IMG/VR virus record: IMGVR_UViG_3300044730_000684
Location: 1-56,756 of that record
Reading direction: 5' to 3' (one strand)
Source: a virus
Lineage: Duplodnaviria; Caudoviricetes
Length of the DNA stretch: 56,756 nt
In this document: in pieces, positions 1 to 56,756 of the stretch
Numbering within the stretch: the first letter of the stretch is position 1
Layout of the letters: each line of letters starts with the position of its first letter
Position numbers and translations under genes: made by a program
Notes under the pieces: model-generated
The model's input: the letters and a program-made list of their open reading frames with translations, nothing else
The model's database searches: none
Told to the model about the DNA's origin: nothing

Positions 1-105
1 TGTCGGTTACGAGCCTGACGGTATCGAGCCTGTCGCTCGCCAATGCGACCTTTACGTCCGCTACAATTACGACGCTGACTTCTACCTCGGCTGCGATTAC
101 GACCC
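1..105. repeat. 105-bp terminal direct repeat, left copy (circular assembly overlap)
   Basis: 1-105 is identical to 56652-56756 and lies inside a continuous reading frame. Confidence 0.97.
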
Positions 106-287
106 TTTCGGGAACCACGCTGTCGTATGGCAGTTCGTCTATTACGAATCTGTCCTTGGGAAGCCTTGTGATCAGTTCGACGACGCTGGTTGCGAACCTA
201 AATGCTGATTTGCTGGACGGGCAATCAGGAAGTTATTATCTCGATCTGGCTAATGCCACAGGAACCCTTAGCGGGGGAGCTTACTAA
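1..287 (+). CDS. 3' end of the long tail fibre gene that starts at 54281 (wraps the circular junction)
   Basis: Codons from position 3 read SVTSLTVSSLSL...VANLNADLLDGQSGSYYLDLANATGTLSGGAY*; TAA at 285-287 overlaps the next ATG; in frame with 54281 across the overlap. Confidence 0.9.
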   Translation, partial: SVTSLTVSSLSLANATFTSATITTLTSTSAAITTLSGTTLSYGSSSITNLSLGSLVISSTTLVANLNADLLDGQSGSYYLDLANATGTLSGGAY

Positions 288-2419
288 TGCCTACTATTCT
301 TACTAAGCGAAGCAACACTCCGGGCGCGGTCCCGGCAACGGCAAACTTGACGAATGCGGCGGGAGGCGCAGAACTTGCTGTCAATACGGCAGACAAGCGG
401 CTCTTTAGCATTAATTCAAGCAGCGCCATTATTGAAGTGGGCACGAACCCGTCAAGCCTGACTTGCGCGGATGCTTCGTTCACGGTTGCTCGTGTTGGCA
501 GTCTTACGATCAGCAGCTTGTCTCTGACCAATGTAACCGTAACTTCGGCTACGGTAACGACGCTGACTGGTACAAGCGCCAACATTACGAATATCTCTGG
601 CACTAGTTTGACTGTTAGCACCGCGACCCTCTCCGGCGGCACCGCCAACGGCGTGTTGTACTTGAACGGCAGCAAGGTGGCGACTTCGGGGAGTGCGCTG
701 ACGTTTGATGGGACTAATTTCGGCTTGGGGTTGACGCCTGCTAACTACGCGAATTACCGCAACCTTGCAATCAGCGGCACGACTGGCGCTAACATTGATA
801 TGCTGTCCGGCAGCACGAAAGTTGGCAATTTATTTAATGACGGGACGAATTTTTACGCATACAACGTCACCGCTGGGTCTTTGGTGTTTGGCGTCAACAA
901 CACCGAACAAATGCGCCTTACCTCGACGGGGTTGGGCATCGGGACGAGTTCGCCTGCTGCAAAGTTGGATGTATCTGGTACTGCGTTTTTTGGAGCCGCA
1001 ACAACAAAACTAAAAACTTATTCAGATGCTTCATACAGTGGCATCTTTAATGGCGCATCCCTCGGGGCAGCAGAATCCTTCTACATGGGTGCTGGGGCAT
1101 TGTTTTTTGTTGGTGGCGGCTCCGAGCGGATGCGCCTTGACTCCTCCGGCAACCTCGGTCTGGGCGTAACGCCGAGTGCGTGGGACAGCAGTTGGAAAAC
1201 CCTTGAGTTGCAGGGCGGCTTTGTCGGCGGTGGCGCAACATCGTATATAGAATTTGGACAAAACAATTTCTACGACGGCGCGTTTAAGTACAAAACAACA
1301 GGCGCTGCTAGTCTTTACGAGCAAAATACTGGGTCGCACCGCTGGTTCACCGCCCCCTCCGGCACCGCAGGCAACACCATCTCGTTCACGCAGGCGATGA
1401 CGCTTGATGCGAGTGGGAATTTGTTAGTTGGCGCGACATCAGCGGCAAGTACAGAGCGTCTTAATGTTGTTGGCGGTATTGGAATTCGTATTAACGAAGA
1501 CGGGTCAGGCACTAAAGTATTGTCATTGAGAAGTGATTTTGCCGGTGCTGGCCCTGCCGTTAACGTACCCACAAACCACCCGCTGCTCTTTCAAACCAAC
1601 AACACCGAACGCGCACGCATCACGAGCGGGGGGGATTTTGGGATTGGGACGACTTCGCCTGTATCAAGGCTGCACGTTGCTGGAAACATTTACGCGCAAA
1701 ACTCTGGCGCAGATACAAAGATTGACGTTATTGCCCCATCAGATTCTTACGCACAATATGTGCGGTGGGCGGTTACGGGCGTTCGCAATAATGGAATTTT
1801 AGGCTTCCCTGCTGGAAGTGCTGACTTGGTATTCCGCAACGGCGGCGATACGTTTAGCAATGGCACGGAGAGATTCCGCGTCACGAGCGGGGGGGATTTT
1901 TTAGTTGCAAAAACTGGTAACGACCCAGAGGTAGGTGTAGGTGCGATTTTAAGTTCAGGGGGGTTTATTTCTTCGGTTAGATCAGGTACCGACTCAACCA
2001 CTCAGTCGTATCTTCTTTACTCAACAGGCGCATCTGCTTATCGTTTTTACGTCAATATGGCTGGTACTGTTTTCGCAACCAACACATCAATTAGTGCAAT
2101 TTCAGACGAACGATTAAAAGAAAACATTTGCGATTTGGATATAGGACTTGATGCGGTCATGGCATTAAAGCCGCGCAAGTTTGATTGGAAAGAAGGCAAA
2201 GGCGCGAACATAAAAGATGCGCGTGGTTTTATCGCTCAAGAGTTTGAGCAAGTATTCCCAGACCTTGTTGACGAGTGGCGCGATCCTGCACCGGAAGGCG
2301 AGGAACCGTACAAGTCTGTGCGACAGGATTTGATTCCCGTGCTGGTCAAGGCCATCCAAGAACAGCAAGCAATGATTAACGATCTAAAGGCGAAAGTCGC
2401 CGCATTGGAGAGTAAGTAA
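287..2419 (+). CDS. Tail fibre / receptor-binding protein with C-terminal intramolecular chaperone (peptidase S74-like) domain
   Basis: N-terminal KRS...GELAVNTADKRLF-type anchor; repeated ERxRxxSSGxxGxG modules; C-terminal SDERLKENI...GFIAQE...LIPVLVKAIQEQQ coiled coil. Confidence 0.9.
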   Translation: MPTILTKRSNTPGAVPATANLTNAAGGAELAVNTADKRLFSINSSSAIIEVGTNPSSLTCADASFTVARVGSLTISSLSLTNVTVTSATVTTLTGTSANITNISGTSLTVSTATLSGGTANGVLYLNGSKVATSGSALTFDGTNFGLGLTPANYANYRNLAISGTTGANIDMLSGSTKVGNLFNDGTNFYAYNVTAGSLVFGVNNTEQMRLTSTGLGIGTSSPAAKLDVSGTAFFGAATTKLKTYSDASYSGIFNGASLGAAESFYMGAGALFFVGGGSERMRLDSSGNLGLGVTPSAWDSSWKTLELQGGFVGGGATSYIEFGQNNFYDGAFKYKTTGAASLYEQNTGSHRWFTAPSGTAGNTISFTQAMTLDASGNLLVGATSAASTERLNVVGGIGIRINEDGSGTKVLSLRSDFAGAGPAVNVPTNHPLLFQTNNTERARITSGGDFGIGTTSPVSRLHVAGNIYAQNSGADTKIDVIAPSDSYAQYVRWAVTGVRNNGILGFPAGSADLVFRNGGDTFSNGTERFRVTSGGDFLVAKTGNDPEVGVGAILSSGGFISSVRSGTDSTTQSYLLYSTGASAYRFYVNMAGTVFATNTSISAISDERLKENICDLDIGLDAVMALKPRKFDWKEGKGANIKDARGFIAQEFEQVFPDLVDEWRDPAPEGEEPYKSVRQDLIPVLVKAIQEQQAMINDLKAKVAALESK

Positions 2420-2580
2420 TGTCCGACGCAAAGTTAGAAATGACGCTTGAAGAAGCCGTCGCCATCGTGAATCTGCTGGGTAGCCTCCCGACGAGTCAAG
2501 GCGGGTTCCCGCTCTGGCAGAAACTGAAGGCGCAGGTGGAGGCGCAGTTGCCAAAGCCGGAAGAGGTGGTCAAGCAATGA
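2419..2580 (+). CDS. Small hypothetical protein, 53 aa (possible fibre-associated protein)
   Basis: MSDAKLEMTLEEAVAIVNLLGSLPTSQGGFPLWQKLKAQVEAQLPKPEEVVKQ; stop/start overlaps at both ends; below the ORF-track cutoff. Confidence 0.75.
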   Translation: MSDAKLEMTLEEAVAIVNLLGSLPTSQGGFPLWQKLKAQVEAQLPKPEEVVKQ

Positions 2581-2858
2581 CCATCAACGTCGCGTTTCTC
2601 CTAATCTTCCTAGCCCTTCAAGTGTTGGACATATGGACGACGCTCAAGGCTTTGAAGTTAGGAGGACGCGAGGTGAACCCAGTCTTGGCGAAGTTGTTTG
2701 AGAAATTTGATCCTTTAGCCACGATGGTGATGGTCAAACTCGCCGGGGTCTGGGCGCTGTGGTACGTCGATTTGTATGTCCTGACCGGCATCATGTGTGC
2801 GGTGTACTTGTGGGTCGTAGATCGGAACTTGGCCGTCGTTAAGAAGTTGCAGAAATGA
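2577..2858 (+). CDS. Small membrane protein, DUF5658-like
   Basis: LDIWTT..AL..GGREVNP motif followed by hydrophobic helices. Confidence 0.7.
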   Translation: MTINVAFLLIFLALQVLDIWTTLKALKLGGREVNPVLAKLFEKFDPLATMVMVKLAGVWALWYVDLYVLTGIMCAVYLWVVDRNLAVVKKLQK

Positions 2859-3034
2859 CGGTCGAAGCCAAAGACCTGAAGTTGCTAAAGAGTGACTACA
2901 CCCACCGGATCAAGTCGGTCGGGGACAGGGTAAGGGGCTTGGAGCGTAGGCTCGACTGGGTTGAGAAGTTGTTGTGGTTATCGGCGGGAGCCGTCATCAG
3001 TTGGTTGGTGTCGATTGTGCTACGGAGTGTGTGA
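2855..3034 (+). CDS. Small coiled-coil protein with C-terminal TM helix (XhlA/holin-like), 59 aa
   Basis: MTVEAKDLKLLKSDYTHRIKSVGDRVRGLERRLDWVEKLLWLSAGAVISWLVSIVLRSV; ATGA and TGATG overlaps. Confidence 0.65.
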   Translation: MTVEAKDLKLLKSDYTHRIKSVGDRVRGLERRLDWVEKLLWLSAGAVISWLVSIVLRSV

Positions 3035-3261
3035 TGGAAGACGGGCAGATTTTATTCAACATCATTATCGGAATCGCTGGGCTTTTCGGCGGTTGGATTC
3101 TGAATAACATCTCCCGTTCTATTGAGCGTCTGGACAAGGACGTTCGTGCGATGCCGTTGACCTACGTGACCCGTGCGGATTACCGCGCTGACATTGAAGA
3201 AATCAAAGCGATGCTGATGCGGATCAACGACAAGCTTGATGCCAAGGCGGATAAGGAGTAA
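3034..3261 (+). CDS. N-terminal TM plus coiled-coil protein (holin/antiholin-like)
   Basis: ATG at 3034 overlaps the upstream TGA; ILFNIIIGIAGLFGGWIL helix then YVTRADY..DI.EIK. Confidence 0.7.
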   Translation: MEDGQILFNIIIGIAGLFGGWILNNISRSIERLDKDVRAMPLTYVTRADYRADIEEIKAMLMRINDKLDAKADKE

Positions 3262-3264
3262 CCG

Positions 3265-3810
3265 ATGCCCCTCCCTGCTGCACTCCTGCCTTTGATAAAG
3301 CCGCTCCTTTCGAACGGTTTAAATCTCGTGGCGAACGCCGTTTCCGCGAAGGGCAAGCAATGGGTTGAGAATAAACTCGGCGTTGAGTTAAAGCCGGATA
3401 TGTCCTCTGAAGACTTGGCCAAGGTTCAAATGGCCCAGATGGAGCATGAAGAAGAACTGCTTCGGCTACGCATTGAAGAGGACAAGTTGGATTTGGCCAA
3501 GACGGAACTTTTCCTCAAGGACGTAGACTCGGCGCGGGATCGTGAGACAGCAATTGCCACCTCGGACAAAGCACCGCTGCTCAACAAGATTGTCACGCCT
3601 GTCCTTGCCCTTTCCATCCTGCTGCTGACTTTCATTCTTTTTGGTGTTGTGATGTTCGACAACACTCCGGTTGAGTCCAGCCGCAAAGATATTCTGATCT
3701 ACATTCTCGGGGTCTTGTCTGCGATCTCTACACAGATCGTGTCGTACTACTTCGGCTCCTCGCAGGGTAGTAAGGACAAGGCAGATCAGCTCAAGGAGGC
3801 GCTTAAATGA
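3265..3810 (+). CDS. Putative holin (3TM GTA-type-like)
   Basis: D..SARDRE motif, two C-terminal TM helices ending YYFGSS; directly upstream of the endolysin. Confidence 0.75.
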   Translation: MPLPAALLPLIKPLLSNGLNLVANAVSAKGKQWVENKLGVELKPDMSSEDLAKVQMAQMEHEEELLRLRIEEDKLDLAKTELFLKDVDSARDRETAIATSDKAPLLNKIVTPVLALSILLLTFILFGVVMFDNTPVESSRKDILIYILGVLSAISTQIVSYYFGSSQGSKDKADQLKEALK

Positions 3811-4172
3811 GTAACGTCTCCGAACAGGCTGGATTCTTGCTTGACATGTGTAAGCTGATTGAAAAGGCGACGGAACTTGGCTTCGTGGTGACGGGTGGCG
3901 AGTTGTACCGTACCCCCGAGCAGCAACAGATTCATGTTCGTGCCGGTCGTAGCAAAACGATGAATAGCCTGCATCTAAGCCGTCGAGCAGTAGATTTGAA
4001 CTTTTTTAAAGATGGCAAGTTGTGCTACGACAAGGCTGAGCTTGCCCCGCTTGGCGCTTATTGGGAAAGTTTGCACCCGCTTAATTCGTGGGGTGGGAAT
4101 GGAGTTCGCTTGGTCGATACTCCCCACTTCAGCCGGGGTATTGGTAAGCCGGAATGGCGGCGCGTTACTTAA
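3807..4172 (+). CDS. Endolysin, M15 family (L-Ala-D-Glu-type) peptidase
   Basis: R..EQQ, S.H....AVD, WGG and D.PHF zinc-peptidase motifs. Confidence 0.85.
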   Translation: MSNVSEQAGFLLDMCKLIEKATELGFVVTGGELYRTPEQQQIHVRAGRSKTMNSLHLSRRAVDLNFFKDGKLCYDKAELAPLGAYWESLHPLNSWGGNGVRLVDTPHFSRGIGKPEWRRVT

Positions 4173-4184
4173 TTGGAGATTTAA

Positions 4185-4832
4185 ATGCCAGCCGCAATGA
4201 CCTTTACCAGTTTGCAGTCGGACATCCGCAACTACCTTGAGCGTGGTGGGGCAACGGACCCGATTGTCTTTGAACAGATTCCGCGTCTCATTACGCTGGC
4301 TGAGCGTCGGATTGCGCGTGAGCTGAAGATCCAGGGTTTTCAGAATGTGGTCACGATGACCATGCAGTCTGACGTTGCCGTGTATGCAAAGCCGGATCGG
4401 TGGCGCGATACCATCAGCATTAACTACGGCACCGGCACGGGCAACAACACGCGGGTTCAGGTCTATCCAAGATCGTATGAATATGTGCGTGAGTATTGGC
4501 CAAACGAAACCGAAACCGACCCGCCAAAGTTTTACGCTGACTACAATTACAACTACTGGATCTTTGCCCCAACGCCCGATGCGGCGTACCCGGTAGAGAT
4601 TCTGTATTACGAACTGCCGCCGCTGTTGGATGATACGAATCAGACCAACTGGTTGTCGGAGTACGCGCCCAACTTGTTGCTGTATGGGTCGCTTGTGGAG
4701 GCGACGCCGTTTGTAAAGGACGACCAGCGCGTACAGTTGTGGCAGTCCTACTACGACCGCGCTTTGGCGGCGTTGAATGGTGAAGACTTACAGAAGATCG
4801 TTGATCGGTCTACGAATCGTCGGGAGGCTTAA
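4185..4832 (+). CDS. Head-tail adaptor / tail tubular protein A-like
   Basis: I.LAE.RI.REL, FAP.PD..Y.VE..YY and TNWLS..APNLLLYGSLVEA pattern; size and position in the tail operon. Confidence 0.65.
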   Translation: MPAAMTFTSLQSDIRNYLERGGATDPIVFEQIPRLITLAERRIARELKIQGFQNVVTMTMQSDVAVYAKPDRWRDTISINYGTGTGNNTRVQVYPRSYEYVREYWPNETETDPPKFYADYNYNYWIFAPTPDAAYPVEILYYELPPLLDDTNQTNWLSEYAPNLLLYGSLVEATPFVKDDQRVQLWQSYYDRALAALNGEDLQKIVDRSTNRREA

Positions 4833-4834
4833 CA

Positions 4835-6031
4835 GTGCCTAGCTTTACTCAAACTTTCGGCGGAACGAACATCTATCCAAGTGATGTCTCGTACCGTTAT
4901 GTGTCCCTGACGATTGATCAGGTGCTGGACTGGCCGCTAGAGACTGCGCCGTCAAATGATGTCGTGGCATCCATTATGGATGTTAATGCGACGACGACCA
5001 GCCTTGTCATTACGATGCCGGATGCGCGGGATGCAAGTACCGGCGAAACGGTGTTATTTAATAACGTCGGTTCTAACACCTTTACGGTCAAGACCAGCAC
5101 GGGCGTGCAAATTTGCGCACCCACTTCGGGCAGCACGTTTCAGATTTACCTGACGGACAACAGCACGGAGTCTGGAGCTTGGCGTTCGTTCCAATATGGT
5201 GCATCGGCTTCGGCTGCGAACGCGGCGGCACTTGCGGGTCTTGGGCTGAAGGCGATTGCGACGACGCTGAATCAGTCGGTTCCGGTCAGTACTTTTAGCA
5301 CCACCTACACCGCTGCCACGAGTGACCGTGCTAAGGCATTGGTATGGACGGGAGGCGCAGGGACTCTTGCGTTTGATACTGCCCCTACTCTGGGCAACGA
5401 CTGGTTTGTCAATGTCCGCAATAGCGGCACAGGCGATCTGACGCTAAACCCAAGCAGTTCAGAGACGATCAACGGTGAGCTGACTCTTGTGTTGTCTCCG
5501 GGTGACAGCGCGATTGTCGTTACAAACGGCGTACAGTTTTGGACGATTGGCTTTGGTCAGTCTGCTGTATACGCTTTTAGCTTGCTTCAGATTGATGTAT
5601 CGGGCAGTGGAAATTACACGCTGTCAATTGCGGAACTGAACAAGACGGCTTATGTGTTTACTGGCACGCTGACGGGTAATCGGGACATCATTGTTCCGAC
5701 CACGGTGCAGCAATACTGGGTCAGCAATCAAACCTCTGGGTCTTATACGCTTGGAATGCGTACATCTGGTCAAGCCAGCCCCGGTGTCACGGTAGCAGCC
5801 GGTGCCCGAGCCATTTTGTACTGCGACGGAACAGATGTGGTGGATGCCGACACGGCAACGATTGCCATTCCGGTTACCGTGGCTCAAGGCGGAACTGGCG
5901 CAACAACGGCTTCTGGAGCAAGAACCAACTTGGGCGCAACGTCGATTGGTAACGCGGTCTTTACGGCTGCGAGTACTTCTGCGGCGCAGATTGCGCTGGG
6001 TCTTGACCCGATTGAAGGCGGTAGTTACTGA
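4835..6031 (+). CDS. Tail structural protein (beta-rich, fibre or baseplate-like)
   Basis: GTG start; Thr/Ser/Gly-rich; VAQGGTGATTASGARTNLG fibre motif; ends IEGGSY. Confidence 0.7.
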   Translation: MPSFTQTFGGTNIYPSDVSYRYVSLTIDQVLDWPLETAPSNDVVASIMDVNATTTSLVITMPDARDASTGETVLFNNVGSNTFTVKTSTGVQICAPTSGSTFQIYLTDNSTESGAWRSFQYGASASAANAAALAGLGLKAIATTLNQSVPVSTFSTTYTAATSDRAKALVWTGGAGTLAFDTAPTLGNDWFVNVRNSGTGDLTLNPSSSETINGELTLVLSPGDSAIVVTNGVQFWTIGFGQSAVYAFSLLQIDVSGSGNYTLSIAELNKTAYVFTGTLTGNRDIIVPTTVQQYWVSNQTSGSYTLGMRTSGQASPGVTVAAGARAILYCDGTDVVDADTATIAIPVTVAQGGTGATTASGARTNLGATSIGNAVFTAASTSAAQIALGLDPIEGGSY

Positions 6032-7641
6032 TGCCACTTCAGCCGGTCATCGTTCGCTCCGAACCCGGAATTAAGCGGGACGGAACGAAGTTTGAAGGTA
6101 ACTTTTATGTTGACGGGCAATGGGTCCGTTTTCAACGTGGGTTGCCGCGTAAGATCGGTGGGTATCGCGCACTCCAAGATCGACTGGATGGCATCGCCCG
6201 TGGCATGCACATTCACAATCATAATGGTTATACCTATGTCCACATAGGTACGGCAGCGGGCGTGTTTCGTTTTCGTCTCAGCCAGAACGGACAATCCAGC
6301 ATTGTTACCGATCGCACGTACAGCGGATACGTCGCCAACTCCGATAACCTTTGGCAGTTTGATGTGGCGTTTAACACCACAAACAGTCAGAACGAAATTT
6401 TGGCTCATGCAGCGCCAAACATCGAAGACATCTCTTCAGATGCTGCGGGTCAGCTTTATCAAGGTTTTGATAACGGAACGAGCGAGTTGGTCCCGGTTTC
6501 TGGCATTACCGTCTCTGGCGGTATCGTAGCCCTTGCTCCGTATGTGTTTGCGTATGGATCAGATGGCTTTATCCAATGGAGCCGCGCAGGGTACACGGAT
6601 GACTGGTCCGGCGGCGATGCTGGTGAGGCGCGTGTTACGAGTCAAAAAATCGTTAAAGGATTGCCTCTACGATCCGGTGCCGGTAACGCGCCATCTGGAC
6701 TTTTCTGGTCATTGGATTCAGTCATTCGTGCGACGTATGTTGGCGGTGCTGCTGTATTTCAGTTTGACACCATTACCTCGCAGTCAAGCATCCTCTCTTC
6801 GCAGAGCGTGATTGAGTACGACGGTATTTACTTCTGGTGCGGTGTTGACCGTTTCTTGATGTTTAACGGTGTCGTGCGTGAAGTGCCGAACTCGCTGAAC
6901 CTGAACTGGTTCTTCGATAACCTAAACTACTCTCAGCGCCAGAAAGTATTTGCTTTTAAGGTTCCGCGCTGGGGCGAAATCTGGTGGTGTTACCCGAGGG
7001 GTAATGCAACTGAGTGTACGCATGCCGTCATTTACAACGTTCGTGAGAATACGTGGTACGACACGGAACTCCCGAACGGCGGACGCTCTGCGGGTCAATA
7101 TGCGCAGGTGTTTAGTTCACCCCTCGTAGTAGGTGTGATTGATACCGAAACGGTTCAATTCCGTGGAACGCAAGATACAGAGCGTCGCGTAACAGAAGAC
7201 GATCAACCGCGAATCATTAATGACCCAAAAGGTTATGTGGTTTGGCAGCATGAATACGGAACGGATGAAATTAATGGCGACAGGATTCGCCCCATACAGT
7301 CTTACTTTGAAACGGCGGATATGTCTTTGGTTGCGGCACCTGAGCCACAAAACATGGCTGTTCGTGTTGAGTACATGGAGCCAGATTTTGTTCAGTCTGG
7401 AAACATGACCGTACAAGTTACGGGTAGAGCAAATGCTAAAGCAGGCGAAGTAACAAGCGATCCTCAAACAATTTATGCAACGCTAACGGATCGTCAGCAG
7501 CAGCTTGTCTACTTCCGCGAGATTCGTCGAGAAATGCGCTTTCGATTTGAGAGCAACACGGTTGGCGGGAACTACCAGATGGGGCAGATCATTGCCCATA
7601 TCGAACCGGCTACGGGTACGGTCCTTGGAGAGAATCCATGA
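6031..7641 (+). CDS. Tail nozzle / head-stabilisation protein (tail tubular B-like)
   Basis: 536 aa, beta-propeller-like composition, VRFQRGLPRKIGG start, EIWWCYP...VIYN..E.TW; lies just before the ejection genes. Confidence 0.65.
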   Translation: MPLQPVIVRSEPGIKRDGTKFEGNFYVDGQWVRFQRGLPRKIGGYRALQDRLDGIARGMHIHNHNGYTYVHIGTAAGVFRFRLSQNGQSSIVTDRTYSGYVANSDNLWQFDVAFNTTNSQNEILAHAAPNIEDISSDAAGQLYQGFDNGTSELVPVSGITVSGGIVALAPYVFAYGSDGFIQWSRAGYTDDWSGGDAGEARVTSQKIVKGLPLRSGAGNAPSGLFWSLDSVIRATYVGGAAVFQFDTITSQSSILSSQSVIEYDGIYFWCGVDRFLMFNGVVREVPNSLNLNWFFDNLNYSQRQKVFAFKVPRWGEIWWCYPRGNATECTHAVIYNVRENTWYDTELPNGGRSAGQYAQVFSSPLVVGVIDTETVQFRGTQDTERRVTEDDQPRIINDPKGYVVWQHEYGTDEINGDRIRPIQSYFETADMSLVAAPEPQNMAVRVEYMEPDFVQSGNMTVQVTGRANAKAGEVTSDPQTIYATLTDRQQQLVYFREIRREMRFRFESNTVGGNYQMGQIIAHIEPATGTVLGENP

Positions 7642-7877
7642 GAACGCATCGCATCGTAGACCCGCGTGGAATGGACATTCAGTATTGGGCGGATACACTC
7701 TGCTTGGATCTGGACGAGTATGCGGTCATTCCGCAACTTTACGATAAGAACAGATGGCAAGATTGGGCGGCGGGTTTAGTAAGTATTAATGGCATCTCGC
7801 AGTTGAATCCGCCGTCGCCTTATCAGTTTGACGACTGGCGTGAGTGGGCGCTTCGCTTTTATCAAGTTTTGGACTAG
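7638..7877 (+). CDS. Trp-rich hypothetical virion-region protein
   Basis: Coupled by ATGA overlap; WQDWA...PSPYQFDDWREWA. Confidence 0.7.
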   Translation: MRTHRIVDPRGMDIQYWADTLCLDLDEYAVIPQLYDKNRWQDWAAGLVSINGISQLNPPSPYQFDDWREWALRFYQVLD

Positions 7878-7884
7878 GTGAACT

Positions 7885-10800
7885 ATGAGTCGTTTTTACA
7901 CCTATGGTGACATCCCTGACGTAAGAGGGGAGTTTTACGAAGAAGGACCCAGTGGTCTTGGTTTTTTTTCTGAACCATCGTTTGACTACTCACCTGTATT
8001 TTCGCAGCCTTTAGAAGATGCTCCTTTAAGTTACTTTCAAGATGATCGACAACTAGAGTTGGATCGTCAGGCTGAAGAGAGACGCCAGTTTGAACTTTTT
8101 GAAGCACAGCGCAGACAGGCTGAGCAAGAATATGCTCGTCGCCTTGAACAAGAGCGTGCAATTGAACTTGCTCGGCAACAACAGATTGCGCGTGAGCAAG
8201 AGGCTGCGCGACAAGCAGAAGCTGCGCGTGTTGCTGAAATGGTCCGTCAGCAGGAGATGGCTCGACAAGAAGCATTAAGACAGCAAGAGATGGCTCGTCA
8301 AGAGGCATTAAGACAACAAGAGATTGTTAGACAGCAAGAAATGGCTCGTCAAGAAGCGGAGCGTCAGCGTCAGGCTGAGATTGCTCGTCAGGCTGAACTT
8401 CAGAGACAGGCCGAAATGCTGCGCCAACAAGAAATGGCGCGTCAAGAAGCTCTTCGTCAAGCAGAAATGGCTCGTCAACAAGAGATGGCTCGACAACAAG
8501 AGCTTGCAAGACAAGAAGTTGAGCGTCAGCGACAAATTGAAGTTGCGCGTCAGCAGGAAATTGCAAGACAAGAGGCTGCTCGTCGCGCAGAAGAATCTCG
8601 TCGTGCAGAGGATTTAAGGCGTGTTGAGCAGCAACGTATTGCCGAGGAGACTCGTCGTGCAGAGCAGGCCCGTCTTGCTCGTGAAGCACAACTAGCGCGA
8701 GAAGCCGAGGTTGCTCGTAGAGCAGAAGAGGAAGCAACCAGTCGTCGTCAAGCCGAGGCTGCAAGAAGAGAGCAGGAGCGTGTTGCTGCTGAGCAAGCGC
8801 GTCTTGAGCAAGAACGGGCTGCTGAAGCGCAGCGTCAGGCTGAGATTCAGCGTCAGGCCGAACTGCAACGCCAAGAAACAGAGCGTCAGGAAGCTGCCCG
8901 TCGCCAAGCGGAAATGGCAGAGATGCAACGTCGTCAAGCGGAGCAAGAAAACTCTATGCGTGTTGAGCAAGAGCGTCAAGCACAACTTCAGCGTCAGCAA
9001 GAGCTGGCTGATTTGCAGCGTCGTGAAGAGGCTCGTAGGGCAGAAGAAGAGCGAGCAAGAATTCCAACTCCTCAAGAAGAAGTTGCTATTTCACAACCGC
9101 CGCTTAGTCAGGTTGGAGATGAGTTAATTCCGCAAGCTCCTCCTGAAGATCCAATGCGTGGAGTTAGTGGTCCGGAAATGTTTCGTTGGTCAGACGGGAC
9201 ATATCACTTTAGACCTGAAGAATCTGGTCAAAGAACTCCAATTGATCAGCTTCCTGACTATTATCGTCGCTTAACTGAAGAGGCTTTGGCTAAGTCGCCT
9301 CTGCAAGATATTCCAGACTATATGCGTCAAAATCTTGTAGGGCCGTCTCGCACTCCTCCAGAAATGCCTGAAGAATTAATTCCCACTCCTCGCGGGGAAA
9401 ATGTTCCGATTTCACCGCTTACCTCGCTGCCTAGTGGCCCAGACCCAATTAGCGACTCTTGGGGATATCGTGGTGAAAATGTTCCGGTAGCGCCGCTTGA
9501 AAGTTTACCCGGACCGGGATTGGCTGGAGATGATGGAAGACTTCCGCGTGGGGAGGACGTTCCGGTAGCGCCGCTTTCTGCCCCAACCTCCTCTGGAGCA
9601 GCGCCATCAAATTGGCTTGAAAACATGAAGCAATTTACTGGTGGCGCTACACCATCTCCGCTTGCTTACCTTTCAACCAAAGGAACAGGAGGTGCTAACA
9701 TTCAAGAAGGCACTCCTCAAAAAACGCTTTCTGATCTTCTTAAAGCAAACAAATTTGAAGAAGCATTTAAATTTGCTGAAGCAAACAATCTTCAACAATT
9801 GCTTGCTGTTCCTGCTTATCTTAGGGACCTTCGTGATCCATTTACCAAAGAAGAAGCGCAACAGTTTTTAAACGCTGCTCCAGCAAACTTTTTGCCAAAC
9901 CTTTCCGGTACTGGAAATCTTGAAAAGTTTACATTTGATCCGCGTGGTGCGGCAGAGCGTGGCGCTTTTGGGTGGATGGGGTTTGACGAAAAAGGTCAAC
10001 CTATTGCATCTGAAACTGGGTTTCCAAGACTTGATGCGGCTTGGAAAGTTGAAGAACTTGATCCTAAAGAAAGCATTTTTCAAAAAATATTTAAAGCTGC
10101 TGCGCTTGCCACTGCCGTTGCTGGGGGTGCGCAACTTCTTGGTGGAGTAGGCGGCGCTGGTGGCGCCACGGCAGGTGGGGCTGCTGGAGGTGCTGGAGCA
10201 GGTGCTGGCGGATTGGCTCCGGTGATTCCTGCTGGCGTTCTTCCCGGATCGACTGCGGCTGCACTGGGTGGTGGATTGCAGACATTTGTTATTCCCGGAA
10301 CCGCAGCCGCTGGGGGTCTTGGCGCAGCCGGAACCGCTGGTCTTATTGGCGGCGGACTTGCTGCCTCTCAACTTGGCGGCGGGGCTGCGGCTGCGCCTAC
10401 GGCATCGACTGCTCCAACCACGCCTGTTGATCCACTTCAAGAAATTCTTGTCACCGGATCAAAAGTTCCCCCCGCTAGTTTAAGCGCAATCGGCCCCGGC
10501 ACTTTGGCATCTTTAAACTTGATGCGCGGTGTCAGCGATATTCCGGTAGACATTTATGGAAGACCTGTTGAGCCACCTCCGGCAGAAGCTCCGCCTGAAA
10601 CGCCGCCAGAAGAGCCGCTTAAGGAAATCCTTGTTACCGCACCTAAACCTATTTCTGCCTTAGATATTGCAGCGGGTGCTACGGTGCCTGCGCTTTCTAA
10701 AACAATTGCAGACATGGGGTACAGAGCGCCTGCTTTTGAAGGAACTCCGATTGAGAATATCCCTGAAGTTGTTGTTCAAGGAACCGCTCCAAAGCCGATT

Positions 10801-11589
10801 GACTTAACTTCGGTTGTTGGTCCCTTGACTGCTGCTCAACTAACGCAGGGCTTTACACAGCCTCAAGTTGATCCAACAACGGGTGAACTTAAAGAGCCGC
10901 CTAAGACGCAGCAGGAGTTGGATGCTATTGAAGAAGCCTTGAAGACCGGCAAACCAATACCGGGAACTGCAAGCGTTGTTGATAAAATTAAGGACGCTTA
11001 CGATAAATATAAGAAAATTAAAAGTATTGCGCAGATTCTTGGCGGTCTTGGTGCAGCCGCTACTGGGTATAAAAAACCAGTTGCCACAGCAGCAGCACCC
11101 CCCACAGTTTTAGGCGGCGCGTTGCCGAAGTACACTTATGCCCGTCAGCAACTGAGCCCAGACATTGATTACTACACCTACGGCACTCGACCGGAGGCGC
11201 GGTTCTTTGAACAGGGGCTTAAATTAGAACAGCCTACGCAACCTGAGCCGCCGCAACTTCCGCCCTCTAAGCCACCGGGTGATGAGCCGGTCTTTGCCAC
11301 GGGCGGTCTGACGGGCTATGCCAAGGGTGGTAGCAAGAAGTCCCGTTACGTTGCTGGCCCCGGCTCCGGACGGGATGACAAAATCCCGGCGCTGCTGAGC
11401 GATGGGGAATACGTGATTGATGCTGAAACGCTGGCTCTGCTCGGGGACGGCTCGACCAAGGAAGGTGCTCGGCGCATGGATAAGTTCCGTGCTAATATCC
11501 GCAAGCACAAGGGTCGTGCCCTATCGCGTGGCCGGATTAGTCCAAACGCAAAATCGCCTAGTAAATACATGGGCGGAGGGTTGACCTAA
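7885..11589 (+). CDS. Large internal virion (ejection) protein, 1234 aa
   Basis: About 330-aa E/R/Q/A helix, Pro-rich repeats, Gly/Ala hydrophobic segment, C-terminal GPGSGRDDKIPALLSDGEYVIDA domain; follows the nozzle gene. Confidence 0.75.
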   Translation: MSRFYTYGDIPDVRGEFYEEGPSGLGFFSEPSFDYSPVFSQPLEDAPLSYFQDDRQLELDRQAEERRQFELFEAQRRQAEQEYARRLEQERAIELARQQQIAREQEAARQAEAARVAEMVRQQEMARQEALRQQEMARQEALRQQEIVRQQEMARQEAERQRQAEIARQAELQRQAEMLRQQEMARQEALRQAEMARQQEMARQQELARQEVERQRQIEVARQQEIARQEAARRAEESRRAEDLRRVEQQRIAEETRRAEQARLAREAQLAREAEVARRAEEEATSRRQAEAARREQERVAAEQARLEQERAAEAQRQAEIQRQAELQRQETERQEAARRQAEMAEMQRRQAEQENSMRVEQERQAQLQRQQELADLQRREEARRAEEERARIPTPQEEVAISQPPLSQVGDELIPQAPPEDPMRGVSGPEMFRWSDGTYHFRPEESGQRTPIDQLPDYYRRLTEEALAKSPLQDIPDYMRQNLVGPSRTPPEMPEELIPTPRGENVPISPLTSLPSGPDPISDSWGYRGENVPVAPLESLPGPGLAGDDGRLPRGEDVPVAPLSAPTSSGAAPSNWLENMKQFTGGATPSPLAYLSTKGTGGANIQEGTPQKTLSDLLKANKFEEAFKFAEANNLQQLLAVPAYLRDLRDPFTKEEAQQFLNAAPANFLPNLSGTGNLEKFTFDPRGAAERGAFGWMGFDEKGQPIASETGFPRLDAAWKVEELDPKESIFQKIFKAAALATAVAGGAQLLGGVGGAGGATAGGAAGGAGAGAGGLAPVIPAGVLPGSTAAALGGGLQTFVIPGTAAAGGLGAAGTAGLIGGGLAASQLGGGAAAAPTASTAPTTPVDPLQEILVTGSKVPPASLSAIGPGTLASLNLMRGVSDIPVDIYGRPVEPPPAEAPPETPPEEPLKEILVTAPKPISALDIAAGATVPALSKTIADMGYRAPAFEGTPIENIPEVVVQGTAPKPIDLTSVVGPLTAAQLTQGFTQPQVDPTTGELKEPPKTQQELDAIEEALKTGKPIPGTASVVDKIKDAYDKYKKIKSIAQILGGLGAAATGYKKPVATAAAPPTVLGGALPKYTYARQQLSPDIDYYTYGTRPEARFFEQGLKLEQPTQPEPPQLPPSKPPGDEPVFATGGLTGYAKGGSKKSRYVAGPGSGRDDKIPALLSDGEYVIDAETLALLGDGSTKEGARRMDKFRANIRKHKGRALSRGRISPNAKSPSKYMGGGLT
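8245..8580 (+). repeat. Degenerate coding tandem repeats (RQQEMARQEAL-type)
   Basis: 33-bp units at 8245-8277 and 8278-8310 plus further degenerate RQxExA units. Confidence 0.85.
9391..9576 (+). repeat. Three coding repeats with a 78-bp period (RGE[ND]VP[IV][SA]PL)
   Basis: Units start at 9391, 9469 and 9547. Confidence 0.9.
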
Positions 11590-13028
11590 TGGGTGTCCTA
11601 GACTTTCTTTTTGAGGGCAGCGCCCCGACTCCCGGCACAACGACCGGAACCACCACTGTTCAATTGCCTGAGTGGTACACCCAGTACACCACCGACATGC
11701 TGGGGCGTGCTCAAGCAGCCGCAAACCTTCCGTATGCCCAGTATGGCGGTCCTCGGATTGCCGGGTTTACTCCGACTGAGAGAGCCGGGTTTGAGGCTAC
11801 CAAAGCCGCAGCGGCGGCGTATCAGCCTTTCCTACAGCAAGCCGGTGCCACTTTGGGTCAAGCAGGCGGAGTTAGCGGGATGGCAGCGGCTGAGCCAACA
11901 TTTGCCCAAGCGGCGGGTATGAGAGGTGCCGTTACGGCAGCGCCTTATTTTACTCAGGCCGGAGGGATGTCTGGATTAACGGCAGCTCAGCCCATGTTTA
12001 CGCAGGCCATGGCTCCGATTCAGCAGGCCGGTCAAGCATCGGCAGTAACCGCAGCCAGTCCCTTCTTGGCCGGTGCAGCTCGCACGTTCCCGCAGGCGGC
12101 TCAGGAATACATGAGTCCCTATCTCAAAAACGTCGTGGAGCAGATTGGCGACATTGGCGTGCGTCAGCTTCAAGAGAAATATCTTCCAGCGGTCGGCCAA
12201 GAGTTCATCCAAGCCGGTCAGTTTGGCGTGGGTCCGGGCAGCACCCGCATGGGCGAGTTTGGCGCTCGGGCGTTGCGCGATGTGAACGAAGCCATTATTG
12301 CCGAACAGGCCAAGGCGCTACAGGCGGGATACGGGCAGGCTGCGGACATTTACGGTCAGGATGTGGGTCGCTTGGCTCAGCTTGCCGGTACGGTCGGTCA
12401 GCTCAGCACGGCGGATTACAACCGGCTTCTTGAAAGCGGTGTTCGCATTGCCGACATTGGCGCAAAGACTGGACAGCTTACGAGTGACGATGCACAAAGA
12501 CTGGCCGAGATCGGAAAAGTAACAGGCACTCTTACGCAACAGGATGCCGCCAACCTTGCGCGAATCGGAGAGGCAAGAGGTCAGCTCTCTCAGCAAGATG
12601 CTGCCAATCTTCAGGCGCTGGCATCGAAGTACTCCATGCTCGGAGAGGCTTCTCAAACGATGGGCTTGCGAGGCGGAGAGGCTATTACCGGCGTTGGCGA
12701 AAAAGAGCGTCAGATGCAGCAGGCCAATCTCAACTTGGCCTATCAGGACTTCTTGCGTCAGGAGCAGTACCCGAAAGAGCAGATCAAGTTCTTGTCGGAT
12801 GTGCTTAGTGGCGTGCAGTTGCCTTCAACAACGGTTCAGACCAAAACAGAAATGCCAGCAATGCCGGGGGGTGCTTCTGGAATTGAAAAAGCAATCTCTG
12901 GTGGGACCGGAATAGGAACTCTTATTGATTTGTATAAAAAGTTCTTCCCATCCGGGTCAAGCGGCTCAACTACTATGCCAGACGTAGATTATATAGATGA
13001 GCTTCGACGGCTTGGCATTTTGAAATAA
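11589..13028 (+). CDS. Internal virion / DNA-transfer protein
   Basis: Y.GPRIAGFTP and YMSPY...V motifs, Gln/Ala/Gly-rich helices with 16- and 18-aa repeats, YQDFLRQEQYP. Confidence 0.75.
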   Translation: MGVLDFLFEGSAPTPGTTTGTTTVQLPEWYTQYTTDMLGRAQAAANLPYAQYGGPRIAGFTPTERAGFEATKAAAAAYQPFLQQAGATLGQAGGVSGMAAAEPTFAQAAGMRGAVTAAPYFTQAGGMSGLTAAQPMFTQAMAPIQQAGQASAVTAASPFLAGAARTFPQAAQEYMSPYLKNVVEQIGDIGVRQLQEKYLPAVGQEFIQAGQFGVGPGSTRMGEFGARALRDVNEAIIAEQAKALQAGYGQAADIYGQDVGRLAQLAGTVGQLSTADYNRLLESGVRIADIGAKTGQLTSDDAQRLAEIGKVTGTLTQQDAANLARIGEARGQLSQQDAANLQALASKYSMLGEASQTMGLRGGEAITGVGEKERQMQQANLNLAYQDFLRQEQYPKEQIKFLSDVLSGVQLPSTTVQTKTEMPAMPGGASGIEKAISGGTGIGTLIDLYKKFFPSGSSGSTTMPDVDYIDELRRLGILK

Positions 13029-13046
13029 GTTTAGGGAAAGATACTT

Positions 13047-14204
13047 ATGGACAGAGAAAAAGCCGCACTGCTTGGTCTTCCTTATGAAGAGGAAGGGGTT
13101 GAAGCTCCTTTATCCGGCATTAGCTATCGCGATCTTTTGCGTAAACGCCTTCAAAAAGATATTGAAGAGTCTGAAACGGAAGAGAGCCAAAGCTTTCAAA
13201 CTGTCCTTAACAACATTGAACTGGCCAAGCAGCGTCTTTTAGCTCAGCCTTCGCGCCAAGAGACTCTTCAGCAAATAGCGTCCAAGCTGACGCAGCCTAG
13301 GGGGCGTACTGATCCGCGCTTTTTCGAGCGGCGAAACCTATACACGTTCTTGCGTGATATTGGTGAGTACGGATCTGAGCGAGAGGCTGCGCAAAAGAAG
13401 GCACAAGAACAAGCGGCTAAGCTTGAAGATCTTGCTGCTAAGTACAAGTTTGAGCGTGCGCAAGAGCGCGGCAGTAAGGCTCGCCAGTTGATGGCGCAGT
13501 ACTTGTCGAAGGAAGAGGCTGAACTTCCTTCTGAGGTTCGTCAGGTTGAGTACTATCAAAACATTGTTGCAAATCCCAATCAGTTTGCTCCAGACAGAGT
13601 TCAGTTTGCAAAAGACTGGCTTGCAAAAAATGTTCGTGTTCCGGAAGACGGAAAAGATAAGACTGGGCTTTCTCCGGCTGAGATTAGATCTATTGGTATG
13701 GAAGTTCGATCGCAGACTGACCCAGCTAGAGAAAAAGTTGGTTTCGCAAATGATGCCCTTGGCAAGTTAAAGCTTGCTATGGAGGGTAACCCGCAGGCCG
13801 AGGTTCAGGTTGACCGTGCTTTGGCAACGCTTGCTGGCGATAAGCAACTCAGTCTTGCGGAAGTTCAGAGCATTACCGGAGCTGGGTCTTTTGCTCAGCG
13901 CGTAACTAACGCTATCAGCAAGTTTTTTACTGGCGGCGCTGGCGAGCTTACAAATGAGCAGAAAAAAGAACTTCTTGAGTTTTACGAAGATTATTACGGT
14001 AATGCCTTTAACAACGCTAGGGAGCGTGTAAAAAGAATTTATTCTGGCACTGGATATGAAGCTTTGCCAGAAGACATCTTTGGCTCTCGCTATGTAACTA
14101 TTCGTGAGAAAAGAGAAAAGCAAGAAAGAGAGGCAGCTTCTGCTAAACCGGAAGGCGGGTCTATTAGCACAAGCACCGGCAAAACAGGCAGAAAGGTAGA
14201 TTAA
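13047..14204 (+). CDS. Probable internal virion protein (helical)
   Basis: 385-aa charged helical ORF within the ejection-gene block, with an RBS. Confidence 0.65.
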   Translation: MDREKAALLGLPYEEEGVEAPLSGISYRDLLRKRLQKDIEESETEESQSFQTVLNNIELAKQRLLAQPSRQETLQQIASKLTQPRGRTDPRFFERRNLYTFLRDIGEYGSEREAAQKKAQEQAAKLEDLAAKYKFERAQERGSKARQLMAQYLSKEEAELPSEVRQVEYYQNIVANPNQFAPDRVQFAKDWLAKNVRVPEDGKDKTGLSPAEIRSIGMEVRSQTDPAREKVGFANDALGKLKLAMEGNPQAEVQVDRALATLAGDKQLSLAEVQSITGAGSFAQRVTNAISKFFTGGAGELTNEQKKELLEFYEDYYGNAFNNARERVKRIYSGTGYEALPEDIFGSRYVTIREKREKQEREAASAKPEGGSISTSTGKTGRKVD

Positions 14205-14216
14205 TAGGGGACTTCG

Positions 14217-17200
14217 ATGGCTAATAATGTCTACGTAATTGCTGGCCAGAAGTACGCATTTGACGAGCCGCTGACCCCAGCAGAGCTGCGCGAACTTGAG
14301 GAAAAGCTTGGCGGCAAGCCTGCTGCTCCTACGCCCGCTCCTGCTCCTGTTGCGGCTCCTGCCCCTGCTCCCGTTGCTCCCAAAAAGCCGGGAGAACCTA
14401 CCGGCACGCTTGAGTACCTTTGGAATGCTGCGAAAAGAGGTGTAACGGGGACGACTTCTATGCTTGGCGCTGGATATGAAACCGCCGTCGAGATGAATAG
14501 AAGACTTGAGGAAATGGCCGAACGTGCGCGTCGTGAAAAAATGGGGGTTAGAGAGCGTTTACAAATGTTTCGCGAAAGCGATTACTTCCCAAGCCTTTCT
14601 GAACTTGCAGAAAAGTATGGCGAACAACAGCGTAGAGCCGCTCGTGTAACTGGCGCTCGTGATTTAACGGCTCCGGGTCCTGTGACAGAAATTGTTGGAG
14701 CTGGTGTTGAGGCTGCGACAGATCCGTTTGGTTTGGTAGGTAAACTAAAGGCCATTCCAACAATTGGCCGCGCTACTGGTGAGTTCTTAACCGGCGTTTC
14801 GGCGGACATTGCAGGTCGTGGTGGCGCTGCGGCTGAAAAGGCCATTACTGGCGAGGAGTCAGGAACAGGTCGTTTAGTAGCCTCTTTGGCGGGCGGTGCT
14901 GCAAGCGCGTCTCAGCGCGAGGCTTTAGCAAAACTTGCTGAAGAAGTAGCTGAAAAGGCAAGGCAAGTACCGCTGCGCGCTTCCTCTGTCAAGGCGGAAG
15001 AAGATTATGCCAAGGGCGCTGCCAAGCGGTTGCTTGAATTTGCAGCTAAAGAGCAGGGCGCTAAGTCCATTGACGAAATTATCGCTGAAGCTGGAGAAGC
15101 CTCTCGTTTTGCTGCGGGTAAAGAAGCGCCGTTGCTTGTTGCTATGGCGGATAACCCTGTAATCAGGCAGCAGGTCATTAGGCTTGCCAAGAGCGATCCT
15201 GTATTTCGCCAACAAGTTAATGAAACACTGGCTTCGCTTCGTGGCGACATGCGTGCAAAGGTTGAGAAGATCTTTGGCGTTCGTTATGAAGCTGGCGGCA
15301 AAGAAGCGTCGATTTTTGAACCGGGATATGTTCCGGGTAAAGAGCCTCCAAAGGGTGTTGATGTAGGAAACGTAGCCCAAAGACGAGAGGCACTAACTCG
15401 ACGTATTGAGGATATTGCGTCTGGGTTTGAGCCTACTAAGTCCAAGGAAGAGATTGGCGCTAGCATTGAAAGTCTTGTTGAAGACAAGAAAAAGCTTGCT
15501 CGTCAGGAAGTTTCTCCCGAGTACGAAAGCCTTTTGGCAGAGGCCCGTAGTTCTGGTGTAAAAATGCCGCCAGAGGGCGTTGGTACTATTTACGACTTTG
15601 TTCGTCAAAACAATTTGCGCGACATTTTTGGAAAAGGAACAGACCTTGACCGTCGCATCATGGGCGTTTTAGCTCCGAAAGAAATGCCTGTTCCGGGAAC
15701 TGCTGAAACCGTTACCGAACACTTGCCCATGAGCTTTGACAACGTAGAGTCACTCAAGAAGGCAATTAACGAACTCAAGCGGCAGCGTATGAGCGAAGAC
15801 TCAATGCGCAAAGTTTTGCAGCTTGAAGAGGTGGTTGACGAAGCTCGTAAGACCATACCTGGAGACTTTAGCGACAGGCTTAACGCAATTGACTTGAAAT
15901 ACTACGAAAAGGTAGGCGTGCCGTTTGGCGCTCAAGGCGTTAAAGATATTGACTCCAAAAAGTACGCGACTCAGGTTGCTCCTGTCATCGTTAAGAACAG
16001 CGAGTCTTTTGATCAGTTTATCCGTGCTGTGGGAAAAGAGCAGGGGTACAAGATTGCCGAAGACTCCATTATTAGTGAGATTTACGATAGAGCGGTTAAA
16101 AACGGTGAGTTAAATCCCGGCGCTTTGGCCAAGTATCTCAAAACTAAAGAGGGCATCATTCGTCAGATTCCGGGTCTTGAGGACAAGCTTCGCACGGCTC
16201 TTTCCGACGATTCTGCTTTAAGAGCAAGGATTAGCCAGCTTGACGACGCTGCGGCTGCGGCTGAAAAACGTATTGCGGATAACGCGCTGACTAAGTTCGA
16301 TGCGCCTAACTACAACGCGCTTGCTCGTTCTTTTATGGTCGATCCCAAGTCGCGTGAGAAGCTGCTGCGGGATATTGGTGACTTGGACGCTGATTCTGCC
16401 AAGGCTGTTCGTCGAACTCTTCGTGCTGAAGTTATTGCTTTGGCAGATGAGAACCCGGCTGGGTTTATGGATTACTTGATGAATCCGGCGAACAAGGATG
16501 CCTTGGACAAGATCTTTGGCTCTGCGTTCCAGCCTGCCTTGAAAAAAGTAGGGTTGATGGCTGACAAGCTTTCTCAAGCCGATATCAGCAAGGTAGGCGT
16601 TGCCGTAACTAAAGAAGACCTAGACCCGCTAGCAAAACTGGCTCCGGGCTTGGATATTCCCTACATCTCGTCAACTTTTCGAGATCGCATCACGAGCTTG
16701 CCGCAAAAGATTGTTCGATTGATGTCTCGTGTTAACTCTGCGCGTCTGTTGCAAAAAACCGACGAAACGATCAAGGAGCTATTGCTTGACCCGAACGGGG
16801 TGCAAAAGTTGGCCAACGTAGCTACGGAGATCGACTTCTCACTAAATGCTGCGGATAAAGTCAAAAAGCTGGGGAATGCTGTTGCGGCGGTATTGCCACG
16901 CGCTTTCTACACCTCCGGAAAAACTGCCGTAGCCGGAGAGGAACGTGAGCAGCGTGCTGAAGAGCGACGCAAAGAAGTTAGCTCAGATATCGTTTTAGGC
17001 GGCTTTGAGGATGAGTTTGGACAACCATCAGAGAGTGGTGCCCCGCCTATTTCTGCTCCGCCAGAAGCTCCTGAAGAGGGAGCTGAGCCTTACAGCTACG
17101 AAAGCCTGACCAGCAATCAGGTCAACGAACTGGGGCGCTATCTCGATTCTTTGGGCATCAACAAAGACTTCTTGATGAATCCCCAAACATTTAATTCCAC

Positions 17201-17318
17201 CCCCATAGAAAAGCGTAAGCAATTGTTTGCGCGGCTTCAAGCGAAAAACATGGCCCGTGGCGGAGTTATGTACACACCTGCTGAGCAGAACTTGCTAAGA
17301 AGGTACGCAAGCAGGTAG
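14217..17318 (+). CDS. Large probable internal virion (ejection) protein, 1033 aa
   Basis: Helical, PAPA linker, Gly/Ala membrane-like segment; last large gene of the virion operon. Confidence 0.7.
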   Translation: MANNVYVIAGQKYAFDEPLTPAELRELEEKLGGKPAAPTPAPAPVAAPAPAPVAPKKPGEPTGTLEYLWNAAKRGVTGTTSMLGAGYETAVEMNRRLEEMAERARREKMGVRERLQMFRESDYFPSLSELAEKYGEQQRRAARVTGARDLTAPGPVTEIVGAGVEAATDPFGLVGKLKAIPTIGRATGEFLTGVSADIAGRGGAAAEKAITGEESGTGRLVASLAGGAASASQREALAKLAEEVAEKARQVPLRASSVKAEEDYAKGAAKRLLEFAAKEQGAKSIDEIIAEAGEASRFAAGKEAPLLVAMADNPVIRQQVIRLAKSDPVFRQQVNETLASLRGDMRAKVEKIFGVRYEAGGKEASIFEPGYVPGKEPPKGVDVGNVAQRREALTRRIEDIASGFEPTKSKEEIGASIESLVEDKKKLARQEVSPEYESLLAEARSSGVKMPPEGVGTIYDFVRQNNLRDIFGKGTDLDRRIMGVLAPKEMPVPGTAETVTEHLPMSFDNVESLKKAINELKRQRMSEDSMRKVLQLEEVVDEARKTIPGDFSDRLNAIDLKYYEKVGVPFGAQGVKDIDSKKYATQVAPVIVKNSESFDQFIRAVGKEQGYKIAEDSIISEIYDRAVKNGELNPGALAKYLKTKEGIIRQIPGLEDKLRTALSDDSALRARISQLDDAAAAAEKRIADNALTKFDAPNYNALARSFMVDPKSREKLLRDIGDLDADSAKAVRRTLRAEVIALADENPAGFMDYLMNPANKDALDKIFGSAFQPALKKVGLMADKLSQADISKVGVAVTKEDLDPLAKLAPGLDIPYISSTFRDRITSLPQKIVRLMSRVNSARLLQKTDETIKELLLDPNGVQKLANVATEIDFSLNAADKVKKLGNAVAAVLPRAFYTSGKTAVAGEEREQRAEERRKEVSSDIVLGGFEDEFGQPSESGAPPISAPPEAPEEGAEPYSYESLTSNQVNELGRYLDSLGINKDFLMNPQTFNSTPIEKRKQLFARLQAKNMARGGVMYTPAEQNLLRRYASR

Positions 17319-17328
17319 AGTCAACCCC

Positions 17329-17544
17329 ATGAAAAAGCGGGAGAAGTACATCCCTGTCCAGATTGAGGATGGGAAGTGGTACCGCATGAGGGGTTACACG
17401 CACACGGAGTGCTGTGACTGTGCACTTGTACACAAGGAAGAGTTCCGCGTGGTGGACGGCCATATTGAATGGCGGGCTGTTAGGGATGACAAGGCTACGG
17501 AAAAACGCCGCAAGGAACTCGGCATCAAAATCACCAAGAAGTAA
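17329..17544 (+). CDS. Small Cys/His (zinc-ribbon-like) protein
   Basis: HTECCDCALVH motif. Confidence 0.7.
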   Translation: MKKREKYIPVQIEDGKWYRMRGYTHTECCDCALVHKEEFRVVDGHIEWRAVRDDKATEKRRKELGIKITKK

Positions 17545-17546
17545 TC

Positions 17547-18545
17547 ATGCCCAAATACACAGACGATTCCGAGTTTATAGATGCTTGGAAACGGTTTAAG
17601 AAAGCGAGCTTAATTGCCAGACACTTCAAGATGAATGTCAGATCCGTCTACGACAGGCGACGGATAGTAGAGCAAAAGTACGGTATTTCTCTTGTAAGCG
17701 GTCAAAAAAGCACGCCTTCCAGTAGCATCAAAAACCAGATTGGCGACAGGCTTAACGAGCTGGCCAAGACTCGACAAGAAAAGTATGAATTAGAAATGTC
17801 CGACACGCTAAAGGATGGCGTGTTGATGATTGCTTCGGACTGCCATTATTGGCCCGGTATTGTCACCGCTGCCCACAAAGCCTTCTGCAAGTTAGCCAAG
17901 CAGCTTAGTCCAAAAATGGTGATTCTGAACGGGGACATCTTGGACGGCGCTCGCATTAGCCGTCATGCGCGGATCATGTGGGAAAAGCAACCGCTGATGA
18001 AAGACGAAATCGCTGCCGTTCAAGACCGATGCGCAGAGATTGAGCGGGCTGCGGGTAAGGCTAAGTTGATCCGCACCATCGGTAACCACGATGCCCGGTT
18101 TGAGAACTACCTCTCTAGCCGCGTGGGCGAACTGGAAGAGATGACGGGCATGACCTTGCTTGACTATCTGCCCCGCTGGCGTGCTGGGTGGGCGATACAT
18201 CTCAACAGAGAAACTGAGGGCTGGCTTACCATCCGGCATCGACCCGTATCCGGTGGGATACACGCTTCCTACAACAGCACCTTACGAGCGGGCGTGTCCT
18301 ACGTTCACGGACATCTTCACAAGCTTCAGGTTACGCCTTGGGCGGACTATCGCGGTCGAAGATACGGCGTAGACACAGGGACGCTTGCGGAGCCATACGG
18401 GCCGCAGTTCAACTACTGTGAGGCTGGCCCCGTCAACTGGGCGTCTGGATTTGCCGTTGTGACGTTTGTGGGCGGTAAGATGCTTCAGCCTGAATTGTGC
18501 GTCGTCGAACATGGCAAGGCTTGGTTCCGAGGGGAAGAAGTATGA
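17547..18545 (+). CDS. Calcineurin-like metallophosphoesterase with N-terminal HTH-like region
   Basis: SDCH, GDILD, GNHD and HGHLH motifs. Confidence 0.88.
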   Translation: MPKYTDDSEFIDAWKRFKKASLIARHFKMNVRSVYDRRRIVEQKYGISLVSGQKSTPSSSIKNQIGDRLNELAKTRQEKYELEMSDTLKDGVLMIASDCHYWPGIVTAAHKAFCKLAKQLSPKMVILNGDILDGARISRHARIMWEKQPLMKDEIAAVQDRCAEIERAAGKAKLIRTIGNHDARFENYLSSRVGELEEMTGMTLLDYLPRWRAGWAIHLNRETEGWLTIRHRPVSGGIHASYNSTLRAGVSYVHGHLHKLQVTPWADYRGRRYGVDTGTLAEPYGPQFNYCEAGPVNWASGFAVVTFVGGKMLQPELCVVEHGKAWFRGEEV

Positions 18546-18736
18546 CGCGCTGTGCGCAATGCCGTCACTTTATCAAGACTTATGACGATGAGGGGTGGTG
18601 TTCTCACCCCAAGCATTCAGGGTTTGTAGCGTTGCAATTCAACGAAGAGCGTTGCCAAGGGCATGGTTTTGTTAAGGAAAGCGAACCCCGCTTATCTCCA
18701 CCCGCTGAGCCTGTAAAGAGTCTACATACGCCGTAA
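18542..18736 (+). CDS. Small Cys-rich hypothetical protein
   Basis: ATGA overlap with the phosphoesterase stop; CAQCRHF...C...C pattern. Confidence 0.5.
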   Translation: MTRCAQCRHFIKTYDDEGWCSHPKHSGFVALQFNEERCQGHGFVKESEPRLSPPAEPVKSLHTP

Positions 18737-19016
18737 TGATGGCTTCGATGAACTGATCAAACTGGTCAGGCTTAAAGTCCATAAAGTTAGAAACGCCACA
18801 AGCTTCGATGAAATGCCCCGCCGCTGCTGAGGCATCGTTAATGGCGATCTGTTCGTTTGGTGTCTTGTCGATCATATAGCTATCCATGCACCGTATTGAA
18901 CAAAAGCGTGCCGGAGGTCGGCTCACTCCCGGCGGAGCTGAGTACAGAAACCCGCGCTCCTCCCGTCTGCATATCTTGCATAAATTTGACTTCAACAATT
19001 TCTGTGTACTTCCCAT
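18672..19016 (-). CDS. DUF6511-like protein (start uncertain)
   Basis: CxxCRR..RGF...FCS.RC..MID.TPNE..A pattern, typical downstream of this helicase type. Confidence 0.6.
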   Translation of the reverse strand: MGSTQKLLKSNLCKICRREERGFLYSAPPGVSRPPARFCSIRCMDSYMIDKTPNEQIAINDASAAAGHFIEACGVSNFMDFKPDQFDQFIEAIITAYVDSLQAQRVEISGVRFP

Positions 19017-20559
19017 TCTTACGAACCTGAATCTCGACTGGCTTTAATAGCGAATCCGCTTTGGAAATTGCATCTACCGTGTTTGCCGGAAGGATGCCGG
19101 GACCACTCATTCTTCTGCGCCACCACTTGAGCGCCTTTTCCTTGGGATAGCCCTTGTGGTCAAAGCAAACCCACTCTCGGTACACCTCCATCCCGCAGCG
19201 ATACTCCACGCGCATTGAGTCAGGCTTACCGGCCTTCTTGTGTATCCTATAAGCTACGCTGTTGGTTTTTAGCCATACTGCCGGGGAGTCAAAAGTCATC
19301 GCTGGCAGCGTCGTAGCCGTCCGGTCTATCTCGGGTTCCGTAGGGGGCCAAACGTACCCACAGTCGGGGCATTCAGAGCACCCGGCGAATACGATGCTCT
19401 CGCACTTGGGACAGTCTTTAGTCGGCGCTACGCCCTCTCCGTCGCCTTTACGGGGCTTCTTGGGGTTTACCCTATCCACAGGCCCATGTCGGGCGATATT
19501 GCCTGCAAAGTCCAATACGAGGCAGTTATCTTTACCCACGAAGTTACGCATTCCACGGCCCATGATCTGGATGTAAAGGCCGGTCGATTGGGTAGGCCGC
19601 AGCAACGCCAGCATGTCCACGGCAGGAGCGTTAAAGCCCGTTGTCAGCACCCCCATAGACGCAATGGCACGGATCTTGCGAGCCTTGAAGTCGGCCACAA
19701 TCTGATCTCGCTCTGCGATAGGGGTGTCCCCAAAGATGGTCGCGCAGTCAATCCCGTGGCTACGGACTAGCTCAGCGATATGGATGGCATGACTTACGCC
19801 CGAGCAAAAGAGCAGCCATGACTGCCTGTCGGCCCCGTAAGAGACGATCTCTCGCACTACGGACTCATTAACGTCTTTACGGTCTACGGCCCGCTCTAGC
19901 TCTCCGGGGACAAACTCGCCGCCACGGATGCTGACCCCGCTGACGTCAAGACGGGTCTTGGGCTGCTTGGACATCAGCTTGGTCAAGTACCCCTGCTCCA
20001 CCATGTCCCGTAGGTCTGCCTCATACGCCACGGCATCGAATAGCGCGTTCTCTCCCGAATGCAGAAGCCCAGAGTCAAGCCGATATGGTGTTGCAGTCAA
20101 CCCAACCACCCGCACATGCGGGTTCATAATCTTCAAGTTGTTAAGGAACTTTTGGTACATCGTGTTGGTCTTTCGTGGGATCAGATGTGCCTCATCCACG
20201 AGCACAAGGTCTACCTTCGTAAACCGAGAAGCCTTGTTGTAGACCGACTGAATCCCGCAAAACACGATTGACGGGTCATATTCTCGCTTCTTGAGTCCAG
20301 CAGAATTGATACCCGCAGGAGCCTCTGGCCAAAGAGTCTTTAACTCGTCGTAGTTTTGCCGGATCAACTCACGAACGTGCGTAATGACAAGAATCTTGGT
20401 GTCGGACCACTGCGCTAGAATGCGTTTGCAAAAGTCCGCGATCACCACGCTCTTACCTGTTCCGGTAGGAAGCACGATCAGCGGGTTGCCCTCTTCCTCC
20501 TGAAAGTACTTCAGGGTGCTATCAATGGCCTGTTCTTGATATGGCCTTAATTGAATCAT
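18880..20559 (-). CDS. Superfamily 2 DExH helicase (RadD/YejH-like) with zinc finger
   Basis: LRPYQ, PTGTGKS, DEAH, TAT, LTTGFN, QIMGRGMR, CPKC...CPDC. Confidence 0.93.
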   Translation of the reverse strand: MIQLRPYQEQAIDSTLKYFQEEEGNPLIVLPTGTGKSVVIADFCKRILAQWSDTKILVITHVRELIRQNYDELKTLWPEAPAGINSAGLKKREYDPSIVFCGIQSVYNKASRFTKVDLVLVDEAHLIPRKTNTMYQKFLNNLKIMNPHVRVVGLTATPYRLDSGLLHSGENALFDAVAYEADLRDMVEQGYLTKLMSKQPKTRLDVSGVSIRGGEFVPGELERAVDRKDVNESVVREIVSYGADRQSWLLFCSGVSHAIHIAELVRSHGIDCATIFGDTPIAERDQIVADFKARKIRAIASMGVLTTGFNAPAVDMLALLRPTQSTGLYIQIMGRGMRNFVGKDNCLVLDFAGNIARHGPVDRVNPKKPRKGDGEGVAPTKDCPKCESIVFAGCSECPDCGYVWPPTEPEIDRTATTLPAMTFDSPAVWLKTNSVAYRIHKKAGKPDSMRVEYRCGMEVYREWVCFDHKGYPKEKALKWWRRRMSGPGILPANTVDAISKADSLLKPVEIQVRKNGKYTEIVEVKFMQDMQTGGARVSVLSSAGSEPTSGTLLFNTVHG

Positions 20560-20774
20560 GCGTCGAACTCTGCTTTTGGCAAGTTTTTAAGAATCTTTAC
20601 GGCAAGCGTTTTAACAAGCTCAAGTTCAGTTTGTGACTGCGAAATGATGAGCGCGTAGGCGTAGACATCTAAAGCCTTCATCACAAGGTATAGATCGTCG
20701 CCGGTAACAAAAAACTCTGCCTCTACGTCCTCTTCGCTAAAGTCTTCGTCATCTATTTCGTCGCGTCTATCCAT
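20556..20774 (-). CDS. Acidic hypothetical protein
   Basis: Coupled ORF between nuclease and helicase. Confidence 0.6.
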   Translation of the reverse strand: MDRRDEIDDEDFSEEDVEAEFFVTGDDLYLVMKALDVYAYALIISQSQTELELVKTLAVKILKNLPKAEFDA

Positions 20775-21706
20775 ACCGTGCCGTCCTTCATCAGATACTC
20801 GACCCAGTTCGGCCCCGAGTTTATCTGTTCTCCGGGAATGATGTCCGGCACAAAAAGATGGTGATCGCAGCCCTTGAGCTGTGCTTCTGTGTCTAACTCC
20901 TTGTTATGCCATTCGCACTTCCATCCACCTGTCTTGAGCGGACTACTGTGTAAACAAGTGCGACATGACTTTTGTCTTGGAATTTCATCCTCGTGGCATA
21001 GGCTATGGAAAGTGCAGTATTTGCACTCGTGCCACGCAGGGTCTGAAGAAATCTTGCCCGCCGGTCGCGGTGAGAAAATGATGCGTCGTGCTTTCTCAAT
21101 AAACTTCTCGGCATCGCCACTGTTGTATTCAGTGACAACACTCGTAATGTCCCGCACCCCCGGACTCGCTGCCGTCAAGTAATGCTTCTTGGCTTCAAAA
21201 AAGTGCATATAGACCTGAGCCTGTGCGTAATACACATAGTCCCAGTTCTTCAACGCTTCGGCTTCGCCCTTAGTTGCTTTGAGCGATATCAGCTTTTTAT
21301 ACTTCGCCTCGTTGATGACTTTGCATTCCCAAACGTAAAGCGTCTCTGGATCTTGCAATAGCCCAGTAAGCAGTCCGTCGCAGTTGCCGCGAAAATGTCC
21401 GCCAAGTGCCTCAAACGAGTGCTGAACACCGGGTTCCTTTTCCGTGGAAAGGTCAACTGAAGGGATGGCCTTCAGCAGCGCTGCAACTACCTGTTCGCCC
21501 CGGTGTCCATCATTAATCCTGCGCAGCCCTGCGGCTTCAATAAAGCCCCGCTTGACCCAGCGTAAACTAAGCCAGAGCTTGCGATCGCAGACATCCCCAA
21601 TTGAGGATGCGCCTAAATAGTTCCTTGCTCGACTCTCTTGGGACGACTCCATCACAGAGTCCATAGCCCTCAAGGTCGGATCTTCGATCTCCGGTAACTT
21701 GACCAT
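20753..21706 (-). CDS. Cas4-like PD-(D/E)xK exonuclease
   Basis: LGASSIG..C.R.LW, G.CDG, WECK, YAQ.Q.YM, C.YC.F...C Fe-S-type cysteines. Confidence 0.85.
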   Translation of the reverse strand: MVKLPEIEDPTLRAMDSVMESSQESRARNYLGASSIGDVCDRKLWLSLRWVKRGFIEAAGLRRINDGHRGEQVVAALLKAIPSVDLSTEKEPGVQHSFEALGGHFRGNCDGLLTGLLQDPETLYVWECKVINEAKYKKLISLKATKGEAEALKNWDYVYYAQAQVYMHFFEAKKHYLTAASPGVRDITSVVTEYNSGDAEKFIEKARRIIFSPRPAGKISSDPAWHECKYCTFHSLCHEDEIPRQKSCRTCLHSSPLKTGGWKCEWHNKELDTEAQLKGCDHHLFVPDIIPGEQINSGPNWVEYLMKDGTVWIDATK

Positions 21707-21715
21707 GCCCACTCC

Positions 21716-21780
21716 AAAAGAGGGCGCGACATCTAGCAAGTGGGGGATAGCAAATAAATGCTAGCCAAATGCCGCGCCCT
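21716..21780 (-). terminator. Long hairpin (terminator-like) after the DUF669 gene
   Basis: AGGGCGCG 21721-28 pairs with CGCGCCCT 21773-80; CTAGCA 21733-38 pairs with TGCTAG 21759-64; CTTTT follows on the - strand. Confidence 0.6.
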
Positions 21781-21784
21781 TGTT

Positions 21785-22258
21785 TTACTTCTTGTGACGT
21801 TCCCAAGGCTTCGGCGCAGGGGCAGAAGCGGCAGGAGCAGACTCTGCTTTTGGAGCAGCGCCATCGGCCTTCAGGTAAGAAGCACGAGTCTCAAGACTGC
21901 CCTGCTTGTTTTCCTTGTGGGTAATGGCAACTTTCAAAGGCTTAAAGTGAAGCTGATCGGAGTCGGTCGGCAACGTCGCAAAGTTCAGTGCTGCGGAAAT
22001 CGCTGCAAGCTGCTTCTTAGCCACTTTGACGGTGACTTCGTTTTTGTTAAAGAGGTTGAGCCTCTCCCAAAACTTGCGACCAGTGTACTTCGGGCCAAGA
22101 ATTTCAAACTCTAGCCACAAGTATTCACCGTCGCCCGCTTTGGTAGAGCGCATCTCAGATTGCACGATCTGCATCGTGTACTCGCCTACCGGAAGAATCT
22201 CCGGAGCGCCATCGTTCAGACCTTCAAAATCAGCAGGATTTAAATTTAACTTAGCCAT
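21785..22258 (-). CDS. DUF669-like single-stranded DNA-binding protein
   Basis: LP.GEY...I, G.YL.LEFEI..P.Y.GRKFWERLNL, C-terminal PKPW; follows the Sak4-like ATPase. Confidence 0.8.
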   Translation of the reverse strand: MAKLNLNPADFEGLNDGAPEILPVGEYTMQIVQSEMRSTKAGDGEYLWLEFEILGPKYTGRKFWERLNLFNKNEVTVKVAKKQLAAISAALNFATLPTDSDQLHFKPLKVAITHKENKQGSLETRASYLKADGAAPKAESAPAASAPAPKPWERHKK

Positions 22259-22259
22259 G

Positions 22260-23024
22260 TTATTCCCCAATCACGTTTGACATCGCCGTGCTGAGTGCAT
22301 CGGCAAACTTGCTATATTCAAGCGGAAGCGAATCAGGCAGAGGCCATCTTGATTTGGCTTGCCAGCCCGGACGTTCCTGCGTGTAAAGAACACGATTACC
22401 ACTACCCACCGCACGAGTGACTTTTTGGTTAAACCCAACATCGCTCTTGACGGTCGAGTACTGTTGATTCGCAAACATCAGAATGTCGCACCACTCAGCA
22501 ATTAGACTCGCGCTGCCGTGATGCAGATCAAGTTGATAGCGATCGTATGGGTCAGCGAGCGGATCATCGAATCGCTTGACCTGCGTATGCGCGAGCAAAA
22601 TGACTTGCATATTTTTATCGGAACGCAAGTGATCAAGTCCATCCAGAATTTGCCGCCAGTAGTCGGTTGCAGCTTTATAGCCACGACCATATCCAATAGC
22701 GTCAATCGTAGCGACGTTGTTATCGCGAGCGACTTTCTTGTGAACCAACTGCTCTGCCCAGTCAGCAGAGTCGATAACGACCGTTGCGTAGTCGTGATCT
22801 TCAGAGGCCAACGAACCAATTGAGTCCATGATGTCCTCAAAGGACTGGCACTGTGGAAATGCCATGACGTTGATCGCGTCAAGTCCTTCTTCGGTTTGGA
22901 TGAACACAGGGTTCGGGGCTTGTGCGGCAAAGGTTGACTTGCCAATACCGTGAGTCCCATAGACCACGATTCGCGGCGGTCGCGCTACGCCAGTCTTTTT
23001 CAGGCTTTTTAGTGAAATAGCCAT
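22260..23024 (-). CDS. Sak4-like AAA_24 ATPase (single-strand annealing/recombination)
   Basis: YGTHGIGKSTFA Walker A, TVVIDS Walker B, GYGRGY, AKSRW. Confidence 0.88.
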   Translation of the reverse strand: MAISLKSLKKTGVARPPRIVVYGTHGIGKSTFAAQAPNPVFIQTEEGLDAINVMAFPQCQSFEDIMDSIGSLASEDHDYATVVIDSADWAEQLVHKKVARDNNVATIDAIGYGRGYKAATDYWRQILDGLDHLRSDKNMQVILLAHTQVKRFDDPLADPYDRYQLDLHHGSASLIAEWCDILMFANQQYSTVKSDVGFNQKVTRAVGSGNRVLYTQERPGWQAKSRWPLPDSLPLEYSKFADALSTAMSNVIGE

Positions 23025-23025
23025 T

Positions 23026-23400
23026 TCATGCTCCCATGACAATAGTTACGGTTGTTTTTGCAGGCTTGACGGTCAATGCCGGAGCCAAGATCTTGTAAAG
23101 TGCTGGCTCGTTATTAGCCAGATACTTTACGCCGGGTTCATCAAGCGCCCGCTTTACAGGCCAGAGCGATTCAGGAATCTTGTTCGACACTTGGTCAAAC
23201 AATTCCCAGTCGATCTTACGATTGATTCGCCCAGTGATCGTGACCTTGTAGGTTCCGACAGAGTGCGTCTTGCTTCCTTCTTCCCGCTGCCCCAAAACGG
23301 CAACGAGTTCTTCTTCGAGTGCTATCCGACGTTGTTCAGCTTCGCGTTCATCTTGTTTCGCTTTGAACAGGTCTTCAGCAATTTCAATTTCAGTTCGCAT
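23026..23400 (-). CDS. Hypothetical protein of the recombination module
   Basis: ATG at 23400 with AAGGAAC RBS; coiled coil then KVTITGRINRKID. Confidence 0.75.
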   Translation of the reverse strand: MRTEIEIAEDLFKAKQDEREAEQRRIALEEELVAVLGQREEGSKTHSVGTYKVTITGRINRKIDWELFDQVSNKIPESLWPVKRALDEPGVKYLANNEPALYKILAPALTVKPAKTTVTIVMGA

Positions 23401-23440
23401 TTTCAAGTTCCTTGTTTCACCGGACAACCCGGTAAGACAG

Positions 23441-23482
23441 AACATACGCCCCCTTGTGACGGAATGCAAGCAGTGGCAATAT
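23441..23482. promoter_or_regulatory. Overlapping divergent sigma70-type promoters
   Basis: - strand TTGCAT(23469-64)-17-TATGTT(23446-41); + strand TTGTGA(23454-59)-17-CAATAT(23477-82), between divergent genes. Confidence 0.55.
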
Positions 23483-23504
23483 GTCACCGCCCGAGGAGGT
23501 CGGA

Positions 23505-23858
23505 ATGTCTCTTAAAGAGTGGTTGGAACGAAATAACTTGACGCACGCAGAATTCGCTGCTATGTGCGGGTGTACCCGTGCCGCCGTATCCCGGTGGGTG
23601 TCGGGGTCAAGAGCGCCGTCGCCCAAGTGGCTGAAGGTAATTGAGCGCAAAACAAAAGGTCAAGTCGTTGCATCTGGCGATACGTCGTCAGATCGTGAAA
23701 GAGCTTTTCTTCAGATTTATCGAAAAGGCTACACCGTATCGGCTGCTGCAAAGAAGTTACGCATTCATCGCAATACGTTGAGCCGTTACTTTTCTGGGCA
23801 GTCCTACACGCCATCGGACATTGTTTCAAAGATTTATAAATTAGCGGGGTTGGAATGA
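23505..23858 (+). CDS. Cro/XRE-family regulator with two HTH units
   Basis: LTHAEFAAMCGCTRAAVSRWVSG and YTVSAAAKKLRIHRNTLSRYFSG; GAGGAGG RBS. Confidence 0.85.
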   Translation: MSLKEWLERNNLTHAEFAAMCGCTRAAVSRWVSGSRAPSPKWLKVIERKTKGQVVASGDTSSDRERAFLQIYRKGYTVSAAAKKLRIHRNTLSRYFSGQSYTPSDIVSKIYKLAGLE

Positions 23859-24232
23859 TTGACATCGTGATTCACGGCAAGCCGGTGGGCAAGGCTCGAC
23901 CGCGTTTTGGCCGAAGAAAAGATGGTGGTGTAATGACATACACGCCGCGTGAAACAAAGAACTACGAGCAGTCTGTGGCTGCGCTAGCTCAATGCGCCAT
24001 GATGGGAAAGTCCATGATGCAGGGGCCATTGCGTGTCACGATTAGTGCGTACTTTCAGCACAAGACAAAAACGGGATATCACATATCGCGTCCAGATCTC
24101 GACAACATCGTCAAAGCAATCCTAGATGGTTTAAACGGAGTTGTGTTTGAAGATGACGCAGCAGTCGCTTCAATCGTGGCAACGAAGCAATACGGTGAAG
24201 AGCGAGTAGAGGTCACAGTCGAAAATGTCTGA
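23855..24232 (+). CDS. rusA: RusA-like Holliday junction resolvase
   Basis: GKARPR, YTP..T..YE, PDLDNIVKAILDGLNG..F.DD. Confidence 0.92.
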   Translation: MIDIVIHGKPVGKARPRFGRRKDGGVMTYTPRETKNYEQSVAALAQCAMMGKSMMQGPLRVTISAYFQHKTKTGYHISRPDLDNIVKAILDGLNGVVFEDDAAVASIVATKQYGEERVEVTVENV

Positions 24233-26462
24233 CTCTTACGTCGATCAATACGCCTCAAAGCTGGTAGACGGCGGCTATCGCATCATTCCTATCATGCCGG
24301 GAACCAAGCGTCCCGGTCGTTTCGATGGGGAGAAGTGGGGTGATTTGGCTCGCTGGACAGAAATCAACGCCCATCAAGTCCATGTCGATCTATGGTCAAA
24401 GTGGCCGGGGTGCGGCCTTGGTATTCTGACCGGAGAGGTCGTTGCCGTTGACATCGACATTCTGGATGAATCCATCGCCATCGCAATTGGTGAGGTCTTC
24501 CAGAATAAACTGGGACGCACTGATCTGATTCGCGTCGGCAAGTCGCCCAAGGCGCTCTATCTCTATCGAACTTTAGAGCCGTTTACCAAGATTTCCTTGC
24601 ACCCCATAGAGGTCTTGGGACAGGGCCAGCAATTTGTAGCCTATGCTACGCATCCCGAAACGGGCAGACCCTACAGCTGGCCTCTGGACGCTCCGCATCA
24701 AGTCCCGGTTCAAGCGTTGCCACTTGTTACCCGAGAGCAAGTCCTAGAGGCTGCGGAGGAAGCGTATAAGACTTTGCCGCCGTCCATGCGACGTACCCGT
24801 CTCGTCACTACGGTTATTCCAGACAAGGATGCCAAGACCTCTTACGACGGTTTGGTAGGCACTCTGGCTGCGGTTGAGGACGCGCTGAAGTTCATCCCGA
24901 ATCCAGACCTGTCGTGGGACGATTGGAACCGCATCGGTATGGCTATCTACTGCGCTACCGAAGCCAAGGGACTGCACATTTTCGACCAGTGGTCACGCTC
25001 ATCCGGTAAGTACAGCAGCTCAGAAACCACTCAAAGGTGGGATCATTACAGCAAATCCCCGCCGTCGAAGATTGGTGCAGGGACGCTTTATTATCACGCG
25101 CAACGTAATGGTTGGTTACCGCCGCCCCATCTGGATCTGAACCCGATCAAAGCGGTCAAGGTAGATCTGACGGGGTTGAAAGAGCCTAAGCGATTACCCA
25201 AAAGCTCAAAGGAAAACTTTCCGCAAGACTGGTTCACAAGTCCCTCTTTGGTAGGGCGAGTGGTCCGTTGGGTCAACTCTACAGCGCAGCAACCTCAACC
25301 AACCTTTGCGTTGATGAACACGCTCTGCATGTTTGGCGCGATCTTTGGGCGGCGATATGCCATGGCTCATCTCAACACGCGCTGCAATCTGTTCTCTATC
25401 GCCGTCGCCAAGCCGGGTGCGGGTAAGGATCATTCTCGTCAGCGCATTAAAGAACTCATGGCTGCGGCAGGACTGCATCAACTCATCTGCGGCGACCGCT
25501 TCAGCTCGGGCGTGGCGATTCTTCGGACGCTGCATGACTTTCCCTCACGCATCTCGCACCTTGACGAAATGGGCCTGTACCTTCAGAGCTTGATCGCCAA
25601 AAACGCCGCGAGTCATCAGCGCGACATCATTAAAACCTTGCTTGAGGTCTACTCTAGCAGCAGCGGTATGTATCACGGGCAGGAGTACGCCGATGCCGTG
25701 AACAGGGTACGACTCGACATTAATCAGCCTAACTTTAACTTCTTCGGCACTACAACGCCGCGCACATTGATCCCGGCACTTAACTTCGACATGGTGGACA
25801 ACGGCACTCTGAGTCGAATCCTGTTGATACCCCCGTTTGAGGATTACCCCGAGACGCAGATTCCTCAGCTTACTTCGCCGCCAGAAGACATTGTGAAAGA
25901 CATTATGGACTCTTACAACGTCGTCCCGGCAGGGCTTGGCAACTTAACCAACATGCCATCGCTCCCAAGCTCTCCCGTCGTCACCATGACAGTTCATTGG
26001 GAAGAAGCCGCGTTTGAGGAATACAAGCTGGTCAAGGATTGGCAGATTAAGCAGTCTCGAAACGAGGATGCGCTCTGGGTGCGCTACAGCGAAATTACGG
26101 TCAAGATTGCCATGATCGAAGCCATTGCTCGTGATCCGGTTTCTCCCACCGTGACCTTTGAAGTCTTCAAGATGGCTAATGATCTTGCCCGTTGGTCGTT
26201 TAACTACACCGCAGACCTGCTAGTCCGAGAGGTAGCGGAAAACGAAATTGAAGCCTCGCATAAGAAAGTGCTGAACTTTATTCAAAAGCAGGGCGAATCT
26301 GGTGCAAGCAGTACGCAACTCGCTAAGTCTATGCAAGGCATGAAAGCCCGTGATCGAAATGAGATTCTTCAGACCCTGTTGGAATCTGGCGACATCTTGG
26401 AAGAGGTCATCAAGAAGGACGGTCCCGGTCGTGACCGCAGAGTCTATCGGGCAAGGAAGTAA
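24225..26462 (+). CDS. Primase-polymerase with PriCT-2-like and DUF3987-like helicase domains
   Basis: IPI.PGTKRP, AVDID, GQQFVAY..HP.TG.PY.W; WDDW.RIGMA...FDQWS..SGKY; GAGKD, DEMG, FGTTTP. Confidence 0.88.
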   Translation: MSDSYVDQYASKLVDGGYRIIPIMPGTKRPGRFDGEKWGDLARWTEINAHQVHVDLWSKWPGCGLGILTGEVVAVDIDILDESIAIAIGEVFQNKLGRTDLIRVGKSPKALYLYRTLEPFTKISLHPIEVLGQGQQFVAYATHPETGRPYSWPLDAPHQVPVQALPLVTREQVLEAAEEAYKTLPPSMRRTRLVTTVIPDKDAKTSYDGLVGTLAAVEDALKFIPNPDLSWDDWNRIGMAIYCATEAKGLHIFDQWSRSSGKYSSSETTQRWDHYSKSPPSKIGAGTLYYHAQRNGWLPPPHLDLNPIKAVKVDLTGLKEPKRLPKSSKENFPQDWFTSPSLVGRVVRWVNSTAQQPQPTFALMNTLCMFGAIFGRRYAMAHLNTRCNLFSIAVAKPGAGKDHSRQRIKELMAAAGLHQLICGDRFSSGVAILRTLHDFPSRISHLDEMGLYLQSLIAKNAASHQRDIIKTLLEVYSSSSGMYHGQEYADAVNRVRLDINQPNFNFFGTTTPRTLIPALNFDMVDNGTLSRILLIPPFEDYPETQIPQLTSPPEDIVKDIMDSYNVVPAGLGNLTNMPSLPSSPVVTMTVHWEEAAFEEYKLVKDWQIKQSRNEDALWVRYSEITVKIAMIEAIARDPVSPTVTFEVFKMANDLARWSFNYTADLLVREVAENEIEASHKKVLNFIQKQGESGASSTQLAKSMQGMKARDRNEILQTLLESGDILEEVIKKDGPGRDRRVYRARK

Positions 26463-26498
26463 AAAAATCCCCGGAGGAACTTGCGCTCAACTCCGGGG
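26461..26498 (-). terminator. Intrinsic terminator between convergent units
   Basis: CCCCGGAG 26469-76 pairs with CTCCGGGG 26491-98; T7 tail on the - strand. Confidence 0.75.
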
Positions 26499-26540
26499 TA
26501 ACATTCTCATAGGAGAATAACGAGATAGCACGCCCCGAGG

Positions 26541-26888
26541 CTACTCTCTTGGATCTTGATTTGCAAGCCACGAGACATACCACATCGTCTTGCGGGCATC
26601 CTGCTCCACAGCGTCCTTATGCCCAAGTCGCCAGAGATACGCCACTGACGTACCCTTCAGAAACCCGCGCCACTCGTCTTCGGTCAGCATCGACCGGATG
26701 GCATCAATGCACTCAATCTCGCCCTTCCGGTAATGGCTCGGATTTACCGGATCGCTTTTTGGCTTTTCGCTTGGCGTGGCTGAGTTTGGCCATTCGCTGG
26801 TAGTGGGATTTAGGTCGTCGCTTTTTAGCCCCGGTAGCAGCGCTTCCACCTCGGCTTCCGATAGTCGCCAAGTATTCTCGGATGGCAT
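26541..26888 (-). CDS. DUF3310 (SaV-like) protein, start uncertain
   Basis: DPVNPSHY..G.IECIDAI...GFLKG...YLWR...K....D..K..WY. Confidence 0.8.
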   Translation of the reverse strand: MPSENTWRLSEAEVEALLPGLKSDDLNPTTSEWPNSATPSEKPKSDPVNPSHYRKGEIECIDAIRSMLTEDEWRGFLKGTSVAYLWRLGHKDAVEQDARKTMWYVSWLANQDPRE

Positions 26889-26904
26889 CTTTATCTCCTT
26901 TCAT
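26713..26904 (-). CDS. Small basic protein (KGG-like motif)
   Basis: EYLATIGSRGG...HYQRMAK; start overlaps the upstream gene end; overlaps the DUF3310 frame. Confidence 0.55.
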   Translation of the reverse strand: MKGDKDAIREYLATIGSRGGSAATGAKKRRPKSHYQRMAKLSHAKRKAKKRSGKSEPLPEGRD

Positions 26905-27097
26905 TTCTCAATAACTCCAACTCTGCCTTTAAAGTAATAATTTCCTGCTCCAACACCGCTGCCTCATTCCACATTCCGTGTGAACGAATTTCAGCCAGAG
27001 CAAACTGAACCTTCTTGTCCTGCGACTGACCGTAACCCCATGGCGCAGCCTTTAGCTCATTTTTCCACGACCCCGGAGGGCTTTGATTGTCGATCAT
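26891..27097 (-). CDS. Hypothetical protein
   Basis: GGAG RBS; C-terminal coiled coil. Confidence 0.6.
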   Translation of the reverse strand: MIDNQSPPGSWKNELKAAPWGYGQSQDKKVQFALAEIRSHGMWNEAAVLEQEIITLKAELELLRNERR

Positions 27098-28466
27098 TGA
27101 TCATTACTCCCACTTCTTGCGTGACCTTTTCAACCACGCTATCCCACGGAGCGATCATGTTTTCCCTTGGAAAAATTCTTACGCTAGGGTACCAAGCACT
27201 ACGATCGCCCCTTACGTTGCCCCAGTACCAAAGCTTGTTTGCATCCATCAACAACACCGGAACACCTAGCGCACCGGCCAGATGAACCGTTGAACTACTA
27301 ATGGCTACGATCACATCACACAACTTGCAAAGCGCAGCCAAACCTTCAAAGTCATTACTTAGATTTACCGAAGAGGTCTGGATGTTTACTCCATTCTTCT
27401 GATTAAAATAATCAACTGCCTTCTTGTCGCTGCCGTATTGCAGGTTGATTAGATTCACATCTAACTGCATGACAGATAACAACCGCTCAAGATCAATACT
27501 CTTGTGTGGTCCGATCTTCGGGGCTGCGCTCACCCAAGATAAACCCACCGTCAGCTTGTTCGGATCAAGGTCAAGTTCCTTGCGATACTTCTCCACCAGC
27601 TCCGGGTCAGCCTTCAAATACTTCCGGGCAGCGTAGTACTCAATGTCATCCAAGCTCTTGATAAACGATCTGCCAATGCTTGCAAACGGAATCTGCGAGG
27701 TATGCAAATCAGATTTAACTTGATCAATGCTCGACATGAAGTTCACATCCGGCATCGAGCGACTGAATAGCGAGATCAGTCTCGGGTCAACCATCGCCGT
27801 CACATAATCTGCTCGCTTGCGAATCGACGGAATCAACGATCCGTAAATGATCATGTCACCGATGCCCTGCTCGCCCCACACAAGCACGGACTTGTGCTCG
27901 CTATCGAGCGACCATTGCGGCTTTTGTGTCACTAGGCGGCGGCTCTTGAATCTGCTGCTGCTCCATCGCTTCTCGTACAGAGGCCAGCCCGTCTCGAAGT
28001 CGTTTAATTGCAGAGCAAGCAATCCCAAAATCCAATTTGAATTCGCATCGTCTGGTGAAAGTTCGTTGGCCTTCAAGAAATCTTGCTTCGCCAGATCCCA
28101 CCGTCGCATCTCCCAATTCGCAGCCCCTCGCTGCACATAAGCCAGCGTGTAGTCGGGCTTCATCTGCGTGACTTTAGTAAAGTCTTCGATGGCCGCGTCG
28201 TACTTCTGCTGCTCTGATTTCACAACACCGCGATTAACGATGTCTTCAAACGTCAGCGCGCCACGACGCTCAGCGGCATCATAATACTGCTCCGCTTCTG
28301 CAAATTTTCGCTCAATCTGAAGCAACCGCGCCTTGGCACGATACGCAACAATGTCTTTTGGATTAAGCGAGATCGCATAGTTGCAAAGGTCCATGGCTTC
28401 AGCGTACTTACCCGCTTGAAACTTGGCTTCGATCTGCTGAATAGCACGTTGATGTTTGGTAATCAT
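27057..28466 (-). CDS. TPR-repeat protein fused to a GT-B (GT9-like) glycosyltransferase domain
   Basis: About five TPRs, then EQGIGD, VGLSW, LQYG, D.IVAISSSTVHLAGALGVP, WYPSVRIF. Confidence 0.85.
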   Translation of the reverse strand: MITKHQRAIQQIEAKFQAGKYAEAMDLCNYAISLNPKDIVAYRAKARLLQIERKFAEAEQYYDAAERRGALTFEDIVNRGVVKSEQQKYDAAIEDFTKVTQMKPDYTLAYVQRGAANWEMRRWDLAKQDFLKANELSPDDANSNWILGLLALQLNDFETGWPLYEKRWSSSRFKSRRLVTQKPQWSLDSEHKSVLVWGEQGIGDMIIYGSLIPSIRKRADYVTAMVDPRLISLFSRSMPDVNFMSSIDQVKSDLHTSQIPFASIGRSFIKSLDDIEYYAARKYLKADPELVEKYRKELDLDPNKLTVGLSWVSAAPKIGPHKSIDLERLLSVMQLDVNLINLQYGSDKKAVDYFNQKNGVNIQTSSVNLSNDFEGLAALCKLCDVIVAISSSTVHLAGALGVPVLLMDANKLWYWGNVRGDRSAWYPSVRIFPRENMIAPWDSVVEKVTQEVGVMINDRQSKPSGVVEK

Positions 28467-29131
28467 ATTGTTGATGCCACCGCCATCCATTCACGACCGT
28501 AATCCACATCGCACCAGTCCTTAAACCAAGGACCTCCGCGTGTGAAATGCACTGCGATGGGATCTGGCTCGTCCTTTCGGGTGTACCACCCTTCCAGATA
28601 GTTGTATGCGATCGGAAGATCCCCGATCAGCGAGTCGTCGAGCCATTCAAACCTATGAAGATACATCCCTGTGGCAATGTTTACCACCTCTGGCGTCAAC
28701 TTCTTAACTGCTTCATGCTCACAGTTGATGAACATAAAACTCGACCAGTTCTTGCGAGGGTATTGATGCTGCGCCTTGTTATCCATCTTGACCGTTTCGG
28801 TCGGCCTGTAGTCGTGCTTTACAAGCATGCACGCTTTTGTCCGGTCGGCGTAGCCAAGCAGTCCCGCGATGTCCCGCCGGAAAAGAAAATCGCAGTCGCA
28901 AAACACGGCCCAGCCGGTATACCCCGCGAGGTATGGAGTCAGAAACCGCGTGAAGCTGAACTCCGTAGACGAGAGCGGGTCGATGCCACGCCAATAAATA
29001 CCCTGCTCGCGCAGATCTCTTTGCTTTATCGGAGCAATGTCGAGCGCAATAGATGAGTGCAACTCCATGGACCTCTTTGCCACTTGATAGGCAATGTCCT
29101 CACGGCTGTCGTAACCAATAAAAACTTTCAT
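28463..29131 (-). CDS. GT-A glycosyltransferase (CDI-like nucleotide-diphospho-sugar transferase)
   Basis: VFIGYD.RE, STEFSFTRFL.PYL, DCD (DxD), YPRKNWSS, HFT.GGPW. Confidence 0.88.
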   Translation of the reverse strand: MKVFIGYDSREDIAYQVAKRSMELHSSIALDIAPIKQRDLREQGIYWRGIDPLSSTEFSFTRFLTPYLAGYTGWAVFCDCDFLFRRDIAGLLGYADRTKACMLVKHDYRPTETVKMDNKAQHQYPRKNWSSFMFINCEHEAVKKLTPEVVNIATGMYLHRFEWLDDSLIGDLPIAYNYLEGWYTRKDEPDPIAVHFTRGGPWFKDWCDVDYGREWMAVASTI

Positions 29132-29135
29132 AAAA

Positions 29136-29306
29136 TTAAATTGGATTTAAATCTTTAAGAACAACAATGTAAGCAATAGCTTCACCACCAAGTTTCCCCT
29201 CAGAAACCCTCATGATGACGTATTGATCTCCAGCAGATTTCAACAATGCTTTAGCATCTTCAATGCTTTTGAATCCTGCTATTTCCATTTTAAAACCTTC
29301 AAGCAT
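29136..29306 (-). CDS. Small AT-rich hypothetical protein, 56 aa
   Basis: MLEGFKMEIAGFKSIEDAKALLKSAGDQYVIMRVSEGKLGGEAIAYIVVLKDLNPI fills the gap between two GT genes. Confidence 0.55.
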   Translation of the reverse strand: MLEGFKMEIAGFKSIEDAKALLKSAGDQYVIMRVSEGKLGGEAIAYIVVLKDLNPI

Positions 29307-29970
29307 TTAAGAACGCCTCCTTACGAGCCTGTCCCTTGAAGTGAAGAATGTGCGGCACATGACCCTCCGGTGCCTTGTCCGGCAGACAGGCGTAATCCAG
29401 TTCCTGCATCTCACCCACCAGCTCGGGATAAAGCATGTGCGAGTACACCTTGAGAGCCTCTTGATCTCCGTACCAAGAGCGTAGGTTTTGATCCATAAAC
29501 CCCATCAAAATCGCCATCCCCTTCCACGCATGGTAGTTCTTCGTAATCGTCATGCACCCAAGGTATGGGTACAGCGTACCCAGCGGAATGCCGTGGTACT
29601 TCTTAAAGATCCCGTCCCGTTGCAGTCCGTTGAACGTAGCCTCCCGATCAAACGAGCGACGGCAAAACACAATCTCACGGTCGCCCAATATCGCAGCCGG
29701 ATCGACCGGCAATACAAAAAGCATATCGGTGTCGATATACATAGCGGGCTGCGTCAAACGTGCCTCTGCAAACGCCCGAGTGCGCCAGTACATGATCTGC
29801 GACGGGTCGCCTTTGGAGTACTTGTATTCGTCCACCCCATCGACCTTCGGAGTGACATCATCAGTACACATGATGACTTGAGCGTCGGGCATCACCGCTT
29901 TGAGCGAGGCCACCATCTTCGTCGGGAAGGTCACATCAGCCCCAACGTGAAAGAATACAAATCGGCTCAC
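29299..29970 (-). CDS. GT-A fold glycosyltransferase
   Basis: YIDTDML (DxD), WYGDQEAL, ILHFKG. Confidence 0.8.
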   Translation of the reverse strand: MSRFVFFHVGADVTFPTKMVASLKAVMPDAQVIMCTDDVTPKVDGVDEYKYSKGDPSQIMYWRTRAFAEARLTQPAMYIDTDMLFVLPVDPAAILGDREIVFCRRSFDREATFNGLQRDGIFKKYHGIPLGTLYPYLGCMTITKNYHAWKGMAILMGFMDQNLRSWYGDQEALKVYSHMLYPELVGEMQELDYACLPDKAPEGHVPHILHFKGQARKEAFLNA

Positions 29971-30152
29971 TCTTCGCTCCTAACAACCGCCATGATGTCT
30001 GCAACCTTGTAAGCATCACGCGCCAGTTCCCACACGTTAGGGTGAGAGCCATCTGGCTGAGCTGCTAACATCCCTTGCATCGCCGCCGTTGCAAAGTAGT
30101 CACGCAGTTCCATGCCGTAAGCGGCACGATCTTCTTCTTTCTTAGTCATCAT
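29967..30152 (-). CDS. Small conserved phage protein (LRDYFA..AMQG family)
   Basis: GMELRDYFATAAMQG...AYKVAD.M motif. Confidence 0.75.
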   Translation of the reverse strand: MMTKKEEDRAAYGMELRDYFATAAMQGMLAAQPDGSHPNVWELARDAYKVADIMAVVRSEE

Positions 30153-30478
30153 TCCTCCAGAGGGTCTTTGAGCATGACCGTCGTTGCCGTCGCGGGTGCA
30201 ACGGAATACTTATTAAGCACATCGACGCATCTGTTAATCGTCTGCTCGCGGATCAGCACCGCCAGTTTGCAAATGATCTGCGCGTTGTTTTTTTGTGCGA
30301 TCGGACCAGCGGCATCAAACTCACGCGCCGTCTTCTCAACAAACGCCCAGTCAAAGTAGTCCAGCTTTCCCTCTGGACCGATCTTGCACCACGTTTCTTC
30401 ACCTGTCTTGGCCGTAGTCGGATTCTCAAGGTAATCAAACTCTTTTTCTTGCTTTGATTCCTCATTCGTGTCGCTCAT
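30149..30478 (-). CDS. Hypothetical protein
   Basis: ATGA-coupled ORF in the operon. Confidence 0.65.
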   Translation of the reverse strand: MSDTNEESKQEKEFDYLENPTTAKTGEETWCKIGPEGKLDYFDWAFVEKTAREFDAAGPIAQKNNAQIICKLAVLIREQTINRCVDVLNKYSVAPATATTVMLKDPLEE

Positions 30479-31251
30479 AACTTCACCATTACTCCTTGTC
30501 CGGTGGGCAATTCCAAAATTTTCTCTGGCTTGTCTTCCAAAAACTTCTGATGCGATAAACCCGATTCTCGGTATCTTGAAAAGCCGTAGTCATCAAATAC
30601 TAATATCGCACCCTTCGACATACGCTGATACAACTCCGGCAGCACATGGGCTTCGGCTTCGTGTCCGTTCAAGTCAAGGTGCGCGAAACAAATTTCATCG
30701 GGTAACTTGTGCGGGATCGTCTCAAACACATCTCCCCCACACATCACGGGGCAAAACTTACGCATACGCCTCTCAACTTTCTTTTCAAGTTCCGGCCCGT
30801 GTAAATTCTTTTTGTGATCGCCATCTGGTGCGTCGAAATAGTCAAACAGATACAGATTCTTTCCCAAAATCAAATCATTATTGTATTTACAAAAAACCGC
30901 TGTGCTCTTTGCCTCGTAGCACCCCACATCCACAATATCGCCTTCAATATGCGCGGCCTGTGAGAGTGCCCAGCACAAGTTATGTATGCGCCATGATCTA
31001 GCGTGCAACACAGCATCATCCTTAAACTCACGCATCGCTTCGACAAACTTCGGGTCTTGCAACCAGAACAGACTGCGAAACCAAATAAAGATGTCATCGT
31101 GAATCGTGAACGGAACGCCGCCTCTGTGCATCAGTTCAGCCATCTTTGAGATCGCAGCAAAAAACTCCTTACGATCGTCATCGGTCTTGAACATCTGCGC
31201 GTAATCTTTATTCGCAAACATAAAGACCGGCTGAACATAGGGGTTCGTCAC
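30475..31251 (-). CDS. TylF/MycF-like sugar O-methyltransferase
   Basis: EGDIVDVGCY, YLFDYF, G.V.ETIP, FAHLD, GAILVFDDYG. Confidence 0.85.
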   Translation of the reverse strand: MTNPYVQPVFMFANKDYAQMFKTDDDRKEFFAAISKMAELMHRGGVPFTIHDDIFIWFRSLFWLQDPKFVEAMREFKDDAVLHARSWRIHNLCWALSQAAHIEGDIVDVGCYEAKSTAVFCKYNNDLILGKNLYLFDYFDAPDGDHKKNLHGPELEKKVERRMRKFCPVMCGGDVFETIPHKLPDEICFAHLDLNGHEAEAHVLPELYQRMSKGAILVFDDYGFSRYRESGLSHQKFLEDKPEKILELPTGQGVMVKL

Positions 31252-31460
31252 AAATTAACCCCGTAATACCGCAGCACCAACTTAAATGCGTCAATGTGAT
31301 GCTTTAACTCAGCGATGTCTTGCTTTGGATCAGTATGAAAGATCGCAAGATTACCGCCCGCCTTACGTCGTTTTAGATCCTCTTGAAGACTCTTGAGCGT
31401 GTCCTTCAGATCCGCTCGAACAAGTGTATTCATGCCCTCAACACAGAGTTCAACTTTCAT
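31248..31460 (-). CDS. Hypothetical protein
   Basis: ATGA-coupled start at 31460; helical, ends VLRYYG. Confidence 0.65.
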   Translation of the reverse strand: MKVELCVEGMNTLVRADLKDTLKSLQEDLKRRKAGGNLAIFHTDPKQDIAELKHHIDAFKLVLRYYGVNL

Positions 31461-31624
31461 GTCATCGCCCCTATGGCGTAACCTAAAATGAATGTAATTA
31501 GGCATAGCATAATCTCCGCTACCATCGCGGCAGAGCGTTTCCTGTCCTGCTCCAGTTCCATCTCAAAAATCTGCTCTTTCAACTGGCGTATCTCAGCGCG
31601 TAGCCGGTCTTGCGAATACTCCAT
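31457..31624 (-). CDS. Coiled-coil protein with C-terminal TM helix
   Basis: MEYSQDRLRAEIRQLKEQIFE...IMLCLITFILGYAIG; TGATG overlap. Confidence 0.6.
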   Translation of the reverse strand: MEYSQDRLRAEIRQLKEQIFEMELEQDRKRSAAMVAEIMLCLITFILGYAIGAMT

Positions 31625-31755
31625 CACCAGTAGTCTCCATACTTGCAGTCGGTCTGCTTGCCACGCGAGCATCGGTAGTTGGGTGGCGGTACGCTTGCCC
31701 ATTCGCGGTATATGTCAGCCTTCCAATTTTGGATCAATCTCTTTAGCCAATTCAT
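31624..31755 (-). CDS. Small hypothetical protein, 43 aa
   Basis: MNWLKRLIQNWKADIYREWASVPPPNYRCSRGKQTDCKYGDYW; GAGG RBS; coupled to the next gene. Confidence 0.5.
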   Translation of the reverse strand: MNWLKRLIQNWKADIYREWASVPPPNYRCSRGKQTDCKYGDYW

Positions 31756-31760
31756 TTGGA

Positions 31761-32117
31761 TCAGTCCTCGCCAGTTCTAGTTCGAGTAAGCGTATCTCTC
31801 TCTGCTTTTGTCGTATCTGACTCCACAACTGCTCGACCCTTGTGAGTTGTCTTTCGCGGCGGGTAACCCGCTCGTCTAGCAAGTCGTCGCCCTGTTTCAA
31901 TGCCATCACACAACTCCCTAATCAGCCGTTGTCGGCGCAGCGAACTAATACGCTCCTTGCGGGTTTCGATCCACCGCAGCGTCTCCTCGACGGAGGCTTT
32001 ACGATGAGATCGACCCCGCATGAAGTGACAACGCCCTTTATGCTCTGTGTTACATACAGAACACCGCGTTTCTTTCTTCGGGGGCATCCCCCAAAATTCT
32101 CTAAAGTTTCTACTCAA
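31761..32117 (-). CDS. Basic hypothetical protein with CxxC...H...C
   Basis: TTG start overlapping the upstream stop; an alternative coiled-coil frame at 31715-31909 overlaps it. Confidence 0.45.
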   Translation of the reverse strand: MSRNFREFWGMPPKKETRCSVCNTEHKGRCHFMRGRSHRKASVEETLRWIETRKERISSLRRQRLIRELCDGIETGRRLARRAGYPPRKTTHKGRAVVESDTTKAERDTLTRTRTGED

Positions 32118-32278
32118 AGTATTTTGGATAAAAAGTGGTTGAACATCCGCATCGTTGACTCTACTTGCATCGCCATCTGTTGCGTTTGCTCATACGCCGC
32201 TCGTTCCGCAGCCTCCTTTACCTGTGCATACTCTTGATAGGCACGATCCAACTCTTGACACTCTTGCTCGTTATCCAT
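32114..32278 (-). CDS. Small helical hypothetical protein, 54 aa
   Basis: GAGGAGG RBS; MDNEQECQELDRAYQEYAQVKEAAERAAYEQ... Confidence 0.65.
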   Translation of the reverse strand: MDNEQECQELDRAYQEYAQVKEAAERAAYEQTQQMAMQVESTMRMFNHFLSKIL

Positions 32279-32304
32279 TTGCGTTCCTCCTCAGAACACT
32301 ATTG

Positions 32305-32319
32305 GTCAAACGGCTTGCA
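32305..32319. promoter_or_regulatory. Operator-like site TGCAAGCCGTTTGAC (- strand)
   Basis: Intergenic copy of the CAAGCCGNTTG core found in three early promoters. Confidence 0.55.
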
Positions 32320-32380
32320 CACGATACCCTGCACCGAATATAGGCGCAATCCCTTTGTGCAAACCAACTGATTTACAGGG

Positions 32381-33001
32381 TTACTGTGCTACAAACTGAA
32401 CTGCCGATTGGGGCAGCAGTAGGGCGGTCTTTCGGCTTGGACGGGGGTACACCAGAATATGCCCCGCAAACTGAGTCGAAAGCAGCAGGGAAGCGTTTGC
32501 TACCCCCTTCTCTATGCCCTCAAAGTCATCCAAGACAATCACGGCATCGCGGGATAAATTCGCCATCAAGTCCGTATCCGCACCCGCCAACCGTCCGTCC
32601 AGATAAAACAGGTCTACCTGTACGCCCCGCTCAACCAAGGTCGTGAACATCTGCGTCGAGGTCTGCTTCGGAAACTGCTCAACGGCTCCCCCGTACAGTT
32701 CGGGTAACTTAATATCGTTTGAGGCATCGCAGGTGTAGATCACCCCACCGCTCATGCCGTCTGCCATCGCCCTCGTCGAGCGTCCGATATACGTCCCCAC
32801 TTCGGCTATGACCTTGGGCTTGAAGTGCCGCACAATCCCACGCAACTCCGCACAGTCCTCGTCGCCCAATGAACCCGTCTTGTAGTCGGCTTGGGCAACC
32901 AATTCCTCGTCGTTACGCAAAATGTAGGGAGTAATCTCCTTCGACAGTACCGCCCAGATCACAGGCGAAAACGCCATGCGGTTAATACGAATAGGATTCA
33001 T
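32381..33001 (-). CDS. Class I SAM-dependent methyltransferase (Methyltransf_24-like)
   Basis: KPKVIAEVGTYIGRST, DLFYLDG, IVLDD. Confidence 0.85.
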   Translation of the reverse strand: MNPIRINRMAFSPVIWAVLSKEITPYILRNDEELVAQADYKTGSLGDEDCAELRGIVRHFKPKVIAEVGTYIGRSTRAMADGMSGGVIYTCDASNDIKLPELYGGAVEQFPKQTSTQMFTTLVERGVQVDLFYLDGRLAGADTDLMANLSRDAVIVLDDFEGIEKGVANASLLLSTQFAGHILVYPRPSRKTALLLPQSAVQFVAQ

Positions 33002-33393
33002 GCGCGATCCCTCGCGTCAAACGATTCATCCAACTCCCAATCCTCAAACTCGCGCTGCAAGTCCTCTGTGGTCATGTTGTTGAACCCTTGAAACCCAAAC
33101 TCCATGTAATCCCGCAGTAGTGAAGTGCCGTTGCTGCTCATAATCGTATCGACACGATCATCCACAAGCCGCCCAATCATCTTCTCGCGCCGCTTGCTCG
33201 TAAACGGATCGGGAGAGTCCTCCTTCAGCACATAAGCGTTATCCACCCATACCGCCGTCGCTTGGAAGTTCTCTGCCATCGCCCCCGTTCCTGCCGTGAT
33301 CGCCTCCGCAATCTCCGTCGCAGAAGCACTATCGGGGTCATCTATCCCCTCAAACTCTAAGCATACGGTCACTCTGTATTTGCTTTTAATCAC
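32998..33393 (-). CDS. Hypothetical two-domain early protein
   Basis: Coupled ORF; C-terminal half resembles 34387-34593. Confidence 0.65.
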   Translation of the reverse strand: MIKSKYRVTVCLEFEGIDDPDSASATEIAEAITAGTGAMAENFQATAVWVDNAYVLKEDSPDPFTSKRREKMIGRLVDDRVDTIMSSNGTSLLRDYMEFGFQGFNNMTTEDLQREFEDWELDESFDARDRA

Positions 33394-33653
33394 GATGCCA
33401 CCTCGCTCGTATGATCGTTTTCTAAGTAATCCAATGCCGCCTCATGCAGACGGTCGCGCTCCGTTTCGTCTCTTGTGTAATACAAGATGAAGTTATCCAA
33501 CACCTCCAAATGTTGCGGCAGGGTGAGTGTTACCCCACCCGATACACGCCACACAGGGTCAGACCGCTTGCCAAAGTTCGGCGCAGGGATCAGATCGCGG
33601 AACAAATCCTCAAGTTCGGTCGGTGCGCGGTCGGTCACTTTGCGCTTTTTCAT
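33390..33653 (-). CDS. Hypothetical early protein
   Basis: GGAGG RBS and ATGA coupling. Confidence 0.65.
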   Translation of the reverse strand: MKKRKVTDRAPTELEDLFRDLIPAPNFGKRSDPVWRVSGGVTLTLPQHLEVLDNFILYYTRDETERDRLHEAALDYLENDHTSEVAS

Positions 33654-33817
33654 GCGGCCTCCAATTCACTAATGTGATATTCAAGTCGATTTTCGGGCCA
33701 CTCGTACTCGCTATCCTCGTCCTCAATGACGGCACGATTGCTCCATCGCTCGACGATCAGCCCCCAAATATCTTGATCGCAGACCTTTACACGGTCGCCA
33801 ATTTTGAAGTCGCTCAT
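33650..33817 (-). CDS. Small SH3/KOW-like early protein, 55 aa
   Basis: MSDFKIGDRVKVCDQDIWGLIVE...ELEAA; coupled at both ends. Confidence 0.65.
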   Translation of the reverse strand: MSDFKIGDRVKVCDQDIWGLIVERWSNRAVIEDEDSEYEWPENRLEYHISELEAA

Positions 33818-33990
33818 GCGATTGCAACCTCCACTTCCTTGATTTTGGCTAGAACTGCACGTTGGTTGCTTGCATCGAGTCCTGCACCTTCAAGGATTTC
33901 GGCGGCTTCCCATAGGGCTTCCTCCAACTTACAGATGCAAACCTGCAACTCCAATACATACCCTCGCTTTATCACGATCATGTCGTTCAT
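33814..33990 (-). CDS. Small helical early protein, 58 aa
   Basis: MNDMIVIKRGYVLELQVCICKLEEALWEAAEIL...; coupled at both ends. Confidence 0.6.
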   Translation of the reverse strand: MNDMIVIKRGYVLELQVCICKLEEALWEAAEILEGAGLDASNQRAVLAKIKEVEVAIA

Positions 33991-34187
33991 GCGGCCTCCT
34001 TTGCCATCTGGCGACGATAACGGGCTAGGGCGTTGCGTTTACAGGCGGTAACGTCAGCGGCAGACATTCCAACCGCGATTCGTTCGGCAAACTTAATTAC
34101 CTCCTCAGCGGCTGCGTCAGTCGGCGCGGTCAATCCTAAAAATAAGGCCAACGTGAGGGCTTCCCGTGGCGTTTCTGGCTTTTTCAT
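33987..34187 (-). CDS. Hypothetical early protein
   Basis: EALTLALFLGLTAPTD; coupled at both ends. Confidence 0.65.
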   Translation of the reverse strand: MKKPETPREALTLALFLGLTAPTDAAAEEVIKFAERIAVGMSAADVTACKRNALARYRRQMAKEAA

Positions 34188-34390
34188 GCTGCCTCCTCGC
34201 AGTCCTCTACCTCGTCCAAAACAATGTCACGCCAATCGTGTTCCTCCTCGTCGTAACTGTCATCGTGATCGACCCAATCTTTGTCAATCAGTTTTTCACG
34301 GGCTTCCTGCTCGTTTTCAGCAGCAACAAAAACCCTTCGCATACCGTAACTCACTACAGGAACGGTGAAGGTGTAGCACTTCTCGCTCAT
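34184..34390 (-). CDS. Acidic early protein
   Basis: Y.F.V......V.V.AE...EA pattern; coupled. Confidence 0.65.
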   Translation of the reverse strand: MSEKCYTFTVPVVSYGMRRVFVAAENEQEAREKLIDKDWVDHDDSYDEEEHDWRDIVLDEVEDCEEAA

Positions 34391-34593
34391 GCGGCTTCTC
34401 CTTTAATGTAAGCCTTTATCCACATACGTTCTTCGTATTCTTCTTTTAGTTGCTCGTCGGTGTATTTCTCAAAACCGCAGAATCCTTCTCTGAGGTAATC
34501 AGCAAGCATACTGAAGTCACCGTGAGCGGCATCCTCGCGGATGCTTTCCAGTAGGTCATCAACTAACGCATCAACCAATTCATCGCGTGTCAT
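34387..34593 (-). CDS. Acidic early protein
   Basis: GGGGATAG RBS; L.DYL..GF.GF..YTDEQL. Confidence 0.7.
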   Translation of the reverse strand: MTRDELVDALVDDLLESIREDAAHGDFSMLADYLREGFCGFEKYTDEQLKEEYEERMWIKAYIKGEAA

Positions 34594-34604
34594 CTTGCTA
34601 TCCC

Positions 34605-34862
34605 CTATGAAATGACGGGCAGAGTGTCCACCCGCTTATCGGTTGTGAATAACGCACCGGCATCGTTGCCCTCATCGTCGCTGCTAGGCCAAACCAGTAC
34701 GCCGTTGTCGAGTTCGATTACTACGCTACGACCGTACCAACCCAACCCCTCCGCTTCTTTCGGGTAGAGGTATCGAACGGCTTTGATCTTGCGACCCACC
34801 AGTACCAAGGCGGCTTGATTCTCCCAGTATGGGACTACTTGATCTTGGGGAATGGTGTTCAT
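34605..34862 (-). CDS. Hypothetical early protein
   Basis: LVGRKI..VRY...I.LDNG....PSSDDEGNDAGALFT. Confidence 0.7.
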   Translation of the reverse strand: MNTIPQDQVVPYWENQAALVLVGRKIKAVRYLYPKEAEGLGWYGRSVVIELDNGVLVWPSSDDEGNDAGALFTTDKRVDTLPVIS

Positions 34863-35065
34863 GCGGCCTCTCCTTGCGGGAAATCCGCATCAATCGCTTG
34901 TAGTTGGTACTCGTAACACCAATAGCCATTGTCGAGGTCGTATATAGGCCGGTCGTTCTTCTCAGCCAATTCAACAATGGTCGCGGGTTTCGGCGGCTCC
35001 GTTCCCCACGCCCCAGACCACATAACGCGCTGCCCAATCTCGTATGAATGTGCCATCTTGCTCAT
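34859..35065 (-). CDS. Small SH3-like early protein
   Basis: IGQRV.W.G.WG...YDLDNGYWCYEYQ. Confidence 0.65.
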   Translation of the reverse strand: MSKMAHSYEIGQRVMWSGAWGTEPPKPATIVELAEKNDRPIYDLDNGYWCYEYQLQAIDADFPQGEAA

Positions 35066-35253
35066 TGTTCGGTTTCCTGTTCGTTGGTTTCGGATTCTTC
35101 TATCGGTTCAATTTCGATGCCCTCGCAATACGGGCAAACATTTCCTTCAAATAACGTCACCCACTCTCGACCAATTCCGTAGTCGATCATCTCCCGCTCG
35201 ACAATGTATTGCGGCTCGTCGAACGTCTCTTTACATCTTTTGCATTGGTACAT
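35062..35253 (-). CDS. Zinc-ribbon protein
   Basis: MYQCKRCKETFDEP...CPYC. Confidence 0.7.
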   Translation of the reverse strand: MYQCKRCKETFDEPQYIVEREMIDYGIGREWVTLFEGNVCPYCEGIEIEPIEESETNEQETEQ

Positions 35254-35260
35254 GGCGCAC

Positions 35261-35722
35261 CTAAATCGCGCAGTCGAACGCTGCCGTTATGAGTTTGTAT
35301 TTCCATGCGGGCATATCAGACTCGTAATCGTGTCCGTTCTCCTCATCAAACCCGCCGCAGAAACCCATACCGGCCTCGAAATACACCGCTTCCACGCGCC
35401 AATCGGTTTCCTCATGCAAGTATTCGTATAGCGCAATCGGCGGCGACCATGCCGTATGAAAGCAAACGGTCAGCGTCTTTTCGTCCTCGTCGAGTTCGAT
35501 GCTCCAAGCCGTCATCGCGTCCCACTTGGTTCCCCACTTGCTACATCGCCAGTCGTACCATTCGGCTCCGTCAAGCAATTCGGGCGGGATCGGACGCAGA
35601 TAGTTGAACGGATCGCCTTTTTCCCCGTCGTTGTGTACGCGATCAAACTCCTCCCGCAGCCTCTTTAATTTGTCCAAGTCGGGATTCGTGAAGGTCGCTT
35701 TGTTTTGGCAGTAATTCGGCAT
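35261..35722 (-). CDS. DUF1281/YubB-like ferredoxin-fold protein
   Basis: MPNYCQN, WYDWR...WGTKWD, F.TAWSPP, Y.E.GMGFCG. Confidence 0.8.
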   Translation of the reverse strand: MPNYCQNKATFTNPDLDKLKRLREEFDRVHNDGEKGDPFNYLRPIPPELLDGAEWYDWRCSKWGTKWDAMTAWSIELDEDEKTLTVCFHTAWSPPIALYEYLHEETDWRVEAVYFEAGMGFCGGFDEENGHDYESDMPAWKYKLITAAFDCAI

Positions 35723-35727
35723 CGTCG

Positions 35728-35847
35728 TTACTCCTTCGAGTTTTGTTGTGTATCGTCCAAACAAGAATCGCCATCGCATGGCTCAACAAGCGCAGCGAAC
35801 AGATAGATCAGCACAATCGCAGCGATTAGCCAGTAGGGGCGTTTCAT
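35728..35847 (-). CDS. Small membrane peptide, 39 aa
   Basis: MKRPYWLIAAIVLIYLFAALVEPCDGDSC...; ATGA coupling. Confidence 0.55.
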   Translation of the reverse strand: MKRPYWLIAAIVLIYLFAALVEPCDGDSCLDDTQQNSKE

Positions 35848-36020
35848 GTTCTTACCTTTTTAAGATCGTGAAGATAGGTTTGTTCAACACTTGTGTGCTT
35901 TTGTCTTTTGTAAAGATCAAACCCTTCTTCGGCTTGCCATTTCGCATCGTCAAAATCTATCGCCTCGACCTTGAAGGTTTGAAGCACAACAGCGCAAACG
36001 GTGACTTCGTAGGTGTTCAT
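35844..36020 (-). CDS. Small early protein, 58 aa
   Basis: MNTYEVTVCAVVLQTFKVEAIDFDDAK...; coupled at both ends. Confidence 0.6.
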   Translation of the reverse strand: MNTYEVTVCAVVLQTFKVEAIDFDDAKWQAEEGFDLYKRQKHTSVEQTYLHDLKKVRT

Positions 36021-36193
36021 TGGTGTTCCCCATTTTTCGTTAATTCGTCATGGCAAGCCTCGCAATAAAAAGCCTTGAACGGCTCACCCTCTAGGTCGGC
36101 ATAACACTTGTTCTCTGGCTCCCACTTGTCGCAGCGAACGCAGAGAACATTCCATGGGGGCGTCGAATACTGTTTGAGTCGTTGCAGATTCAT
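36017..36193 (-). CDS. Small zinc-finger protein, 58 aa
   Basis: CVRC...CEAC; coupled at both ends. Confidence 0.6.
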   Translation of the reverse strand: MNLQRLKQYSTPPWNVLCVRCDKWEPENKCYADLEGEPFKAFYCEACHDELTKNGEHQ

Positions 36194-36438
36194 GCTCGTA
36201 CTCCCGTTGCTTTATTTAGCGCAGCCCGATAGCGGTCAAAGTCCATGGCGTACAGATCGCCGTCAGCGTCCAGAATGTCTTTAACGCACTCTAGTAAGTC
36301 GGGCGCAGCCGCTATCAGTAGCGCATGGTTCTCGCTGCTTAGTCCCTTGGCTACGGTACTCAAAGAGCGCGTCGAAATAACGTCATAAGTCGGGGGCGTA
36401 CCCACCCCGTGAAAGTGTTTGAATACTGACCAGTTCAT
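36190..36438 (-). CDS. Early protein (LIAAAPDLL family)
   Basis: ALLIAAAPDLLE...RAALNKATG motif; ATGA-coupled start. Confidence 0.7.
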   Translation of the reverse strand: MNWSVFKHFHGVGTPPTYDVISTRSLSTVAKGLSSENHALLIAAAPDLLECVKDILDADGDLYAMDFDRYRAALNKATGVRA

Positions 36439-36938
36439 GCTACGGCTCCCAAAGCAGCCGACACTTGATGCGCCTTCATGCGGAACGGTTGCCCATCCGA
36501 CACGCGAGTTACCATCCATCCTCGACGTTTGCCTTGCGCTCTCCCGTTCAAAATGTAATCAGTCCCGCCGTAGTTCACGCGCATCCCCGCAATCGGTTTC
36601 GGCTTGGATGCTTTCTTCTTCCAGTATTCCCGCACCGCCTCGCGCCATCTGGCAGCACTATCGTTCAGCGGCTCCGTCGCCGTATCAATCAGTCGCAGGG
36701 GGCAGTCGTAGAAATAGGGGTGCATGGTTTCGTCCATGTCTTTATATCCCCACCGCCCATTAGACTTGCCAAGCAGAAACAGACCGATTAGTCGCTTGCC
36801 TTCTGGCGTTTCAAATTGCGCCCAGAGATGATTTCCCCGTAGGGAATGGTCAGTCATCTTCGCAACTTCAAACTGGCGGGGATCAGTCAAATGCTCAACG
36901 AGTGCCTCCTTCGAGGGCTTGAAAAACAACCAACCCAT
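36435..36938 (-). CDS. DUF6927-like protein
   Basis: MGW start, WGYKDMDETMHP...DCP, A..WR; AGGAG RBS. Confidence 0.72.
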   Translation of the reverse strand: MGWLFFKPSKEALVEHLTDPRQFEVAKMTDHSLRGNHLWAQFETPEGKRLIGLFLLGKSNGRWGYKDMDETMHPYFYDCPLRLIDTATEPLNDSAARWREAVREYWKKKASKPKPIAGMRVNYGGTDYILNGRAQGKRRGWMVTRVSDGQPFRMKAHQVSAALGAVA

Positions 36939-36990
36939 TTCGTGTTCTCCTGTTCTGTAGTTCACGGTTCAAGTTCAGTCGTCGGGAATC

Positions 36991-37019
36991 CTTTTACACA
37001 AGCCGTTTGTGCTTGTCAA
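36991..37019 (-). promoter_or_regulatory. Early sigma70 promoter with operator in the spacer
   Basis: TTGACA-17-TAAAAG; CACAAGCCGTTTGTG at 36997-37011. Confidence 0.7.
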
Positions 37020-37027
37020 CTACCCGT

Positions 37028-37056
37028 AAGAAAAGGCGGGTTGGCAGTCCCCGCCT
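37028..37056 (-). terminator. Intrinsic terminator
   Basis: AGGCGGG/CCCGCCT stem then TTTCTT on the - strand. Confidence 0.7.
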
Positions 37057-37062
37057 CCATGT

Positions 37063-37458
37063 TTAGGCCGCTTCGGTTTTCTGCGACTCAGCGATGTCAC
37101 TTAGGGCTTTTTCAATCCACTCCTCACAGGTTTCGTGCGAGTCGTTGATGTCGCCCTTTTTCATCGGGGTGATGCTCTTGGGGGTCACGGTAAACAATCC
37201 GATAGGGGTCGGTATCGCATCGTTCTCCCAATAGATTGCACCACCCGCGCCGCAGTAGATCGAACCATTCTTGCCATACATACACATAACGGGAACTTTC
37301 TTTTTATCGCCTTCACCGTAACGGCTATAACCATGTTCGTCGGCAGCGTTTCGGATTGCGGTCAAGGGGTCGGTTGCCTTTGCCCATGAGCCGTAAGAAC
37401 CAAGAGTCACCGCCAAGAACGTATAGCCGTTCGACAAGACATGATCGTGCTTCGTCAT
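37063..37458 (-). CDS. Hypothetical early protein (monocistronic)
   Basis: AGGAG RBS, own promoter and terminator. Confidence 0.75.
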   Translation of the reverse strand: MTKHDHVLSNGYTFLAVTLGSYGSWAKATDPLTAIRNAADEHGYSRYGEGDKKKVPVMCMYGKNGSIYCGAGGAIYWENDAIPTPIGLFTVTPKSITPMKKGDINDSHETCEEWIEKALSDIAESQKTEAA

Positions 37459-37520
37459 GCGCTATCTCCTACAGGTAAGTTGTTATAGAACGCGACGACC
37501 GCTTGGATCGCCGTATAATA

Positions 37521-37549
37521 ATTATGACACAAGCCGCTTGAGCAATCAA
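37521..37549 (-). promoter_or_regulatory. Early sigma70 promoter with operator in the spacer
   Basis: TTGATT-17-CATAAT; CACAAGCCGCTTGAG at 37528-37542. Confidence 0.7.
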
Positions 37550-37649
37550 GTCAAGTTGTGCAAAGTTTTGTTAAGATTTGTTAAGACGAGTGTTGTATTT
37601 GTGCAACAAGTGTTGTTGAGAAACAACGCAGCCAAGGGGGATTAGTTCA

Positions 37650-37935
37650 TGTTTTTAGGAAAGAAATACTCTCCCCAAGATCAATTCGTCGCCGGTAAGT
37701 TATTGTCTAGTAAGGTCGAATTGGCAATTTTGCATCGGTTTTGAATTTGTTTATTTCTTTCCTAGAGAGATAGAGATAGAGAAACAGAAAAGAGATAAAA
37801 GAAAGGTATAAGAGAAAGAAATAAATATATATATTATTTATATATCTATCTATATTCTCTTTTGTCTATCAACGACTTACGAGTGAGGCAATTTTGGTGC
37901 AGTCGTAATTAGTTCGTATTATTTCGTAATCGCAG
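37650..37935. other. AT-rich non-coding region (candidate replication origin or packaging-control region)
   Basis: Purine tract, then AT run, then pyrimidine tract; TAGGAAAGAAATA inverted repeat at 37656-68 and 37752-64; IHF consensus at 37867-79. Confidence 0.5.
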
Positions 37936-38015
37936 GGTTACAGGATTGCTCGGGCAGAGATCGGGCTATATACTTAGACCTACGGCAACGGGCTAAACCA
38001 TGGGAGCGCGTAAAC

Positions 38016-38558
38016 GTGACAGAGAAGCCGCACAAGGCAACGAACGAGCAGGGCAGCGGGGTAGGTACAGGGGTAGTCGAGAAAGCCGCTCAGAGCGTCC
38101 CATTCGGCTCGAATGGTGTTGTAGTGGAGCAGAACAGTAGGTCGGTAATCCATAAAAGACCAGACAATAGGCAGCACCCAGATGCCTCAGTCGCCCAGAC
38201 AGTCGCCCAGATGGTGTTCGCGGGGATGCCTCAAGAGACAATCGCCCGTGTCCTCAAGGTATCGCTCGACACGCTCCACACTCACTACAAGCATGAACTC
38301 GACACGGGACAGGCAAGCATGGTCAACGATATCGCCCAGTCTCTCGCGCAACGTGCTAAAGCCGGTTCCGATACCGCCGCTATATTCCTACTCAAGACCA
38401 GGGGAGCCGGTAAGTTTACGGAACGTAATGGGGTGGAACTAACGGGCAAGGATGGCGGCCCTATTGAAATCGCGCAACGGACTGAAATCCTGCAAACGGT
38501 CAACGGACTACTGAGCAAGGGGATCACGATCGACGGGGAATCGGAGCCGCTCGACTAA
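38016..38558 (+). CDS. terS: Terminase small subunit
   Basis: HTH G.PQE.IA..L.VS..TL..HY..EL..G, AAIF.LKTR, ELTGKDGGPIE tail. Confidence 0.8.
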   Translation: MTEKPHKATNEQGSGVGTGVVEKAAQSVPFGSNGVVVEQNSRSVIHKRPDNRQHPDASVAQTVAQMVFAGMPQETIARVLKVSLDTLHTHYKHELDTGQASMVNDIAQSLAQRAKAGSDTAAIFLLKTRGAGKFTERNGVELTGKDGGPIEIAQRTEILQTVNGLLSKGITIDGESEPLD

Positions 38559-38563
38559 CGCGC

Positions 38564-38591
38564 AAAAAAAAGGGGAGCAAACGCCCCCCCT
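38564..38591 (-). terminator. Intrinsic terminator after ardC
   Basis: GC stem followed by a T8 run on the - strand. Confidence 0.7.
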
Positions 38592-38617
38592 ATAGTGTCT
38601 CGAATTGTGGCGGCTCG

Positions 38618-39517
38618 TTATGCGGCTTCGGCGGCTTCTTCGGCGGCTTCTTGCTTGCCGGTCAATAGTTCGGCGGCTTCACGCGCTAGGCTCGCGGCTT
38701 TGAAAATTGCTTTCTTATCTTGCTTCAATACCGCTAACCAATTGTTAAGGTACTGAGCATGATCTACACGCGGTTCATTCGATATCCCTAGCGACGCGCA
38801 ACAAAAAGCCGCGCCTAATTCCGCGACCAATTCCTCAAAAGCATAGGCATGGGTTCCAAAGCCGTTCAAAAGTTTTCGGTCTAATCGTGACTCATGGCCC
38901 GTCCAATGCACTAACTCATGTGCCAATGTGGAGTAGTAACATTCCGTCGCGGTACTGGTCGCCGTTGCCGTGAATAGTGATTTCTCTGGCAAGTGTATCG
39001 AATCGAGAAGGGGAGCATAATAGGCGCGTTGCTCGAAAGAATGACGGATATTCGCGCCAGTATTTCGCGCCCATGCTTCGACACGCTCTAGCGTTTCAAC
39101 GTCGTTTTTATTGTCATCGGTGACAATGCTTCGGCATTTTTCGGCGAGTGGCCCTTCTACCTGATCGGCATTAAATACGTTGAAATACTTAAGCATGGGA
39201 AAAACACTTTTCTTCCCCGTTTGCTTGTCTTCTTTTTCTAACTTAGTAAAAAAGACAACGATAGAAGACTTTTCCCCTTTCTTTACTGAACAACCGGCGG
39301 CTTGCCATTGTTTAAAAGAAGCAAACGCGCATGACTCAAAAGGCGTGAAATTTAAGAGTAGGCTATTGATGCCACGATAGTTTCGAGCCGTTGTCGCATT
39401 GTATGGGCGTAGCGCGTTTCGTTTCTTGTTGAATGGGTTAGTCCACTTGTTGCCAGATGATTCCATCTGAGAAATCACTTTATCGGTGACGGATTGGTAT
39501 AAATCGAATGAGGCCAT
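38618..39517 (-). CDS. ardC: ArdC-like antirestriction protein (ssDNA-binding plus zincin-like domain)
   Basis: YQ.VTD.VI, N..T.R.YRGIN, FKQW...G..VKKGEK, FNVFNADQ, YYSTLAHELVHWTG, YAFEELVAELGAAF, Y...WL..LK.D. Confidence 0.92.
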   Translation of the reverse strand: MASFDLYQSVTDKVISQMESSGNKWTNPFNKKRNALRPYNATTARNYRGINSLLLNFTPFESCAFASFKQWQAAGCSVKKGEKSSIVVFFTKLEKEDKQTGKKSVFPMLKYFNVFNADQVEGPLAEKCRSIVTDDNKNDVETLERVEAWARNTGANIRHSFEQRAYYAPLLDSIHLPEKSLFTATATSTATECYYSTLAHELVHWTGHESRLDRKLLNGFGTHAYAFEELVAELGAAFCCASLGISNEPRVDHAQYLNNWLAVLKQDKKAIFKAASLAREAAELLTGKQEAAEEAAEAA

Positions 39518-39534
39518 GATGCTATTCCCCTCTA

Positions 39535-39675
39535 TTATTTGTTGATCGCGTAAACGCAAAAAATCCAGAATGTTACGAAAAGAAAGCAATTAAGCCGAAA
39601 AAGTAAATCGTCCATTTTTTTGCTCATAAGAAAGTAATTAAGCCGAAAAAGAAAAGTGTTTAATTTCTTGCTCAT
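39535..39675 (-). CDS. 46-aa hydrophobic peptide with an internal 16-aa duplication
   Basis: MSKKLNTFLFRLNYFL-MSKKMDDLLFRLNCFL-FVTFWIFCVYAINK; AGGGGA RBS. Confidence 0.6.
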   Translation of the reverse strand: MSKKLNTFLFRLNYFLMSKKMDDLLFRLNCFLFVTFWIFCVYAINK

Positions 39676-39709
39676 GTTTCTATCCCCTAGTGAGTTATCG
39701 GTCGCGGAT

Positions 39710-39739
39710 ATAATGAGCGCAAGCCGGTTGTGCTGTCAA
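39710..39739 (-). promoter_or_regulatory. Sigma70 promoter of the ardC unit with operator in the spacer
   Basis: TTGACA-18-CATTAT; CGCAAGCCGGTTGTG at 39718-39732. Confidence 0.65.
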
Positions 39740-40052
39740 CAAAAAAGATATGTTCCTATAACGCTATGCAATTTTGACAAGTATTTCGTTGCGGATTGTG
39801 GCGCGTGTATCGTTGTCAATTGTGGAATGAGTGCGATTCGCGTTTGCAAAATAGTTGCATAAGGTTCCCCTAGTCGATCGAAATGAGACGTATTCGCATT
39901 ATCGGTGGGTGGTACGGCACGAAAAACGACGGCGGGGTTACGGGTCCCATCTGCCTATTCACACTCCGCCCCCGCTTGCACTTTTTGAAAGCACTACCCC
40001 CTTGCGCACAAAAGTGTTAGGGTCCCATCTGAGTATCTGGCACGGTGCGCGT

Positions 40053-40134
40053 GCAGCGACTAGACCGGCAGCGGGACTAGCACACAGGCTCCACGGTTGT
40101 TGGAGATCGCTGCTTTCCGGCAGGATGATCCTGC
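40053..40134 (+). ncRNA. Candidate structured RNA (three-way junction plus hairpin)
   Basis: GCAGCGA/TCGCTGC encloses CTAG../..CTAG and CTCCA/TGGAG stems; GCAGGA/TCCTGC follows. Confidence 0.3.
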
Positions 40135-40161
40135 ATACTCAATAGGCAACGAAGGACCCCA

Positions 40162-40722
40162 ATGCTTTACACAGGTGCTGCTCCATTACCCCGCCACACG
40201 TATGCGTATGTTGAACCAAATGCGTTAGGGACCCATGACTGGTTGCGGGTAGCGTGGTTTGGCATCGTGAGTCATCCGGGTCGCACTTGGGGATGCCATG
40301 TGATGTTGGAGTGTGGGGCGGTATATAGAAACGTGCCGTTGCACAAGATGGCGAATTTACCTACTCAAACACGCTGGGACCCCGCCGACGCACAGACTTG
40401 GGATTGCTACGGGATTCACTTTAGCGTGCTGGAGTATCCGTTTCTTGAAGGGACCCGTATCAGGACTCGGCTACGGTCTAAGCTGGAATGCACGGGCAAT
40501 TACTTGTTTACGGCAATTCCGATGTTGGATGGGTTTAGCCTAGAGCCGGAGCAGAGCAAGGAGTTTTACTTCATCAAACTGGACAACGGGCGTTTTACAG
40601 CGCAACCTACGAATCATTTGTTGGTCCAAGACAAGTCGTTCATTACTGACTCAAACTGGCCCAAGTTAAAGCGTCAAACTGATGTATGGAGTGTTGACCA
40701 TGGCAACAAAATCGAAAGTTAA
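40162..40722 (+). CDS. Conserved hypothetical phage protein
   Basis: GAVYRNVP.H, Q.WDC, I.LDNGRF.AQP.N pattern seen in aquatic podoviruses. Confidence 0.75.
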   Translation: MLYTGAAPLPRHTYAYVEPNALGTHDWLRVAWFGIVSHPGRTWGCHVMLECGAVYRNVPLHKMANLPTQTRWDPADAQTWDCYGIHFSVLEYPFLEGTRIRTRLRSKLECTGNYLFTAIPMLDGFSLEPEQSKEFYFIKLDNGRFTAQPTNHLLVQDKSFITDSNWPKLKRQTDVWSVDHGNKIES

Positions 40723-40882
40723 CGCAGCGGGCAATTACACGAAACCCGAGATGCGCAAGAAGCTGTTTAATCAGATCAAGGCATCGGCCACCCAAGGCAC
40801 CGCAGCAGGACAATGGTCCGCGAGAAAAGCCCAGCTTTTAGCCAAGCGCTATAAAGAAAAGGGCGGCGGATACAGGGATTAA
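40700..40882 (+). CDS. Small basic protein (GQWSARKAQ family)
   Basis: NYTKPEMRK...GQWSARKAQLLAKRYKEKGGGY. Confidence 0.75.
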   Translation: MATKSKVNAAGNYTKPEMRKKLFNQIKASATQGTAAGQWSARKAQLLAKRYKEKGGGYRD

Positions 40883-40885
40883 GTT

Positions 40886-41119
40886 ATGCGTGCACCTCAG
40901 AAATCTTTGAAGGACTGGACCGCGCAAGAGTGGCGCACCAAGTCGGGCAAGCCCTCGTCTAAGACTGGCGAGCGTTATCTGCCTAAAGCTGCGATTGAGT
41001 CGCTTTCTCCGCAGGAATACGCGGCTACGACGCGAGCGAAGCGTGAAGGCAAGGCGAAGGGCCAGCAGTTTGTGAAGCAGCCTTCCAAGATAGCGAAGAA
41101 GACTGCGCGATATCGTTAA
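40886..41119 (+). CDS. Small basic protein, DUF5872-like
   Basis: QKSLKDWT.QEW.T...ERYLP..A...LS..E...T..K. Confidence 0.72.
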   Translation: MRAPQKSLKDWTAQEWRTKSGKPSSKTGERYLPKAAIESLSPQEYAATTRAKREGKAKGQQFVKQPSKIAKKTARYR

Positions 41120-41122
41120 TTT

Positions 41123-42613
41123 ATGTCTGCTCCCGCTCAAGGGAACCCTCCGCCGTTAGATCTCAACGATCCGCTGATCAAGGAGCTGAACAAGCTCCCG
41201 ACAGAGGATTTGCTGGCATACAAGAGTCGGCTGGAGTGGGCGCATAAAAGGCACAAGCACCAGAAGCCGCCGAAAGGTGAGTGGACGGTGTGGTTGATGT
41301 TGGCGGGTCGTGGCGCGGGTAAGACGAGGGCCGCAGCTGAGTGGGTGTGGTGGCAAGCGTACAAAGTGCCGGAAACGCGCTGGTTGGTGTGTGCGCCAAC
41401 GTCTGCGGACATTCGTGATACGTGTTTTGAGGGTGATTCGGGGTTGATTCAGGTCATACCCGAGCAAGTGGTGTCGGAATACAACCGATCGCTATCGGAA
41501 ATCATTCTCAAGAATGGGAGTCTCATCAAAGGCATCTCGGCAGAAACGCCCGATCGGCTTCGCGGTGGCCAGTGGCATGGCGCGTGGTGTGATGAGTTGG
41601 CGGCGTGGCAGTACGATCAAGAGGCGTGGGACATGATTATGTTTGCGCTGCGCCTCGGAAAGCATCCACGCATAGTTGCCACCACTACCCCTAAACCTAA
41701 AGCTCTTATCAGGGACTTAGTTGAGCGCGACGGAGCGGATGTACACGTTACGCGGGCTTCGACTTACGAAAATATCGCCAATTTGGCTCCGACTTTTCAG
41801 GCCCAGCTGCTGAAATTTGAGGGCACGACGCTTGGGCGTCAGGAAATTCACGCCGAAGTGCTCAATCCCGAAGAGCAGGGGATCATTAAGCGCAATCAAG
41901 TTCAGCTTTGGCCAGCCAAAAAGCCGCTTCCGAGGCTGGAACACATTGTGATGAGCTTGGATACGGCCTTCACGGAGCAGACGCGAGACAAGAAAACGTC
42001 GGATTCGGACCCGAGCGCGTGTGTGGTGCTCGGTTTATTCCACGAAGATGACAAGCCGAACATCATTTTGCTCGATTGTTGGGAAGATCGGCTGGGGATG
42101 CCGGATTTGATCAAGCGGGTGAAGCGGGAGATGGAGGTTTTCTACGGCGACGACGAGCAAAAGCCGATGATTAAGCCGAAGTTTGGCCCATCGCGGATGA
42201 TTAATACGGGAAGAAAGCCCGATACGATCGTCATTGAGGACAAAGGCAGCGGAATTAGCTTGAGACAGATGCTGGCTCGCGAGGGAATCATTGCTCACGC
42301 CTACAATCCGGGAAAAGCGAGCAAATTGACGCGATTGCACATGGTTTCTCACTTATTTGCTGCCGGGATGGTGTGGTTTGTGGAGTCGGAGAAGCGAAAA
42401 GGGCAGATTCGCTCGTGGGCGGAGCCGCTTTTGTACCAGCTGTGTTCGTTTTCGGGTGAGGGAACGATCAAGCACGACGATTTGATGGATGCGTGCACGC
42501 AAGGTTTACGTTTTCTAGCGGACAGGGATATGATAAGCGTGAGTAAGCCTAAGCCGTTGCAGCCGAGGCTCATTGTGAACGAGCGCCCGAGGGGAAATCC
42601 GTATGGCATCTAA
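41123..42613 (+). CDS. terL: Terminase large subunit
   Basis: AGRGAGKT Walker A, LRG, WCDE Walker B, TTTP, SLDTA, IEDKGSG, HDDLMDA nuclease motifs. Confidence 0.95.
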   Translation: MSAPAQGNPPPLDLNDPLIKELNKLPTEDLLAYKSRLEWAHKRHKHQKPPKGEWTVWLMLAGRGAGKTRAAAEWVWWQAYKVPETRWLVCAPTSADIRDTCFEGDSGLIQVIPEQVVSEYNRSLSEIILKNGSLIKGISAETPDRLRGGQWHGAWCDELAAWQYDQEAWDMIMFALRLGKHPRIVATTTPKPKALIRDLVERDGADVHVTRASTYENIANLAPTFQAQLLKFEGTTLGRQEIHAEVLNPEEQGIIKRNQVQLWPAKKPLPRLEHIVMSLDTAFTEQTRDKKTSDSDPSACVVLGLFHEDDKPNIILLDCWEDRLGMPDLIKRVKREMEVFYGDDEQKPMIKPKFGPSRMINTGRKPDTIVIEDKGSGISLRQMLAREGIIAHAYNPGKASKLTRLHMVSHLFAAGMVWFVESEKRKGQIRSWAEPLLYQLCSFSGEGTIKHDDLMDACTQGLRFLADRDMISVSKPKPLQPRLIVNERPRGNPYGI

Positions 42614-43292
42614 ATATGGCAAGTTTGGATTCAAGCGTTTTTCTGAAGGCGGGCTTGGGTACGAGGAAGATCCCCCGGAGTTTCGCGCAGATCGCAAAGG
42701 CGTAACGGCTCGTAAGTCTGTTACCAAGAAGACTGATGAAGTAAAAGCTGTTGAGAGCAAGAAACAGGGTTCTAGCGGCCCTTCGACTCGCAAAAGCTTC
42801 GGCACCAAGTCTGAATCTCGTGTTTCCAAGCGAGAGTTTGAACTGCCAAGTGATCGTGCGACGGGCTATCGCAGCCAAGTAGAAGACACCGGCATGACGG
42901 CTGAAGAGCGCAAGAACTTGGTCAAAAGTGGCGCTTTGGCTGCGGCTACAATGCTTCCGGTTGGACGGGCAATGCGCGCAGGGAACAAGGCATACGACAT
43001 TGCAAAAGCCGCTAAGGCCGCACAAAAAGCCGAAGACGCTGTGGCTGAAAAAGCTGCGCGTGGGTTATCGCGTCGTGACACCCCGAGTTACTCTGAAAGA
43101 TTTAGAGCGCAAAAAAGCGCGGCTGAACGCAGAGCGGCGAAGAAAGAGGGAAGACAACCGCGAGGGTTGCCTGATTGGCGTGGATTTACTGATGAGCCGG
43201 GACCGGATCAATCGTTTTTCAACAACGAGCCGTTTAAAAAAGGCGGCGTGGTTCGCGGTAAAAAGACAAAAAACTATTTTTCTAATTACTAA
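42603..43292 (+). CDS. Basic low-complexity protein between terL and portal
   Basis: K/R/A-rich ORF with FSEGG near the N-terminus and FKKGG near the C-terminus. Confidence 0.65.
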   Translation: MASKYGKFGFKRFSEGGLGYEEDPPEFRADRKGVTARKSVTKKTDEVKAVESKKQGSSGPSTRKSFGTKSESRVSKREFELPSDRATGYRSQVEDTGMTAEERKNLVKSGALAAATMLPVGRAMRAGNKAYDIAKAAKAAQKAEDAVAEKAARGLSRRDTPSYSERFRAQKSAAERRAAKKEGRQPRGLPDWRGFTDEPGPDQSFFNNEPFKKGGVVRGKKTKNYFSNY

Positions 43293-43303
43293 CGGTGGGT
43301 GCC

Positions 43304-45829
43304 ATGTCATCTGAGCCGAACGATCTAGACGAAGCCAAGGAAGATCTTGGTGAGATGTTTGAGCTACCGGAGGAGGTAGCCGACGTTGAAGACACCGAGG
43401 ACGGTGGGGCGATTGTTCGTTTTGGCGAAGAGGAAGAGGGCGAGCCGGAGGGCGAGTCGGAGTTTTACGCCAATCTTGCCGAGACGGTGCCGGAAGGCGA
43501 CATGGATGCGGTGGCTCAAGAGTTTTTGGGCCTGATTGCGAAGGATAAAGAGGCGCGAAAGAAGCGCGATGAGCAGTACGAAGAGGGGTTGCGAAGAACG
43601 GGACTTGGCGATGATGCACCGGGCGGCGCTCAGTTTCAGGGCGCAAGTCGGGTCGTCCATCCCATGCTCACTGAAGTCTGCGTGGACTTCTCTGCCCGAG
43701 CTATTAAAGAAATTTTCCCAGCCGAAGGACCCGTCAAGGACCACATTGTTGGAGAAGTGACGGCTCAAAAGGTGGCGAAAGCCGAGCGTAAGAGCCAGTA
43801 CATGAACTGGCAGTTGACGCAGCAGATGCCGGAGTTTCGGGCGGAGTTGGAGCAGTTGCTCACGCAAGTTCCGCTCGGTGGTGCGCAGTATTTGAAGCTG
43901 AGCTGGGACCCCAATAAGAAGCGTCCGGTTCCGCTCTTCATCGGCATTGATGACATTTATTTGCCGTATGCGGCGACGAACTTTTATTCGGCTGAGCGCA
44001 AGACGCACGTTCAATACGTGACGGAGATTGAGTATCAACAGCGTGTGCGCTCGGGGATGTACCGGGATGTAGATTTAGCGCCGACGACGGCGGACCCGGA
44101 TGTCTCGAAGTCTGAGAAGGCAAACAACAAGATCGAGGGCCGTGATGACGGCGCGTATGACATTGATGGTCTGCGCACGGTCTTTGAGATTTACGCAATC
44201 ACCGATTTGGAAGAAAAGTATGGTTTAGCGCCGTACATCATTTCGGTGGACAAGACGAGCGGCAAGGTGCTCTCCATCTATCGCAACTGGCGGGAAGAAG
44301 ACCCGACCATGGAGGAGATGCAGTGGATTATTGAGTTCCCGTTTGTGCCGTGGCGTGGTGCGTATCCGATCGGCATCCCGCAGATGATTGGCGGTATTTC
44401 AGCAGCGGCGACGGGCGCGCTTCGGGCGCTATTAGACTCGGCGCACATTGCGAACTTCCCCGGTATGTTGAAGCTGAAGGGTGGCCGCGAGGGTGGTCAG
44501 TCCGAGCGCATTGATCCGACTGAGGTGAAGGAGATTGAGGGCGGTGCGTTCAGCGATGACATTCGCAAGATCGCGATGCCGTTGCCGTTCAATCAGCCTT
44601 CGGAAGTGCTCTTCCGCTTGCTCGGGTTCTTGGTGGATGCGGGCAAGAATGTTGTTCGCACGACGATGGAAGGCATTGCCGATAGCAGCGCGAATATGCC
44701 AGTCGGTACGCAGCTTGCTCGCATTGAGCAAGGCATGATGGTCTTTAGCGCAATTCATGCACGACTGCACGATGCGATGGGCCGCACGCTCAAAGTGTTG
44801 CACCGTATCAACGCGATGTACCTTGAGGACGAAGAGGTCCGCGAGGAGCTGGGCGAATTGGTGGTGCGTCGGTCTGACTTTGAAGGGCCGATGGACATTG
44901 TGCCGGTGTCGGACCCGAACATTTTCTCTGAGACGCAGCGTTACGCTCAGGTTCAGGCTGTTGCGCAGCGAGCGTTGGCGTTGCCGCAGATTTACGATTT
45001 GCGCAAAGTTGAAGAGCGCATTTTAAGCCAGCTCAAGATCCCGAATGCCAAAGACCTGTTGCTCCCGGCTCCGAAGCCGAAGGAGATGAATGCGGTCAAT
45101 GAAAACGTGGCGGCTTCACTAGGTAGGCCCGTATCGGCGTTCCCCGAGCAGGATCATTTGGCGCACTTGCAGGCGCATTTGGATTATCTGACTTCTCCCA
45201 TTTTGGGAAGCTCAATGCTGATGGCTCCGGCTTTTGTGCCAGCCATTTTGAATCACATCAAAGAGCACATTGCGCTGTGGTATGCCAATCATGTCTTTGA
45301 AGTGGCTTCATCGGCAGCGGGGCAAGACATTAGCGAGTTCCAGAAGGTCAAGGACACCGAGGTCAAGAAAGGCTTTGATCAGCTTTTGGCAGCGGCGAGT
45401 CAGAAGGTTGTCCCGAATGCCGCAAAGGCGTTTGGTGCGATTCCGCAGATTGTTCAGCAGGCCGTTGGTGTGTTGCAGCAGTTGCAGGGCATGAACGCTC
45501 CGCAAGATCCGCGCATGGCCGCTCAAATGGCCGAGACGCAACGCAAAGCTCAGGCCGATCAGGTGTCGGCGCAGGTCAAGCAAGCCGAGTTGCAGTTGGA
45601 GCAGGCGAAGCTTCAATTGGAGCAAGCGCAGGCTCAGCAGCGTCAGCAGGACGGCTTGCGGCGTGAGATGCTCAAACAGGATCGCTTGGATGACCGACAG
45701 GCTGCGGAGCTTCAGGTCAAGATGCTTACGAACCGTGAGGACAACGACACGGCGAAACAAATTGCCGCGATGGAAGCGATCACGGGTGAAAAGGTTGGAG
45801 TTTCAACAGGCACGGGTATTAATCCGTAG
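43304..45829 (+). CDS. Portal protein (large, P22-like with C-terminal barrel helix)
   Basis: F.GAS.VVHPML.E, YMNWQLT, FSAIHARLH, PVSDPNIFS, Gln-rich helical tail; follows terL. Confidence 0.88.
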   Translation: MSSEPNDLDEAKEDLGEMFELPEEVADVEDTEDGGAIVRFGEEEEGEPEGESEFYANLAETVPEGDMDAVAQEFLGLIAKDKEARKKRDEQYEEGLRRTGLGDDAPGGAQFQGASRVVHPMLTEVCVDFSARAIKEIFPAEGPVKDHIVGEVTAQKVAKAERKSQYMNWQLTQQMPEFRAELEQLLTQVPLGGAQYLKLSWDPNKKRPVPLFIGIDDIYLPYAATNFYSAERKTHVQYVTEIEYQQRVRSGMYRDVDLAPTTADPDVSKSEKANNKIEGRDDGAYDIDGLRTVFEIYAITDLEEKYGLAPYIISVDKTSGKVLSIYRNWREEDPTMEEMQWIIEFPFVPWRGAYPIGIPQMIGGISAAATGALRALLDSAHIANFPGMLKLKGGREGGQSERIDPTEVKEIEGGAFSDDIRKIAMPLPFNQPSEVLFRLLGFLVDAGKNVVRTTMEGIADSSANMPVGTQLARIEQGMMVFSAIHARLHDAMGRTLKVLHRINAMYLEDEEVREELGELVVRRSDFEGPMDIVPVSDPNIFSETQRYAQVQAVAQRALALPQIYDLRKVEERILSQLKIPNAKDLLLPAPKPKEMNAVNENVAASLGRPVSAFPEQDHLAHLQAHLDYLTSPILGSSMLMAPAFVPAILNHIKEHIALWYANHVFEVASSAAGQDISEFQKVKDTEVKKGFDQLLAAASQKVVPNAAKAFGAIPQIVQQAVGVLQQLQGMNAPQDPRMAAQMAETQRKAQADQVSAQVKQAELQLEQAKLQLEQAQAQQRQQDGLRREMLKQDRLDDRQAAELQVKMLTNREDNDTAKQIAAMEAITGEKVGVSTGTGINP

Positions 45830-45838
45830 AGGTGATTT

Positions 45839-46012
45839 ATGGCAAACGATTACATGAACCAGCACAAGATGATGGCTATGGGCATGAAGCTTGATGGCCA
45901 GAAGATGGTGAATGGTGGCCCGAAGAAGGGCATGGTTGACCAGTCGAAGGGTGTCAAGGGCGACCCGAAAGCAACGCCCGCCATGATTAGCAAAGGTAAA
46001 CAAAACGCATGA
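45839..46012 (+). CDS. Small Met/Lys/Gly-rich protein, 57 aa
   Basis: GAGGTG RBS; MANDYMNQHKMMAMGMKLDGQKMVNGGPKKG...; ATGA coupling. Confidence 0.65.
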   Translation: MANDYMNQHKMMAMGMKLDGQKMVNGGPKKGMVDQSKGVKGDPKATPAMISKGKQNA

Positions 46013-46206
46013 TTGAACGCATCATTGACGAATTGGAGTTGGCCAAGGCTCGCGTTGCACACGACGCGATGAAGCGGCAACTGGAAGGTAAGGATGCTTC
46101 GTTTGAATATGGCAAGGCAGTGGGCACTTACGCCGGGTTGCAGGCCGCATTAAGTTACATCGACCGTCTTCTAAAACAGGATGAAGACGACGAAGAGGAG
46201 TTTTAA
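46009..46206 (+). CDS. Small helical head-region protein
   Basis: EYGKAVGTYAGL..A pattern between portal and groES. Confidence 0.75.
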   Translation: MIERIIDELELAKARVAHDAMKRQLEGKDASFEYGKAVGTYAGLQAALSYIDRLLKQDEDDEEEF

Positions 46207-46605
46207 ATGTCAGCATTGGATGAGGCTTTTCCTAGTGTAGAGCCGGGTTTGGTTCCGTTTGGATCGCGAGTGCTAGTACAGATTCGCTCGGCAAAGAAGA
46301 CTTCTTCGGGTGGCATTATTCTGCACACCGAGACTCGTGAGACAGAGATCTGGAATACCCAGATCGCGAAGGTGGTCACCCTTGGACCGTTGGCGTTCAA
46401 GAACCGCAATACGATGGAATCATGGCCGGAAGGTAATTGGTGCAAACCGGGCGATTTTGTCCGAGTGCCAAAGTACGGCGGAGATCGTTGGAAAGTGCCG
46501 TATGGCAATGACGGGGAGGAAGAAGCCCTGTTTGTAATTTTCAACGATTTGGACATCGTGGGTGGCGTAGTGGGCGATCCGCTAGCCATCAAAGCGTTTA
46601 TCTGA
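46207..46605 (+). CDS. groES: GroES-like co-chaperonin
   Basis: PFGSRVLV, TSSGGIIL mobile loop, VV.LGP, GDFV...KYGG, FNDLDIVG. Confidence 0.9.
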   Translation: MSALDEAFPSVEPGLVPFGSRVLVQIRSAKKTSSGGIILHTETRETEIWNTQIAKVVTLGPLAFKNRNTMESWPEGNWCKPGDFVRVPKYGGDRWKVPYGNDGEEEALFVIFNDLDIVGGVVGDPLAIKAFI

Positions 46606-46613
46606 GGTGACTT

Positions 46614-47603
46614 ATGGGTGAAAAAAATCAGTTAACAGAAAATGACGACGTTTCAGAAAAAGAAGAGTACGTCGTTACGGAAACTCCTCCAGAAGAGGAG
46701 AACGTAGAGCAGCAGGCTGACGCCCCAGAGGCTTTGGCAGAAGAAGATGACGGCGACGATGAGCGTCTTGCTGATTCCGATGACGGCGAAGAAGACGAAA
46801 AGGCTAATGGCAAGCGTCAGCTGACTCCGGAAGAGAAGCGTGCGCAGCGTCAAAATCGTAAGTTCCGTCGCCGTGCGGCGATTGAGCACAAAGAGCGCGA
46901 GTTGGCGTTTTTGCGTGCTGAGAACGAAGAGTTTAAGCGCCGCTTATTGAGCGTTGAAAAGCAGACTTCGCAGTTTAACGTCAACGCCGTGGACCAGAAG
47001 CTAAGCGAGGCTTTGAACGAAGCCCAGTTAGCCGAACGCATTATGGCTAAGGCCATTGAGCAGGGTCAGGGTGAGGATGTCACGAAGGCGCTTCAGATTC
47101 GCGATGCGGCGTTGGAGCGGGCGCGCCAACTTAAGGCTGCGAAGGAAGAGGCCGAAAAGCCCCGTCCCGAAGCCAAGCCGGGTAAAGATCCTCGCGTGGC
47201 GGCGTATGCCCAAGAGTGGATCAAGATGAACGATTGGTACGATCCGTCCGGCAAGGATGAGGATTCAGCGATCGTTAAGGTCATTGACCAGCGCTTGGCA
47301 GCGGAAGGATATAACCCTGCCACGGAAGATTATTGGGTTGAGTTGGACAACCGGGTCGCCCGCAGGCTCCCGCATCGTTACGGAGAGGAAGCCGTGGAAA
47401 AGCCAAAACAGGCTGCGAAAAGGGGCGGTCCTCCGGTTGGTGGTAAGCGCGAATATGCGCCGCCGTCCACTCGAAAAGAGGTGTATATCAGCCCTGAGCG
47501 CAAGCAGGCGCTCATCGACGCAGGCGTCTGGGACAACCCGGAGTTGCGTCAACGCTACATAAAGCGTTATGCTGAATACGATCGTAATTCTTCTTCTCGC
47601 TAA
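46614..47603 (+). CDS. Capsid scaffolding protein
   Basis: Acidic N-terminus, long coiled coil, W...N.W, Y..ELD.R; position before the capsid genes. Confidence 0.72.
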   Translation: MGEKNQLTENDDVSEKEEYVVTETPPEEENVEQQADAPEALAEEDDGDDERLADSDDGEEDEKANGKRQLTPEEKRAQRQNRKFRRRAAIEHKERELAFLRAENEEFKRRLLSVEKQTSQFNVNAVDQKLSEALNEAQLAERIMAKAIEQGQGEDVTKALQIRDAALERARQLKAAKEEAEKPRPEAKPGKDPRVAAYAQEWIKMNDWYDPSGKDEDSAIVKVIDQRLAAEGYNPATEDYWVELDNRVARRLPHRYGEEAVEKPKQAAKRGGPPVGGKREYAPPSTRKEVYISPERKQALIDAGVWDNPELRQRYIKRYAEYDRNSSSR

Positions 47604-47621
47604 ACAAGGGAGCGAGTTACT

Positions 47622-48158
47622 ATGAGCGACGAAAGACTGAAGAAAGCACTTAACGAAGGGCGTGAGAATCGGCTTGCGTATGATCGCGCAGCAACTGAGA
47701 GCCGTGAGCTGTCAGACGATGCCCGTGTTGAGATGTTTCGGCAGCAGTTTATTCAGGCCGCGTTGCCTGATTTGCCAAAAATTCCGGGTTACCACACTTG
47801 CTGGTTGACCACCACGAACCCTAGAGATTCGATCCAGTCTCGCATTCGGCTAGGTTATGAGCCGATTAAACCCGAAGATGTTCCCGGTTGGGAGTATGTT
47901 TCGATTAAGACTGGCGAATGGGCAGGTTTCGTTGGAGTCAACGAGATGTTGGCGTTTAAGCTTCCCATGTCGCTGTACAAAAAGTACATGCAGGCGGTGC
48001 ACTACGATGCCCCCAATGAGGAAGAAGCGCGGCTGATTGGTGCGAATGAGCGTATGCGTGAGCAAGCTGAACGCGCCGGTTCAAGGATGGACGAAGGTGA
48101 TGGCATGTCGGCAATTCGGGAATCCGCTAAGGTACGCGCACCAAATGAGTGGGCGTAA
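47622..48158 (+). CDS. Conserved head-module protein of unknown function
   Basis: PGYH..W, R..LGYEP, V.EMLAFK.P. Confidence 0.7.
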   Translation: MSDERLKKALNEGRENRLAYDRAATESRELSDDARVEMFRQQFIQAALPDLPKIPGYHTCWLTTTNPRDSIQSRIRLGYEPIKPEDVPGWEYVSIKTGEWAGFVGVNEMLAFKLPMSLYKKYMQAVHYDAPNEEEARLIGANERMREQAERAGSRMDEGDGMSAIRESAKVRAPNEWA

Positions 48159-48188
48159 TTAGCAATTACGTTTTGTGAGGATTTAATT

Positions 48189-48749
48189 ATGCCTTCGACC
48201 AGTGCAGCTTTTGGCCTGCGTCCGGCTTTTCATCCGAGCGGGGTTGTTCGCCCTGTCGCGATGACTATTGAGTCGGGCTACAACGCCAACATTCTCCAGT
48301 TCCAGCCAGTCCTGATTAGTGCCACGGGCAACATTCAGGCTGCTGGTGCCAGTACTCCCTTCGTGGGTTCGTTCATGGGTGTCGAGTTCACCGATACCGA
48401 TGGTCGCCGCCGCGTGAGCAACAAGTGGACCGCCGGAACTTCGGCTACGGACATTGTTGCTTATGTGACGACCGATCCGGCTATCGTGTACGAGATCCAG
48501 TCGGACGCAACCTTGTCGCTTGCGGATATTGGTTCTCAGATGGACTTTGACAGTGTTACCGCTGGTAGCACGACGACTGGCCTCTCTGCGGCCATGTTGG
48601 ACGTTGCTTCCAAGACCACCTCGGGCAACGCTCTTTGCCGTGTTGTTAACCTCCAGCCGGATGTCAACAACGCTTGGGGCGACGCTTATGTCATCGTTCA
48701 AGTCCAGATCAGCGAGCACCAGTTTGTCGCTGACCGGGCAGCCATTTAA
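48189..48749 (+). CDS. Capsid decoration / minor capsid protein
   Basis: AFGLRP, G.F.GVEFTD, DP.IVYEIQ; beta-rich, directly before the MCP. Confidence 0.7.
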   Translation: MPSTSAAFGLRPAFHPSGVVRPVAMTIESGYNANILQFQPVLISATGNIQAAGASTPFVGSFMGVEFTDTDGRRRVSNKWTAGTSATDIVAYVTTDPAIVYEIQSDATLSLADIGSQMDFDSVTAGSTTTGLSAAMLDVASKTTSGNALCRVVNLQPDVNNAWGDAYVIVQVQISEHQFVADRAAI

Positions 48750-48762
48750 GGAGGACTAGAAC

Positions 48763-49677
48763 ATGGCAGTCCCAATGCGTAGTACTGACTTTCGTTCCAT
48801 TGTTGAGCCTATTCTTAACGAGGCTTTCGATGGCATTTATGACCAGCGTGCTGACGAGTGGAAGCAAGTATTCGTCCAGCAGCAGGGCATTCCCCGCAAC
48901 TACCACGAAGAGCCGGTTCTGTACGGATTCGGCGCTGCTCCGGAACTTCCGGACGGCACCCCGGTCACGTATGACGCTGGCGGCGTGCTCTTCTTGCAGC
49001 GTTACGTCTACAAGGTCTACGGCCTTGCATTCGCGCTCACGAAGGTACTCGTGGAAGACGGTGACCACATCCGTATCGGCCAGACCTATGCCAAGCACTT
49101 GGCGCAGTCGCTGATCGAGACGAAGGAAACCCTCGGCGCTAACATCCTTAACCGCGCTTTCACCTCCGGCTACAACGGCGGTGACGGTGTGACGCTTGTT
49201 GCGACGAACCACCCGATTGCTACGGGTACGTTCAGCAACCAGCTCACGACCCCGGCGAACCTGTCCCAGACCTCGCTTGAGCAGATCCTCATTCAGATCC
49301 GCAACGCTGTTGACAACAACGGCAAGCGCATCCGTTTGAACCCGGAGAAGCTCGTTGTGTCGCCGTCGAACGTGTTCCAAGCGGAAGTGCTCCTCAAGAG
49401 CGTTCTCCGTACTGGCACGGCTGACAACGACATCAACCCGGTGAAGTCGATGGGCCTCCTCGCTGGCGGTCAGGCCAACCTCTCGCGTTTGACCTCGACC
49501 ACCGCTTGGTGGGTGAAGACGGACGCGCCGGAAGGTCTGAAGCTGATGATGCGTCGTGGCCTTGAGAAGAGCATGGAAGGTGACTTCGAAACCGACTCCA
49601 CGCGCTTCAAGAGCACGGAGCGTTATGCGTTCGGATGGACCGATCCTCGGACGGTCTATGGCACAGCTGGCGTTTGA
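48763..49677 (+). CDS. Major capsid protein (HK97 fold, Mu gpT-like annotation class)
   Basis: 304 aa; GGDGV.L....HP, L...SLE, P.KL.V, DFET...RFK..ERY.FGWTDPR; GGAGG RBS; terminator after. Confidence 0.9.
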   Translation: MAVPMRSTDFRSIVEPILNEAFDGIYDQRADEWKQVFVQQQGIPRNYHEEPVLYGFGAAPELPDGTPVTYDAGGVLFLQRYVYKVYGLAFALTKVLVEDGDHIRIGQTYAKHLAQSLIETKETLGANILNRAFTSGYNGGDGVTLVATNHPIATGTFSNQLTTPANLSQTSLEQILIQIRNAVDNNGKRIRLNPEKLVVSPSNVFQAEVLLKSVLRTGTADNDINPVKSMGLLAGGQANLSRLTSTTAWWVKTDAPEGLKLMMRRGLEKSMEGDFETDSTRFKSTERYAFGWTDPRTVYGTAGV

Positions 49678-49700
49678 CGGGAATCAGTCCAAAAGACTGG

Positions 49701-49730
49701 AGAGAGGGGGCTTCGGCCCCCTTTCTTTTT
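49701..49730 (+). terminator. Intrinsic terminator after the MCP gene
   Basis: AGGGGGC-TTCG-GCCCCCT then TTCTTTTT. Confidence 0.88.
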
Positions 49731-49732
49731 GC

Positions 49733-49760
49733 TTGACGGCGTTATAGAAAAGCCTAAACT
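49733..49760 (+). promoter_or_regulatory. Possible sigma70 promoter
   Basis: TTGACG-16-TAAACT directly upstream of the structured RNA. Confidence 0.4.
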
Positions 49761-49769
49761 AGAAAATAG

Positions 49770-49840
49770 GACTAGGTGTAACCAGCCCATCTGACCGGCC
49801 TAGCGGACGATGCACAGACAGATGGGCGACTCGTGCATGA
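49770..49840 (+). ncRNA. Pseudoknotted RNA element downstream of the MCP gene (Mu-gpT-DE-like)
   Basis: Interleaved helices CTAGG/CCTAG, GCCCATCTG/CAGATGGGC and ATGCAC/GTGCAT; position matches the described Mu-gpT-DE motif. Confidence 0.6.
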
Positions 49841-49849
49841 GGTGATGCA

Positions 49850-50086
49850 ATGGCTAATACAACTTTTACCGGCCCGGTTAATTCGCTTAACGGATTTTCG
49901 GGCACTATTCTCACCGTTGCTTCGGCCACGGTAACCAATCTTGTTTGCACTTCGCTAACGATTGGCTCGACCAAGCTGACCACGGGTTCAGTTTCGGGCA
50001 CGATTGCTGATCAAGCGGGTCGCATCCCGGTGTTGATAGGAAGCACCACACGTTACATCGCTCTGTACAGCAGCCTGACTCCGTAA
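49850..50086 (+). CDS. Small virion protein (head spike/fibre-like)
   Basis: MANTTFTGPVNS.NGF start; ends IG.T.RYIALY; GAGGTG RBS. Confidence 0.75.
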   Translation: MANTTFTGPVNSLNGFSGTILTVASATVTNLVCTSLTIGSTKLTTGSVSGTIADQAGRIPVLIGSTTRYIALYSSLTP

Positions 50087-50093
50087 ATTCGCT

Positions 50094-50118
50094 GGGGGGC
50101 TTCGGCCCCCTTTGCTTG
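50094..50118 (+). terminator. Intrinsic terminator
   Basis: GGGGGGC-TTCG-GCCCCCT then TTGCTT. Confidence 0.75.
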
Positions 50119-50139
50119 TGATTGTGAGGGAAAGCAACC

Positions 50140-50769
50140 ATGCGTCCTATTAGTTTTACAAGATCACAGCCTACAGCGAACATTGCGAGCATCGTCACGG
50201 CTCAATCTTTGAGTGTGTCGGGTGCAATTACGCTGGATGGTGCGTTGGTATCTAACGGTGTGGCTACGCTAACGGTGCCTGCGGTGCTGATTGCGTACAG
50301 CCAAGCCTCTTCCACAATTAACTTTGTGGTGACGGGTACGGGTCCTGCGGGCCAGTCTCAAGTTGAGACGCTTGCGGTAACGGCGTCGGGCAACCTTACG
50401 GGTTCGTTGTCGTTTGCGACAGTGACCAGCATTGTTTCTGATTCCGCCGCAGCTTCGACCATTAGCATCGGAAACGGTGTGCCAGGTTACACAGCTTGGA
50501 TTCCGCTCGACATCTACACGCCGAATCAGGCCACGAACATTTCCGCAAAGAAGAGCGGAACCGTGAACTACTCGGTTGAGTACACGAACGAAGATCCGTT
50601 TAATACGAGCATCCAGCAGCTGGCGGTGCCGCATCCAAATGCGAGTCTGACAAACTCAACGTCTGATGAGACGCAGTTCACGACCACGTTGATGCGTGCG
50701 GTGCGACTGAAGATCAACTCAGGCGACGGGTCTGTGCGATTCACGATCGTGCAGCAGTCCACGAAGTAA
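50140..50769 (+). CDS. Beta-rich structural protein
   Basis: Ser/Thr-rich; C-terminal Y.VEYT...AVRL jelly-roll-like pattern. Confidence 0.7.
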   Translation: MRPISFTRSQPTANIASIVTAQSLSVSGAITLDGALVSNGVATLTVPAVLIAYSQASSTINFVVTGTGPAGQSQVETLAVTASGNLTGSLSFATVTSIVSDSAAASTISIGNGVPGYTAWIPLDIYTPNQATNISAKKSGTVNYSVEYTNEDPFNTSIQQLAVPHPNASLTNSTSDETQFTTTLMRAVRLKINSGDGSVRFTIVQQSTK

Positions 50770-50772
50770 GTC

Positions 50773-51477
50773 ATGGCTAACGTCAAGATTACGGACCTTA
50801 CAGCGGCGACAGCTCTGGGTGGTACGGAGCTGTTTGAGTGCGTGCAGGCTGCGACTTCGGTCAAAGCCTCTGCGACTCAGATCAAGACGTTTGTAGGCAG
50901 CTCGCTCAACATTACGGGCGGGGTCTTGGGATCGGTCACGATCAGCAACGCGGTTGGTGAGTTTGATTCGATTACGGTGACGGCGGGCGCGATTCCGTTT
51001 GACACGATTACGGGTCGATCATACGCGCAGAAAATATCGACTAGGGACCAAACTGCAACTTCCGCGAATGTTGCGTATGCCGTGTCATTTGATACCGGGT
51101 CATCGTGGGATAGCGGAATCACGGTCGCATCCAGCACGAATATTACCTTTGCGACGGCGGGCGTGTATTCATGTTCGATGAACTTTCAGCTCAAAAATAC
51201 CGACACCGCTAACCACACAGTTACCGTTTGGTACCAGAAAAACGGCACGAACGTCGCTAATACTGCCTCAACAATTAGTGTTCCTAAAGCAACTGACGGT
51301 GGTGTGACGGTGTTTGAACTTACGTTCCAAGAGCAAGTCACTGCGACTCAGTATTTGACTTTGTATTGGGCTACGACAAACACGGCTGTGACGATTGATT
51401 ACACTGCTGCGTCCGCTGGTCCTCCTAATGTCCCGGCGATTCCGTCTGTAATCTTTACAGCAAATAGGATCGTCTAA
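50773..51477 (+). CDS. Fibre-like structural protein with C1q/TNF-like C-terminal domain
   Basis: KITDL.AA anchor; ITF..AGVY....NFQL, VWY.KNG. Confidence 0.7.
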   Translation: MANVKITDLTAATALGGTELFECVQAATSVKASATQIKTFVGSSLNITGGVLGSVTISNAVGEFDSITVTAGAIPFDTITGRSYAQKISTRDQTATSANVAYAVSFDTGSSWDSGITVASSTNITFATAGVYSCSMNFQLKNTDTANHTVTVWYQKNGTNVANTASTISVPKATDGGVTVFELTFQEQVTATQYLTLYWATTNTAVTIDYTAASAGPPNVPAIPSVIFTANRIV

Positions 51478-51791
51478 TGAACTGCAAGGGCGACTGGTCA
51501 GAGTGGAAGCAGTTTGCCAAAGGCGGTGGCGCGTTTAAGAGTCCCGCTTGGCAGCGTAAGGCTGGGAAAAATCCGGAAGGCGGTCTGAACGAAGCGGGGC
51601 GACGTAGTGCAAAGCGCGAGGGGATGAACTTGAAGCCGCCGGTAAGTGCTGGACAGGCAAAGAAGTCCCCCAAAGCAGCGGCGCGTCGTCGATCGTTCTG
51701 TGCCCGGATGTCTGGAATGCCGGGACCGATGAAAGATGAGAAAGGTCGCCCGACGCGCAAAGCGTTGTCACTACGGAAGTGGGACTGCTGA
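51477..51791 (+). CDS. Small basic protein, DUF6321-like
   Basis: SPAWQRK.GKNP.GGLN..GR, RRRSFCARM, SLRKW.C. Confidence 0.75.
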   Translation: MNCKGDWSEWKQFAKGGGAFKSPAWQRKAGKNPEGGLNEAGRRSAKREGMNLKPPVSAGQAKKSPKAAARRRSFCARMSGMPGPMKDEKGRPTRKALSLRKWDC

Positions 51792-51792
51792 C

Positions 51793-51942
51793 ATGGCAAA
51801 GAAACCCGTTAAGAAAGTGAAAGTTAAAAAAGTTTTGTCTTTTACAGACAAGCTTGATATTCAGTTTTTGTTGCTAAAGGCGAAGTTTAATTCGCTGTTG
51901 GCGCGTATCAAATTGTTTGCAGCCAAGCTGCGAGGATACTGA
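51793..51942 (+). CDS. Small Lys-rich amphipathic protein, 49 aa
   Basis: Fills the gap exactly, with TGACATG junctions on both sides. Confidence 0.55.
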   Translation: MAKKPVKKVKVKKVLSFTDKLDIQFLLLKAKFNSLLARIKLFAAKLRGY

Positions 51943-51943
51943 C

Positions 51944-52903
51944 ATGGGCGTTAAATACGTTAAAGACTTTGCCTATCCTAAGCACATGGGCTTTCATGCT
52001 GCTTCGGAGCCGATGAGTAAGTACGGCAAGGGCGGCTCTGTAAAGGCGGTACCTTCTAAGGCGAAGGATTCTTACAAGGATATGCCTGCTCGTGCCAAGC
52101 CGAACGCTCCGGCTAAGGGTGCTCGGAAAATGGAGTCCAAGCCCAAGATGGGTAAGGGGCAGGGATACGCTGAAGGTGGGCGCGTTCCGGGTTACGACAT
52201 GGATCGACTGCCTGCGAAGAAGCCGCCGGGGCGCACGATGGATTTGGCTCCCTCGAAGCCGGAAAGGGGCGAGTATCAGGGCTACGCCAAGGGCGGCATG
52301 ACTAAGGGCAAGTCCAAAATTGCCAAGGTCATGGGCGAGTACAAGCGCGGTGAATTGCACTCGGGTTCTAAGAAAGGCCCGAAGGTGAAAAGCCGTGAGC
52401 AGGCGGTTGCGATTGCGCTGTCTGAGGCTCGTAAGGCCGGTGCCAAGATCCCGAAAAAGTATGAAGGCGGTGAGATTTACAGCACCGAGTACTTGGCTTA
52501 CGGCGACAAAAAGGGTCCGTATCGCGGTAGTCCGAAGAAGGCCAAGATGCTTGGTCGTCAGGACCGCCGTGCTCGCGAGGCCATGGAGCGTGCGGAAAAG
52601 TATGCACCGGGCATGAGCCTCGACATGTCGGGTAAGGTCGTTAAGAAAGCCAAAGGTGGTGGGTTTCCCGATTTAACGGGCGACGGTAAAGTCACTCGCG
52701 CTGATGTGCTGAAGGGTCGCGGCGTTTTCAAAAAAGGCGGAATGGCCAAGCACAAAGATGTGAAGATGGACAAGGCTATGATGAAGAAGGCCGTTCATAA
52801 GCACGAGAAGGCGATGCACCCCGGCAAAAAGCTGACGAAGCTAAGCGATGGTGGTGTTCCGTCTTACGGTCGCAAACCAATGTACGGCGGCGGTAAGTGC
52901 TAA
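51944..52903 (+). CDS. Basic modular protein (DUF6496-like module plus others) separated by xxxGG motifs
   Basis: KVMGEYKRGELHSGS..GPKVKSR.QA.AIALSEAR; FPDLTGDGKVTRADVL; GAGG RBS before ATG 51944. Confidence 0.78.
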   Translation: MGVKYVKDFAYPKHMGFHAASEPMSKYGKGGSVKAVPSKAKDSYKDMPARAKPNAPAKGARKMESKPKMGKGQGYAEGGRVPGYDMDRLPAKKPPGRTMDLAPSKPERGEYQGYAKGGMTKGKSKIAKVMGEYKRGELHSGSKKGPKVKSREQAVAIALSEARKAGAKIPKKYEGGEIYSTEYLAYGDKKGPYRGSPKKAKMLGRQDRRAREAMERAEKYAPGMSLDMSGKVVKKAKGGGFPDLTGDGKVTRADVLKGRGVFKKGGMAKHKDVKMDKAMMKKAVHKHEKAMHPGKKLTKLSDGGVPSYGRKPMYGGGKC

Positions 52904-52968
52904 AATAACTTTCGTGTAGTCATGGGGGTCTGCTCGGTGCAGCGGGCCACGGCGCAAGAGGGACCCTA

Positions 52969-53964
52969 ATGGCGACTTCCGGTACGGTTTCGACAACTCA
53001 GTTTACGACTAGGCAGGTCATCGACCATGCCTACAGGCGTTGTCGTTTGGGTGCGCAACAGATCACCTCTGAGATGATCGACATTGCGAACGACCAGCTT
53101 TACCTGATTCTTTCCAATCTTGCTAACCGTGGCGTTCAGCTCTGGTGTATTGAGCGTTTGATCCTGCCGCTTTACGAGGGGCAGGGTGCGGTCACGTTAC
53201 CGATCGGAACGGTGGATGTGCTCAATACCAACCTGCGAACGCTGCTGGAATCGACCGGAACTACGGCTACGACATCCACGACCTTTCAGGTTTATAACGT
53301 CGATGGTTTGACGGTAACGACGGTTGGCATCAAGTGGTCCGCAACTTCGCAGCCGTATGTGGTTGAGATGTCCAATGACGGCATCACTTGGACTGCCGTT
53401 GATACGATGGAGTACACCAACGATCCGGATGAGGTCGCTGGCGAGTGGAGCTGGGTCGATACTGAAGTCCCAGAGTCTGCGGATTATTTTCGCGTTCGTG
53501 TAACGAGCGGAACCCTTTCGGCCTCGGAAGTTTACTTTGGGAACACGCCCAACGAGATCCCTATTGCGCGATTGAATCGCGATGACTATACGGCGCTGCC
53601 CAACAAATCTTTCCTTGGCCGTCCTTTGCAGTTTTGGTTTGACCGCCAGATCAACCAGCCGATTATGCGTCTTTGGCCAGTTCCAAACGCAACAGCGGAA
53701 ACGCAGCAGATCATCGCGTGGCGGCATCGTTACATTCAGGATGTTGGCACGATGACGCAAGAGCTGGACATTCCGCAGCGTTGGTTTGATGCGATTGTGG
53801 CTATGTTGGCGTCAAAGCTTGCAGAAGAGACTCCAGAAGTCGATGCAAATCTGATGCCGATCTTGGAGGCAAAAGCGGAGAAGGCGCTTGCTCAGGCTGA
53901 GAACGAAGAGCGCGATAATTCGCCAATATACTGGACTCCGAATCTCAGTATGTATACGAGGTAA
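52969..53964 (+). CDS. Head-tail connector/adaptor-like protein with inserted discoidin-like domain
   Basis: MATSGT, ANRG.QLW, RDDY..LPNK..GRP.Q.W.DRQ, LWPVP, IQD; insert YVVE.SNDG.TW...YFRVR. Confidence 0.7.
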   Translation: MATSGTVSTTQFTTRQVIDHAYRRCRLGAQQITSEMIDIANDQLYLILSNLANRGVQLWCIERLILPLYEGQGAVTLPIGTVDVLNTNLRTLLESTGTTATTSTTFQVYNVDGLTVTTVGIKWSATSQPYVVEMSNDGITWTAVDTMEYTNDPDEVAGEWSWVDTEVPESADYFRVRVTSGTLSASEVYFGNTPNEIPIARLNRDDYTALPNKSFLGRPLQFWFDRQINQPIMRLWPVPNATAETQQIIAWRHRYIQDVGTMTQELDIPQRWFDAIVAMLASKLAEETPEVDANLMPILEAKAEKALAQAENEERDNSPIYWTPNLSMYTR

Positions 53965-53966
53965 TC

Positions 53967-54281
53967 ATGGGACTTTTCCTAGATACTCGTGGACAGCCTT
54001 ATGCAGCGATTGGAATTTGCGATCGTTGTTCGCGCAAGTTTCCTTTAGCAGAGCTGATGCCTGACCGTAACTCTCCAGGTCTTCGGGTGTGCAAAGTAGA
54101 TTGGGACGAACTTGATCCGTATCGTTTACCTGCTCGTCAGACTGAAAGAATTTCGCTTCCTTTTGTGAGGCCCGACGTTCCGCTGTCTTCGCAGCCGTAT
54201 GGCGTAATTAGTGAGGACGGCAATACGTTCCTTGTGAACGAAGCAGATGATGATTACCTTGAGCCGGAGCAGCCGCTGTAA
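53967..54281 (+). CDS. Small Cys-containing virion-region protein
   Basis: ICDRC..KFP...L.VC...D..DP. Confidence 0.75.
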   Translation: MGLFLDTRGQPYAAIGICDRCSRKFPLAELMPDRNSPGLRVCKVDWDELDPYRLPARQTERISLPFVRPDVPLSSQPYGVISEDGNTFLVNEADDDYLEPEQPL

Positions 54282-56756
54282 TGGCTAACGTACCTAGCAA
54301 TCTTATTCCTGCGCGAATCAGCCAGCTACCAGAGGCTCCGGTTGCGGACCCGGCTGGCTATTTTCCAATTGTTATTTCTGGTACGACCTATAAGGTTCAG
54401 TTTAGTCAGATCAATCAGAATCTGACGGTCCCACCGAGCAGAGCAATCAATGCGGGCACGGGGCTGACGGGGGGCGGAACGCTATCGCACGATATTACGA
54501 TTGCGGTTGCAAACGGAGGTATTAGCGATTCGCAGCTTGATACGACTGGTGTAAGCGCAGGAACGTATGGTGATGGGGCAAATGTCCCTGTTGTCACGGT
54601 AAACACTAAAGGTCGTGTGACTTCATTGAGCACGACGCCGCTGGTTGTTAGCGGCTACGTTCCAGATTCGCGCCAAGTGATTGCGGGATCAGGATTGACT
54701 GGAGGGGGTACTCTCGCAGCTGATCGCACGCTGGCCATCAATTTCTCAAGCGCGACCCCTCAGCCCCTTGGCTCACCTACGGCGGGTATTGGGACCAATG
54801 CAGCACGGGACGATCACGTTCACCCGGCAGTAGATCTTTCTGACGGCACTGAAACATCTGGCGTTTTGCCGATGGGCCGAGGTGGTACTGGCGCAAACAT
54901 GTCGCCGGTTGCTGGCGCGATTGTTTTTAGTAATGGATCAAATTTTGATCTGACGACAGTTGGCTCAACGGGGCAAGTGCTGTTGGCGGCGGGCGCGTCG
55001 GCTCCGGTTTGGGGCGATGCCGCATCGTTTACGGTAGATGCCGCAGATCGTTTGTTGGGTGGCGCGGCCAATCGGGTCGTGTATCAGGCTGGCACTAGCG
55101 ACACTAGTTTTGTCGTTGCCCCGGCTTTAGCCGACACGTTTTTGAAGTGGAACGGTTCTTCATTTGAGTGGGGCGCGGTAGCTGGTGCGGGTACGGTCAC
55201 AAGCGTTCAAGGATCGGGCGGTACGACTGGACTGACTGTAAGCGGTGGTCCAATTACCACAGTCGGTACGTTGACGCTGGGTGGTACGCTTTCTATCAGC
55301 GCAGGCGGTACGGGACTTTCGGGCACGCCGACAAATGGTCAGTTGCTTATCGGCAATGGCAGCGGATATTCACTTGCAAGCCTGACGGCTGGAACGGCAA
55401 TTAGCGTTACGAATGCCACTGGCTCCATCAGCATTGCCAATACTGCACCGGATCAGACGATTACGCTGACCGATGGCACGGCGATTGATGTTACTGGCAC
55501 CTATCCAAGTTTCACAATTACTAATACCGCTCCTGACCAGACGGTTGTTATTTCTGCAAGCACGGCAATATCGGTTAGCGGTACTTATCCAAGCTTTACG
55601 ATTACTAATACCGCTCCGGATCAGACGGTCACGATTACTGCTGGCACAAACATTAGCACCAGCGGGACTTACCCGAGCTTTACGGTTTCGTCGCCCGATA
55701 CGGTTGTTGGTCCTGCGGGAGCAACGAGCGGTGCAATTTCACTGTTTGATGGTGGTACTGGCAAGTTACTCAAAAACTCTGTCATCACGATCAATGCTTC
55801 TGGCGTCATTAGTAACGTCAACACGCCAAATACTGGCACCGATGCTGCGAACAAGCAGTATGTGGATGACTTGGTTAGCACCGGAATTCACATCCACACG
55901 CCAGTTGTTCTTGCAACTTCGCCGGGGTCTTCGCGTACCGATACCTATAACAATGGCACCGCAGGAGTTAGCGCCACGCTGACATCCGTTGCTGCGGGCA
56001 CACTGGTCATTGACGGTACGGTGGCTTCTGCAACGATTCGAGTCTTGATTCAGGACTGCTCTAATCCAATTGGTAACGGTGTTTACGTTGTAACCAATCC
56101 TGGTAGCGCGGTTGCTCAGTACATTATGACGCGCTCGTCGGACGCAGATACGTCAGGACAACAGTCTACACAGTCACTTGATGATGGAAGTTATTTCTTT
56201 ACGACGGGTGGCACGAGCAATAAAGGTGCCGCTTGGGTTAACACCAATAGCGGAACCATCAGTTTTGGTTCTACAGCGATCACATTTGCTCAGTTCAGCA
56301 GCTCGCAGGTCTACTCGGCTGGTAACGGGTTAAGCCTAACGGCAACCACCTTTTCTTTAGAAACTCCGGTTACCGTGCTGAATGGCGGTACGGGCCAGTC
56401 ATCGGCTCCAACCAATGGCCAGTTGCTGATTGGTAATGGGGCTGGATATAACCTCAACACGCTGACTGCCGGTTCTAACCTCTCGGTCACGAACGCTACC
56501 GGGTCAATCACGCTCGCGGTTTTAAGCGATGTCTCGTTCAACAGCGCCTCGATTACCACCCTGTCAAGCGGGTCGCTGACGGCGACTAATCTGACGGCAA
56601 CCAGCGGTACGGTCACCACGTTGGCTTCGACCTCGGCGGCGATTACCAATTTGTCGGTTACGAGCCTGACGGTATCGAGCCTGTCGCTCGCCAATGCGAC
56701 CTTTACGTCCGCTACAATTACGACGCTGACTTCTACCTCGGCTGCGATTACGACCC
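54281..56756 (+). CDS. Long Ser/Thr/Gly-rich tail fibre (continues at window start, 885 aa in total)
   Basis: ATG overlaps the upstream TAA; MANVPSNLIPARISQLP..AGTGLTGGG..TGVSAGTYG..V.TKGRVT; absent from the ORF track, consistent with no stop before the window end. Confidence 0.88.
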   Translation, partial: MANVPSNLIPARISQLPEAPVADPAGYFPIVISGTTYKVQFSQINQNLTVPPSRAINAGTGLTGGGTLSHDITIAVANGGISDSQLDTTGVSAGTYGDGANVPVVTVNTKGRVTSLSTTPLVVSGYVPDSRQVIAGSGLTGGGTLAADRTLAINFSSATPQPLGSPTAGIGTNAARDDHVHPAVDLSDGTETSGVLPMGRGGTGANMSPVAGAIVFSNGSNFDLTTVGSTGQVLLAAGASAPVWGDAASFTVDAADRLLGGAANRVVYQAGTSDTSFVVAPALADTFLKWNGSSFEWGAVAGAGTVTSVQGSGGTTGLTVSGGPITTVGTLTLGGTLSISAGGTGLSGTPTNGQLLIGNGSGYSLASLTAGTAISVTNATGSISIANTAPDQTITLTDGTAIDVTGTYPSFTITNTAPDQTVVISASTAISVSGTYPSFTITNTAPDQTVTITAGTNISTSGTYPSFTVSSPDTVVGPAGATSGAISLFDGGTGKLLKNSVITINASGVISNVNTPNTGTDAANKQYVDDLVSTGIHIHTPVVLATSPGSSRTDTYNNGTAGVSATLTSVAAGTLVIDGTVASATIRVLIQDCSNPIGNGVYVVTNPGSAVAQYIMTRSSDADTSGQQSTQSLDDGSYFFTTGGTSNKGAAWVNTNSGTISFGSTAITFAQFSSSQVYSAGNGLSLTATTFSLETPVTVLNGGTGQSSAPTNGQLLIGNGAGYNLNTLTAGSNLSVTNATGSITLAVLSDVSFNSASITTLSSGSLTATNLTATSGTVTTLASTSAAITNLSVTSLTVSSLSLANATFTSATITTLTSTSAAITT
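55439..55690 (+). repeat. Three 84-bp coding repeats (NTAPDQT...GTYPSFT)
   Basis: 28-aa units starting at 55439, 55523 and 55607. Confidence 0.9.
56652..56756. repeat. 105-bp terminal direct repeat, right copy
   Basis: Identical to 1-105. Confidence 0.97.

Follow-up and report, generated by a model that had tools for sequence, protein, structure and literature searches.

The large virion protein encoded near the tail genes of a tailed-phage DNA of 56,756 nucleotides (the whole stretch analysed, hereafter the window) contains three short motifs that match the TonB boxes of bacterial TonB-dependent transporters. As far as sequence can tell, this match suggests that the phage borrows the TonB motor of its host for genome entry. 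The motif itself, its conservation, its identity with the TonB-box consensus, its specificity and the position of the gene in a tail/ejection module are computed results. That the three motifs act as TonB-box mimics, which recruit the TonB of the host within the periplasm in the manner of TonB-dependent bacteriocins, is a proposition for which we consider the balance to be even. A full-text literature search brought up no paper in which a phage virion protein is described as carrying a TonB box, in line with the preliminary description of this DNA, whose author knew of none.

The motifs are located in ORF P0002 (7885..11589, 1234 aa), which lies, like all features described within it, on the + strand. 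A Pfam search of this ORF matched no family. Its N-terminal part is dominated by a coiled-coil-like expansion rich in Arg, Gln, Glu and Ala (aa 55-400, 8047..9084; 21% Glu, 21% Arg, 20% Gln and 19% Ala), which in alignment A1 is found at full length only in P0006 and in shorter form in P0033 and P0056. A conserved helical domain, comprising LSDLLKANKFEEAFKFA and nearly invariant columns of A1, follows at about aa 612-734 (9718..10086) and provides the highest-confidence blocks of the AlphaFold2 model (pLDDT 50-79 in aa 640-719). Adjacent to it is an uncharged, hydrophobic, Gly/Ala-rich segment (aa 735-850, 10087..10434), which is present across the family in A1 and represents a candidate membrane-inserting part; 19-residue Kyte-Doolittle windows with values of at least 1.2 occur between aa 735 and aa 827. 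The C-terminal domain (aa 1121-1234, 11245..11586), which includes DKIPALLSDGEYVIDAETLALLGDGS, is the most conserved part of the protein and holds most of the 39 invariant columns of A1. A superfamily with 5059 representatives (clusters at 50% identity; E ≤ 1e-3) is defined by this domain, which occurs as well in isolated phages of Caulobacter, cyanobacteria and gammaproteobacteria.

Situated between the Gly/Ala-rich segment and the C-terminal domain are box 1 (PLQEILVTGSK, aa 850-860, 10432..10464), box 2 (PLKEILVTAPK, aa 911-921, 10615..10647) and box 3 (NIPEVVVQGTA, aa 958-968, 10756..10788). Translation of the ORF places the core motifs LQEILVTG (aa 851-858), LKEILVTA (aa 912-919) and IPEVVVQG (aa 959-966) at nucleotides 10435-10458, 10618-10641 and 10759-10782, exactly where the preliminary description had put them, and the residues that come after these three cores are SKVPP, PKPIS and TAPKPI, respectively. 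Box 3 is the least canonical, with Gln in place of Thr and without a basic residue at position +7. Two further statements of that description, namely that the motifs lie in a Pro-rich linker and directly behind a membrane-like Gly/Ala segment, agree with the composition of the protein (16% Pro in aa 851-1000; 57% Gly plus Ala and 1% charged residues in aa 761-850). Burial in a fold, which would have spoken against a TonB box, is not predicted for any of the three: in an AlphaFold2 model of aa 640-1234, calculated from a 35-sequence alignment, every box falls in a segment whose pLDDT is below 50. The model assigns no fold to the box region as a whole (pLDDT 25-45), where short helices appear after the boxes, and the boxes are thus modelled in a low-confidence context that is probably disordered, low pLDDT being a proxy for disorder and not a proof of it.

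The boxes stand out clearly from chance. With a loose pattern, three copies are found in the protein against 0.09 expected, and three or more copies occurred in 0/5000 shuffles of the whole protein and in 1/5000 shuffles of aa 781-1000. When all six frames of the 56,756 bases were scanned with a matrix built from the family, just four windows reached at least 10 bits: box 1 (28.5 bits), box 3 (21.8 bits), box 2 (21.6 bits) and a window at 15819-15851 (11.1 bits). Enrichment over shuffled controls, which had been proposed as the check to be made on homologues, is evident from 211 copies where 200 shuffles give 12.1 on average and 22 at most, the motif being detected by regular expression in 100 of 121 homologues with one to six copies each; a strict pattern gives 187 copies, compared with 1.9 in shuffles. 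The same motif emerges if no pattern is supplied, since the 5-mers most often repeated within a protein, Gly/Ala runs and YTYG set aside, are EEVVV, LEEVV, PLEEV, EVVVT and VVVTG. Of the best 45 of the 5059 representatives (50% identity clusters), 36/45 contain one or more boxes that reach 12 bits and 27/45 contain two or more, compared with 3/45 in shuffles. The next 105 representatives, which share the C-terminal domain only, still have at least one box in 21/105 (shuffles 0/105), and their boxes have different flanks, DEIVVTG[ST][RK].

Boxes are lacking in 84/105 of these distant representatives, in 20 of 23 loci from metagenome-assembled genomes (MAGs) and in the homologues of DSL-LC04 and MinM2. 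Since they are not universal in the family, the boxes are best regarded as an accessory module outside the core function of the protein. Some members of the subfamily to which the protein of the window belongs deviate from the consensus, with Arg, Tyr or Gln in place of Thr or with the Glu replaced (LQTFTVTA). The boxes of the homologue in the Riverwalk cluster, a group of Caulobacter vibrioides phages comprising RW, RLK, KcrB and GB2A (PMC11053796), are weaker (PVDEIVVTPSQ, 13.4 bits; PVDELVIKPPT, below 6 bits).

In the subfamily of the window the box is part of a longer conserved unit. The stretch past box 1 (GPGTLASLNLMRGVSDIPVDIYGRP, aa 870-894, 10492..10566), with the conserved pattern GPGTLAS.NL..G.SDIPVDIYG, is at least as well conserved as box 1 itself, and box 3 is followed by the conserved PIDL...LTAAQLTQGFTQPQVDP, for which the pattern is PIDL...LTAAQL.QGFTQP.VDP. 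The boxes are regularly spaced, most often by 48 residues, and a subclade with PLDEVKVETER repeats, further from the consensus, has a period of 25 residues. Together with the variable copy number and the short helices behind the boxes in the model, these features agree with the main rival to a TonB-box mimic, which we rate as rather unlikely. According to this explanation the box is the β-strand of a structural repeat of 25-55 residues (strand, short amphipathic helix and Pro-rich spacer), which would not fold or oligomerise until it is in the virion or has been ejected, for instance as a conduit spanning the periplasm, and the likeness to TonB boxes would reflect convergence on a good edge-strand sequence. 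However, the region is without a predicted fold, and the surroundings of the box differ in distant relatives. The earlier interpretation as TonB boxes stands with regard to conservation, enrichment and match to the TonB-box consensus, but is tempered by the longer repeat units and by the distant relatives that have no box. Of the four conditions named as refuting it, three were addressed and none speaks against it.

The agreement with transporter boxes was assessed with the N-termini of 30 TonB-dependent transporters from four genomes. From these, the consensus LEEVVVTASR was learned independently of the phage consensus PLEEVVVTG[ST][KR]. The motif found in the transporters by unsupervised search, EETELEEVVVTASRTEQ, and that of the phage proteins, PEDPLEEVVVTGSKPPP, align at offset 0 with a mean column correlation of 0.58, a value reached by 0/2000 column permutations. 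The boxes display the arrangement that defines a TonB box, an acidic residue and hydrophobic-x-V-x-[AG], often followed by [ST/Q][KR]. The likeness is that of a TonB box also at flanking positions which the search pattern left free, with Leu at -2, an acidic residue at -1, Ser/Thr at +6 and Lys/Arg at +7. At the five positions not fixed by the regular expression, true transporter boxes exceed the 90th percentile of the background in 25/30 cases and the 99th in 14/30, and the complete phage matrix locates the TonB-box position in 25/30 transporters, against 1.85 expected. Moreover, a scan of 46 bacterial loci, with 95,088 residues in open frames, gave 12 windows of at least 12 bits, and 12/12 are TonB boxes of transporters. 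Both the flank match, which would be superfluous for a generic strand, and the absence from these frames of any hit other than a TonB box argue against a purely structural repeat.

In the reverse direction the signal in this protein is less pronounced. A matrix derived from transporters only ranks box 2 first and box 1 second among about 1226 windows, while box 3 falls outside the top eight. Box 2 reaches 13.4 bits, between the 95th (11.1 bits) and 99th (13.9 bits) percentiles of shuffle maxima, and box 1 reaches 6.7 bits, near the median shuffle maximum of 5.6. The reciprocal evidence from the sequence of this protein alone is thus modest; family-wide, the top transporter-matrix window overlaps the phage motif in 61/100 members. 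Boxes 1 and 2 score just -4 bits against a profile HMM of transporter N-termini, to which the box alone matches in the phage protein. Capture of a transporter N-terminus, with SDIPVDIY as the counterpart of the plug start DVPxSVxV, was also considered and rejected, since the profile matches end at or soon past the box and the spacing differs. Neither plug nor barrel can be recognised in eight box-rich proteins, in which the Pfam Plug family is absent at E ≤ 10.

A box of this kind could dock as an added strand to a periplasmic or outer-membrane partner other than the TonB that serves nutrient transporters, such as domain III of TolA, a TonB paralogue with a different role, the POTRA domains of BamA, Lpt proteins or a phage protein. 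The C-terminal domains of TolA and TonB bind their ligands alike, and phages are described to target TolA (PMC7391070); with between two and seven TonB_C matches per sampled genome, more than one paralogue could serve. We nevertheless regard such an alternative partner as improbable, because the phage consensus equals that of the transporter boxes and because the phage matrix gives the TolA-binding N-termini of 4/4 TolB proteins less than 0 bits, whereas TonB boxes score as high as 27 bits. A TolA-binding motif of the TolB type was dismissed on the same grounds, with 0/4 TolB proteins containing a window above 0 bits. No TonB_C-like domain was found encoded in the window, which likewise speaks against this alternative.

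It is very improbable that the motif has no partner at all, being either a site for a maturation protease or a by-product of repeat expansion without a role. The site of the T4 prohead protease resembles L-x-E, a likeness shared by part of the boxes, and a weak match to a head-protease PHROG is found at 48763-49677. But the conserved residues are those after the Glu (V-V-V-T-G-x-K/R), boxes with P-E or T-E ahead of the core do not fit L-x-E, and conservation persists across representatives clustered at 50% identity.

The assignment of the box-bearing ORF as an ejection protein is presumed from gene order. Upstream of it, an SU10-type adaptor protein of short-tailed phage tails (4185..4832, + strand; PF24175, E 5.8e-30) indicates a short tail, and a virion structural protein (6031..7641, + strand; phrog_3287, E 1.8e-37) is placed as in the gene order of phage GB2A. 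Downstream are three large ORFs of 479, 385 and 1033 aa (11589..17318, + strand), presumed to encode further ejection proteins, the first of which matches phrog_4287, 'DNA ejection protein', weakly (E 1.8e-5). By position the box-bearing gene equals gp065c of Caulobacter phage GB2A and a 'tape measure' gene of DSL-LC04, which precedes a gene annotated as 'DNA transfer protein'; the syntenic run ends with a 'lytic tail protein' in GB2A and with a 'DNA transfer protein' in DSL-LC04. A tail tape measure was rejected as the identity of the protein, as the PHROG tape-measure matches cover only 27-53 C-terminal residues and are confined to aa 1135-1187 in P0002. No tail-tube gene was found among 36 ORFs scanned (14 + 22), a subset of those in the window. 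The large ejection proteins of podoviruses (gp14, gp15 and gp16 of T7; gp7, gp16 and gp20 of P22) are encoded past the tail genes and are expelled ahead of the DNA to bridge the envelope. The order of genes in the window is similar, and the box-bearing protein has in common with them its place in a tail-proximal structural module, its large size and a hydrophobic segment (aa 735-850). Pfam and PHROG searches gave no sequence relationship to the T7 and P22 proteins, in which we know of no TonB-box-like motif. No tRNA genes were found in the window, and megablast against cultured phages gave no match. A scan of genome contigs returned 23 related MAG contigs in bins from at least 10 phyla, most likely phage contigs that have been mis-binned.

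Among known systems, the closest to the phage boxes in sequence are transporters such as FhuA and BtuB, with which they share LEEVVVT[AG]S[RK] over about 10 residues in an unstructured segment. In contrast to transporters, the phage boxes belong to a virion protein, occur in one to six tandem copies and lie far from the N-terminus, without plug or barrel. The closest in principle are bacteriocins, where a foreign protein likewise comes with a TonB box of its own, placed in a disordered and Pro-rich region (PMC11658791). Pyocin S2 is described to carry its box in a disordered N-terminus and to be imported in dependence on the proton-motive force and TonB1; the box threads into the periplasm, and TonB together with the proton-motive force pulls the protein in (PMC11658791). 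However, bacteriocins (group B colicins, and pyocin S2 via FpvAI) have a single box, close to the N-terminus, and use a transporter as their entry route, whereas the phage protein has several boxes, is proposed to arrive via the tail and would be part of a genome-delivery machine; moreover, MVITH, the box of the pyocin, departs more from the consensus than those of the phage do. The protein g3p of Ff phages binds domain III of TolA by β-strand augmentation (PMC7391070). Its N1 domain thus offers a precedent for a virion protein that engages the periplasmic domain of a Ton/Tol-family protein linked to the proton-motive force (PMC7391070), but it is a folded domain of another phage class with TolA as partner, not a linear motif. 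Infection by T1 and phi80 requires TonB and the proton-motive force, a dependence which passages on these phages in PMC11658791 describe via the receptor FhuA, with no mention of a phage-borne box.

Delivery of the protein to the periplasm is suggested by the position of its gene in the tail/ejection module; periplasmic exposure of the boxes, TonB binding and a force-dependent role, such as the ratchet proposed in the preliminary description, are what we infer. At infection the large internal protein would exit the short-tailed virion through the tail, and the Gly/Ala-rich segment would enter a membrane, so that the Pro-rich, unstructured part behind it would come to lie in the periplasm. In this compartment the core E-[VI]-[VIL]-V-T-[GA]-x-[KR] could pair as an added β-strand with the C-terminal domain of host TonB, like the boxes of outer-membrane transporters and TonB-dependent bacteriocins, and TonB-ExbB-ExbD, powered by the proton-motive force, could pull or anchor the protein. 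Such a pull might aid extraction from the tail or place a trans-envelope conduit for the DNA, and several boxes per chain and several chains per virion would permit repeated or multivalent engagement of TonB.

More tentatively, and with doubt prevailing, tandem boxes on injected phage proteins might be a widespread and so far undescribed means of energy coupling, in which TonB-ExbBD grips successive boxes and hauls the unfolded protein into the periplasm. In that case genome delivery would take its first step directly at the expense of the proton-motive force, whatever receptor a phage uses, with the boxes located not only in podovirus ejection proteins but possibly also in the tail-tube caps and tape measures that other phages have. 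In a non-homologous family of T4 gp48-like tail-tube caps, boxes are present in N-terminal extensions of 25/120 members versus 2/1200 shuffles, a recurrence that also favours the reading of the three motifs as TonB-box mimics.

For short-tailed phages it has long been asked by what force the ejection proteins and the first DNA leave the particle and cross two membranes; some phages need an energised membrane, but to our knowledge no coupling device has been described. A phage-borne TonB box would be a concrete, mutable handle on this problem and, if confirmed, a new and directly testable variant of a known principle of piracy, widening the hijacking of TonB from bacteriocins to viruses. It would predict a dependence on TonB/ExbBD that cannot be traced to the receptor; phage and nutrient transporters would compete for TonB, and resistance to the phage could arise by a new route, with its trade-offs. 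The family concerned is very large: 5059 representatives have the C-terminal domain in common, and boxes occur in many of the best 150. Since cultured and harmless relatives exist in the Riverwalk-cluster phages of Caulobacter vibrioides, a test at the bench is possible.

Exact heptamers were also searched for across IMG/VR. Single copies in unrelated phage proteins occurred in roughly the number expected by chance (tens, by a rough estimate from amino-acid frequencies), and the scans retrieved real transporters as well (clusters 5, 16 and 17). Singletons, not counted as evidence, were seen in a family of about 190 aa (GLEEVVVTGSR), in a Neck1 protein and in a RecE-like protein.

The three octapeptides LQEILVTG (box 1, 10435–10458), LKEILVTA (box 2, 10618–10641) and IPEVVVQG (box 3, 10759–10782) are encoded by the ORF at 7885–11589 (+), and translation confirmed exactly the positions assigned to them in the preliminary description. 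The product, P0002 (1234 residues), matched no Pfam family, and its likeness to annotated genes, which are labelled 'tape measure', is limited to the last ~100 residues. P0002 opens with a short N-terminus containing YTYG, followed by a coiled-coil-like expansion rich in R, Q, E and A (8047–9084; about 350 residues, RQQEMARQEA-type repeat), which reaches full length only in P0002 and its closest relative P0006 and is shorter in the homologues P0033 and P0056. If helical, this expansion would span about 50 nm. A Pro-rich stretch separates it from a conserved helical domain (about residues 612–734), behind which lie a Gly/Ala-rich uncharged segment of 115 residues (735–850), the box region (850–1000; 16% Pro), a helical/hydrophobic part and the highly conserved C-terminal domain (11245–11586; ...DKIPALLSDGEYVIDAETLALLGDGS...HKG...). 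In an AlphaFold2 model of residues 640–1234, based on a 35-sequence alignment, the mean pLDDT is 46, and the segments that contain the three boxes all stay below 50. The YTYG motif occurs twice in P0002, at the N-terminus (MSRFYTYG, 7885–7920) and before the C-terminal domain (DIDYYTYGTRPEA, about 11020–11060), and YYTYG is found at least twice per protein in 63 of 121 family proteins.

The record is complete (56,756 bp, direct terminal repeats, G+C ~52%) and encodes terminase, portal, capsid, tail fibres and an SU10-type adaptor (PF24175, E 5.8e-30). No tRNA genes were found in the window, and a close match was absent among 50,697 cultured-phage records. Downstream of the adaptor gene, a virion protein matching phrog_3287 is followed by four successive large ORFs (1234, 479, 385 and 1033 aa). 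The Caulobacter phage GB2A displays the same gene order (structural protein, small ORF, P0002 homologue, two ORFs, 'lytic tail protein'), and in phage DSL-LC04 an annotated 'DNA transfer protein' closes the corresponding module. Due to this genomic context, P0002 is taken to belong to the ejection or internal virion proteins of short-tailed phages.

Three box copies in P0002 compare with 0.09 expected, a number reached in none of 5000 shuffles, and boxes 1–3 are the only sites above 20 bits in a six-frame scan of the window with the family matrix built from the motif copies of homologues. A search with residues 640–1234 yielded 255 matches; among the 120 listed plus the query (121 proteins), the regular expression occurs in 100 proteins with one to six copies each. 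The total of 211 copies, where shuffled controls average 12.1 and never exceed 22, bears out the enrichment in homologues that the preliminary description had raised. The consensus reads P-L-[EDPAQ]-E-V-V-V-T-G-[ST]-[KR]-P-P, and the commonest box-to-box spacing in family proteins is 48 residues. Leaving aside Gly/Ala runs and YTYG, the same motif emerges without any pattern, the top within-protein repeated 5-mers being EEVVV, LEEVV, PLEEV, EVVVT and VVVTG. Even of the 21 proteins without a regular-expression match, 19 hold related repeats of at least 6 bits, such as PLDEVKVETER with a 25-residue period. That the motif has no partner at all, or marks a cleavage site, is very improbable.

The effect of kinship was reduced by a search of 1.84 billion cluster representatives (50% identity), among which 5059 share the C-terminal domain (E≤1e-3). 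Among the best 45 of these, at least one box (≥12 bits) is present in 36 and at least two in 27, compared with 3/45 in shuffles. The next 105, which match in the C-terminal domain only, show at least one box in 21 and at least two in eight (shuffles 0/105), here with different flanks (DEIVVTG[ST][RK]). With the family matrix no box was found in the remaining 84 of these 105 representatives, nor in 20 of 23 loci from metagenome-assembled genomes (MAGs) carrying the domain, and it is absent from the homologues of DSL-LC04 and Synechococcus phage MinM2; in that of GB2A one box reaches 13.4 bits and a second, weaker variant is present. Since so many relatives lack it, the box array is a frequent but dispensable module. 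The C-terminal domain itself is present in phages of Caulobacter, cyanobacteria and a gammaproteobacterium, and is labelled tape measure, calcium-binding or solute-binding protein in public records. The 23 MAG loci (50–63 kb) were binned to Chloroflexota, Bacteroidia, Bathyarchaeia, Saccharibacteria, Pseudomonadota and others, and are most likely mis-binned phage genomes.

For comparison, 30 TonB-dependent transporters were identified by their Plug domain in four MAGs labelled Caulobacter, Fluviibacter, Methylomonas and Nitrosomonadales. In 25 of the 30 (1.85 expected), the best window of the phage matrix, built from 103 unique 11-mers, coincides with the TonB-box position, no more than 40 residues ahead of Plug. 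Because the regular expression was TonB-inspired, the test was repeated on just those five positions that it leaves free (−3, −2, −1, +6, +7); true boxes still ranked above the 90th background percentile in 25 of 30 cases and above the 99th in 14. An unsupervised motif from transporter N-termini alone (EETELEEVVVTASRTEQ) correlates with the phage motif (PEDPLEEVVVTGSKPPP) at offset 0 with a mean column correlation of 0.58, and at 0.7 or above in nine of the ten positions of L-E-E-V-V-V-T-x-S-[RK]; this mean exceeds the highest value among 2000 column permutations (0.54). Moreover, when open frames of 46 bacterial loci (95,088 residues) were scanned with the phage matrix, 12 windows reached at least 12 bits, all of them transporter TonB boxes, and Pfam-confirmed genuine transporters are also among the matches of exact motif scans of IMG/VR. 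With the phage matrix, the N-termini of four TolB proteins, which bind TolA, stay below zero bits, so the likeness is specific to TonB boxes. A strand-binding partner other than TonB is accordingly not favoured and seems improbable. Complete transporter genes (Plug and barrel by Pfam) also occur on three contigs classed as viral (L158, L128, L184), either as host flanks of prophages or carried by phages.

Evidence in the reciprocal direction is weaker for P0002 alone. A transporter-only matrix ranks box 2 first in P0002 at 13.4 bits and box 1 second at 6.7 bits, with box 3 outside the top eight; the 95th and 99th percentiles of the shuffle maxima are 11.1 and 13.9 bits. A profile HMM of transporter N-termini gives boxes 1 and 2 −4 bits, while 96 of 121 family members exceed every reversed decoy (best 11.4 vs −1.1 bits). 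In the subfamily of the window, the sequence after each box is conserved at least as strongly as the box: GPGTLAS.NL..G.SDIPVDIYG (10492–10566) after box 1, ISALDIAAGATVPALS after box 2 and PIDL...LTAAQL.QGFTQP.VDP after box 3. In some members, moreover, Thr is exchanged for Arg, Tyr or Gln, or Glu is missing, and the functional unit is therefore larger than a TonB box. Such a unit suits a structural strand-helix repeat at least as well, a reading that is possible but rather unlikely. The stretch after box 1 superficially resembles the beginning of the transporter plug (DVPxSVxV), but homology to a captured plug start found no support in profile matches.

Mimicry of TonB boxes is the best-supported reading of the P0002 boxes, with about an even chance of being correct. 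P0002 would be ejected through the tail, whereupon the Gly/Ala segment would enter a membrane and the unstructured stretch behind it would offer one to six boxes to periplasmic TonB, so that the pmf-driven TonB-ExbBD motor could pull or anchor the ejected chain. The proposed ratchet role of tandem boxes is compatible with their regular spacing and variable copy number. A precedent is pyocin S2, whose own TonB box within a disordered N-terminus engages TonB1 for pmf-dependent import (PMC11658791), and g3p of Ff phages binds TolA by strand addition (PMC7391070). TonB-box piracy by bacteriocins and Tol piracy by filamentous phages are thus already known. Searches of full-text literature, mostly from outside subscription journals, found no description of a phage virion protein that carries a TonB box, and in passages on phages in a 2024 review of TonB-dependent transport these appear only as FhuA users (PMC11658791).

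An exact IMG/VR scan for EEVVVT[GA] plus the class of the following residue yielded 119 ORFs at 118 loci in 50 clusters. As tens are expected by chance, roughly estimated from amino-acid frequencies, singletons prove nothing and weight lies only in multi-box and conserved cases. Several clusters comprise injection-apparatus proteins. One, from marine myovirus-like contigs (L074:41-1258 and homologues P0244–P0363), is a T4 gp48-like 'baseplate tail tube cap' (phrog_230, E 1e-44), in which 25 of 120 homologues carry a box of at least 12 bits in an N-terminal extension (median position residue 46), compared with 2/1200 shuffles; the L074 protein has two motifs 14 residues apart, and cultured relatives align to the C-terminal domain only. 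Further exact matches (L090, L108, L110, L154, L143, L127, L132, L176, L183) include three tape-measure clusters, a 779-aa protein in tape-measure position 3' of tail-tube and baseplate-hub genes, and phrog_12050 and phrog_11190 virion proteins adjoining a baseplate wedge gene, with three boxes in L132. A protein of 796–1077 aa with a box at residues 4–7 adjoins adaptor-like, phrog_10775 and phrog_3287 tail genes.

Follow-up and report, generated by a model that had tools for sequence, protein, structure and literature searches.

How the proteins of short-tailed phages and the first of their DNA cross the periplasm, and what supplies the energy, is a long-standing question. TonB-box mimicry is established for bacteriocins, and the TonB dependence of phages has been ascribed to the receptor. 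Here we ask whether a large, putatively ejected phage protein could carry TonB boxes of its own. The locus lies in a 56,756-bp sequence of an uncultured short-tailed phage (IMG/VR record IMGVR_UViG_3300044730_000684; hereafter the window, meaning the whole stretch of DNA analysed), in which a preliminary description had proposed three TonB-box-like motifs and a direct engagement of host TonB.

The motif-carrying ORF encodes a putative ejection protein

The motifs are carried by an ORF of 1234 aa (7885..11589, + strand) that lies within the tail/ejection gene block, as expected of a podovirus ejection protein. It is preceded in the structural module by genes for an SU10-type adaptor (4185-4832; PF24175, Pfam E 5.8e-30), an ORF at 4835-6031 and a phrog_3287 virion protein (6031-7641), and is followed by an ORF (11589-13028) with a weak match to phrog_4287, 'DNA ejection protein'. 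The same gene order is found in Caulobacter phage RW. Together, gene order and weak family matches point to a putative large internal virion protein of the ejection or tape-measure-like kind.

Several parts can be told apart along the protein. A repetitive, highly charged segment rich in Q, E, A and R, of the ARQQEMARQEA type, spans approximately aa 55-405 (8047..9099, + strand) and contains DNA tandem repeats at 8248-8563. Judging from the translation, it probably forms a long helix or coiled coil, and it is probably a lineage-specific insertion, given that most homologues are only 735-1000 aa long; one close relative, P0005 (1305 aa), is among the few that equal or exceed the window protein in length. 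For the remainder we built an AlphaFold2 model of aa 601-1234 on a 75-row alignment. The model begins with a small, confidently folded domain (aa 601-725; 9685..10059, + strand), with pLDDT values of 86-95 over fragment residues 11-70 in 10-residue blocks, and F24, A27 and A31 are invariant in this part of the alignment. A Foldseek search of the PDB with the model gave no match at E<=0.001, and a PDB sequence search returned low-complexity noise only.

Downstream of this domain, composition and hydropathy per 30-aa block delimit a moderately hydrophobic Gly/Ala-rich stretch (aa 733-840; 10081..10404, + strand), in which a block may hold as many as 14 Gly and 10 Ala; the stretch has low pLDDT and is a candidate membrane-inserting segment. 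The protein ends in a conserved domain (aa ~1135-1234; 11287..11586, + strand; GPGSGRDDKIPALLSDGEYVIDAE...RKHKG) that is common to many phage tape-measure-like proteins and has approximately 40 invariant columns in the 75-row alignment. Over aa 1135-1187 only, it matches phrog_25241 and phrog_6090, 'tail length tape measure protein' (E 3.2e-5 and 7.6e-5, respectively), and it accounts for most of the 5159 library representatives that match the window protein at E<=0.001. Pfam searches of the motif protein returned no family at E<=0.01, no lytic domain was found on it, and PF07715 (Plug) had no match anywhere in the window; the protein does not show the Plug domain and 22-strand barrel by which TonB-dependent transporters are recognized.

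Three motifs lie in predicted unstructured linkers

Translation of the ORF places motif 1, LQEILVTG, at 10435..10458 (aa 851-858), motif 2, LKEILVTA, at 10618..10641 (aa 912-919) and motif 3, IPEVVVQG, at 10759..10782 (aa 959-966), all on the + strand. This bears out the positions given in the preliminary description, along with the residues it reported downstream (SKVPP, PKPIS and TAPKPID, respectively) and its placing of the motifs after the Gly/Ala-rich stretch, which ends before aa 851. It had also described an amphipathic stretch after each motif; short helices that AlphaFold2 predicts at aa 925-930, 936-943 and 983-991 bear this out in part only.

We assessed chance occurrence with the pattern [DE][IVLTM][IVLM]V[TQSE][AGS] and 20000 shuffles of the motif protein. 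The pattern occurs three times in the window protein against a shuffle mean of 0.021, and 0/20000 shuffles reached three; the outcome was unchanged when aa 601-1234 alone were shuffled. Across all six frames of the 56,756-bp window the pattern has no other occurrence. The three motifs are thus far beyond chance.

All three fall in segments that AlphaFold2 predicts with pLDDT<50 and without secondary structure (aa 839-885, 911-920 and 945-966; 239-285, 311-320 and 345-366 in model-fragment numbering), in keeping with the flexible linkers of the preliminary description, and in this model they are not buried in a fold. As predicted, then, the motifs would be accessible and unstructured, as a TonB box requires.

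The motif is conserved and repeated across the protein family

The protein belongs to a large family known from metagenomes; more than 250 homologues were found, and motif counts were taken on the 120 listed. The pattern is present in 87 of these in one to six copies (one copy in 34 proteins, two in 26, three in 16, four in 3, five in 6 and six in 2), with the family consensus P-L-E-E-V-V-V-T-G-[ST]-[RK]-P. Among the 33 pattern-free homologues, reading of the sequences identified close variants in 21 (such as LEEVTVTAKKP, LEEITVTGKKP, EVVVKGTKP), PPVVVT[SP]P in six and nothing convincing in the other six. The three window motifs align to three conserved slots, in which 55-70 of the 75 rows retain L, E and V; the linker columns on either side are variable and Pro-rich. 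In slot 1, L851 is conserved in 68 rows, E853 in 55 and V856 in 69; in slot 2, L912 in 58, E914 in 67, V917 in 58 and P922 in 72; and in slot 3, E961 in 70, V962 in 63, V964 in 67 and P969 in 67. Enrichment among homologues was a check that the preliminary description had put forward for its proposal; for the family as a whole the outcome is favourable, the motif being both conserved and enriched.

The family also shows variation. At the T position of family instances, E occurs in 17% and Q in 13%, and some homologues contain variants such as EVVVKG and EEVTVETERE that are unlike transporter boxes. The repeat unit does not stop at the box but runs on into K-P-x-x-x-[DS]-L, an extension absent from transporters, and tandem duplications of 44-48 aa account for the differences in copy number. 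The closest relatives (P0002-P0006; 60-89% overall identity) have the same diverged motif forms as the window.

Each of the three window motifs, like the consensus, contains [LI]-x-E followed by hydrophobic residues, and the T4 prohead protease cuts internal proteins at L/I-x-E sites. The motif might on these grounds be a cleavage site for a maturation protease, a reading we consider very remote: the window ORFs scanned included no prohead protease, those of the structural region showed no protease family, and the conserved V-V-T-G-x-[KR]-P that follows would be needless for cleavage. The ORF at 48763-49677 is a capsid protein (PF25209).

The family consensus is identical to bacterial TonB boxes

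We scanned a genome collection for DNA encoding EEVVVTG, which gave at least 120 loci and at least 121 instances (one 18-aa frame was excluded), and searched 120 pieces for Plug from -30 to +220 aa relative to the heptapeptide. Among the matches listed, a Plug domain lies directly downstream in at least 96 of the 120 pieces, and these are therefore transporter TonB boxes. The likeness extends to flanks that the search left unconstrained: L precedes the heptapeptide in 52% of the transporters and in 66% of the phage contexts, and the G is followed by S/T and then R (or R/K) in both. The exact 10-mers LEEVVVTGSR (loci L007, L026 and L057) and LEEVVVTGTR (L017, L028 and L117) occur in transporters, and 12 family proteins also contain one or the other.

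An independent matrix was derived from the 30 top Plug hits in two Caulobacterales genomes, picked without regard to the box; 28 of the 30 have a TonB box, and with substitution-matrix pseudocounts these 28 real boxes score 16.9-34 bits. (A version with minimal pseudocounts, under which the window motifs scored 3.0-4.0, was over-fitted and was dropped.) At least one site at or above the weakest real box is present in 50 of the 120 family proteins listed (103 sites) and in 0/120 shuffled proteins, so that the family-level resemblance is strong; the median best score is 14.7 for the family versus 1.5 for shuffled sequences. The family likewise matches the real-box consensus [LIV]-x-[ED]-[VI]-[VIT]-V-T-[AG]-x-[RK].

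The window copies themselves are diverged. Motifs 1, 2 and 3 score 10.0, 2.5 and 6.3 bits on this matrix of Caulobacterales boxes, which perhaps do not represent the host's repertoire. Among 28,745 window positions motif 1 ranks first or second, motif 3 sixth and motif 2 outside the top 10, and an unrelated window peptide, VETLAVTASGN, scores 10.7-11.9, level with motif 1. In 401 sampled genomes of one phylum, none of the 29 EI[LF]VT[GA] loci examined resembled a transporter N-terminus, six of the 29 were in an ATP-synthase beta context, and Pfam detected Plug in none of the eight pieces scanned; in these genomes the window core EILVT[GA] is not transporter-specific. A complex prediction of E. 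coli TonB (Swiss-Prot TONB_ECOLI, residues 148-239), a stand-in from a different host, with aa 896-945 of the window protein (motif 2 and its alignment) scored 0.23 and 0.20, the mark being 0.32, and weighs on neither side of the question of binding. The preliminary claim of TonB-box likeness holds for the family, whose consensus is identical to real boxes, and is less certain for the window copies, which fall short of the 16.9 bits of the weakest real box.

Scores below the real-box range raise the possibility that the window copies are decaying remnants without present function, and that only the canonical boxes of relatives are active. That P0002-P0006 share the diverged forms can be read in this sense too. 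The same sharing argues the other way, in that these forms have been conserved at 60-89% overall identity with the key L, E and V positions retained, and we regard decay as improbable. Despite their low scores, EILVTG, EILVTA and EVVVQG line up in the slots that hold canonical boxes in other family members.

Boxed motifs recur in unrelated phage proteins and in a cultured relative

The boxed motif, preceded by [LIVM] and followed by [KR], was also found in unrelated phage proteins, in 9 of 38 distinct long-ORF contexts compared to 0 of 29 short-ORF controls. Among these is a family of tail-tube-cap-like proteins, unrelated to the ejection family, which carries the motif at its N-terminus; among 120 homologues, the pattern detects it in 13 and the matrix in 14.

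These data bear on whether the motif might instead be a beta-strand repeat of the phage's own machinery, serving conduit self-assembly or docking in the tail, portal or capsid and resembling TonB boxes by convergence. Such a role would suit a repeat unit that exceeds the box, the 44-48 aa duplications, alternating variants of the EEVTVETERE type that look like generic amphipathic strands, and a window core found in ordinary folded enzymes. A generic strand is unlikely to arrive at the exact transporter 10-mer with its flanks, though, or to turn up again at the N-terminal end of the unrelated tail-tube-cap proteins; bacterial occurrences of the heptapeptide are nearly confined to TonB boxes (at least 96/120), and AlphaFold2 shows neither structure nor an intramolecular partner for the motif. 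On balance we think this reading unlikely.

Another periplasmic partner may be considered. Filamentous-phage g3p and group A colicins both have TolA, from the Tol-Pal system, as their partner; the N-terminus of TolB binds TolA by strand addition, and the C-domains of TolA and TonB are alike in structure. In the two Caulobacterales genomes used for the matrix the TolB N-termini read QIEVDINAG and QDVVVDEG, which resemble the family variants EVVVEG and EVVVQG, and a Tol-system partner therefore fits some variants as well. The motif might then be a strand-addition peptide for TolA most likely, or for an envelope protein with an open beta edge, as would also accord with the E and Q at the T position and the poor match of the window copies to real TonB boxes. 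The TolB likeness comes from two sequences, whereas EEVVVTG is transporter-specific in bacteria and the majority consensus is identical to transporter boxes over 10 residues. We consider a partner other than TonB quite unlikely.

Cultured relatives of the window phage exist. The portal protein shares 57% identity with its counterpart in Caulobacter phage RW and kin, and the C-terminal domain of the motif protein is 63.6% identical to proteins of Caulobacter phages RW, KcrB, RLK and GB2A. RW gp066c has the same layout as the window protein and carries a box, VDEIVVTPSQP, that scores 16.2 bits. When the whole protein was searched by tblastn, only the C-terminal ~65-77 aa were matched (6 records), megablast of positions 9800-13000 against phage records gave no match, and in HTVC027P and CRP-902, cultured phages related at a greater distance, the motif occurs in no frame >=150 aa. 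As for the host, no tRNA was found in the window, and its G+C content of 52% is unlike the ~67% of Caulobacter. In PMC10504331, a pelagiphage structural-module gene is annotated 'TonB-dependent receptor' and is taken as a hint to the receptor.

A possible link between the virion and the TonB motor

The presence of the motifs is confirmed and their reading as TonB boxes is partly supported. We favour the explanation that a TonB-box mimic runs through the whole family, that the window motifs are diverged versions of it, and that the ejected protein would engage host TonB by this means; we put its probability at roughly 0.45, a little under even odds. Carried inside the head, the protein would leave through the short tail when the phage infects, and its Gly/Ala-rich hydrophobic stretch would enter a membrane or join a trans-envelope conduit. 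The Pro-rich, unstructured linkers would then hang in the periplasm, displaying one to six short strand-forming peptides, which in most relatives read L-E-E-V-V-V-T-G-[ST]-[RK], as does the peptide offered to TonB by transporters. Beta-strand addition could join such a peptide to the C-terminal domain of host TonB, and the ExbB-ExbD motor, driven by the proton-motive force, could pull on the peptide by analogy with TonB-dependent bacteriocins. The pull may help to draw the ejection proteins and the front end of the DNA out of the virion, or may tether the conduit to the inner membrane. That tandem boxes act as a ratchet, as the preliminary description suggested, is pure inference.

In relatives the motif is letter for letter a TonB-coupling peptide, so these phages may tap the TonB system for genome entry. 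More doubtful, and put forward tentatively, is the wider idea that at least two unrelated families, the ejection/tape-measure-like proteins and a subset of tail-tube-cap proteins, carry working TonB boxes and, once in the periplasm, hijack TonB-ExbBD, so that the proton-motive force would draw the ejection proteins, and the DNA along with them, from the particle. A phage-borne TonB box, if real, would be a direct molecular link from a virion protein to the host proton-motive-force motor. It would account for energy-dependent entry in a large, environmentally widespread phage group, and would lead one to expect, in tonB and exbBD, a new class of mutations conferring phage resistance, together with trade-offs. 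Working boxes in two families would amount to a general, unrecognised energy source, the phage counterpart of TonB-dependent bacteriocin import. The idea is testable because cultured Caulobacter phage relatives (RW, KcrB, RLK and GB2A) exist, and their host is a non-pathogenic model organism.

Comparison with known systems

The family motif LEEVVVTG[ST][RK] is identical to the boxes directly upstream of Plug domains in transporters, and both lie in unstructured segments (by prediction for the phage motif). Unlike transporter boxes, the phage motif is internal, occurs in one to six copies within Pro-rich linkers and has a K-P...D-L extension; moreover, the window has no Plug or barrel and its copies are diverged.

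In gene position, size and hydrophobic Gly-rich segments, the window protein is similar to T7 gp14/15/16, P22 gp7/16/20 and siphovirus tape-measure proteins, and its C-terminal domain matches tape-measure PHROGs. It differs from the T7 and P22 ejection proteins, to which it has no detectable homology and for which the literature searched reports no TonB-box-like motif. Filamentous phage g3p is a virion protein that, for entry, takes as its co-receptor the periplasmic domain of an inner-membrane protein coupled to the proton-motive force, but it does so through a folded domain and TolA, whereas the window family has a short linear TonB-box-like motif.

Infection by phages T1, phi80 and H8 is dependent on TonB and the proton-motive force, and that dependence is ascribed to the receptor, FhuA or FepA (cf. 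PMC11658791). The portion of that review consulted does not mention a phage-borne TonB box. Our full-text searches, judged mostly from abstracts, found no paper that places a TonB box in any virion, ejection or tape-measure protein of a phage, in agreement with the preliminary description, which knew of none for an ejection protein.

The closest functional analogy is offered by TonB-dependent bacteriocins. Group B colicins, pyocins and pesticin present their TonB box from an intrinsically disordered segment, and the host motor, powered by the proton-motive force, pulls the protein inward; they are exogenous proteins with a disordered box, as the phage protein would be. Bacteriocins are soluble toxins that thread a transporter and usually have one N-terminal box, whereas the phage protein would be a virion protein delivered through the phage tail, with several internal boxes.

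Virus and carrier protein

The 56,756-bp window spans a complete virus record that has direct terminal repeats and a G+C content of 52%; no tRNA gene was found in it. Its genes include those for a terminase, an 844-aa portal, a capsid protein, an SU10-type adaptor, a helicase, a primase and a Cas4-type exonuclease. Among cultured phages, RW, KcrB, RLK and GB2A of Caulobacter vibrioides are the closest (portal 57% identity, 100% of query), and portal comparison identified Roseobacter phages CRP-901/902 and Pelagibacter phages HTVC023P/027P as farther cultured relatives. A GroES-like co-chaperonin gene (46207-46605; Cpn10, E 3.1e-7) lies between the portal and capsid genes, and co-chaperonin GroES genes are annotated in HTVC027P and CRP-902 too.

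The motifs studied here are carried by a 1234-aa protein (7885-11589, + strand). A short conserved N-terminus is followed by a lineage-specific charged Q/E/A/R repeat, a Pro-rich region and a small domain (aa 601-725) that the AlphaFold2 model folds confidently (mostly at pLDDT 86-95). Beyond it come ~100 aa of hydrophobic, Gly/Ala-rich sequence, the Pro-rich linkers that carry the motifs, a helical region and a strongly conserved C-terminal domain. The charged run (8047-9099, + strand; ~350 aa), almost wholly Q, E, A, R and M (ARQQEMARQEA-type) and containing DNA tandem repeats with periods of 18-33 (8248-8563), may form a very long helical spacer. Homologues are mostly only 735-1000 aa long, the 1305-aa P0005 being among the few as long or longer. 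The peptide YTYG occurs twice, in the conserved N-terminus (7894-7911, FYTYGDIPD) and near the C-terminal domain (11173-11187, YYTYGTRPEA), and both sites are kept in the alignment consensus.

No Pfam family was matched by the protein. Two PHROGs with a tape-measure annotation match its final ~100 residues, which also share 63.6% identity with the equivalent gene of the Caulobacter phages; in GB2A that gene bears the label 'tail length tape measure protein'. This C-terminal domain (11287-11586, + strand; GPGSGRDDKIPALLSDGEYVIDAE...RKHKG) hardly varies within the family and recurs in thousands of phage proteins that otherwise differ; a full search, free of profiles, through 1.84 billion representatives returned 5159 matches at E<=0.001, most sharing this domain only. 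Adaptor/nozzle-type genes lie on one side of the gene and a weakly matching 'DNA ejection protein' gene on the other, an order identical in phage RW. From gene order and by analogy, we read the product as a probable large internal virion protein that would be expelled at infection.

Motifs in linkers predicted to be unstructured are conserved across the family

The preliminary description reported three TonB-box-like motifs in flexible linkers of this protein, and the peptides lie exactly where it placed them: LQEILVTG (10435-10458, aa 851-858), LKEILVTA (10618-10641, aa 912-919) and IPEVVVQG (10759-10782, aa 959-966), here motifs 1-3. The protein has three matches to the strict pattern [DE][IVLTM][IVLM]V[TQSE][AGS] against 0.02 expected, with none of 20000 shuffles reaching three; a scan of all six frames gave no match elsewhere in the window. 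Since all three motifs fall in segments with pLDDT<50 and without secondary structure in the AlphaFold2 model, they are not predicted to be buried in a fold. Some 50 aa ahead of motif 1, the Gly/Ala stretch contains LQTFVIPG (10273-10299, aa 797-805), where the 89% identical P0005 reads LPEIVITSSKV; it is possibly a fourth, decayed copy.

A word-indexed search that used aa 640-1234 as its query found 255 proteins at E<=0.001; counts were made on the 120 listed, all metagenomic or from uncultured viral genomes. Among these listed matches, 87 of 120 contain one to six copies of the strict pattern, as do 31 of 122 further proteins from the profile-free search, confirming that the motif is conserved in homologues. 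The consensus of 197 distinct instances is P-L-[ED]-E-[VI]-V-V-[T>E,Q]-[G>A]-[ST]-[RK]-P-P. By eye, 21 of the 33 pattern-less homologues hold close variants (LEEVTVTAKKP, LEEITVTGKKP, EVVVKGTKP, LDEVVIETDKP), six hold PPVVVT[SP]P and six hold no convincing motif. Several family proteins carry four to six copies with a 44-48-aa period, which indicates that the unit was tandemly duplicated.

In a 75-row alignment, motifs 1-3 occupy three conserved slots that stand as islands among variable linkers: L851 (68/75 rows), E853 (55/75) and V856 (69/75) in slot 1, L912 (58/75), E914 (67/75), V917 (58/75) and P922 (72/75) in slot 2, and E961 (70/75), V962 (63/75), V964 (67/75) and P969 (67/75) in slot 3. 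The recurrent L-x-E might conceivably mark a cleavage site (L-x-E|), which we consider very improbable; no protease to match was found among the window ORFs scanned. In phage RW, gp066c (580 aa) shows the same order, a Gly-rich stretch followed by PVDEIVVTPSQP and VDELVIKPP. No such motif was seen in frames of at least 150 aa of the more distant HTVC027P and CRP-902, which speaks neither for nor against the TonB-box reading because their equivalent proteins lack detectable homology to the window protein.

The family consensus resembles transporter TonB boxes

A DNA scan for EEVVVTG in one genome per prokaryote species yielded at least 120 loci with 121 instances, one 18-aa frame being left out. 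When 120 pieces, each spanning the motif with 30 aa ahead of it and 220 aa behind, were scanned for Plug, the domain was found in 96 of the 120 among the matches listed, several of the others being out-of-frame matches or cut by a contig end. EEVVVTG in bacteria is thus a transporter TonB box in at least four-fifths of the occurrences listed. One member of the scanned set matched vWF_A. Two loci on Brevundimonas contigs (L046 and L064) are non-transporter ORFs of 544 and 495 aa with EEVVVTGSR beside poly-Pro runs, far from the N-terminus, and may encode periplasmic proteins with a TonB-box-like motif.

Residues flanking the searched heptapeptide were left free and also agree among the matches listed: the residue before the motif is L for 52% of transporters and for 66% of phage contexts, S/T follows its G in both, and R comes next for 27% of transporters, R/K for 96% of phage contexts. 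Transporters and 12 family proteins have the exact 10-mers LEEVVVTGSR and LEEVVVTGTR in common. To avoid circularity, boxes for a scoring matrix were sought at the best 30 Plug matches in two Caulobacterales genomes, picked regardless of box; 28 of the 30 have a box [VIL]-x-[EDx]-[VIL]-[VIT]-V-T-[AG]-x-[RK] just upstream. With the matrix of these 28 boxes, the score of the weakest real box is equalled or exceeded in 50 of the 120 listed family proteins (103 sites) and in none of 120 shuffled proteins. Together, the Plug scan, flank agreement and matrix test argue that, judged from sequence, the family-level likeness to TonB boxes is specific and strong.

The motifs of the window are diverged

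The window's own copies fall below real boxes: motifs 1, 2 and 3 score 10.0, 2.5 and 6.3 bits versus 16.9 to ~34 for the real boxes, which are from Caulobacterales and may not be those of the host. Among 28,745 window positions, motif 1 ranks first or second and motif 3 sixth, with unrelated peptides scoring about the same, and motif 2 is absent from the top ten. The three jointly still exceed shuffles under this matrix, the k-th best score reaching the observed value in 19, 2 and 9 of 2000 shuffles (10, 2 and 3 with a larger pseudocount). Within the same phylum, 401 genomes were sampled, and 176 of them contained the form E-I-[LF]-V-T-[GA]; none of 29 loci inspected (one from an unpublished genome was left out) had a transporter context, six had an ATP-synthase beta-subunit context, and none of eight pieces scanned with Pfam contained Plug. 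Taken alone, the window sequence would make a weak case for a TonB box.

The diverged forms are common to the closest relatives (P0002-P0006), whereas the next relatives (P0007-P0022, 47-65% identical over the matched part) have canonical boxes, a distribution indicating that the window motifs are probably diverged orthologues of canonical boxes, drifted or adapted to a host. Less probably, the partner may be the Tol system: the TolB N-termini QIEVDINAG and QDVVVDEG of two Caulobacterales genomes, the two sequences compared, are close to the family variants EVVVEG and EVVVQG.

The motif recurs in other phage proteins

Repeating the EEVVVTG scan on IMG/VR gave at least 120 loci, the matches listed including 18 family-like and 47 other long ORFs. 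Framing by [LIVM]...[KR], as in real boxes, was seen in 9 of 38 distinct long-ORF contexts and in none of 29 short, presumably spurious frames among these matches. Two loci encode tail-tube-cap-like proteins (L217:875-2095 and L218:41-1255, both +; phrog_230, E about 1e-44) with one or two motifs LEEVVVTG[TKR][KR] in an N-terminal extension. The motif is patchy among their homologues (P0245-P0364) and spans 46-100% identity: 13 of 120 contain the strict pattern, 27 of 120 a relaxed pattern within the first 110 aa, and 14 of 120 reach real-box scores. Five further large ORFs outside the family (511-1890 aa; L164:1335-4298, L137:4750-6888 and L190:2547-4079, all -; L211:8671-10545 and L168:6660-12329, both +) have [LIV]EEVVVTG with K/R next, in contexts that are N-terminal or rich in Pro/Lys; the L164 product matches a 'virion structural protein' PHROG, and no match was found for the other four. 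This distribution suggests repeated gain of the motif by phage proteins with a plausible route into the periplasm.

The motif could possibly also act as a self-assembly strand, as the longer repeat unit and the alternating variants would favour, but such a role leaves unexplained both its exact identity with transporter boxes and its recurrence elsewhere.

Viral contigs also encode ~525-aa proteins (L136:5969-7558, -, and L183:6214-7782, +; near-identical loci L123, L139, L145 and L219, and L187 and L216) with a signal-peptide-like N-terminus, EEVVVTG and, by eye, a plug-like stretch (RNGVP.ND..GW.DFG). They may be small transporter-like genes, perhaps like the gene of a pelagiphage structural module that carries the annotation 'TonB-dependent receptor' and was taken as a receptor hint (PMC10504331).

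Comparison with known TonB-dependent systems

The TonB-box reading of the preliminary description thus holds in part: the family linkers, unstructured in the model and presumably periplasm-facing, hold what by sequence are TonB boxes, and the window's copies have diverged below real-box scores. That these proteins mimic TonB boxes mechanistically, with putative binding, TonB dependence and perhaps a ratchet, we put at roughly 45%; the idea is directly testable in Caulobacter.

The available part of a 2024 review of TonB-dependent transport treats phages only as receptor users (PMC11658791). Our full-text search, covering main texts outside subscription journals, turned up no virion, ejection or tape-measure protein of a phage for which a TonB box has been described.

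A TonB box is bound by the C-domain of TonB as an added strand. The TonB need of phages T1, phi80 and H8 runs via their receptors, and filamentous phages bind TolA. Group B colicins, pesticin and some pyocins have a box of their own within a disordered region, and the Ton motor draws them inward. TonB-box mimicry is already known; the carrier proposed here, phage virion proteins, would be new.
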